A DNA stretch of 64,000 nucleotides from a virus. The notes below the pieces were generated by a model that was not told the origin of the DNA, ran no database searches, and saw only the letters and a list, made by a program, of their open reading frames with translations. Shown here piece after piece: positions 1 to 64,000 of this stretch (positions within the stretch are counted from its first letter, which is position 1; each line of letters begins with the position of its first letter). Made by a program: the position numbers and the translations under genes. Location of the stretch: positions 1-64,000 of IMG/VR virus record IMGVR_UViG_3300035698_024877; one strand, 5' to 3'.

Positions 1-2
1 AT

Positions 3-674
3 GTGTTTCTTGAATGTGATTTTTCTGGTGCAGAAGTACGAACAATGGCTTGGTATTCACAAGACAAAACCTTGATAAAATATCTTAATGAAAAATATGA
101 TATGCATAAGGATTTTGCGGCAAAACTCTATAAGATACCTATTGATAAAGTAACGAAGAAGCAAAGGGATGATGCTAAAGGTAGTTTTGTATTTCCTGAA
201 TTTTATGGTTCTTATTATGGAACGATAGCTGAAAATTTAGAATTAAATGCTAATCATGTTAAAAAGATAGAAGACTATTTATGGGAAACTTTTCCTGGTA
301 TAAAGAAGTGGCAGGAAGATCAGATAGAGTTTTATAGGAAACATTCTTATATAGAAACTCCTTTGGGCTTCAGAAGACATGCCCCACTTTCTATAAATGA
401 AATTATCAATTTTCCTGTTCAATCTTTGGCTTTCCATGCCCTTTTAGTTGGTATTACCAATGCCTATAAGGAATTAAAAATAAGAAATTTATCTAGTAAT
501 ATATCAACACAGGTACATGACAGCGTTTTGATTGATACAGTTGAAGAAGAAATGGAAGAAATAATAGATATTTTTGATAAATATTTAACAAGAAAATGGT
601 GGGATTTTCAAACTGTGCCTATGGAATTGTCGTGGTCTATTGGAATAAACCTATATGAAATGGAGGATTTGTAA
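3..674 (+). CDS. polA: DNA polymerase family A, C-terminal part (5' end outside window)
   Basis: Motif A DFSGAEVR, motif B QRDDAKGSFVFPEFYG, NFPVQS, motif C QVHDS. Confidence 0.95.
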   Translation: MFLECDFSGAEVRTMAWYSQDKTLIKYLNEKYDMHKDFAAKLYKIPIDKVTKKQRDDAKGSFVFPEFYGSYYGTIAENLELNANHVKKIEDYLWETFPGIKKWQEDQIEFYRKHSYIETPLGFRRHAPLSINEIINFPVQSLAFHALLVGITNAYKELKIRNLSSNISTQVHDSVLIDTVEEEMEEIIDIFDKYLTRKWWDFQTVPMELSWSIGINLYEMEDL

Positions 675-1467
675 TATAGGAGGTTCAAAAGGATTCAAAC
701 ATTCAGAAGAAACCAAAAAGAAAATAAGTGAAGCCTTAAAAGGTAAACTTAAAGGTAAAAGATCTGGGAAAAATAATCCTATGTATGGAAGACACCATAC
801 TGATGAGACTAAAGAGAAAATGAGATTAAAAAGTTTTGGATTTAAGCATTCTGAAGAGTCAAAAAGAAAGATGAGTGAAAGGCAAAAGGGAGAAAAAGCT
901 TATTGGTATGGTAAGAAACATACTGAGGAACAGAAACAAAAAATAAGTGAGTCTACTAAAGGTGAAAAGGCTTATTGGTATGGTAAAAAGCATTCTAAAG
1001 AAACTAATGATAAAATAGGTAAAGCAAATAGCGGAGAAAATAATTATTGGTATGGAAAATCTCTTCCTGAAGAAATGAGAAGAAAGATTAGTGATAGTCA
1101 AAAAGGAGAGAAAAGTTATTGGTATGGAAAAATTGGAAAAGCCAACCCAAATTGGAAAGATAGTAAAACAGATAGGGAAAGGTTGTTGGGCAGATTGTTT
1201 CATAATTATTCTTTATGGAGAAAAGCTGTTTTTGAAAGAGATGATTACACCTGTCAAAATTGTGGTAAAGCGGGGGTTAAATTGAATGCCCATCATATCT
1301 ATTCTTATTATATTTATAAGATTTTGAGAATAGCATTATCTAATGGTATTGCTTTATGCGAAGATTGTCATTATTCTTTTCATGAGAAATATGGAAAACT
1401 AAAAAATAATAGAAAACAATTAGATGAATTTTTGGTGGATAGAAGTTTTTTGGGGAAACATAAATAA
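655..1467 (+). mobile_element. Free-standing HNH homing endonuclease with multiple NUMOD3 repeats
   Basis: Repeated KHSEE(T/S)K..(I/M)S and GEK.YWYGK units; C-terminal RDDYTCQNC...LNAHH...NGIALCEDCH HNH domain. Confidence 0.9.
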
Positions 1468-1487
1468 AATAATTTCTAATACCTAAT

Positions 1488-1502
1488 TTTTAAAATATAA
1501 TA
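1488..1502 (+). promoter_or_regulatory. Phage promoter motif TTTTAAAATATAATA, copy 1 of 10
   Basis: Identical 15-mer containing TATAAT at 1488, 2299, 19903, 23825, 35817, 42725, 47737, 54255, 57767, 61401; all intergenic. Confidence 0.8.
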
Positions 1503-1527
1503 AAATATAGGAAAGGATAAAATACAT

Positions 1528-1602
1528 TGGGATTGGCAGGTTGTTAAAATGACTCTTGGTTGGGAAATTGGTGAAAATCTTTTAGATATGCAAGAAATAT
1601 AA
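1528..1602 (+). pseudogene. Orphaned second copy of the polA 3' end
   Basis: Translates WDWQVVKMTLGWEIGENLLDMQEI*, colinear with the polA C-terminus WDFQTVPMELSWSIGINLYEMEDL* (12/24 identical, same stop position). Confidence 0.85.
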
Positions 1603-1632
1603 AATGAATACTGATAAATTATTTATAAAACC

Positions 1633-2283
1633 TTGGGAATGAATAAAATGATACCTTTCCCTGATAAAAAATATGACATTATTTATGCTGACCCGCCGTG
1701 GCACTATAAAAACTATGCTGATAATACAGCGAGTAGGTGGGTTGGCAATAAGTATCCAGTAATGTCAAAAGAAGATATTTGCAATTTGCCAGTTGCTGAG
1801 ATTGCAAGTGATAACTGCATATTGTTTTTGTGGGTAACTCCCCCGTGCTTAATAGAGGGAATAGAGACTTTAAAAGCGTGGGGCTTTGAATATAAAACAA
1901 AGGGATTTTGTTGGGTAAAGAAAAACAAGATAGCTGACAGTTTTTTTTGGGGAATGGGTTACTGGACACGTAGTAATACCGAGGATTGTTTAATCGGGGT
2001 TAAGGGCGAGGATTGTGAGGATTGTTTAATCGGGGTTAAGGGGCGCCCCAAAAGAATAAGTGCTGGCATACATCAAGTTATATATGAAAGTCGTGGTGAG
2101 CATAGCAAAAAACCAGACAGTGTTAGAGATAAAATTGTTGAGCTTGTCGGAGATTTACCACGCATAGAATTATTTGCAAGACAAAAAACCGAAGGCTGGG
2201 ATGTTTGGGGAAATGAAATTGATGGGGTAGATTGTGATGGTGGAGTTGTTAAAAAAGAAAAAATAAAAACAGGGTTCTTTTAG
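1633..2283 (+). CDS. MT-A70 family adenine methyltransferase
   Basis: YDIIYADPPW, LFLWVT, WGFEYKT, HSKKP, RIELFAR..GWDVWGNE; likely start at ATG 1639 or 1648. Confidence 0.93.
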   Translation: MGMNKMIPFPDKKYDIIYADPPWHYKNYADNTASRWVGNKYPVMSKEDICNLPVAEIASDNCILFLWVTPPCLIEGIETLKAWGFEYKTKGFCWVKKNKIADSFFWGMGYWTRSNTEDCLIGVKGEDCEDCLIGVKGRPKRISAGIHQVIYESRGEHSKKPDSVRDKIVELVGDLPRIELFARQKTEGWDVWGNEIDGVDCDGGVVKKEKIKTGFF

Positions 2284-2298
2284 TTTTTGTAACCAATT

Positions 2299-2313
2299 TT
2301 TTAAAATATAATA
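2299..2313 (+). promoter_or_regulatory. Phage promoter motif upstream of the dnaX-like gene
   Basis: TTTTAAAATATAATA followed by AAGGA RBS and ATG 2348. Confidence 0.8.
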
Positions 2314-2347
2314 GTAGTATAGATAATATTTTTAAAGGACAAACAAA

Positions 2348-3295
2348 ATGACTCTTTACCGAGAAGTAAGACCCAAAACTCTTGCTGAAGTTGTTGGGAA
2401 TGATGAAATTAAATCAGCGTTAAAAGGTATAATCAAATCTGAGTCTAAAGATAGACCACATGCGTTTATTTTTCATGGTCCTACTGGGTCTGGAAAGACG
2501 ACTTTTGCACGTATCCTTGCTAATGAGTTTGGGTGCACTCAAGAGGATATTGAAGAATACGATGCTGCTGATACAAGGGGCATTGATACAATTCGCAAGA
2601 TTAAAGAAAATTCTTCTTTTGCACCTTTTGGTGGTAAAGCAAGAGTTGCAATTTTGGATGAGTCTCATCAATTAACCCCTGTTGCTATGGAGGGGCTTTT
2701 AAAGCTTCTTGAAGACCCCCCAGAACATTTTTATATAATTCTTTGTACTACTAATCTTTCAAAAATAATTGACACAATTAAAAAGGGACGAACAACCATA
2801 TTTCAAGTTGAGCGATTACGTCCAAATGAACTTACTAATTTATTGAATTCTATTATAGCTTTAAAAGAATGGGAAGTTGATAAAGAAGTTTTAGATTGTA
2901 TAATAGAGGAAGCAGAAGGGGTACCAAGACAAGCACTAACTTTACTTGAAAAAGTTGTATATTTAACTAAAGAAGAAGCATTAACCCTTATTGAAAAGTC
3001 AAGTGAAAGCTCAAAAGAGATAATTGATTTATGTAGGGAAATTATTAAAACACCAAAGAATAAACAAAAGAAATGGATTAAAGTAAGAGAACTTTATAAA
3101 AGGATAGAAGCAGACCCAGAACAAATTAGAAGGGGGTTATTGGGCTATTTGGGAAAGGTTCTTTTGAATGAAAATAATGAATATGAACAGTTACGGCTTT
3201 TTGAGATGGTGATGGTATTTGAACCAGCATTATTTTATTCTGGAAAAGCTGGCTTAGTAAAAATGTTATATCAGGCAATAATAATTAATGAGTAA
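2348..3295 (+). CDS. Clamp-loader AAA+ ATPase, DNA Pol III gamma/tau (DnaX)-like
   Basis: LYREVRPKTLAEVVG, Walker A GPTGSGKT, Walker B ILDESH, LLKLLEDPP, GVPRQAL. Confidence 0.92.
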   Translation: MTLYREVRPKTLAEVVGNDEIKSALKGIIKSESKDRPHAFIFHGPTGSGKTTFARILANEFGCTQEDIEEYDAADTRGIDTIRKIKENSSFAPFGGKARVAILDESHQLTPVAMEGLLKLLEDPPEHFYIILCTTNLSKIIDTIKKGRTTIFQVERLRPNELTNLLNSIIALKEWEVDKEVLDCIIEEAEGVPRQALTLLEKVVYLTKEEALTLIEKSSESSKEIIDLCREIIKTPKNKQKKWIKVRELYKRIEADPEQIRRGLLGYLGKVLLNENNEYEQLRLFEMVMVFEPALFYSGKAGLVKMLYQAIIINE

Positions 3296-3354
3296 TATAG
3301 AGCACACAGCCAATTTAGGCAAAGAGCTCAAAAATAGAAAAGGAGAACAAGAAA

Positions 3355-4404
3355 ATGGTGAAACGTGGTTATGATCGAGAAGCTGCTAAAAGGGAAATGG
3401 AGCAGGAAGTTAAGAACAAAGAATCAGGAGGTAAAATATTCTATGTGAATAAGGATGTTCTTGAAGATTGTGGTATTGATACCTATGATATACAACCGAA
3501 AAATTATATTAGATTTGTCCCACAAGAAGGCACAGGGAAGTTTTGGTATAAGATCCCATTTCATTGGGTTAGTGGTGTGGGATATTATTTGTGTCCAAAG
3601 CCACATAGGAATATTGAATGGAAAGGGATTGGTACTGGTGAGTGTCCTTTATGTGAGGAACATGAGGAACTTAGAAAGAAAAGGAATGAAGAAGAGGATT
3701 ATGATAATGAAAAACTTAAGAAGTATATGTCTTCACTTAGATATACTATTAGGGTTCTTTTCTTTGGTAGAAATGTTGATGATAAGCAAAGTATAAAAGA
3801 GGGTACGAAGTTGTTTATTCTACCTAAATCTGTTCATGATGGGATGGTAGATATTAGTAGTGATGACCGTACAGGAAAACCTATCCTTTTTGCTGACCCA
3901 GATGAGGGGTATACTTTCTTCTTTAAGAAAACGGGTGAAGGATTAAAGACTGAATATGTGGGTTTTAAATCTGTAGATGAGTATGCAACAATACCAGATG
4001 AGTGGATAGAAGATATTCCAGCTTTCGAAGAAATCTTATTACTTAGAAAACCCGAAGAAATTAAGGCTATATTAGAAGGGAATGGGATTATAACTATTGA
4101 GGATGAAGAAGAACCACCTCGTAGAGGTAGGGAACGATATGAAGAAGATGAAGAAGAACCACCTCGTAGAGGTAGGGAACGATATGAAGAAGAAGATGAT
4201 ATTGATGATGAAAAAATAATAAAGCAAAAAGAGAAAGAAGAAGAAGATGATGATGATGATATTGATGATGAAAAAATAATAAAGCAAAAAGAGAAAGAAG
4301 AAGAAGATACGGATGATAGAGAAACCCCTGTTCGCAGTAGAGAGAGGAAAGTAGATGATATTAGGAAAAAGCTTGCGGATAAGAAAAATTCTGGAGGAAG
4401 ATAG
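3355..4404 (+). CDS. ssDNA-binding protein, T4 gp32-like, with repetitive acidic tail
   Basis: YIRFVP...FHW...YLCP...GECPLCE zinc site, DPDEG, KTGEGLKTEY, very acidic C-terminus; upstream of UvsY-like and RecA genes. Confidence 0.75.
   Translation: MVKRGYDREAAKREMEQEVKNKESGGKIFYVNKDVLEDCGIDTYDIQPKNYIRFVPQEGTGKFWYKIPFHWVSGVGYYLCPKPHRNIEWKGIGTGECPLCEEHEELRKKRNEEEDYDNEKLKKYMSSLRYTIRVLFFGRNVDDKQSIKEGTKLFILPKSVHDGMVDISSDDRTGKPILFADPDEGYTFFFKKTGEGLKTEYVGFKSVDEYATIPDEWIEDIPAFEEILLLRKPEEIKAILEGNGIITIEDEEEPPRRGRERYEEDEEEPPRRGRERYEEEDDIDDEKIIKQKEKEEEDDDDDIDDEKIIKQKEKEEEDTDDRETPVRSRERKVDDIRKKLADKKNSGGR
4102..4308 (+). repeat. In-frame tandem duplications in the SSB tail
   Basis: DEEEPPRRGRERYEE twice (45-nt period), then DDIDDEKIIKQKEKEEED twice (60-nt period). 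Confidence 0.9.
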
Positions 4405-4406
4405 TA

Positions 4407-4904
4407 ATGAACTTTAAAGATCTCAAATATTTTAAAGGTGAGTTAGACATTGATATTGATTTGTTGCATAAGTGTTGTGCCAATCAAGCAATGCTATACC
4501 AGGAAATTGGGGAGATTGTTGCTACTCTTAGATTTAAGTTTAAATCTGCAAAGTTGAATTTTGAAGGGAAACAAGCAACTCTTGATCTTAATATTAGATT
4601 TAAACCGGAAGATTATAATATTACAAAAATAACAGAAAACACAATAAAATCTGTTATTGATACTGATGCCGAGATAAAAGGAGAAAAAACACACCTTTTG
4701 GTTCTTGAAAAAGAGCTTGAACTCTGGACTAATCTTCTCACCGCTTATGACCAGAGAAGGTCTATGTTGAAGGCAGAGGTTGCATTGTATCAAGCTAATT
4801 ATTGGGGTGATGTTTCTGCTAATGAGGATAAAAAGTTGAGTAGGAAGCACAACGAAAAAGTTATTGAAGAAGAAATGGGAGCAAAAAAACATGGAAAGAA
4901 GTAA
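4407..4904 (+). CDS. UvsY-like recombination mediator
   Basis: Helical 165 aa protein with KITENTIKSVI and AYDQRRSML; between SSB and RecA. Confidence 0.6.
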   Translation: MNFKDLKYFKGELDIDIDLLHKCCANQAMLYQEIGEIVATLRFKFKSAKLNFEGKQATLDLNIRFKPEDYNITKITENTIKSVIDTDAEIKGEKTHLLVLEKELELWTNLLTAYDQRRSMLKAEVALYQANYWGDVSANEDKKLSRKHNEKVIEEEMGAKKHGKK

Positions 4905-4992
4905 TGCTATAAATAACATTAGTAGGAAGGACTTTACTATTTCGAGGATGTGCCAAGAATATCAAGATTCTACATTTGGTGGGGATTAGATT

Positions 4993-6048
4993 ATGGCAAA
5001 AGCAAAGAAGAATGAGAAGGTAGATTTAATTGATATGCAGAGGATATCTGTTGATAAGGAACCAGTTAAGTATTGGTTAGATACGGGCTGTACTTTGCTT
5101 AATATTGCTATTTCTGGGAGAATTGATGGGGGTTTTCCAGCAGGAAAAATTTCTCATATAGTTGGGTTAGAATCTTCTGGAAAATCTGTTTTTGCTCAAG
5201 CTGTTATTGCTTCAGCACAACAGCAAGGCGGGATTGGGATGTTTGTTGATAGTGAAGGCACCCTTGACTTTATTAGAGCAGAAGAGCTTTTTAAAGTAGA
5301 AACAGACCAAGAAAAAGGGAACTTCATCTATGTTGCTCCAGAGGTTTTAACTGTAGAATCTATGTATGACAGCTATATTGATGCTATGATTAATAGGGAT
5401 AGATCTGTTTTTAAGGGTCCAAGTGTTGTGTCAGTTGATAGTTATACAGGGATTCCATCTAAAGTAGAAACAGAAACTAATCTAGATGAAGGGACTTATG
5501 GTACAAGTAGAGCAAAACAATCAGGAGCAGGAATGAGAAAAATTTTAGCTCCTCTTCATCATTCAGATTTGTCTCTTGTATTTGTTGATCAGTATAGAAT
5601 GAATGTCGGGGGGTATGGAGCAACTTATACTGTTAGTGGTGGAAAAGCTTTAGATTTTTATGCTTCTATTCAGGTTGAATTAAAAAAGAAATCCACTATT
5701 AAAAACAAACATGATAGAGCTATTGGTGCTGTATTTGGTTTTAAACTTAAGAAGAACAAAGTTGGTATTCCTTACACAGAAGGCAATTTCTATCTTTACT
5801 TCAATTATGGTATTGATAATACAGAAACTAATATTCAATTTCTTCTTGATAATCAAGTTGGAGAGGCACCCTTTGTTAAAAAAGCAGGAACTTGGATTTA
5901 TGTTGAGGAAGAAAAAGCCCAAGGTGTGGATAAAGTTTGTAGTATAGTAGAAGAAAAAGGATTACAAGAGCGAGTAGAACAAGAAGTTTTAAAGGTTTGG
6001 GGGACTATTCATGAAGATGTTAGACACAATAGAATTTCTATAGTTTAA
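4993..6048 (+). CDS. recA: RecA/UvsX recombinase
   Basis: TGCTLLNIAISG..GGFPAG, GLESSGKS, VDSEG, VDS, GGKALDFYAS, KKNKV. Confidence 0.95.
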   Translation: MAKAKKNEKVDLIDMQRISVDKEPVKYWLDTGCTLLNIAISGRIDGGFPAGKISHIVGLESSGKSVFAQAVIASAQQQGGIGMFVDSEGTLDFIRAEELFKVETDQEKGNFIYVAPEVLTVESMYDSYIDAMINRDRSVFKGPSVVSVDSYTGIPSKVETETNLDEGTYGTSRAKQSGAGMRKILAPLHHSDLSLVFVDQYRMNVGGYGATYTVSGGKALDFYASIQVELKKKSTIKNKHDRAIGAVFGFKLKKNKVGIPYTEGNFYLYFNYGIDNTETNIQFLLDNQVGEAPFVKKAGTWIYVEEEKAQGVDKVCSIVEEKGLQERVEQEVLKVWGTIHEDVRHNRISIV

Positions 6049-6627
6049 GATAAGATAGGAGATAATGAAAATGAATAAACATTATTTTTTTGACAGGTAT
6101 TCAGACGATTTTCAGAATGGAAGAAGAGATGCAGAGAATGGTAGGCGAGATTATACTAGGGATAAATATGTAGATAGAAACAATGATTACTTTGCTGGAC
6201 GAGAAGACTATGAGGAAGAGTGTTGGGAGAGAAAAAGGCTTAAAGAAGAAAGGCTTGAAGAAGAGTATCAATTAGAACAGCTACACGAGCAAGAAGAATA
6301 TGAACGTTATCTAGAAGAACAAGACTTACAAGAGGAGTAGACAAAAATGAAAAAGACTGAAAAAGTAGTATTAGTACATTGTGATCACCCTAATTGTGAT
6401 GTGGTAACTGGTAAATATGGAGCTATTGGAGGCCATGTATGTGCTGTATGTAGGAAGGAGTTTTGTGCTTTTCACGTATACACATATAAACAAGAGCCGG
6501 GGCAAGTAACTGTGTTACCTTACGCGTATGAGATGGTAGCTATGTGTGATCAATGTGTAACTGATGTTGGTTTTCAAGAAGGTAGTAAAAGCGAACTGGA
6601 AAAAAACAATGGTGGCTGGTAAAAAAG

Positions 6628-7563
6628 ATGAATGAAGCTTCTATCATAAGGGTTCTAGAGTACTTTGGTATTGACTATCGGACTTATGGAAAGAACATAT
6701 CTATAGATGTTGTTGGTGTTTGTTGCCCTTATTGTGAAGATAGTGGCTTTCATCTTGGTATTTTTAAAGAATCTGGTATTTTTAGTTGTTGGAAATGCAC
6801 AACTAAGGGGGATTTCTTTAAGCTTCTTTACACTATTAATCATAGTTCAAAAGATGAGGTAGAGCAAATTCTTCTCCTTGGGGGGCTGGAGAGGTCTATA
6901 GAGAAGAATGGTAGAAAACAAAAACAAAAGATTGTCAGACCAAAACTCCCCGATGATCTTATCCCTTTGAATAAGGATTTCTTTGTAGAATGTCAATACT
7001 CTTTAATTAAACAACTCATAAAAAGGTTTTTAAGTAGACGTAACTACACTATTGAGGATTGTTTTTTTTGGTTATCATCAGTTTGTATGGAAGAGCCATA
7101 TAATAATAGATTGATTTTACCTATTTTTAATACCAAAAAGTTTGTTTCTTTTCAAGCATACGATTTGACAGGAACTAATAGTATGAAGTATAAAAACTTT
7201 CCGGGTTTTAGTATTAAAGATTATTTTTATGGTATCGACCAACTAAAGAATATGAAGCGTATCATTCTTGTTGAGGGTGTTTTTGATGTGTGGCGATTAA
7301 GAGGAGAAGCTATAGGAACATTTGGGGTTAATTTATCTAAAATTCAAAAAGCCCGGATTGTAGAATTACTATCTTACTGTGGGTATAGTGAATTGGTAAT
7401 GGCATTTGATAATGATGCTTATGATTTGGCTTCTAATATAGGAAGGTATTTTTCACCGTTTACTAAAGTAAAAGTTCTTCGTTTCCCTAAAGGGGAAGAT
7501 CCTGATAGTTTTGGGGTAGATAGGACATTACAACTTATTGAAGATACGAGGTGTAGTAATTAG
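6628..7563 (+). CDS. DNA primase (zinc finger plus TOPRIM)
   Basis: CPYC...H...CWKC zinc finger; LVEGVFD, FDND, GEDP TOPRIM motifs. Confidence 0.88.
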   Translation: MNEASIIRVLEYFGIDYRTYGKNISIDVVGVCCPYCEDSGFHLGIFKESGIFSCWKCTTKGDFFKLLYTINHSSKDEVEQILLLGGLERSIEKNGRKQKQKIVRPKLPDDLIPLNKDFFVECQYSLIKQLIKRFLSRRNYTIEDCFFWLSSVCMEEPYNNRLILPIFNTKKFVSFQAYDLTGTNSMKYKNFPGFSIKDYFYGIDQLKNMKRIILVEGVFDVWRLRGEAIGTFGVNLSKIQKARIVELLSYCGYSELVMAFDNDAYDLASNIGRYFSPFTKVKVLRFPKGEDPDSFGVDRTLQLIEDTRCSN

Positions 7564-8873
7564 GGATAATGATGGTGATAAAAAAGAATCGTTTATTATA
7601 AAGGAGACTTAGCAATGAAAGTTTTTCATGAAATGTGGCATAAAACGCAAAATTTGTGGTATAATTGCGTTAATTCAGTTAAATATGAATCAGAAGATGG
7701 TGGTGGTGTTTGGACTGCTAGAAGGAGGAACGTTAAGAAAACTATTTCTTATTTTATTTTTTGGTGTTGGAAATGGATAAAGATAGGCTATGCTTATTTT
7801 ATAGATTTGGTAAAAGAAATCTATAAAAGAGTACATGAATCTAATGCTGAAACTTGCAAAAGAATCGGGCACTTTCCTTATAATCATTATAGGATTATAG
7901 ATAGGGAAGTAGAGAAGTTAAAGAAAGGGCAAAAAGAATATGATAAAATTGTAGTAGAAAGGGTAGTGCAGGTTTGTAAAGAATGTATTAGGTGTTATGC
8001 TAAGTTAGATAACTGGAAGACCGTTAAGAATTTGGATTATGAAGGATACTCCTTTGTTTTTGAATCTTATAGAGAAACTTTAAAAGAATATGGTTTTGTT
8101 ATAATTAAAGATTGGTTTGAGAGAATAAAATAGCTATGAAAAAATCCTATGAGAAATTACAAAGAGAAAATTGGATTGAGGATACAGCTTATAAATTGAC
8201 TGCTTGTTGTGCCAGTTGTTATTTTTCTAATATTTCTTTTGTTGGGAAATCGCTTGATCAATTATTTATTAGGATATGCAGGCGTGAAGTTAATTGGTTT
8301 GGTAATTGGGTTGTAAAAGATTGTGGGCTTTGTAGTTATTTTGAGGCTTCTGAGTTTCTTGAAGAAACAGTTTTTGAGGAGGATAAAACAAATAAATGAA
8401 ACATTTAATAATCTTTATAGTTTTTGTAGCTGGGTGTATAGTATTACCAGTAATATTTACAGGTGAATTTGATTGGTTTGCTACTACTTGTATGTTATGG
8501 GTAACTTCCTTTTTTCTGTTTAGGGGTGCTTGATAGTATGAACATAAAAGAAATAAAAAAACAGAAAAGAAAGAAGCACCATATACCTAAAATAAGAACA
8601 GTAGACAAGTATATGATGGCTACAAAAGCAACTCACGTATTAGGTGATATTAGTAGTGATCAACCAGATATATGCCGTATTCATGGGGAGAGAGAAGATT
8701 ATTGGTTGGGTGAGTGGGTAACTGGTTATGGTTTTATGTGTGTAAAATTTCCAAAAGAAACAACAAGAGAATTGACAGAAGAAGAAACTATACATTATAA
8801 TTCTATTTCTTTTGCTCACTCGAATGGTATAGTTCAAAAATTAAATATTGTAGTAGAAGGGGGGTAGTTTTAT

Positions 8874-10106
8874 ATGAAATATTATATCGATGATAAAAAC
8901 AATATAAGACAATATTCAGATAATATTGTTGATCTTTTTCAGTATTTACCAAATAAAAAACCAGAAGTTAATATAGATGCGCTAAGAGAGTATATTTTCT
9001 ATCAATTTTATTCTTCTTCTGAGACATTATTTAAAAATATTTATCGTCAACGCCCACCGTTATTAGAGAATTTTCAATTTAATTATGATGATGGTTTAAA
9101 AGAAGAAAAAGCAATTGAAATTTTAACTTTTCTTATAAAGAAAGCAGTTAAAGATTCTCTTTTTGGTAAAAGTGCTGATACGATAGGCTTTTCTCTTTCT
9201 GGAGGGATAGATTCTTCTTTAGTTACTGGAGTCGCCGCTTCATTTACTGGTTGTCCATTTGAGGCTTTTTCAGGTATATTTCTTTATGAAAATTATAATG
9301 AATGGGAATATATAAAAGAAGTAAAAAAGAAATATCCAAATATTGTTGTGCACCCTGTTATTATTACTGAAGATGATTTTGTAGAGAATATAAAAGATGT
9401 TATTAAGTGGCTTGAAGAACCATGTGGTGGTCCTGGCTCTTTCTCACAATTTATGGTATATGAAGAAGCTTGGGCATGTGGTAAAAGTACATTATTTACT
9501 GGAGAAGGTGGTGATGAGTTGTGGTTAGGCTATGATAGATATTTGGATTTGTCTCGTTATTTTGAATCTATTACACGTTGTAAATTTCCTCTTATTTATA
9601 ATAAAGATATTTTTGATATAGATTGCTATTCTCCACAAATATTTAATAGTATTGACGATGTAATGGTGGGAGAAATACAATATAATCTACCAACTTTATT
9701 AGCTATCGATGAAAAGCTGGCAAAAGCTTTTAATATTGAAACACATTCTCCTCTTTTGAGTCCTGACATTATAAATTTTGCTCAAGAGGTACCACAAAAA
9801 TTAAGATTTAAAAACAATGAATTAAAGTATTTATTAAAGAAAGCTGGGGAAGCCTATTTGCCAAAAAAGATTTTAGATAGAACAGACAAGCAAGGCTTCC
9901 CAACCCCTTTTGTTAAATTTTTACAAACAAAAAACTCTGTAGTGAGAGACTTTTTCTTTGATATTTTTTCTTCTCAGAAAACAAAAAATAGGGGGCTTTT
10001 CAATTGTGATGAGGTTTTGAAAGTTGTTGATTTAGAAACAGAATACGGAAGAACACTATGGGGCGCCCTATCTATAGAGTTGTGGTTTCGCTGCTTTATT
10101 GATTAA
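8874..10106 (+). CDS. Asparagine-synthase-like amide ligase lacking an intact N-terminal glutaminase domain
   Basis: SLSGGIDSS PP-loop, TGEGGDEL..GY, SPLL, KYLLKK, RTDKQGFPTP; no N-terminal Cys. Confidence 0.88.
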   Translation: MKYYIDDKNNIRQYSDNIVDLFQYLPNKKPEVNIDALREYIFYQFYSSSETLFKNIYRQRPPLLENFQFNYDDGLKEEKAIEILTFLIKKAVKDSLFGKSADTIGFSLSGGIDSSLVTGVAASFTGCPFEAFSGIFLYENYNEWEYIKEVKKKYPNIVVHPVIITEDDFVENIKDVIKWLEEPCGGPGSFSQFMVYEEAWACGKSTLFTGEGGDELWLGYDRYLDLSRYFESITRCKFPLIYNKDIFDIDCYSPQIFNSIDDVMVGEIQYNLPTLLAIDEKLAKAFNIETHSPLLSPDIINFAQEVPQKLRFKNNELKYLLKKAGEAYLPKKILDRTDKQGFPTPFVKFLQTKNSVVRDFFFDIFSSQKTKNRGLFNCDEVLKVVDLETEYGRTLWGALSIELWFRCFID

Positions 10107-10533
10107 AATAGCTTTTTTGTTTAAGGAGACACTATGATAATTTTAACAGTATCTGAAAAAGTATATAAGGCTGGTACTAATTGGAGGGTTGCTCAGAGAA
10201 GGGTAGATAAGTGTTTGATAGCTTCTCGTGATTTGGAAGATGTAGATATACCAATAGCTTTAATTGATAAAGAAAAGGAACCAGTATTTACAAAGGATTT
10301 TAAGTTACGCTTTTATTCTGTAAGGAGTAGTGGGTCAAAGAACGATCATGCTGTTATGGAGGTTTTAGGGGGTTGGTGCGAAGATGAAGATGAATTGCGG
10401 TATTGGTTTGAAGGTGCTTTAGTTGGTAAATACATATTAGAAACTTCATGGTCAGAACCCGATTGTGATGGAGAGACTTTTTTGGAGTTTGAAAGCTTAC
10501 ACTTATTAAAAGGAGAAAAATAAATGAGAGAGA

Positions 10534-11334
10534 ATGCTTATGGATGAAGTTAAGAAATATTGTAAACAATGTGGAAAAGAGATACTTGTTGAATTTAATT
10601 GGCAAAAGAGAAAAATGTTTTGTGGTAAATCATGTTCTTCGAAATGGGGTAGTATTAATAATCCAAATTTTGGGACAAAAGGATTTAAGCACACAGAAGA
10701 AACAAAAAGAAAAATAGGGGAAGCAGCTAAAAGAGAAAATCTTTCTGAAGGGGCATTACGAAAGAGAAGCAAATCATTGGAGGGTAGAATATTTTCAGAA
10801 GAAACAAGAAAAAAAATGAGTAAATCGCGGATGGGTATAGTTTTAGCAGAAGAAACAAAAGAAAAACTTAGGCAAGCAAATCTTGGGAAAAAGCATACAG
10901 AAGAAACAAAAAAGAAAATGAGCGATATACATAGAAGAGAAAATCTTTCTGAAAAGACATTACAAAAGATGCGTGAGGCTAGCAAAGGTAGAAAGCATAC
11001 TGAAGAAACAAAAAGAAAAATAGGGGAAGCGCATAGGAGAGAAAAGCATTCAAATTGGAAGGGCGAATTGACTGAAAATAATGGATATATGTTTATTTAT
11101 GCTAAAGGAGATAAAAAAAGACGTTTGCATCGTTCTATTTGGGAAAAGGAGAATGGTGAAATACTTAAAGGACATGTAATTCATCATATTGATGGGAATA
11201 AAAAAAATAATGATTTGTTAAATTTGGAAATGCTGACTAGGGGCGAGCATAATAGTCATCACAAACCCGCAAAGAAAAAGATACTATTGTTGAAAAAGAA
11301 GAAATTCATCATATTAAAGAAAAGGAGTAAATAA
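10534..11334 (+). mobile_element. Free-standing HNH homing endonuclease (zinc finger plus NUMOD3 repeats)
   Basis: CKQC..FCGKSC, repeated KHTEETK.K, HRSIWE...HHIDGNKKNNDLLNLEML...HNSHH. Confidence 0.9.
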
Positions 11335-11336
11335 AA

Positions 11337-12281
11337 TTGAGAATTCTTATAACTGGATGTGCTGGTTTCATAGGCTCACATCTTGCAAATAAGCTTATTG
11401 ATCAAGGTCATTCCACTTTTGGTATAGATTCATTAGTAACGGGATTAGGTAAAAATGTTGATCCAGAATTGATGTACTTCTCTAGAAGGTCAATAGCAAA
11501 TAAAGAAGATGTACTTGAACTTTTTGAAATTGCAAAACCAGATATGGTTGTGCATACAGCCGCTTCTTATAAAGACCCAGAGAATTGGCAAGGAGATGTT
11601 AATACTAATGTGTTGGGGGCTGTCAATATAGTTGAAGCTGCTAAACAATTTAAAGTAAAAAGGATAATATACCTACAGACTTCTCTTTGTTATGGTTGGC
11701 CAGAAGTAATACCAATTCCTATTACGCATAGAATAGCACCAACTAATAGTTATGCTATTTCAAAAACGGCTGCTGAAAATTATATAGCTGCAAGTGGTAT
11801 TGATTTTGTTTCTTTTAGATTAGCAAATTGTTATGGGGAAAGAAATCTTAGTGGGCCAATCCCCACTTTTTATAAGTTCCTTACTGAATGTAAAGATTGC
11901 ACTGTAGTGACAGGCGTAGAACGAGATTTTGTATTTATAAATGATTTATTGTTTTACTTGTTAAAAGCAATTAATAGAGGAATTGGATATGGATATTATC
12001 ATATATCTTCTGGTAGAACATATAAAATAATTGATTTATATAACACAATGAGTATGAGTTTAGGCATCTATGGTAAAAGCCCTATTTTTAAAGAATGTGG
12101 TGAAGATGATATTCCTCGTCTTCTCCTTGATAATAACCTTACGTTAGAAGAATTTGGGCAACCAGATAAATTTACGACTCTTCACGATGGTATAGATTCG
12201 GCTGTTAAATGGTACAAAAAAAATAAAATTAAAACTACATATACACATTTAAAAGGATTTAAAAATGAAGAAAATAAGTAA
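11337..12281 (+). CDS. NAD-dependent nucleotide-sugar epimerase/dehydratase (extended SDR), Bordetella WbmG/WbmH-like
   Basis: ITGCAGFIG, VVHTAASYKDP, QTSLCYG, YAISK, FRLANCYG.RN.SGPIPTFY, C-terminal YTHLK; matches my recollection of WbmG/H. Confidence 0.88.
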   Translation: MRILITGCAGFIGSHLANKLIDQGHSTFGIDSLVTGLGKNVDPELMYFSRRSIANKEDVLELFEIAKPDMVVHTAASYKDPENWQGDVNTNVLGAVNIVEAAKQFKVKRIIYLQTSLCYGWPEVIPIPITHRIAPTNSYAISKTAAENYIAASGIDFVSFRLANCYGERNLSGPIPTFYKFLTECKDCTVVTGVERDFVFINDLLFYLLKAINRGIGYGYYHISSGRTYKIIDLYNTMSMSLGIYGKSPIFKECGEDDIPRLLLDNNLTLEEFGQPDKFTTLHDGIDSAVKWYKKNKIKTTYTHLKGFKNEENK

Positions 12282-12438
12282 AATAAAAAAGTGGTTTAGT
12301 GGATTACGTAATATGAGTATATCAGAATTATTCGCTTATGTTATTATTGTTCTTTCTATAGCATGGATAGCTTTTTGCATTATTGTATGTATAGCAATAG
12401 CTAAGCTCGCGCTAAGGTATATTGGTGGGTAGTTATTA

Positions 12439-13083
12439 ATGAAAAAGATTATGTTCTTTGGTGATTCTGTTGTGGATGGCCAACATGTATCTTTATCTAA
12501 TAAATGGATATATCGCGTAGCTAAAGATTTAGAAGATAAATTTTCAATAGAGGTATCTGCAAGAAATGGTGAGACAACAAGGCAAGCTCTTGAAAGAATG
12601 CCTTATGATATTCAAAATAAAGATATTGATTATTTGTATGTTCAATATGGCTTGAATGATTGTAATAAATGGGAAACTGATAGGGGATTGCCACGAGTTA
12701 ATTTGCTTGCTTTTGAAGCCAATATTAGAGAACTTTTAATTAGGGCATTTAAGTTTCATATAAAAGTTGTGTTTTTAGCTACTAATCATATAGTCTATAA
12801 AACTAACATGTTTTTTTTAAATCATTATAATAGTATAATAAGAGGAATTGCTAATAAACCTGTAGATGATAGAGATACTAAAGATGGGTTTTATCCTATT
12901 ATTTCTCCAGTTAATGTTATTCTTGTAGACCATGAAGATGAATGGCGGAAATTTATCCATTCAAAGCTAAATCCACCAAAAGATTATTTACTTGAAGATG
13001 GTGTGCATCTAAATGAAAAAGGACATCTTCTTTATTACAAAACTTTTATGGGGGTATTTAATGATTTTAAAAAATTACGATAA
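12439..13083 (+). CDS. SGNH/GDSL esterase or O-acyltransferase
   Basis: FFGDS, NGETT, YGLND, DGVHLN. Confidence 0.9.
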   Translation: MKKIMFFGDSVVDGQHVSLSNKWIYRVAKDLEDKFSIEVSARNGETTRQALERMPYDIQNKDIDYLYVQYGLNDCNKWETDRGLPRVNLLAFEANIRELLIRAFKFHIKVVFLATNHIVYKTNMFFLNHYNSIIRGIANKPVDDRDTKDGFYPIISPVNVILVDHEDEWRKFIHSKLNPPKDYLLEDGVHLNEKGHLLYYKTFMGVFNDFKKLR

Positions 13084-13660
13084 AGTTATTGTAGATAAGA
13101 TTATTGCTTTACACTTAAATAGTTATGACGATGCTGAAATGTCTGTTATTCTTGGTAAAACGTACTTAGAAGATTATTATAAAGAAATTTTGTATTTTAG
13201 AAATGGTTTTATTTCTTATCGTATTTATTGTAATAAGCTTGTTTGTTTTGCTTTGATTTTTTATGATTATGTAAAGTTTCAAAATAGGTTTAGAAAAAAA
13301 TATAAATGGAAAATTGCCTGGTCTCTTTTAGTTAAAGGTTATAGCATTAGAAATATTGTAAAAAATTTATTTATTAGTCCTCATATAAGAAAAATTAAAA
13401 GTGTTTATTATCCAGAAAGCCATTTAGGTCATTTAGCTCTTGATCCTATTTACCAAGGAACAAAAGAAGGAAAGAATATTTTATATACTGTTTTTGATGA
13501 TGCTTTTTATGTAGCCAAAACTATTTCAAAAGCTAAAGGTATTTGGGGTTGTTGGAATGTTAAAAATGTAAAGCTTCAAAAAGTGCTTGAAAAGTATGGT
13601 ATGAAAGAAGTTGAAACTATTAATGACATTGTTATTTATGAGGTTTTGTTTAAGGAATAA
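13061..13660 (+). CDS. Putative GNAT acetyltransferase
   Basis: HLALDPIYQG motif-A-like segment, N...LEKYGM end; ATG 13061 overlaps the upstream gene. Confidence 0.55.
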   Translation: MILKNYDKVIVDKIIALHLNSYDDAEMSVILGKTYLEDYYKEILYFRNGFISYRIYCNKLVCFALIFYDYVKFQNRFRKKYKWKIAWSLLVKGYSIRNIVKNLFISPHIRKIKSVYYPESHLGHLALDPIYQGTKEGKNILYTVFDDAFYVAKTISKAKGIWGCWNVKNVKLQKVLEKYGMKEVETINDIVIYEVLFKE

Positions 13661-13673
13661 AATAGAGGATAAA

Positions 13674-16022
13674 ATGAATAGTGATTTTAATATGTTTAGG
13701 CGCTTTAGAAATATTGATACAGGGAAAGTATCTAATAATTTTATGGATGTTTGTTTAAGTAGCAAAAAATTGACATTAGATCCTAATTTTGTATCTAAGC
13801 ATTCTGATGATTTTGAAACCCCGTTTTTAGAAATTGAAAATGTTCCTTATGAAGAATGTTTTTCTAAAATATATAAAAAGCTACTCTCTTTTTCTGTCAA
13901 AGATAAAGAAAAAGTATCTTTAGAGTATAGCATTGATATACAATACACATTGCTTAAAGATTATGTGTTTACTAAATGGGATAGTTCTAAATTTAATATT
14001 ATTTTTCATTCTTCAGGCTACGATTCAAGAATTCTTTCTCTTATTATTAGAGAATTGTATGAAGAGCATGGAAAAGAATGGCTTGGGAAAATGGTGTTTT
14101 TATGCCATGATCCAGAAGGCAGTCTTTTTAATCATATTATGGTTAATGAAGGATGGGAGTATGCAGCTCATTCCATAGTAAACTATGATAAAGAATGTTT
14201 GGGCTGGAGAAATAGAGAAGTGTTCAAGTTTAATAGAATGCATGAATTTTTAAATGGACCTTCAGATTTTCCAGCTAGTCCAGATGCAGTATTTTTTGAT
14301 AGGCTTTATAAAGGTAATTGGTTTAATACTAATGTAGATGACTGTAGGTTTTGGTTTGGGTCTTTTGGTAATGAGGTATTTAATTTTTTTGTTTTACAAA
14401 ATAAAACATTTAAAGACTTATGTGATACTTTTTATTATAGTAGGTATGCTAGATTTGTTTCTTATTTTAACGTTAAGCATATTATAACGCCGTTTTTAGA
14501 TCCAAAAAGAATTGAGCATTTTTCATCAATAGATTTGATTAATCCTCCTACAGATCAGAATGTTTTTAAGCAGCTTCTTATTAATAAAAGTAGATTCGGA
14601 GATGTTTTAGATTCAGTTCCAGTATTTCCTCCAGAAAAATTAAAAGATTCGTGGTGTTGTCCAGAAATGATATTTAAAAAATTAGTTAAAGATTATAAAA
14701 ATTCTTTTTTCTATGAAAAGTTTGGAGATGTTTTTAGGGGCGATAAATATGAAAATAGATTTTTTGGTCTTTCAGAAGAGCAGAATATTTGGTGGAGTTC
14801 TTGCACTTTGGCTTCTTTTTGCAACGAGCTTTTTAAGCGTGGTATTAAATTAGAAGTAGAAAGTAAAAAAAAAATTAAAAGTAAAAGCATAGATAAAAAA
14901 CAAAGAACACAAAAAATTGACACATCTCTTTTTTATAATACGGTGGGTGTTAATTCATTTTTTAATAAACTCGAAAAGAGAATGGGTAAAAAGTGGGTTG
15001 AAAGTAATAAAAAAATCTTGGGTATTATAGAAATAGCTTTTGAGGAGCTTTCTTTTATTAAAAGTTCTGATACAGTAACGCTAAGCGCGATTAATTATTC
15101 TATTAAAGATGAGGCACCTAAAAGTAGAACAACTGTCGATTTATTTTGGGATGATTATACAGTATTATCAGAAAAAAAAGTTTTGAGTTCAAAAGAATTG
15201 CTTTTAGATTATATGGTATGGAGACTTTCATATTATCCCTATTGCATGGAATTTTTAGATTTGTATGGAAGCCACACTAAAGACACTGTTTTAGATTATG
15301 GTTGTGGTCCAGGATTTGACACTCTTGGTTTTTTATTAGCAGGGAAGGCTAAAAAAGTGATTGCAATGGATGTATCTTCAAAAGCTCTTAAACAGTTGCA
15401 GGAATATTTAAGTCTTTGTAATATTGACACAAATAAAATAGAATTAATTAAAATAGGGAATGCAAGTAATAATCTTCCTTTAGAAGATAATAGTATAGAT
15501 AGAATTCATTGTGGTGGTGTTATCCATCATGTAGATGATCCAATTTTTGTTTTAAAAGAATTTAATAGGGTCTTAAAGAGAAATAAATTCGCTACAATTA
15601 TGGTATATAATAAAAATAGTTTATTTTATCATTTATATGTAGCTTATTTAATAAAAACTAAGAACAAAGATGGCTATCCTGGATTAGATTTTATTTATGA
15701 TGACTTTACAACAGATAATGTTTTTTCGAAATCAACTGATGGTGTTTCTTGTCCTATTTCTCGTTGTTATTCTTTAGATGAGTTTACATTATTATGTAAA
15801 GATGCTGGGTTTGAATATATTGACTTTAAAGGTGGGCATTTGTCTACTTTTGATACTAAATATTTTTATCAACAGCATTTTATTGAAGCTCTAAACTCTC
15901 CTACTTTAGAGACATGCCATAAGGAGTTTTTGAGAGAAATAACTTTTGATGAGGAAGATTCCCCTGTGTATAGAGGAAAGGTTTGTGGTATTGGTGGTTC
16001 TTATAAACTTTGGAAGGTTTAA
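13674..16022 (+). CDS. Fusion: divergent asparagine-synthase-like (PP-loop) domain plus class I SAM methyltransferase
   Basis: N-half HSSGYDSR, GSFGNE, TPFLD; C-half VLDYGCGPG, MDVS, GVIHH..P..VLKEFNRVLK; GAGGA RBS before ATG 13674. Confidence 0.78.
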   Translation: MNSDFNMFRRFRNIDTGKVSNNFMDVCLSSKKLTLDPNFVSKHSDDFETPFLEIENVPYEECFSKIYKKLLSFSVKDKEKVSLEYSIDIQYTLLKDYVFTKWDSSKFNIIFHSSGYDSRILSLIIRELYEEHGKEWLGKMVFLCHDPEGSLFNHIMVNEGWEYAAHSIVNYDKECLGWRNREVFKFNRMHEFLNGPSDFPASPDAVFFDRLYKGNWFNTNVDDCRFWFGSFGNEVFNFFVLQNKTFKDLCDTFYYSRYARFVSYFNVKHIITPFLDPKRIEHFSSIDLINPPTDQNVFKQLLINKSRFGDVLDSVPVFPPEKLKDSWCCPEMIFKKLVKDYKNSFFYEKFGDVFRGDKYENRFFGLSEEQNIWWSSCTLASFCNELFKRGIKLEVESKKKIKSKSIDKKQRTQKIDTSLFYNTVGVNSFFNKLEKRMGKKWVESNKKILGIIEIAFEELSFIKSSDTVTLSAINYSIKDEAPKSRTTVDLFWDDYTVLSEKKVLSSKELLLDYMVWRLSYYPYCMEFLDLYGSHTKDTVLDYGCGPGFDTLGFLLAGKAKKVIAMDVSSKALKQLQEYLSLCNIDTNKIELIKIGNASNNLPLEDNSIDRIHCGGVIHHVDDPIFVLKEFNRVLKRNKFATIMVYNKNSLFYHLYVAYLIKTKNKDGYPGLDFIYDDFTTDNVFSKSTDGVSCPISRCYSLDEFTLLCKDAGFEYIDFKGGHLSTFDTKYFYQQHFIEALNSPTLETCHKEFLREITFDEEDSPVYRGKVCGIGGSYKLWKV

Positions 16023-16027
16023 AAAAA

Positions 16028-16963
16028 ATGATAACTATTAATAATTTAACTCCAAAAGGAGCTATTCCTGATATAGTAGATGAATTTTGGAATTTTCATC
16101 TTGTTACTAATAATTTTTTTAATACCAAAGAAGAACTAAATAAATTTATAGAAATAAGAAGTTCTATGTATCCTTATTATAATGATTTTATGGAACTTGG
16201 TAGATGCCATAAAGGGGAACTTGTTTTAGATTTTGGGTGTGGGCAAGGATATGATATCGTATCTCGATTAACCACGGGCGAAGCTAAAATGGTTATTGGA
16301 TTAGATGTTTCTACAAAGTCCCTTGAATTAGCTAGAAATAATCTATCTTTATGTGATATTAATCCTAATAATGTTTTTATTGGTTCAACATTAAATACTA
16401 TGGATACTTTTCATTTTATAGAAGACGAAACGGTTGATTTCGTGCATAGTGGTGGAACAATTCATCATACTACATTACCAGAAATAGTTTTTCTTAAAGA
16501 ATTTTATAGGGTTTTAAAAAATGGTGGAGAAGCTTTAATAGAAGTCCATAATAAAAATAGCCTATACTTTCATCTTTATGTGGCATATGAAGTAATGATT
16601 CTTAATAAAAAAGGCCCTCTTGGGCAAGGATTAGATAACATATTTGACGGTTATAGTGATGAAAAAGCATTCGCAAGAGTTACTGATGGTATTTTTTGTC
16701 CTGTTTCTCGCGCTTATTATCCACAGGAGTTTATTGATCTTTGCAAAAACGCAGGATTTAAAGATGTAGAATTTAAAGGTGGTTATTTATCTGATGTGGA
16801 TACAATTTTTAAGTTGCAAGACTTTAAAGATAATGCTATTAATAGCGATAAACTTAGGAATGATCATAAAGAGTTTTTGCAAGAAATAGAAATAGTAAAT
16901 GGAAAGCCCTATTATAATGAGAAGTTAGCTGGAATAGGGGCTGTTTTTAAAATAAGAAAATAG
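16028..16963 (+). CDS. Class I SAM methyltransferase, paralog of the upstream C-terminal domain
   Basis: VLDFGCGQG, GTIHH, EFYRVLK; shares NKNSL..HLYVAY, TDG..CP.SR.Y and HKEFL.EI with the upstream protein. Confidence 0.88.
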   Translation: MITINNLTPKGAIPDIVDEFWNFHLVTNNFFNTKEELNKFIEIRSSMYPYYNDFMELGRCHKGELVLDFGCGQGYDIVSRLTTGEAKMVIGLDVSTKSLELARNNLSLCDINPNNVFIGSTLNTMDTFHFIEDETVDFVHSGGTIHHTTLPEIVFLKEFYRVLKNGGEALIEVHNKNSLYFHLYVAYEVMILNKKGPLGQGLDNIFDGYSDEKAFARVTDGIFCPVSRAYYPQEFIDLCKNAGFKDVEFKGGYLSDVDTIFKLQDFKDNAINSDKLRNDHKEFLQEIEIVNGKPYYNEKLAGIGAVFKIRK

Positions 16964-16974
16964 GAGAAGTTACG

Positions 16975-17757
16975 TTGGATATTAGTAAAATTAAAAAAGT
17001 TAGTGTTGTTTTCGCTGTTAGAGATAGATTTTGGGCGCTTGAAAATGCCTTATATTCTATGAATTTGCAAAAAACAGATCTTCCAGTAGAGTTTTGTATT
17101 TTTGATGATAATTCAAAAGAGAGTGCAGAACCTACCATAAAGAAATTTTTAACAAATTTTGAATATAAGTTTGGAAGATCAAAAAAACAACTCGATGTTT
17201 ATCAAGCTGTGCCATCTGCTTTGGCTTTATCTGATCCAGAATCAAATGTAATTATTTTAACTTGTTCAGATGTAATATGGACAGATACTGATACAATAGA
17301 CACCCTTTGTAAACACGTTGATGATAAACACGTGGCGTTTGCTAATGTTATTAACACACCAATATTTCCTGATTTTTGGCAAGAATATGATATAAATATT
17401 GGGGATATACTATCGCATTGGGAAGATTATATTAATCATAACTGGACTATTAGAATACAAGGAAAAGTTTTTCCTAATGTTTGGAATTTAAAATCTGGCC
17501 CAGCAAGAGATAGCTGGATTTATTATCTTGGAGCAATGCTTAAAAAAGATATTCTTTCTACTGGGATTCAGCATCATTGGTGTGATGCTATACTCGATCA
17601 AAAAACAAGGAAAGTTAGAGCCACAGAAGGCTGGGATGCTACTTATACAGGATTGAGAGCAATTCATCAACAACATAATAAAAGTTTCCATTACTGTTCT
17701 AAAGTAAAAACCTGTCCTTATGATTGTGTAAAAAAACAAGAAAATTGGGAGGAGTAA
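16975..17757 (+). CDS. GT-A fold (GT2-like) glycosyltransferase, paralog 1
   Basis: VSVVF, CIFDDNS, CSDV, WCD, HQQH-x6-C-x5-C-x3-C. Confidence 0.8.
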   Translation: MDISKIKKVSVVFAVRDRFWALENALYSMNLQKTDLPVEFCIFDDNSKESAEPTIKKFLTNFEYKFGRSKKQLDVYQAVPSALALSDPESNVIILTCSDVIWTDTDTIDTLCKHVDDKHVAFANVINTPIFPDFWQEYDINIGDILSHWEDYINHNWTIRIQGKVFPNVWNLKSGPARDSWIYYLGAMLKKDILSTGIQHHWCDAILDQKTRKVRATEGWDATYTGLRAIHQQHNKSFHYCSKVKTCPYDCVKKQENWEE

Positions 17758-18557
17758 TGAAGTATTTATCGTATTACCATGACGGCGAATTTTTACCTTA
17801 TAAAATTGAAGCTGCTAATGATATTGAAAAAAGGAAATCTCCTATAAAAAAGGCATCAATATTTTTTGGTATTTATAATAAACAAGATGTGTTAGCCAAT
17901 ACTCTTTATTCTATAACAAGGCAAAAAACATCAACTTGCCATGAGCTTTGTATTGTTGATGATTGCTCTGATATCGATCCTATGCCTATAGTAAAGGAAT
18001 ATGCACCAGAAGCCAAATATTTTAGATATAATACAAGACAAGGATTCGATATAGTTTATTGGAATAGTATTTTTAATCTTATTTCTACAGATAGCGAAGT
18101 TGTTATTATACAGTCGGCTGATGTAGTATGGTCTTCAAATAATTTATTTGATAGCATGGTTGATTATGTTGATTATGGAAGGCCAGTAGTAGTTACCACG
18201 TATAATGTAGAGAGAACTTTAAAAGATCCTAATGAAAATAGCTTTCGTTCTTATGTCACTGATTGCAGCAAGGATTGGCTAAAAAAAGAAAATACACTTG
18301 TAATCAGGGCAAATGAAGAAAGGCCAATGTATCCTTTTTTAATGGCTATTATGCGAACAGATCTTGAAAAGGTTATTACAGGAAAACCTATGTGCGATGT
18401 TATATTTCATTTTGCTTTAGTTGAGCAAGGAATTACCCCTTTATTTATTTCTAGCCCACTGGCGCTACATCAGCCACATGAAGCTACTTGGATTCCATGT
18501 TTACAATTAGGCACTTGCCCAATAGATTGCAAATTAAAAAGGCATTTTAATGAATAA
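17757..18557 (+). CDS. GT-A fold glycosyltransferase, paralog 2
   Basis: ASIFFGIYNK, CIVDDCS, SADV, MCD, HQPH-x6-C-x5-C-x3-C; GGAG RBS and TAATG overlap. Confidence 0.82.
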   Translation: MKYLSYYHDGEFLPYKIEAANDIEKRKSPIKKASIFFGIYNKQDVLANTLYSITRQKTSTCHELCIVDDCSDIDPMPIVKEYAPEAKYFRYNTRQGFDIVYWNSIFNLISTDSEVVIIQSADVVWSSNNLFDSMVDYVDYGRPVVVTTYNVERTLKDPNENSFRSYVTDCSKDWLKKENTLVIRANEERPMYPFLMAIMRTDLEKVITGKPMCDVIFHFALVEQGITPLFISSPLALHQPHEATWIPCLQLGTCPIDCKLKRHFNE

Positions 18558-19296
18558 AAAAGTCTCTATTCTAACAGCAACATGGAATAAAGAAGAGCAG
18601 CTTAGAAATTATTTATATGGCATAAAAAGACAAAAAACTGATTTTGCTTTTGAGCTTTGTATTATTGATGACCATTCTGATGTAAGCCCTTTATCTATTA
18701 TTAAAGAAGTTGTTCCTTTTGGTGATATAAAATATAAAAGGTTGGCTAAACATTCTGCATTTAATAAAACTCAAGGTTTAGGATTAGATTTAGTTTCTAA
18801 AGATTCCGATGTTATAGTTTTAATTGGTGCAGATATTATCCTTACAAGAGATAATGATTTGCAAAAATTAGTTGATGGAGTAGGTGATAAAACATTTACT
18901 CTTGCTGAAGTTGTAGATATACCAATTTTTTGTGATTTTTATAATGACTTTGCTATAAGTACAGAATTGATTTTAGACAATTGGGAAAATTATATTAAAA
19001 CAATAGATTTGCCTATTGGTGAAAGAATATATGGAAATCAAAGAACACTTTATACAGGTAAAAAATGGGATAGTTGGCTTTTATTTTGTGGGGCAATTAG
19101 AAAAGAAGATTTATTAAGTATTGGTTTTTTAGAAAATAGTTGCGATGCCGTATTAAAGTATAAAATGCAAGAGCAAAAGCTGACTGGAGTATTGCTTTCT
19201 GAGGTTAAAGCTATTCATCAAAGACATATTAAAAAAACATATGTTTGTCCTGATATCGAAACATGTAAATACCATTGTATAAGGAAATTAAAATGA
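18550..19296 (+). CDS. GT-A fold glycosyltransferase, paralog 3
   Basis: VSILTATWNK, CIIDDHS, GADI, SCD, HQRH-x6-C-x5-C-x3-C. Confidence 0.82.
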   Translation: MNKKVSILTATWNKEEQLRNYLYGIKRQKTDFAFELCIIDDHSDVSPLSIIKEVVPFGDIKYKRLAKHSAFNKTQGLGLDLVSKDSDVIVLIGADIILTRDNDLQKLVDGVGDKTFTLAEVVDIPIFCDFYNDFAISTELILDNWENYIKTIDLPIGERIYGNQRTLYTGKKWDSWLLFCGAIRKEDLLSIGFLENSCDAVLKYKMQEQKLTGVLLSEVKAIHQRHIKKTYVCPDIETCKYHCIRKLK

Positions 19297-19862
19297 ATAA
19301 TTTTGAAAAGCAAAAGCAGGAATTTATTAATAAAGTAAAAGAAGAAGACGAAATAAGTTATTTTGATAACTGTGCCCATTTATTTGAACCAGGAAAAGTT
19401 TGGACTACAGATACTGAGGGTAATAATATACTACAAACAAAAGCAGAGCATGAAAGTACAAGAATGGACAGCCCTTCTCCTGGAGAGAAAATAAAAATAT
19501 TGCTGGAATTAAAAGATCGCTGGTTGTTACCAACACGAGCAGAGGTTTTTGGAAGTAGGTGTTCTGTATGCAAATATTTTAGAGATGAGTATGATTGGCT
19601 TGGGTTAAACCCATTAATTCATAGGTGTAAATGTAACATGTGTATGAACGAAATTTTACATCTTCTTGGACCTATTCACTATTCCTATAATGAGCCTTGT
19701 AACAGAGGGGCATGTAATGCATTAGTTTTTAATGGGATGTCTTGTGGAACTGTTCGTAAAAAACGATTTTTTGTTACTAGTGTTTTTGAGCCATTTAGAG
19801 AAGGTTTGCTTAAAAGAATTGATGATGTTATTAAATTTGATATAATTAATAAGGGAGATTAA
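19293..19862 (+). CDS. Cys-rich hypothetical protein within the glycosylation cluster
   Basis: CSVC, CKCNMC, PCNRGAC, SCG; overlaps the GT stop codon. Confidence 0.55.
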   Translation: MNNFEKQKQEFINKVKEEDEISYFDNCAHLFEPGKVWTTDTEGNNILQTKAEHESTRMDSPSPGEKIKILLELKDRWLLPTRAEVFGSRCSVCKYFRDEYDWLGLNPLIHRCKCNMCMNEILHLLGPIHYSYNEPCNRGACNALVFNGMSCGTVRKKRFFVTSVFEPFREGLLKRIDDVIKFDIINKGD

Positions 19863-19902
19863 AAATGAAACAGAAAATGAAAATTTTATTCTATAGATGG
19901 CA

Positions 19903-19917
19903 TTTTAAAATATAATA
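19903..19917 (+). promoter_or_regulatory. Phage promoter motif upstream of thyX
   Basis: TTTATTCTATAGATGGCATTTTAAAATATAATAAAGTA, near-identical to the extended copies at ~42707 and ~47719. Confidence 0.8.
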
Positions 19918-19959
19918 AAGTATGAAGAATTTATTAAGCAATATTTAGATGAGGAAAAA

Positions 19960-21420
19960 ATGAAACTAATTAGACCATATTTTGAAATTCAAACTGATTT
20001 TGATGGTGTAGATGTTTTGCGAACCATTGAAAAGTATGGCAGAGTTTGCTATAAGACAGAAGAAAAAGTAACAGATACATCATATATTCCTTTTATTAAA
20101 AACATTATGAAACGGGGGCATTTATCAGTTATAGAGCATTCTTTGGTTACAGTTAGGTTTATAATTGATAGAGGTGTATCCCATGAACTGGTTAGGCATC
20201 GTTTAGCATCTCTATCCCAGGAAAGCACCCGCTATGTAGGATATTCTGATAGAGTCTATAAAAATAATAAAATGACAGAAGATGAAGTATGTGAATTATA
20301 TGAATTAGGAAACTCAATGAAGAGGGTATCAGAAATTTCTGATGAAAAATATACTGAATGGGATATATACAAGATTCTTAATAAAAATAGTATAAAAAGA
20401 AGAAATCTAGGAAACACTGGCGTCATTTCTGAAAATTTCTTTGATATAATAGACACTCCAGAAAAAGCGTACTTATTGGGGTTTATTCAAGCAGACGGAA
20501 ATTTACGTAAAGATTCATGTCAGATAACAATAACACAAAAGGATGGTTGGTTTATAGAAAGAATGTTAAGAGATTTTATAAAACCTAATTTATCGTCATG
20601 TAATGATGGAAATTGTAAATCATATTCTTTCTCAAACAAAAAATTATATAGCAATTTGTTAAAAGTTGGAATTGTACCAAACAAGACATATAGTATGACA
20701 GATTTTAATGCAACCGCATTATGGAAAAGTGTTTCCAGTGATCTTAAGTGGGATTTTTTAAGAGGTTTACTTGATGGAGATGGCAGTTTAAGGTTTTTTA
20801 AACAGAATAATAAAGGGAAAACAGATTCTTGTAATATTAATTGGACTGGAAACAAATTTTTGTTAGAGCATATATCTTTATATTTAAAAGAAAAATTTAT
20901 GTATGAACCAACTGTACGTAAAGTACATGGTTCTAAAATTTTATATAGAATAATAATCTCTTCTCCAAAAGTTGGAGAAGAGGTATGTAAAAAAATGTAC
21001 TCAAATTTTGTTTTTCCTTATGGGCACCCTGTAAAAACAAGCAGAGCATTTGAAAGAATAAATTTTGATTATAATATAGCACAATGGGGATGTGAAAAAT
21101 TTCAAGCAATAATACCAATTTGGTGCAATAAATTAACTCCAGAATTTTGGATATGGGCAGAAGCTATGGACAAATCAGAAGATGCATATTCCGATTTAAT
21201 AGGTTTAGGTTGGGCACCTGAACAAGCAAGGAGCGTATTACCTAACTCACTTAAAACAGAAGTAATTATGTCAGCTAATTTAAGAGAGTGGTTACACATA
21301 TTTAAAGTGCGGACAGATAAAGCCGCACACCCACAGATGAGAGAAATTATGATTCCACTTTGCGAAGAATTTAAAAGAAGAATTCCTATAATTTTTGATA
21401 ACATAGTTTTGGAGAAGTAA
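19960..21420 (+). CDS. thyX: Flavin-dependent thymidylate synthase ThyX with an in-frame LAGLIDADG insertion
   Basis: GRVCY, GHLSVIEH, RGVSHELVRHR..S.SQESTRY, EQARSVLP, NLREW, AAHPQMRE. Confidence 0.93.
   Translation: MKLIRPYFEIQTDFDGVDVLRTIEKYGRVCYKTEEKVTDTSYIPFIKNIMKRGHLSVIEHSLVTVRFIIDRGVSHELVRHRLASLSQESTRYVGYSDRVYKNNKMTEDEVCELYELGNSMKRVSEISDEKYTEWDIYKILNKNSIKRRNLGNTGVISENFFDIIDTPEKAYLLGFIQADGNLRKDSCQITITQKDGWFIERMLRDFIKPNLSSCNDGNCKSYSFSNKKLYSNLLKVGIVPNKTYSMTDFNATALWKSVSSDLKWDFLRGLLDGDGSLRFFKQNNKGKTDSCNINWTGNKFLLEHISLYLKEKFMYEPTVRKVHGSKILYRIIISSPKVGEEVCKKMYSNFVFPYGHPVKTSRAFERINFDYNIAQWGCEKFQAIIPIWCNKLTPEFWIWAEAMDKSEDAYSDLIGLGWAPEQARSVLPNSLKTEVIMSANLREWLHIFKVRTDKAAHPQMREIMIPLCEEFKRRIPIIFDNIVLEK
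20248..21075 (+). mobile_element. HTH plus double-motif LAGLIDADG homing endonuclease inserted in thyX (boundaries approximate)
   Basis: NFFDIIDTPEKAYLLGFIQADG and DFLRGLLDGDGS; no intein Cys1 or His-Asn splice junctions visible. Confidence 0.85.
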
Positions 21421-21799
21421 GGATGGTAGTTTTTAATATGAATCCAAGCGTAGCTTTAAAAAGCTCGGCGTTGATTAAACAACTGCATTTGAAGTGTGCA
21501 GAATTAGATTGGAAAGAGTCTATAGAAAAGGAAAATTCTTTTTCGTTTAGCATAGCAGATTATACTATTCAAATTAACAGGCATATCCCATCCCAACATT
21601 CTTCAGAATCAATTTATTACACAATAGAGATTTATGATTGGAATGCTACTATTATTGAGCAATTAAATGTTAGAGATTTCCAAGGTGAAATGCCAAATAA
21701 TTGGGCGATGTTTAAGAGAATTTTTATTGTAGCAAGAAGAATAGCTATGGATGTAAATAAAGCTTATGATGTAATTTTATCTGATTTAGAGGAATGCGA

Positions 21800-22522
21800 A
21801 TGAAAGTTTCAATTTTTATGCCTGTGTATAAGAAGAACTATGCTTTGCCAGCAGTTCTTTATTCTTTAAGCCTTCAAAAAGTTGATTTTGAGTATCAGCT
21901 TTGTGTAATTGATGATTGTTGCCCAGAAATGCCTTGGGCAATAATTAAAACATATTTTCCTAATGCTAAATATAAACGTCTTGACCAACACCATTCATTT
22001 GATATGGTAATGGGGTTTTGTTTTGATTTTGTTCCTAAAGAAACAGAAATAATAATTATGATGAGCGCAGACGTTGTTTGTAGTAATGAAAAGGTTTTGC
22101 AAACACTTTATGATAATTGCCTTCCTAATCAAGCAGCTTTTGCTACTGTAGCTAATGCATCTAAACAATTAACAGAAACTTGTAATGATATGAAAGAATT
22201 TTATAATTGGCTATCATTAGTAAATGAAGATTGGAAAATAACTCCGCCACAAATAAGATCTGGAAAGACAGCTTATCAGGATTACTTCTTTCTTGGAGCT
22301 ATTAGAAAGGAAGATATGGAGATGTTTGATAATATTAAAAAGCCGTTTTGTGATGTGATGTTACATTACAATATTGCTAATTATGGGATTAAATGCTTTT
22401 ATCCTGAAAACACTTTTGGTATTCATTTGTGGCATGAGCCAACTTTGTTAAAGTGTGCAAACATGGACATATGTAATTATATTTGCAAACTCAAAAAACA
22501 TTTTACAGGGGAATGGAGATGA
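21800..22522 (+). CDS. GT-A fold glycosyltransferase, paralog 4
   Basis: VSIFMPVYKK, CVIDDCC, SADV, FCD, HLWH-x6-C-x5-C-x3-C. Confidence 0.82.
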   Translation: MKVSIFMPVYKKNYALPAVLYSLSLQKVDFEYQLCVIDDCCPEMPWAIIKTYFPNAKYKRLDQHHSFDMVMGFCFDFVPKETEIIIMMSADVVCSNEKVLQTLYDNCLPNQAAFATVANASKQLTETCNDMKEFYNWLSLVNEDWKITPPQIRSGKTAYQDYFFLGAIRKEDMEMFDNIKKPFCDVMLHYNIANYGIKCFYPENTFGIHLWHEPTLLKCANMDICNYICKLKKHFTGEWR

Positions 22523-22754
22523 GTACACCCCTAACATTTAGTGAATTTGAAAAAATGTGGAAGTATAATAATGCTATGATTGAGAAAATAGAGAAACAAC
22601 AAAATGATAGATTAGGGAATTATGTAAAGTATTTAAAAAGTATTGGCTGTGGTAAGATTCAGATAAGAAGATTACTTGAAGATTTGCTTACATATGAAAA
22701 CACATGGGCAATAGTTCCTAATTTTAATATAGAAAAGTTTATAGGGAATATAGT

Positions 22755-23816
22755 ATGATAGTTTTTTGTATTGGTGGCAGGCCTAATATTGTTAAGCTCT
22801 ATCCATTTATAGAGCATTTTAAAAAAATTAATTATAAACATTATAAAGTTATTTTTACAGAACAACATTATTCTAAATCTATGAGCCAAGTTTTTTTTGA
22901 TGAGTTTGGTTTCCAACCAGATTATAGGCTTGATAGGGCAGGGAAAGGGCACGCTTCTCAAACAGGATCTATCCTTCTTGAGTTAGACAAACTATTTTAT
23001 AATACACCCATTCTTGCACATGGCACTGATTTATTTGTGGTTTTTGGGGATATGAACTCCTCTCTTGCAGGAGCTTTATTTGCCCAGAAAAAAGGTTTTC
23101 CTATTGCTCATATAGAAGGTGGTTTAAGAGTTGGCAGATATGATATAGCAGAGGAGATAAATAGAAAGCTAATCGATCATATGAGCGAATATAATTTTGT
23201 AACTGAAGAGTCTGGAATGCTAAACTTACGTAAAGAAGGGCTGTATAATGGGGTTCTTGTTGGAAATGTTTTAGCCGATGCTATTAGATTAAAACGTGAA
23301 AGATTATTTGTTAATACTAAAAACCAAAAGTATTGTTTATGTACATTTCATAGACCAGAAAATGTCGATAATAATTTTAAAACTATAGTCTCTATTTTGA
23401 ATTCTATAGCTGATAAAATTCCAGTATTATTATCTGTGCATCCAAGAACAGAAAAAATGATTATGAAAAATCATACATATCTTTCATCAAATATAACGAC
23501 AATTAATCCGTTAAACTATACTGATTTTCTTAACACATTAAATAATGCTGCTTTTATTTTTACAGATAGTGGTGGTATACAGTGTGAGGCTCATATCTTA
23601 CATAAGCCATGTATAACATATAATAAACACACGCCACATAAATGTACTTTGTATCCTAATAGGATTAATTTTTTAATGCAAGATAGTAAAGATATCCTTG
23701 CTATTGTTGAAGACATATTAAACAATAATGTTATTTTTAGAGAGAACAGAGAACAATTTTGTTGGGATGGGTATGCCACTAAAAGAATAATAAATGTTTT
23801 AGCAAAATATTTGTAG
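22755..23816 (+). CDS. wecB: UDP-N-acetylglucosamine 2-epimerase (non-hydrolysing, WecB-like)
   Basis: GGRPNIVK, TEQHY, GDMNS, HIEGGLR, EEINR, TFHRPENVD, HPRT, TDSGGIQ.EA, WDG.AT.RI. Confidence 0.93.
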   Translation: MIVFCIGGRPNIVKLYPFIEHFKKINYKHYKVIFTEQHYSKSMSQVFFDEFGFQPDYRLDRAGKGHASQTGSILLELDKLFYNTPILAHGTDLFVVFGDMNSSLAGALFAQKKGFPIAHIEGGLRVGRYDIAEEINRKLIDHMSEYNFVTEESGMLNLRKEGLYNGVLVGNVLADAIRLKRERLFVNTKNQKYCLCTFHRPENVDNNFKTIVSILNSIADKIPVLLSVHPRTEKMIMKNHTYLSSNITTINPLNYTDFLNTLNNAAFIFTDSGGIQCEAHILHKPCITYNKHTPHKCTLYPNRINFLMQDSKDILAIVEDILNNNVIFRENREQFCWDGYATKRIINVLAKYL

Positions 23817-23824
23817 AAACCTAT

Positions 23825-23839
23825 TTTTAAAATATAATA
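23825..23839 (+). promoter_or_regulatory. Phage promoter motif upstream of the sbcD-like operon
   Basis: TTTTAAAATATAATA intergenic. Confidence 0.8.
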
Positions 23840-24069
23840 AAGTAAGGGGAAATTAAATGAAAAATCATTATAATTACAAATTCAATTTAGCAACAAAGTT
23901 TGGGAGGGAGTCGAATAAAACAATTACTTTTCCAAAAGAAGCTTTTCAACATTTTATTCAAGAAGAGGTATGTAAGTCAACATTATTTGGGGCCACTCTT
24001 TTACTTTTAATAGATACGAAAAGTGATAGGCGCTGGAGAGTTATAGCCGAATCTAAAGAGGAAGTTTAA

Positions 24070-25122
24070 ATGAAAAAACCGTTTGCAGTTATAATTTGTG
24101 ATCCACATTTTGATATTTATTCAAAGTTTAATAAGCAACTTGATGGTGGGAAAAATTCAAGGGCTAAATTACTTATTGATGAAGTAACTAGAATTTTTGA
24201 TTATGCTGTAGAAAATAATATCAAAAATGTATTTATTTTGGGGGATGTCTTTAATTCTGCTGAAGTTATTAAAACAGCATTATTTAATGATATTGTAGAT
24301 TTATTTTCTTATGGGAGACAACTCGATTTAGCTATTAAAGTTATTGCTGGAAATCATGATTATTTTTCTTATCATGAGCATAGCGCATTACATTCTCTAA
24401 AGAATATTATACATATTATTGATGGAAGAAATTATATAACAAAGATTTGTAATTTTAAGATAACTTTTGCTCCCTATACTTCAAATGGAGAAAGCCTTTC
24501 TAATATTGATAATGATGGTGATATTCTTTTTTGCCATCAATCTGTAGATGGGGTTCAGATTGGTTCATATGAATTAGTAAAGCAGAAAGACGCTATTGAT
24601 GCTAAAAAGCTTTTTAAAAAATTTAGTGTTATTATTTCTGGGCACATTCATAAAAAACAAATTTGTGATGGGGTTATTTTTCCTGGGTCTATTGCACAAA
24701 AAGATTTTGGTGATGAAGGAATAAAAAAGTATTTCTCTGTTTTGTATGATGATTTGTCTATTGAGTATGTGCCAACACAACACCCCAACTTTTTTGTTAT
24801 TGACTATCTTGAAGGTGATGATAGAAAGGCTATTAGGAATGATAAAAGTGTTATTTATGAAGATGTAGAAAAAGATTTTATTAAAGTCAAAGCCTCTAAA
24901 GCTTTATGGGGAAGATTAAGCCAAACAACTTATAAGGATAGAAATGTAATCGTTGAATTAAAACCAGAGAAAAGTATTACTGCCGTTCGTATTAAAATAG
25001 ATGATCTTTCTGATAATAAAAAAGCACTTACTAACTATTTATCTTTTGTGTGTAAGAATGATGAATGGGTTTTAAAGCATAAAAAAGAACTTTTAGAAAA
25101 AGGATTGGAGTACTTAAAATAA
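24070..25122 (+). CDS. SbcD/Mre11/gp47-like nuclease
   Basis: DPH, LGDVF, GNHD, HQ, SGHIH, PGS...DFGD metallophosphoesterase motifs. Confidence 0.92.
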   Translation: MKKPFAVIICDPHFDIYSKFNKQLDGGKNSRAKLLIDEVTRIFDYAVENNIKNVFILGDVFNSAEVIKTALFNDIVDLFSYGRQLDLAIKVIAGNHDYFSYHEHSALHSLKNIIHIIDGRNYITKICNFKITFAPYTSNGESLSNIDNDGDILFCHQSVDGVQIGSYELVKQKDAIDAKKLFKKFSVIISGHIHKKQICDGVIFPGSIAQKDFGDEGIKKYFSVLYDDLSIEYVPTQHPNFFVIDYLEGDDRKAIRNDKSVIYEDVEKDFIKVKASKALWGRLSQTTYKDRNVIVELKPEKSITAVRIKIDDLSDNKKALTNYLSFVCKNDEWVLKHKKELLEKGLEYLK

Positions 25123-25969
25123 ATAATTATATGGTGAGTTAAAATGATGAATGAGCCTTCCTTTTGCGTGTGGGATGAAAAGATACCTTTTTGTGTATGG
25201 TGTAAAGTTAAGCCTGTTTCTTGGAATTTAATAACATCTCGCTATACTGATTTTTGTAATGAAATACAATATAGTAAGATATTAATTGCAAGTGAGCTTG
25301 AAGAAGATTCTTGTTTTAAACAATATTTGGCTGCTCTTATTTGTGGGGATAAAAGAGCAGTGGCTATATATAATGGGGGTTAAAATGCCAGAAATGAATA
25401 ATTTTAGATTAGTTGTAGTTGATAAATTTCCTGATTGTTGTTTTGTTTGCAAAAGTGCCGAAATGGAATATGAATGGGAAGTTAATTGTTCTAATAAAAT
25501 AAGGGGTTATATTGGTGGATTGGATTATCCAAAGATTTGGACTGTTTGTGATAAATTTGAAAGATGTGATAAAAATATTTTTGAAAAGCAATAAAAATTT
25601 GGGGGATAAAAATGGAATTAAAAGATTTTGGGTATAGTAATAATGAAAAAATTTGTTATCATTGTGTATATTGTAACTACTATCATGATTTTTCTTATCC
25701 ATTGGCTTCTTTAGGAGCAGCACAGCAAATTCCCCCAACCGACTGTTGGTATTGTGTAAAGATTGATACAAGTGCTATTGGTGAACCACCTTCTGTAGGG
25801 GCGCGGGTTGATAAGAATGGGTCTTGTGATTATCATGAAATGAAGGCTTATGATACTACGATAAGTTGTTCTCCAGCAGCTACTACTGATTCAACTTTTT
25901 GTGATTTAAAAACAATAGATGAGAAGAAGGTAAATACTAAAATTATATCTTGGATAGATAGGTTAAAAA

Positions 25970-27817
25970 ATGTTTTCTAAAGTAATAGCTCAAAATTTTA
26001 TGTGTTTCCAAAATTTTGAAGTAGATTTAAAAAATAAAGGACTTACTCAGATTGTTGGCGAATCTGAAGATAGGTCTTTTACTTCTAATGGGGTAGGAAA
26101 AACTTCTATTACTGAAGCTATTATTTTTTGTTTGTTTGGGTCCACAACAAAAGGGGTTTCAGGTGATAACGTAGTTAATAAGCAAATCGATAAAGATTGT
26201 TTTGTTTCTGTTGAATTTGATGATGGTTTAATTGTTGAACGCTACAGAAAGCATTCTAAGTTTGGGAATACCCTTATTCTACGTAAAAATGGAAAAGAGT
26301 TTCAAAAGAAAACGGTTAGAGAAACCGAAAAAGTTCTTTTGGAGAGGTTAAATTTATCACAAGACATCTTTCAAATTCTTTCTTACGTTTCTCAAGAAAA
26401 TGCCAGCTTCTTTATTGATTCTACAGATGTAAACCAAAAAACTGTGCTTGATAAAATTTTAAATCTTACAAAGTTTAAAAATGCACATGAAAATGTAGTT
26501 TTAGATATAGATAATATCAACATTCTTCTAAATGAATCAGAACATATGATCAAAGAGTTTAATATTAAATTGGGGGCTTTAGTAGACAATCTTGAAGTTT
26601 TAGAAAGAAATAAAAAAGAATATGAAGAAATTCAGGATAAAAAAAGATGGGAGTTGAAAGGAGAAAAAGATAAAATAAAGGAGGGTTTAAAGCCCTTATA
26701 TTCTGAACTTGAGAAATTTGAATTTACTCTCTCTAATTTAGACTACGATGAAAATATAGATGATATAATTGAAGGTAAGAAAATTGAAATTGGTAAAGTG
26801 CGAGTTCGGTTTCTTACTGTTGAAAAAGAAAAGATTAGGCTCGATGGTGAATGCAGATTCCATACAAAAAAAATAGAAACTATAGAAAATGGAGAATGTC
26901 CAACTTGTGGATCTAAATTTGAAGGTTCTAATAAAGATGATTTAATAAATTCATTTAAAGACATACTAATACCTTTAAATGAAAGTTTAAATGAGAACGA
27001 TATAAAACAATCTGAATTTAAAGATAGCCTTAACACTTTAAATAAAGAGATAGAAGATTTGGAAAGACAATCAAAAGAGTCTTTTAGAGAACAAGAAAAA
27101 TTAAAAAATAATGTTAAGTTAAAGGGCAGAGAAATAGAAAATTTAGTTTCTAAATTAGCTGAGATAGAAGAAAGAATTGATGAGAAAGATACGACTATAG
27201 ATAATTTAGTAAAAGATGTGGAGAAAGTTAAAGTTAGTGTTATTAAATTAGCAGACAACATTGAAGAAGAAGAAAAAATAGAAATCGGGTATATAGCAGA
27301 AAAGAAGTTGCTTTCTTTTTGGGAAAAGTCTTTTAGTAAAAAAGGAATTAGGAGCTTTATTTTAGATAATGTGATTGATAGCTTTAATGAGCAAATTAAT
27401 CATTACCTTTCTGAAATTGGTTATAATAATATTCAAGTTATGTTTTCTAATAAATCAATTCTTAAATCTGGAGAAGAGCGGGAAAGGATTTCTTTTACTA
27501 TTACTATTGATTCCTTAGAATATGATTATCAATCACTTTCAGGAGGTGAAAAGACAAGGCTTAACATAGCAGTTTTATTTGCTTTGAGAGATTTAGTAAC
27601 TACAAACAAAAGTAATATCCTTGTTTTAGATGAAACATTTTCGTTTCTTGATTTGGCTGGATGTGAGGCTGTTATTTCCTTACTTAAAAATAAGTTATCA
27701 GAGAAGAGTGGCTTAGACAGCATTTTTATTGTTAATCATAACGCGTTATTAGATACTTTTGTTTCAGATAAGCTTGTGGTTCGAAGAGATGGCCAATTTA
27801 GTAATGTTTTAAGTTAA
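25970..27817 (+). CDS. SbcC/Rad50/gp46-like ATPase
   Basis: NGVGKTS Walker A, coiled coil with CPTC zinc hook, LSGGEK signature, LDE Walker B, NH. Confidence 0.95.
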   Translation: MFSKVIAQNFMCFQNFEVDLKNKGLTQIVGESEDRSFTSNGVGKTSITEAIIFCLFGSTTKGVSGDNVVNKQIDKDCFVSVEFDDGLIVERYRKHSKFGNTLILRKNGKEFQKKTVRETEKVLLERLNLSQDIFQILSYVSQENASFFIDSTDVNQKTVLDKILNLTKFKNAHENVVLDIDNINILLNESEHMIKEFNIKLGALVDNLEVLERNKKEYEEIQDKKRWELKGEKDKIKEGLKPLYSELEKFEFTLSNLDYDENIDDIIEGKKIEIGKVRVRFLTVEKEKIRLDGECRFHTKKIETIENGECPTCGSKFEGSNKDDLINSFKDILIPLNESLNENDIKQSEFKDSLNTLNKEIEDLERQSKESFREQEKLKNNVKLKGREIENLVSKLAEIEERIDEKDTTIDNLVKDVEKVKVSVIKLADNIEEEEKIEIGYIAEKKLLSFWEKSFSKKGIRSFILDNVIDSFNEQINHYLSEIGYNNIQVMFSNKSILKSGEERERISFTITIDSLEYDYQSLSGGEKTRLNIAVLFALRDLVTTNKSNILVLDETFSFLDLAGCEAVISLLKNKLSEKSGLDSIFIVNHNALLDTFVSDKLVVRRDGQFSNVLS

Positions 27818-28990
27818 AAAGAGCTTGAATTTTATGGGTATTAATTGGTGTTCACGATTTGAGAGAAAATTATCAAATGAGCGATAATAAGGAAAAATAT
27901 TTTTGTTATGTCTGTAAAGCAATAGGAGCAACGTTTTCAAGTGATATAGATACCCAACCTTGTTATATATGTAATAGATATGTTTGCAAAAAGCATTCAT
28001 TTATTAAAGGAAAAAGAAGTACACATTGTTTATGTCCAGAGCATTCTCCTGTAGGAATGTTTTGGTATGAGAAGTCCTTTGATGGGGTTTTTATAGTATA
28101 TAGGTGGCATTGTAAATGTTGTGGTGGGAATGATTTACATTCATATCAGAAATCAAATACAATATTAATTTATGAATGTTTGGATTGCATGTATACATGG
28201 AAAGAGGAGTTTGTAGAAGTATATGGAAAAAGAGTAACTTTTAGTAAAGGAGGTAAAATTTAATTGACTGAAAAAGATTATATTGAAATTGATATTGAGG
28301 AGAAGATTAAAAATGATTGATGAAATAGGGTGTAAACCAGAATGTAAACATGTAAAGGCTAGATTACAATTAGTACAAGACCAATTCGCTTATCTTCTTC
28401 AAGAATTTAAGCGAAGCGTTTCTGCTGATGCATATCAAAATGCTTTAAAAAGACTTGATGAGATAGTTATAACAGAAGTAGAAGCATGAGGAAAAAAAAT
28501 GATGGGAAGAACTTTTTATGAAGTGATGTCTGATTGTGAATATAAAGCAAGAAAAATTCTTTGTAATACTAATAGTAAAATTTATTGGGAAGGTTATATA
28601 ACTGCTATTCAAAATATGAAAGAAGAATATAAAACTCTTATGAAGAAAAAAGAAGGGGAAAATGAGTAGAGAAGAAGTTTTTATAAGTAAACCAATAATT
28701 AAATGTGATATCTGTAGAGAGATTATTGAAGAAAATGATAGCCTTGGAATATGTATGATATGTGGAAATGATTGTTGTGCTATACATCATTTGATGTATT
28801 CACTTAAAGAAAAACAACATAGCGACATCTTAAATGGGGGAAAAAGAATGCATGACGCTATTAATAAAAAAATAAGCAAAGGGACGCAAAAAATTAGAGT
28901 TTATTTATCCTATTGTTCTAATTGCGCCCCTATACAGAAATAATTATAAATACAAAGGATTAAATAGATAAAAGGAAGAACAATAAAAAT

Positions 28991-29407
28991 ATGACAAAAA
29001 AAGAAAGTGTTTTATTTGGAATAACTAAAAAGATAAAAACAGGTTGTGGGCAATCATATGTTACAGTTAATTATCAAGATGGTGAGCCGATTCAAGTGTT
29101 TATGAATTTAGGGAAAGCTGGTAGTTGCACAAAAGCAATGTGTGAAGCTCTTGGAAAGCTCGTTACTGTAGCTTTAGAAAGTAAAGTAGATCTTTTAAAG
29201 ATTTGTAAAATATTAAAAGGTATACAATGTCCTAACCCAATATGGCAAGAAGGAAAACAAAATACATCTTGCATTGATGCTTTAGGAAAAGCTCTTGAAA
29301 TTGCAGCGCAAGAAAAAATAAAAACAAAAATAATTAAAGCAACTGATAGTAAGCCTAAGCTTACCGAGAATAAAAAAGAGCAGAAAAGCAAAGAAAAAAA
29401 AGTATAG
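28991..29407 (+). CDS. Stand-alone TSCPD-domain protein (class II RNR C-terminal, NrdJb-like)
   Basis: TGCG..YVTVN, GKAGSC, LKGIQC, TSCIDA. Confidence 0.85.
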   Translation: MTKKESVLFGITKKIKTGCGQSYVTVNYQDGEPIQVFMNLGKAGSCTKAMCEALGKLVTVALESKVDLLKICKILKGIQCPNPIWQEGKQNTSCIDALGKALEIAAQEKIKTKIIKATDSKPKLTENKKEQKSKEKKV

Positions 29408-29438
29408 TTTTTAAGAGAATTGAAAAAGGAGAGAAACA

Positions 29439-29867
29439 ATGAAAAAAATAGTAGCAATTGATTTTGATGGCGTTATACATTCTTATAGTAGTCGTTGGGT
29501 TGATTATGACGTTATTCCAGACCCACCCGTTCCTGGAGCAATTGATTTTTTGAGAAATCTTATAAAGTCAGATAAGTTTACTGTTTGTATTTTTTCAAGT
29601 AGAAACGTTCCTACAGTAGATGCAGGTAGAAAAAGAAATATGAATTATCCTCTATTTTGTGGGCAAGTAGCAATGGCTAGATACTTAGTTGAGAATGGTC
29701 TTGAACATGAATATGAAAATGAGATTGTTTATCCAATGCATAAGCCACCTGCTCATCTAACTATTGATGATAGGGCTTTTTGTTTTATAGGCGAATTTCC
29801 AGATATAGAATTTATAGAGCGCTTTATGCCTTGGAATAGTAAGGACGATGCATATGAAGAAAAATGA
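29439..29867 (+). CDS. HAD-superfamily phosphatase-like protein
   Basis: AIDFDGVIHSY, FSSR, KPPA..TIDDRA. Confidence 0.85.
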   Translation: MKKIVAIDFDGVIHSYSSRWVDYDVIPDPPVPGAIDFLRNLIKSDKFTVCIFSSRNVPTVDAGRKRNMNYPLFCGQVAMARYLVENGLEHEYENEIVYPMHKPPAHLTIDDRAFCFIGEFPDIEFIERFMPWNSKDDAYEEK

Positions 29868-31705
29868 TACTCATATGCCTGAGCGTTGGTTAAGTGATGG
29901 TGTAAACCCTCCTAATATATGTGCCAAGAAGATTGCCGGGGAAATATGTCTTAACTTGTATAACAAATATGATCTTATTCCAGACAGAATTGCTCCCTCA
30001 ATAGAGGAAGGTATATTTATTTACTATAAGAATCCAGATAACTACCGAGCTCTAATAATTGAGGTTTATAATAACTTTGAGATAGCAGCGCTTGTTACCG
30101 ATGAATCGAGTAAGGGAAATTTCTATTCCGAAAATATTAAAAACCAAAGTTTTGAGACTATTATTAAAAAATTAAAGGAGAAGGACAATGGGATTAGATG
30201 AAGAAGTTTACAATAAAATTATGCAAATGAGTGAAAGAATAGAATACCTTTTTCTTAGGGAAAAGGAAGTAGATGAGTATAGCAAAACACGATTTGAAGA
30301 ATGCCCAGAATGTGGTCAATTAAGTTTTACCTTTTTTGGTAGCCATAAATGGCATAGTAATGATTGTAAGTACAAAAATAGTGACTTATCTTATACTCCA
30401 ATAAACCCAATGGAGGAATAATAAAATGTCTGAAAAAAGTGAAATAAGGAAGTTGCAAAAAAAAGTGCGTGACATTACAGGTCAAATGCGTATTATTCAT
30501 AACTATATCAATCGAAAAAGGCTACCATTTTCTGTAGCTAATGAGACGTCACAAGGAATACTTGAGTGCGCTTTTGCACGTGACGATGGAATAGTTTATT
30601 ATAGTGCTCTTCAAAAGTGTGCTATTAAGGCAACAAGAGATCATCATGGTGATATACATATAAGCATACACGAAACAACTACGCCAAAAATGAAATACAA
30701 AGAGATAGTGATTGAAGCTGAAGATGCTTGTGCATTGGGTGAGGAACTACGAAAAGTCTTTAACTTTTAATGTATAAATATAAGGAATAGTTATGGTTGG
30801 GAATGATAAACAAGAAAATAGAACTCTTTGGCCTGAAGAGGATCCCGGACTGGTAATTTTAAATACGTTTTTTAGACTACCATTGGATAGCTGGAAATTA
30901 TTTGATTTATATCATTTAGGATTTTTTGAGCATTTCTTTAAAGAATTAAGTATACCTAAACAGCAATTGTCATGGATGCTTGATCTTAATAATGAAGAGG
31001 AAATTAATTATGGATAGAGAAAAAGACAGAGAAGAAATTACCGATGAGATTAAAAGATTTGGTTTTGCTATTTTAAATAGAATGTTTGATATGCTTCTGT
31101 ATGAGGATAAGCAAGGATGGCAAGAATATCCTGAAGCGTTAGAAAAAGCAGAAAAAAATCTACACACCTGTATAACTAATGAAGCTATTTTGAAGTATTA
31201 TAATTATGACTTGAATGAAGAAGACGTTGCTGTTTTACAAGAAGAATTAGAAACTTCTTTAGTTGATGTAGCTGCTTATTGTATGATGAAATGGTCAGAA
31301 AGTTTTAAGAAACGTACTGCATGGGAAGAGGAAAATAAAGAAGTAAATAGATAATGAGTAAAATTCTTGAAATAGGAGATTAAAATGCGGTTGTAGAATA
31401 AAAGAAAATTATATAAATTGCCCCCATTGTGGAGCTGGGTACTAAGAAAATAAATGGTGAGGATCTGATGGATGACAAAGATAAAAGATTTATTAGTTGT
31501 GAAAAAGCAAAAAGATTATTTGGTATACGTAATGTTGAGTGTTGTTATAGTTGCCATAGAGACCAAGATGATTTAGATTGGACAGGTGTAGGGTATGCCA
31601 TGATTGAAATTTACACAGATAAATATGAAATTGTGGTTTGTTGTAGTGTAAGAAACGCATTAACAGAAAAGGTATTTCCAGAATTAAATATTGAGTGGAG
31701 CTAAA

Positions 31706-32070
31706 ATAATGATAATAATGACAAAAGAATCATAGGAGTTTAGTATTATGGGTGACATGGCTGATATGGCAAATGCTTGTTTTTGCCTGCATGAAATGGT
31801 AGATAATTATCATAACGTAGACGATGAGTATTCACATGAAGAAAATAGTTGGAGATATGAACCACATACTGAAGAGAATGTAAAAATAGTTTGTGTTACA
31901 AAAAGAGCTATATTGTATGAAGATATTCTTGGAGATAGGTATTGGGTTGCAAAGTCCGTACTTTTTGAATTTAGTAAGTGTGTGACTGGAGAGAGAATAA
32001 ATCTTATATTTCCCTATTGGGTAGTGCTTAGTAGGAGGGCAATTATATAATGATAATAATGACAAAAGAA
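31706..32070 (+). repeat. 24-nt direct repeat bracketing ORF 31748..32050
   Basis: ATAATGATAATAATGACAAAAGAA at 31706-31729 and 32047-32070. Confidence 0.85.
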
Positions 32071-32354
32071 GATCATATAGAGTTAGATAAGTTAGCATGG
32101 GTTCATACCGACTCACCCAATTTAACACTTCTTGAGGTAGTAAAAAATAGGAAATGTATATGTTTGGGCTGGTAAGTATGATAACGCAATAATGTGGTAT
32201 GGAAAGATTTTACATGATCTTTATGGAGCTCTTATAAAGTTAATATTATACAATATAGAGCAGATGGATATAATAGAGAAAATGAACGCACCATCTGTTC
32301 TTGATTGGGAAGAGTTAAAGGTGTTTTTTAGAAGACGATAACATTAGAAAATTT

Positions 32355-32396
32355 TAATAATTTTTTTGTTTACATTTTTATTATATATAATATAAT
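32355..32396 (+). promoter_or_regulatory. Sigma70-like promoter, second class (near-identical copy at 44491-44533)
   Basis: TAATAATTTTTTTG-TTTACA-16 nt-TATAAT; the second copy has TTTACA-16 nt-TAAAAT. Confidence 0.65.
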
Positions 32397-33497
32397 ATGT
32401 CTAAAGTAAGAGTGTGGAAAGTTATTAAATTAAAATAGGAGGTGTAAAATGAACATGGAATTTGTGGCTGGGATAATATTATTTATTATTGTATGTGGTT
32501 ACATTTTTAGTGTAATTACAGAGAAACGAGCAAAAAAGAAAAGGATAAAAGTATTTAAAAAAGCAAATGAGCAACTACAAAGATTAAAAGAAAGACTAAT
32601 ACCTTGAAGGAGGGGCAAATTAGTGATAAAAATGAGCTTACGCAAAATGACATGATGGATTTTTCAGAAACTGATAAGGCGATTTTTGAGTTTTTAGAAA
32701 GAAAACCTGTCTCTCTATATGCAGAGTATGGGGGCGACTGGACTCTCGTTTTTAAAACAGTTAGGAACGACACAGGGTCGTTAGAATATGGTGTCTACGT
32801 AACAAAGAACAATAAGGAAGGGGATGCTTTGTATGACGAGTTAATGGTTTTTGACAATCTCAAGGATGCGTGCGACAACTTTGAGAAAAGGAAATCTCAA
32901 AAAAGAAAAACACTTAAAAAAGCAAATGAGCACTTACAAAGATTAAAAGACGATTTGTTAGTGGGAGAAATAGCTGATATAATGATAAGAATGGAAAGAT
33001 TAGCTATGGAAAGATTAGCTACTGGAGTAAATGAAAATAAGGAGAAACAAAATGAAAATAGAGACAGTAGAAAAAGTAATTAAAGCAACGTACAAATGTG
33101 ATATATGTGGAGAAGTAGCTGATCATAAATGTAGTATGTGTAAGATAGATATATGTTATGATCATTACACCTATAGAGAATGCGACGATTATGGTGATGA
33201 CTATGGTGATGACTATGGTGATTATGCACCAACTATTTGTACTGATTGTAATAAAGTATATTTCGAGACCAACCCTAAATTTAAAGAAGTTATGGAAAAA
33301 CATTACGATTTATTGTTAATAGAGATAGATATACTAAAAAAGGAGAGACAAGTGGCTTTTGAAAGGATGTGGAAGGCGAGAACGTTAAAAAGTGAGTAAT
33401 AGTGGTAAAGTAAATAAAGAGTGTTTATAACCTTGTTTTTAATTATAAAGAAATAGGTTTAATTACTTTAGATTTTAGGAGGTTTTTAAAATAAAAA

Positions 33498-34319
33498 ATG
33501 GCGAGAAAGAAAATATTTGAATCAGATGTTCATAAAAAAGCTTACTTTGAATATAGAAAGTATCAAAAGGTATTTTCTAAAACAAAGAAGAATAACAAAG
33601 ATTTCCCTAGTGTAACTACACTTATTCTTTGGTCAGGAGACAAATTTCAATGTAGCTGTCCTTGGCATAATTACAAAAGGCTTGATAATTTACTTCAAAA
33701 AACACAAAAAGATATCGAAAACTATGTGACTTTAACTCCTGTTGGTAGAAAGAAAATATTTAAGCAAATAACAGGAGCATCTACTATTCTTGATGATGTA
33801 GACCCCATAGAACTTGCAGTTCTTGGTAATTTAGATCATGAAGTTGAACTTGATCATATTATAGAACCAGAACAAAGAAAATTAAAAAAGAAACGAAAGA
33901 AACTTGATAAAACTTATTTTACTCAATTAGTAGTTAATGATACACAGAAATTAGCAGATTGGCATGCTATTAGAACTTATGTTTTGTCTCATATTTTTAA
34001 TGCTAAATTTCCAGAGATAGAAAAGTATTTAGTAGCTAAAGAAAATAAATGGAGTACTAATTTGAACTTTAACTCTTTGGGCGATGCGATTAAAGCATTA
34101 GCTGAGGTAGATAAACAAATCAGCCTGCTTACTGGAGAACACCCCACAGAAATTACTGATGTAAGGGGTGATGCTATATTTGATTATGACGCAAGTAAAG
34201 CATATCTTGAATCCATAAGGGCTGCTGGGGAGCAAATAAATCAAGAAGCATTGACAGAGAAAATAGTTACAATGATACAATATAAGAAGGATAAAGAGAA
34301 TAAAGAGGAGAAGGAATGA
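33498..34319 (+). CDS. Hypothetical protein, possibly an HTH or small-terminase-like DNA-binding protein
   Basis: 273 aa, strong GGAGG RBS, basic N-terminus, helical C-terminus; function not recognisable with certainty. Confidence 0.4.
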   Translation: MARKKIFESDVHKKAYFEYRKYQKVFSKTKKNNKDFPSVTTLILWSGDKFQCSCPWHNYKRLDNLLQKTQKDIENYVTLTPVGRKKIFKQITGASTILDDVDPIELAVLGNLDHEVELDHIIEPEQRKLKKKRKKLDKTYFTQLVVNDTQKLADWHAIRTYVLSHIFNAKFPEIEKYLVAKENKWSTNLNFNSLGDAIKALAEVDKQISLLTGEHPTEITDVRGDAIFDYDASKAYLESIRAAGEQINQEALTEKIVTMIQYKKDKENKEEKE

Positions 34320-34681
34320 TAAAAGATAATATGAATCAGATATATAGAAAATGGCCAGAACAAAGAAAAGATGTAATAGATGAAAAAAGTAAGGACTTTA
34401 TAGATGAATCTCTATCTAAATTAGTAAAGGAATGTCATGCTCAAGCTATGGCAATAAGGTGGGTTAAACAACGATTAGCATTAAATAAAAAAGATCAACC
34501 CCTTTATTATCTTCTTGGTATGGCGAATATAGGCTTACACTATAAAGGAATACCATCTATTTCTAAAGAGGATGTTTTTAGAAAAGAAGATAGTGAAATA
34601 TAAAAGGATAAAGAGGGGGAGTAGTTATATTTTTAATTTAATTTTTAAACATATTTGTATGCTAGAGTACTGGTTAAAGGG

Positions 34682-34730
34682 GTGTGTGTGCCCTCTCAGT
34701 GCCTCTCAGTGCCTCTCAGTGTACACACAC
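34682..34730. repeat. Three 10-nt tandem repeats inside an inverted repeat
   Basis: GTGTGTGTG-(C/G)CCTCTCAGT x3-GTACACACAC. Confidence 0.75.
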
Positions 34731-35154
34731 AAGAAGCTTGTTAAGGAGATGTATAATTACCTTTATAAATTAAGTGTAATCCTTTATAGATTAAATGAGG
34801 AAAGAAGAGAATGATGATAATAAGAACAGAAAATGATCCCCCCAGGTAATTCTGGAAATAGAGCAAAACCAAGACGAACAGTTGAACGAAATTGTTTAAG
34901 CTGTATAAGTTGGGTTTTAAAAATTACAAAACCGAAATATGGATTATGTGGTAATTGTTATAAATATGGAAAGCATCGTTTTACTACTGGTTTTTATCGT
35001 TGTGATAATTTTAAAGTAAGTCCTTTAGCTATACAATTACTTCAAAAAGCATATTATGATACAACTAATTTACTTCCTGAATAAGGAAGAACGACATTAA
35101 AAGAATAAGAAGATTAATTGAAAACTTTTAACTTTATAAAAAGGAGAAATAGCT

Positions 35155-35799
35155 ATGGTTATGCTAGGTAGCTGGTGCCCACAAGAGTATATAATATTAA
35201 GTGAGGAAGAAGAGAAGATAGCAAAAAAGCTTGGCTTTGAGCATGAGCAGTCAATGTCTCCTCCTTTTAAAGATGATCCTTGGTGGTTCTATAATATTTA
35301 TGATGAAGAAAGTAGTATTATAGAACCACCTTCTTATCACTCTATTGAAGTTAGAAAGCGCATAAGAGAAGCTAAATTAATAGCTGAGAGATTAAAAGAT
35401 TCCAGTTGCGAGATTTTGAGAAATGATTCAGATAAATTAAAGCTTGTAGCAAAAGCATTAGGATTTGAAGGCATTAGAAATTGCTATGTTTTGAAAGGGC
35501 AATCATTTTGGGTCCAAAAAGATAAGTTTAAAGATTATCTTCTTACTAATGAAGGTGAAACGGCTATGAGAGATTGGTTTTTAAAACAAGGATTTAATGC
35601 TTTTGGTGCATCTTTTATAATTCATGAAGAGTTATGGGTATATAATTTCAATATGCATAAAGCAAATGCAATAATAGAAAAATATATCGCGGGTGTTGGT
35701 ACAACTTTTGCAAAAGCTTTACTTGATTGCTTTATTAAATTTTTGGAAGAAGGTGCACGTACTCCTTTATTACCGTTTGGTTTGAAAAATAATAATTAA
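35155..35799 (+). CDS. Paralog family A member (phage ABA-sandwich-like)
   Basis: LKLVAKALG...DYLLTNEGE...GTTFAKALLD..IKFLE shared with ORFs 38524, 39301, 52887, 53330. Confidence 0.6.
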   Translation: MVMLGSWCPQEYIILSEEEEKIAKKLGFEHEQSMSPPFKDDPWWFYNIYDEESSIIEPPSYHSIEVRKRIREAKLIAERLKDSSCEILRNDSDKLKLVAKALGFEGIRNCYVLKGQSFWVQKDKFKDYLLTNEGETAMRDWFLKQGFNAFGASFIIHEELWVYNFNMHKANAIIEKYIAGVGTTFAKALLDCFIKFLEEGARTPLLPFGLKNNN

Positions 35800-36090
35800 T
35801 TATTTCATAAAACTATTTTTAAAATATAATAAAGTATAGAGTAATATACTTTATTGAGGTGAATAAAATGAATAAGATTAGAACGTGGTGGTGGCGATTT
35901 GAGGTAAAAAAATACTTTAGTTGGGGATGGTGGGCACAAGAAATAGCATGGGTTTTGCCAGAGCTGATACTATATGAGGTGATGGTAAGAGTGTCGTCAA
36001 TGGCTATGGACGATGGATATTTTAATGTTACCTATGAAGAGCTGTTGCGTGGATTGAGAAAACATTTTGACAAATAAAATAGAGTAGAAA

Positions 36091-36176
36091 GTGAGACCTA
36101 AATAGTTTATATGGTAAAATGCCCGTGTCGAAAAATGAGGGAGTTGTTGGTTCGAACCCAACTTTAGGTCTCACCA
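36091..36176 (+). tRNA. tRNA-like RNA with 10-12 bp acceptor stem, aberrant anticodon arm and encoded CCA
   Basis: T8A9, D arm GTTT-ATATGGTA-AAAT, T arm GTTGG-TTCGAAC-CCAAC, stem GTGAGACCTAAA/TTTAGGTCTCAC, 3' ACCA. Confidence 0.7.
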
Positions 36177-36853
36177 TTGATTTAATTAGAGGTATTAAAT
36201 GAAATATCAAACTTATTGGGAATTCATAGAAAGACCAAAGAGAAAAGCAGCTTTTTTTTTCAGGAAAATGTTGGGCATAGAATTCTCTAATGCAAAGTCA
36301 ATTCAAAAGTTTGTTGATAAGCATAGGGGAGAATTATTGTGGCAAACACCGACTACGATTGTAAAATTGTTAGGTTGGACAGATCAGCACGAAGATGATT
36401 ATTACTGGGTTGTGGCATCTCTCAATGAGGTTTATTTGTCATCATGCGTTGGTAGTTTTTATCCATTAAAAAAAATGGGTTGGCCTTATAAGTTAGCCGA
36501 ACAACAATTTGATATGAGTGTGCTCCAAGAGTGGATAGATAAAACAGTAAAAAAAATGGGGGTAATTATAAAATGAAGGCTGATATTAAAGAAATTAAAA
36601 TTAATTATTTAGAAGGGATGTAGTTATGGATAAATATGAATATGAACCATTAAGAAAGTATTATAAAAAAATCCCCCTTACAGAAGAAGAAATGGATACT
36701 GTAAATGATTACTATCATATTTGTAGAGATAATCTTGGAGTAGAACTTAGAACTTACCGTTATTTAAATCATACTGATATGTGGACAAGAATTTGCAAGA
36801 CTATACATAATTATTTTTCCTACTTAGGCTATCTTTATGGTTCTTGGGAAACT

Positions 36854-37289
36854 AAATAAAAGGAATTAAAAATGAAAAAGTCTGTTGAGAAATCCATGGA
36901 AAGATTTGAAGAAATGAGTAGAGAGGCTAAAAGGTGGGATAAGTATAAGACGTGGGCTTTGTTTGGAATTATGATAGCGATAATTTTGGGGGTCTTGGTC
37001 TTAGCTTTATTTGTTTTATCACCATCAGTCGCAAAAGCTGAAGAGTGCGTATGTAAATTGTATGAATATCAACAAGTATATTATTATTCTCCGGCGTATC
37101 ATAGAAATGGTGAAAGGAAAAACATGGATGAAAGTATAAATGAAGTGGTAAGAACTGGTTGGAAAGTACACACAATATTTATCTTTAGCGATAGACGAGT
37201 AGGAGGGAGTCATCCAAGTGTATGTGGTTTTGTTATGTATCGAAAATGCATTAAATGGCATTGCAAATAAAAGGAATTAAAAATGAAAA
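36854..37289 (+). repeat. 25-nt direct repeat (stop+RBS+start) bracketing ORF 36872..37270
   Basis: AAATAAAAGGAATTAAAAATGAAAA at 36854-36878 and 37265-37289. Confidence 0.85.
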
Positions 37290-37448
37290 CTACAGAAGAA
37301 ATAATTTCAGCTATGGAAAATAGTATTGCATGGTATTACAAGGAGGCTTTTAAGCCCGAAAATATGACTGAAATTGATTTTCTAAACTTGTCATGCGTTC
37401 ACCCTGAATATCGTGGCAGGATTCTTGAATTAGAAGAGTTTTTAGAAT

Positions 37449-38079
37449 GGATAAAAGAATGAATAATGAACATATATTTGATGATTTGAGTGAAATGAAG
37501 AGTGCCTTAAAAGAAAAGAATATAAATAACATTTAAAAGGAAATTTGACAAAGATGATAGACTATTTTCTTGAGAAAAGAGAAAGGCGAGAGATGGTGGT
37601 TAAGGACTTAGTAGAACAGGGGATAAGCAAGGCGCTACAACAAATTACTACGCTGAATGGAAATGGGTCAACTATCATTATACAAAAATTAGTAGTCAAT
37701 TTAGGGTATGCAGATTCTACTGGGGGGAGTTCAGTTATAGTTGGCGAAAATACAGTAGAGCATGGTGGGGTTGTTACTGATTGTCAAAATTATGGGGATA
37801 AATAAAATGGAAAAAGCAAACATTGAGGGATTTCTTAAAAACTACGAAAGCGTAATAACCGCACTAAATGGGTCGAAAGCAAACGGTGATTTAGAAGCTG
37901 TGGCATTGGCTGGAGCTTGTATTTATACAATTGCACAAATGAACTATCAAGCCTCCGATGAATTTATCGATGGGGTTAGAAAAATGGTCAAGGAGATGTT
38001 AGGAGACGAGCTTGGCCACCTTAAAGGAATAGTTGATTTAATGCTTTTAAAAATGTAAATAGGATAAAAGAATGAATAA
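37449..38079 (+). repeat. 18-nt direct repeat bracketing ORFs 37545-38058
   Basis: GGATAAAAGAATGAATAA at 37449-37466 and 38062-38079. Confidence 0.7.
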
Positions 38080-38523
38080 AAGATTAACGTTATTGATAAT
38101 TGTTTTGGGGTTCGTATTGTATAGCTGGGGGTTTTTCTTGGGGGAGTAATTGCTGGATGCCTTTACGTCTATATTGCTTTGACATTATTACAAATAGTAA
38201 CATGTGGTTAAAATGAAAAAATCTTCTTGTGAAACTTGTATACATGCTTATAACGTTGAAGGAAAAGCACATTCCAAGTTTTGTAGAATACAAGGGAAAA
38301 CTTATTGGTCAAGTACGGAAAGAACTACGTGCTATAAATATGAAGCGCAAAGTATCCCTATTTACCAAAAAACAGCAGAAGAAATAGTTAAAAAAATAGA
38401 GGAGTGCATTACACTTCTTGAGCATAAAAAATTAGAGGATGGTAATAGTCTTTTAATAGCTGAACCTTTGAAATGGTTTAATGATTTATTAGAATGGGTA
38501 AAAATAAATGAAGAGGTAAACTA

Positions 38524-38946
38524 ATGGAAGCTACTAAAATAGAAATTGATAAGTTGACTAAATGGCTGAATATTGATTATTGGGGTAATTATTATTATAT
38601 CCCTATAGGTGGATTTAAAGCTGATGGAGTTAAAAAATGGCTACATACAAGAGAGGGATCCATGCATATATTAGAAGCTTTTTGGAGAGATAATGTGGAT
38701 TTTATTTCCATTATCAGAACTGGGTGGGTAGGGAAACCAGAAAAAGAGCTTATTCATGTAGGAGTTGATGTCTTATATGGATCAAGTAGAACATCTACTT
38801 TTGTTAAAAAAATGAGAGATGTATGGCAGGCATTAGGTGGAGGGCAATGGAATTGGCTACCAGTGGCGCAAGCAGAGGCAAAAACACTTTCAAGTGCTAT
38901 ATATAAAGCAGCTATAAATTATTTAGAAGAGGGAGATGAGATATAA
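38524..38946 (+). CDS. Paralog family A member
   Basis: KWLHTREGS...AKTLSSAIYKAAINYLE. Confidence 0.55.
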   Translation: MEATKIEIDKLTKWLNIDYWGNYYYIPIGGFKADGVKKWLHTREGSMHILEAFWRDNVDFISIIRTGWVGKPEKELIHVGVDVLYGSSRTSTFVKKMRDVWQALGGGQWNWLPVAQAEAKTLSSAIYKAAINYLEEGDEI

Positions 38947-39272
38947 TGAGTAGCTTACCACCAGTACGATGCGGAAATTGTTTTTATTGGAGACGGAGGC
39001 ATGGGTACCTAACCTGTGGTGGCATAGACAATGTTGGCATTTGTTTTTACCCTGCTTATACTTGTAAGTTATATCGAGGGAGCACTAATAAAGATGTAAA
39101 GTGGTTTTGGTTTTCTGAGTTAGGGCATTATGATACAGGCTGTGATCATTTCTTATTTGAGCCTTGGGTATTAGGTAGGTGGGGTTGGATAACTAAATTT
39201 AGAGCATGGTTTGCCTGGCAATTAAATGGGAAATAAAGATTGCTTATAAGAGGGAGATGAGATATAATGAGT
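38927..39272 (+). repeat. 25-nt direct repeat bracketing ORF 38946..39236
   Basis: AAGAGGGAGATGAGATATAATGAGT at 38927-38951 and 39248-39272. Confidence 0.88.
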
Positions 39273-39300
39273 TTTGTAGAATTACGAAAAGAGGTAATCA

Positions 39301-39657
39301 ATGGTTAAACCTACAGAGAAGCAATTAAAGGCAGTGGCTAAGGCGTTGGATGTAAAAATAAGAGAACCCCTTCCCTACATTTATCTTCCAAAAAGAAACC
39401 AATTTTGGAAGAAGAAAAAGGAGTTTTCGGATTGGCTTCTATCCCCCGAAGGTGAGCGAGAGATAAAGGATTATTTGGTAGGTGATCGCCACGGCCTTCT
39501 CTCGGTTTATTATAATAAGGCGTTTTACGCTGATTGGGGAGTAAAAATAAAGATTCACGAGATTCCTACTTTAATTGAAATAACAGGTAGTGGCACGACA
39601 ATGCAAGAGGCTCTATTAGATGCCATGATCAAACATTTGGAGACAACCAATGGCTGA
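39301..39657 (+). CDS. Paralog family A member
   Basis: TEKQLKAVAKAL...WLLSPEGE...GTTMQEALLDAMIKHLE. Confidence 0.6.
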   Translation: MVKPTEKQLKAVAKALDVKIREPLPYIYLPKRNQFWKKKKEFSDWLLSPEGEREIKDYLVGDRHGLLSVYYNKAFYADWGVKIKIHEIPTLIEITGSGTTMQEALLDAMIKHLETTNG

Positions 39658-40000
39658 CAAAGAAGTGATAGATGCTATTATTGAGAAGTTTGAGAAGGCG
39701 GATTGTAGGGAGAAGTTTAATGGCAACCTTAATGCTTGGCCCCCATGTTTAGAAATGGGACACAAGATTGATGATAGCTACTCTGTTGCTTTGGAGATAT
39801 GCACAAGGTGTGTAGGTAGATTTAGCACCTTATTGGGAATAAAAAATATTAAAGAGAATTGGAACACTAATTATTGCCTTGACATTAAGGCCGGAGGTCT
39901 TGCCTTTAGAGAGGCGTTAATAAGCGATGACGATAACAAATGGGTAATATTCAGAAAAGCCTATCTCAAAAAACTCAAAGCTAAAAGAGCGAAGATGTAA
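39650..40000 (+). CDS. Cys-containing hypothetical protein, paralog of 52352..52708
   Basis: Shared V.DA.I...E.A, P.C, CT.CV, CL.IK, W.IFR.AYLK.LKAKRA. Confidence 0.6.
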   Translation: MADKEVIDAIIEKFEKADCREKFNGNLNAWPPCLEMGHKIDDSYSVALEICTRCVGRFSTLLGIKNIKENWNTNYCLDIKAGGLAFREALISDDDNKWVIFRKAYLKKLKAKRAKM

Positions 40001-40515
40001 TGCCAGATTTAAGAGAAAAGGACATCCAAAGTTTTATCATGATGTGGAAACGCGGCCGTGGTTTAATCGTCCCTAATATTTATTTAAAATATGGAGAGGC
40101 TGACATTCTTTTTGTAACCAACGCTGGAATTGCCACAGAGTTTGAGATTAAAACATCCTTAAGAGATTTCAAGAATGATAAAAAGAAAACAGTAAAACAT
40201 GGGATGTATGAACACGCATTTGAGAAAAAGGCAGTAAAGCCAGAAGAGCTAATCCCTAATTATTTTGTCTATGTTTTCCCGTCTGATGTTGAAATTCCCA
40301 AAGAAGATATGCCTAAATATTCAGGTGCTTTTAAGGTTACAGATAAGGCTGGGTTGGGTTATTATAATTTCTTTTCCTTTAAAAAAAGCGTTCATATTCA
40401 TAAAACAAAATGTAATTGGGATAAGCTTATCGCCAGAAGTTGTGCTTTTAGAATGGCGGAAATACACCTAAAAAACTTTTATAAGACAAAAGAGGTGGGT
40501 ATGTGTAATGCATGA
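40000..40515 (+). CDS. PD-(D/E)XK nuclease (MmcB-like)
   Basis: EADIL...EFEIKTSLRDFKNDKKK, PNYFVYVFP. Confidence 0.7.
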   Translation: MPDLREKDIQSFIMMWKRGRGLIVPNIYLKYGEADILFVTNAGIATEFEIKTSLRDFKNDKKKTVKHGMYEHAFEKKAVKPEELIPNYFVYVFPSDVEIPKEDMPKYSGAFKVTDKAGLGYYNFFSFKKSVHIHKTKCNWDKLIARSCAFRMAEIHLKNFYKTKEVGMCNA

Positions 40516-40735
40516 AGATAAATTTAAAGAAACTCATTTTTTTGTAAATGAGGGATACGCTGAAATCTGTAGGTATTGTGATCACCTTGACACGTCTGAC
40601 GGAGTTTGCGTCCATCCTGACTTAGGTGAGGGCTGTTGTATGGGGATAGAAGAAGGCTTTGGAACTTGTGATGCATTTGATAGTAATGTTAAACGGGCAA
40701 TAAAAGAAAATACAAAAAAATTGGGATGGAAATAA

Positions 40736-41161
40736 ATGAAAATAACAAAAGAGATAATTGAGGAGGCCGAGAAGATACAACACTTGATTGAGATTGAGGA
40801 CGGAGAATATCCACCCATTGGCATGCTTTTGTACAATAAACTCACTGGAGCATTGGGGGCTGCTGGGGCTTTAGGCACAGTAGAGTTTAATGACGGAACG
40901 ATGTTATACGGATTTGAAACTATTTCGGGGGTTAGACTACTTGGAGAATATCTTCGCATTCCCACCCTTGAATGGCTTTTAGGTGAAGTTCGGGGGTTGA
41001 CTGAAGAATATTGTCTGCAAATAAACAAGGAGAATGCCGGGTGTTATGGACAGGTAAATGGCAACACCTTGGATAACCCCGATTTTGAGGAATGGGATTA
41101 CATCCCGTGGATTGCCACCGCCAAGGCTTTAATAGAAATGAGGAGGGAAAAAAATGTATAA
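40736..41161 (+). CDS. Hypothetical protein, paralog of 44774..45181
   Basis: Shared MKIT..I, PTL(E/D)WLL.E, AK.L.EMRREKN; identical 24-nt 3' end and RBS. Confidence 0.6.
   Translation: MKITKEIIEEAEKIQHLIEIEDGEYPPIGMLLYNKLTGALGAAGALGTVEFNDGTMLYGFETISGVRLLGEYLRIPTLEWLLGEVRGLTEEYCLQINKENAGCYGQVNGNTLDNPDFEEWDYIPWIATAKALIEMRREKNV

Positions 41162-64000: not shown

Follow-up and report, generated by a model that had tools for sequence, protein, structure and literature searches.

In the window, the 64,000-nt stretch of viral DNA analysed here (positions 1 to 64,000 of IMG/VR record IMGVR_UViG_3300035698_024877), the flavin-dependent thymidylate synthase gene thyX carries an in-frame HTH-LAGLIDADG insert, and this insert-bearing thyX shows no splicing signatures. 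The insert is probably a homing endonuclease that is not spliced out but tolerated as a domain of a working phage ThyX, with putative activities as synthase and nuclease. A non-splicing endonuclease, carried as a domain in a loop just past the active-site motif, had been proposed in the initial annotation, which was made from the sequence alone, and every computational test agrees with that proposal. The present analysis adds a large and diverged family, an origin from a whole free-standing gene and continued mobility in relatives. The source is an IMG/VR virus record of 95,337 bp with a GC content of ~32%, which is about 64% complete. The annotated ORF of 486 aa is indeed uninterrupted, and the gene consists of the following parts:

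19960..21420, + strand: thyX::HTH-LAGLIDADG fusion ORF, 486 aa plus stop (Pfam, TIGR02170)
19960..20247, + strand: ThyX N-terminal part, aa 1-96, ending in RHRLASLSQESTRY and then VGYS (Pfam Thy1 stretch)
nt 20194-20235, + strand: ThyX motif RHRLASLSQESTRY, aa 79-92
20248..21084, + strand: in-frame insert, aa 97-375, 279 aa (alignment against insert-free ThyX)
20272..20388, + strand: Met105 (ATG at 20272-20274) and three-helix HTH module, aa 105-143 (model helices, BLASTP to P0378)
20458..21045, + strand: single-chain LAGLIDADG core, aa 167-362 (Pfam LAGLIDADG_3, PDB 2dch by sequence and fold)
nt 20470-20499, + strand: LAGLIDADG motif 1, YLLGFIQADG, aa 171-180, with acidic residue D179
nt 20755-20784, + strand: LAGLIDADG motif 2, FLRGLLDGDG, aa 266-275, with acidic residue D274
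nt 21013-21045, + strand: family motif FPYGHPVKTSR, aa 352-362
21085..21417, + strand: ThyX C-terminal part, aa 376-486 (Pfam Thy1 stretch 397-476)

The Pfam domain Thy1 (PF02511) is recognised in two separate stretches (E 7e-44; 150 bits against a cut-off of 24.8), with a LAGLIDADG_3 domain (PF14528; 33-35 bits against a cut-off of 22.5) between them, and the fusion protein scores above the NCBIfam equivalog cut-off for thyX (TIGR02170; 117.3 bits versus 87.9). The boundaries of the insert were set by aligning the window protein with ~120 insert-free ThyX proteins of 203-240 aa. This alignment and the split of Thy1 bear out the annotated breakpoints, at which ThyX stops after ...SQESTRYVGYS and resumes at ...WGCEKFQAIIP. 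The insert is thus flanked by RY-VGYS and WG-CEK-FQAIIP and begins 4 residues past the RHR...S-x-RY motif of ThyX; in ordinary ThyX the same interval is a short loop, CNYSKDKFGNE, following this motif. Removal of the insert leaves a complete ThyX in the alignment, as had been stated, although the sizes given then need correction: the insert has 279 rather than ~270 residues, and the remaining ThyX 207 rather than ~215. Immediately 5' of the insertion point is the most highly conserved DNA stretch of thyX, an arrangement that fits the expectation for a homing site. In base composition the insert is more AT-rich than its surroundings, with 27.7% GC versus 34-35% in the ThyX flanks.

An AlphaFold2 model of the window protein, built on 88 homologues (pLDDT 93.6, pTM 0.87), contains both a ThyX and an endonuclease fold. 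The two ThyX halves together match the ThyX structures of M. tuberculosis, C. glutamicum and T. maritima (Foldseek, TM 0.68-0.74). The insert starts with a three-helix bundle (aa 107-142; helices 107-115, 120-126 and 133-142), which accounts for the HTH recognised in the initial annotation, followed by a linker and two alpha-beta-beta-alpha-beta-beta repeats. Both annotated LAGLIDADG motifs have their expected place in these repeats, as D179-G180 and D274-G275 end the first helices of the repeats in the model (167-179 and 260-274, respectively). Both in structure and in sequence, the nuclease core is matched best by I-Tsp061I (PDB entry 2dch; Foldseek E 1.7e-8, TM 0.64) and I-DmoI (PDB entry 5a0w; Foldseek TM 0.61-0.70), of which I-Tsp061I is also the sole PDB match by sequence (E 0.0027). 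Like the insert, these enzymes have two motifs with terminal acidic residues and are built as monomeric pseudo-dimers. Unlike the insert, they are encoded by archaeal rRNA introns, lack an N-terminal HTH and are made as free proteins.

Relatives of the insert as a whole were found by an insert-only search of 1.84 billion representative proteins, which returned 10,683 relatives at E ≤ 0.001. The best ~25 have the length of a ThyX fusion and match internally; among the matches listed below these ThyX-embedded ones, most are 250-330 aa long and are matched over nearly their full length. The free-standing relatives that were scanned combine a resolvase- or homeodomain-type HTH (HTH_7/23/38-type) with LAGLIDADG_3. 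In a BLASTP alignment, Met1 of the free-standing protein P0378 (268 aa) coincides with Met105 of the window protein, i.e. residue 9 of the insert, and the alignment extends at 30% identity over insert residues 9-266 of 279, up to a common GHPxKTxR motif near both C-termini. Only ~8 codons on the 5' side and ~13 codons on the 3' side of the insert fall outside this endonuclease alignment. Because the alignment runs from the start methionine of P0378 to this motif, the insert is an entire homing endonuclease gene of the free-standing kind, with its start codon, that has been fused in frame. Met105 is also present in 9 other homologues in an alignment of 121 sequences, the nearest relatives among them; it may be the remnant of a former start codon or serve as an internal start. 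Compared with shuffled sequences, the gene and its surroundings are not enriched in promoter-like sites, which leaves a separate promoter for the nuclease unsupported, and no paralogue of the insert was found elsewhere in the phage record. The free-standing phage HTH-LAGLIDADG genes and the ThyX insert are alike in domain order and length; the former are separate genes between or beside host genes, whereas the insert lacks a separate stop codon and is translated as part of ThyX.

The same in-frame architecture is found in at least 120 clusters (defined at 90% identity) of proteins of ~470-620 aa, which are 39-60% identical over their full length. Scans of IMG/VR and GTDB yielded at least four carriers (L075, L076, L155 and L156), a count that is not to be read as a frequency. 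Where these ~480-aa fusions bear a name in their source, it is "thymidylate synthase" only.

None of these features is accompanied by a recognisable splicing element. The initial annotation had already pointed to the lack of a Cys or Ser at position 1, of a TxxH block and of an Asn|Cys/Ser/Thr junction, and this description holds throughout the insert: the intein nucleophile, the terminal Asn and the +1 Cys/Ser/Thr are absent, the window protein having D97, Q375 and W376 at these positions, and no TxxH is present. Across the 121 homologues the junctions vary freely, with K/D/N/E/S/T at position 1, D/K/S/E/T/N at the last position and W/P/I/F/A/Y at +1, so that the chemistry of any known intein class cannot have been preserved. 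A non-canonical intein that leaves the protein by a form of splicing not recognised so far would account for an in-frame insertion beside an active-site motif, a typical intein position. ThyX does host true inteins, examples being Ter ThyX of Trichodesmium and the ThyX inteins of mycobacteriophages (PMC5050341), and like the window insert these are mobile, endonuclease-bearing and in frame within thyX near active-site motifs. A further true ThyX intein, in the phage locus L047 (4001-5689), was used as a positive control. It starts with Cys, ends with Gly-Asn followed by Cys and is ~350 aa long, features that the window insert lacks, and it is located at DRG|CSHE, some 20 residues upstream of the site of the window insert.

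As anticipated in the initial annotation, searches with Hint-domain HMMs were negative, no intein match being obtained for the window protein in Pfam or NCBIfam. Since Pfam also missed the Hint domain of the L047 control, which shows that such domains can escape it, these negatives are weak on their own; NCBIfam did give weak intein-related matches for the control intein and none for the window protein. The structural evidence points in the same direction. The insert model consists of the three-helix bundle and the LAGLIDADG fold only, with no beta-rich Hint module, and the intein structures found by Foldseek align to the window protein over their endonuclease part only. Moreover, the alignment of all but a few terminal residues of the insert with a free-standing endonuclease leaves no room for a Hint domain of ~130 aa. 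Together with the variable junctions, these observations make removal by protein splicing extremely unlikely.

Removal at the RNA level has to be considered as well. Group I introns are classically found in phage thymidylate synthase genes, T4 td among them, and the ORF of an intron in some cases forms a fusion with the exon before it, so a group I or group II intron with a read-through ORF is a natural rival explanation. A permissive Rfam scan of 19700-21700, however, gave no intron family at E ≤ 10, the best match being an sRNA model with 22.8 bits versus a gathering score of 55; the group I covariance model search was thus as negative as the initial annotation had expected. The claim made there that the insert is coding from end to end, with no room for a group I core, is likewise upheld. 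The host frame alone is open through the insert, frames 2 and 3 containing 23 and 39 stops, respectively, and none of 20,000 shuffled inserts remains open. The frame is also open through both junctions in the at least 120 diverged homologues described above, and the insert is coding throughout, with no non-coding room for a ribozyme beyond the few codons outside the endonuclease alignment. An intron is accordingly as improbable as an intein, and the preferred reading of a non-spliced endonuclease domain does not call for either.

If the insert stays in the protein, its position raises the question of whether ThyX is still functional. The insertion might have destroyed ThyX, the ORF then being merely the carrier of a selfish nuclease; a position 4 residues past the substrate-binding motif is in line with this. 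Neither a ThyA nor a second ThyX was found in the 95-kb phage record, which is about 64% complete, so that another thymidylate synthase could exist elsewhere. The pattern of conservation argues against a dead gene. The window protein has the ThyX motif RHRxxSxxxxSxR(Y) and the C-terminal Arg residues, and in the 121 insert-bearing proteins the ThyX catalytic residues vary little or not at all: R79, R81, S89, R91 and Y92 are each kept in 119-121 sequences, R424 in all 121 and R451 in 120. The ThyX parts are under a constraint comparable to that of insert-free enzymes, and the fusion passes the equivalog cut-off mentioned above. On the nuclease side, the acidic residues D179 and D274 are each kept in 119 of the 121 proteins and K169, K242 and K359 in every one. 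Because the key residues of both ThyX and nuclease are conserved, a dead ThyX or a decaying nuclease appears unlikely.

The predicted structure is consistent with an intact enzyme as well, the ThyX fold and a ThyX-type dimer interface both being retained. A model of two copies of the window protein obtained a score of 0.55 versus 0.01 for the best control, a value that may reflect memory of the solved ThyX tetramers; the 0.55 mark was reached by 20 of 30 proteins that had been solved as one-chain pairs and by 1 of 23 solved as single chains. The contacts agree by at least 92% between runs, with a partner pLDDT of at least 83, and the interface comprises only ThyX residues 70-91 and 386-458. 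On these grounds, loss of ThyX function through the insertion is very unlikely, and the insert is better regarded as a domain of a working ThyX that may combine thymidylate synthase activity with DNA cleavage.

The phylogenetic relationships of the ThyX parts indicate how the insert has been inherited. A first FastTree analysis of these parts gave 7 changes of insert state, and an IQ-TREE analysis of the non-redundant set on all ThyX columns reduced these to 2. A polyphyletic origin of the carriers, as judged from the whole of ThyX, was dropped, since the AU test on all columns does not reject a single carrier clade (p-AU 0.82) and the tree constrained to one clade is even better. A different picture emerges when the columns are divided by their distance from the insert. 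The tree from the 99 insert-proximal columns needs 2 changes of insert state, whereas that from the 111 insert-distal columns needs 22, versus a mean of 43 for shuffled labels, and on the distal columns a single carrier clade is rejected (delta lnL 159, p-AU 0.008). Thus, the flanks nearest the insert travel with it, and the rest of ThyX does not.

Individual sequences display this mosaic structure directly. The insert-bearing P0055 and the insert-free P0244 (207 aa) are 96% identical in the N part and 91% in the distal C part, but only 30% in the 37 residues after the insert. Compared with P0105, which bears the insert in another backbone, the relation is reversed: the N part and the distal C part of P0055 are 67% and 64% identical, respectively, whereas the insert is 96% and the 37 residues after it 92% identical. 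Three more pairs of occupied and empty alleles, P0051/P0242 (97/100%), P0030/P0245 (97/98%) and P0021/P0222 (85/86%), span three insert lineages which are mutually only 41-74% identical, and an identity gradient centred on the insert is observed in at least 3 groups. The insert-free sets were picked by similarity to two query proteins, and the occupied/empty pairs are examples rather than frequencies; the mosaics and co-conversion tracts were mapped at the protein level. The pattern is, as far as can be read from the aligned proteins, the classic footprint of homing with co-conversion, which indicates that the insert is still mobile in relatives. Part of the mosaicism would be explained by a single ancient insertion with later recombination between carriers.

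Conservation of the insert almost equals that of ThyX (mean pairwise identity 46% and 51%, respectively), which also fits a domain with an acquired use for the phage. In this lineage the LAGLIDADG-HTH module might have become a fixed, domesticated domain that has given up homing and is kept for the benefit of the phage; for instance, it could bind DNA or RNA and so regulate ThyX or direct its location, or it could attack competitors as a nuclease. Besides the similar degrees of conservation, such a role would be in agreement with the single carrier clade allowed by the full set of ThyX columns, with the pTM of the model, which suggests a defined domain arrangement, and with the failure to find an empty allele near the gene of the window. 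It is less compatible with the rejection of one clade by the distal columns, and with occupied and empty alleles that are about 92-100% identical and show donor-type tracts in three insert lineages. In WhiA, a domesticated LAGLIDADG protein, the catalytic acidic residues are lost, whereas nearly all of the ThyX inserts keep them. Furthermore, the FPYGHPxKTxR motif of the family is also present in free-standing relatives and is therefore not an adaptation to ThyX. Domestication is an unlikely explanation on balance, though less so than splicing or a dead gene, and a homing endonuclease that remains mobile in the family is preferred.

The history of the window's own copy is only hinted at, because it has no close relative: its best homologue shares 60% identity, no relatives of the phage were detected with the upstream ORF as query, and no empty allele close to the gene was found. 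Within the window protein, aa 376-420 are most like insert-bearing ThyX, and the distal parts, among them aa 421-486, are most like insert-free ThyX. This mosaic gives a hint, and no more, that this copy has been mobile too. All key nuclease and ThyX residues are intact in it.

Fusions of LAGLIDADG genes to host genes are known from fungal mitochondria, where they are joined in frame to rps3 (I-OnuI, I-LtrI) with no intron or intein of their own. These fusions are found close to the rps3 3' end, which they restore after displacing it. The ThyX nuclease differs from them in lying within a single fold, as a domain flanked by the two halves of that fold. The thyX of crAss001-like phages, which had seemed to be interrupted by HicA, proved not to be a related case, as HicA is encoded by the preceding gene and ThyX of crAss001 lacks an endonuclease.

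Inteins aside, no paper was found in the literature that connects ThyX to a LAGLIDADG insert. The closest published systems are the in-frame insertions in DNA methylases of actinobacteriophages, comprising a 'lone LAGLIDADG' and the ShiLan domain (Arsenault, Gosselin and Gogarten, Genes 2025, PMC11855218). The 'lone LAGLIDADG' has no detectable splicing element and is reported to be apparently inherited vertically, and the ShiLan domain has an HNH nuclease encoded out of frame and a disjunct, homing-like distribution (PMC11855218). The methylase insertions and the ThyX insert have in common that a homing-type cassette resides inside a phage enzyme gene, with the host frame open and neither intein nor intron detectable; an open host frame, no splicing element and a homing-like distribution, by which the ShiLan type is recognised, are all found for the ThyX insert. 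Unlike ShiLan, however, the latter has a LAGLIDADG nuclease in the host frame instead of an out-of-frame HNH nuclease, and unlike the methylase cases in general it lies beside a catalytic motif, belongs to a large diverged family and has occupied and empty alleles with co-conversion tracts.

The following mechanism may be envisaged. A complete free-standing HTH-LAGLIDADG endonuclease gene would have invaded a functional phage thyX and lost its own stop codon, to be translated as an internal domain of ThyX that neither RNA nor protein splicing removes. In the mature protein, which would retain the insert, the ThyX halves are predicted to fold together, with the nuclease projecting from the loop behind the RHR...S-x-RY motif. 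During mixed infection the nuclease domain would cut thyX alleles with the uninterrupted site (codons ...STRY-CNYSKDKFG...), and with the occupied allele as repair template the insert would be copied together with a short flanking tract. The occupied allele would itself be immune, since its site is split by 837 bp and the flanking codons differ. Cleavage at this target and ThyX activity are both inferred for the fusion protein; if it has them, a ThyX tetramer of the phage would carry four active meganuclease domains.

To our knowledge, textbook accounts let a homing endonuclease occupy a conserved gene only if an intron or intein removes it. The family described here suggests that splicing is dispensable where the host fold tolerates an extra domain, even 4 residues from a catalytic motif. 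We lean towards the view that this is a third general way besides introns and inteins, in which a permanent, folded, in-frame domain, placed in a tolerant loop near the active site, still homes efficiently. As a small enzyme with clear occupied and empty alleles and many natural variants, ThyX would be a suitable test case for the invasion of enzyme cores by selfish nucleases and for the remodelling of the host gene through co-conversion, and it could show the origin of enzyme-nuclease fusions. The family also provides natural single-chain LAGLIDADG scaffolds with an added HTH, all putatively aimed at one conserved site, and serves as a warning for annotation that "thymidylate synthase" proteins of ~480 aa conceal a nuclease. 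If the proposed mechanism is true, ThyX proteins would offer a natural setting in which a mobile domain passes from phage to phage without the help of splicing, and might serve as a model of the step before an endonuclease is joined to a Hint domain.

A true intein of approximately 350 aa is present in a phage ThyX encoded at positions 4001-5689 of locus L047 (IMGVR_UViG_3300025010_000110), the positive control for intein detection. This element starts with a Cys, contains a LAGLIDADG domain and ends with Gly-Asn followed by Cys. It is located at DRG|CSHE, approximately 20 residues upstream of the site at which the LAGLIDADG insert is found in the ThyX of the window. The Hint domain of the L047 intein was missed by Pfam, and its NCBIfam matches were weak. 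A second locus, L048, is listed with a match length and identity equal to those of L047.

In some of the ThyX proteins with an in-frame LAGLIDADG insert, the N-terminal half of ThyX holds additional large insertions, or the protein has extra regions at its N-terminus:

Proteins P0087-P0113, ~613 aa: insert-bearing ThyX in which ~125 additional aa separate the DRG motif from the first helices
Locus L076, 5001-6767, 588 aa: insert-bearing ThyX with a further N-terminal-half insertion or extra N-terminal region
Locus L243, 1066-3705, 880 aa: insert-bearing ThyX with a further N-terminal-half insertion or extra N-terminal region

Insert-bearing thyX genes are also carried by very large contigs, including Ga0208957_1000009 (L237; 221,625 bp) and a contig of 339,898 bp (L075/L245), and for some of these contigs the source label is Patescibacteria MAGs; the contigs may represent either jumbo phages or cellular genomes.

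In the crAss001-like Bacteroides phage PhiCrAssBcn18 (OQ221553.1; L315, 601-1603), thyX is annotated as a pair of overlapping coding sequences, 601-975 and 962-1603. The thyX of crAss001 is a single gene with a product of 299 aa, and the two-CDS arrangement in PhiCrAssBcn18 probably reflects a frameshift or a sequencing error.

Two relatives of the insert, P0397 with 790 aa and P0398 with 931 aa, are large proteins, much longer than is usual for homing endonucleases. Along its length P0398 shows, besides LAGLIDADG domains, many matches to HTH families (HTH_7, CENP-B_N, HTH_58 and HTH_28).

Within the insert of the window, the minus strand contains an antisense terminator-like hairpin at 20958-20982, with an 11-pair stem that precedes a T-rich tail; it is the one such site observed in the region 19700-21600, against 0.3 expected. 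The HTH module of the insert starts at an ATG codon (20272-20274; Met105), and in the alignment with the free-standing homologue P0378 this codon corresponds to Met1 of that protein. A methionine occupies this position in 10 of the 121 aligned insert-bearing proteins, including the nearest homologues of the window protein. Met105 may be the remnant of a former start codon, or it may serve as an internal start, which would give a nuclease-ThyX(C) product.
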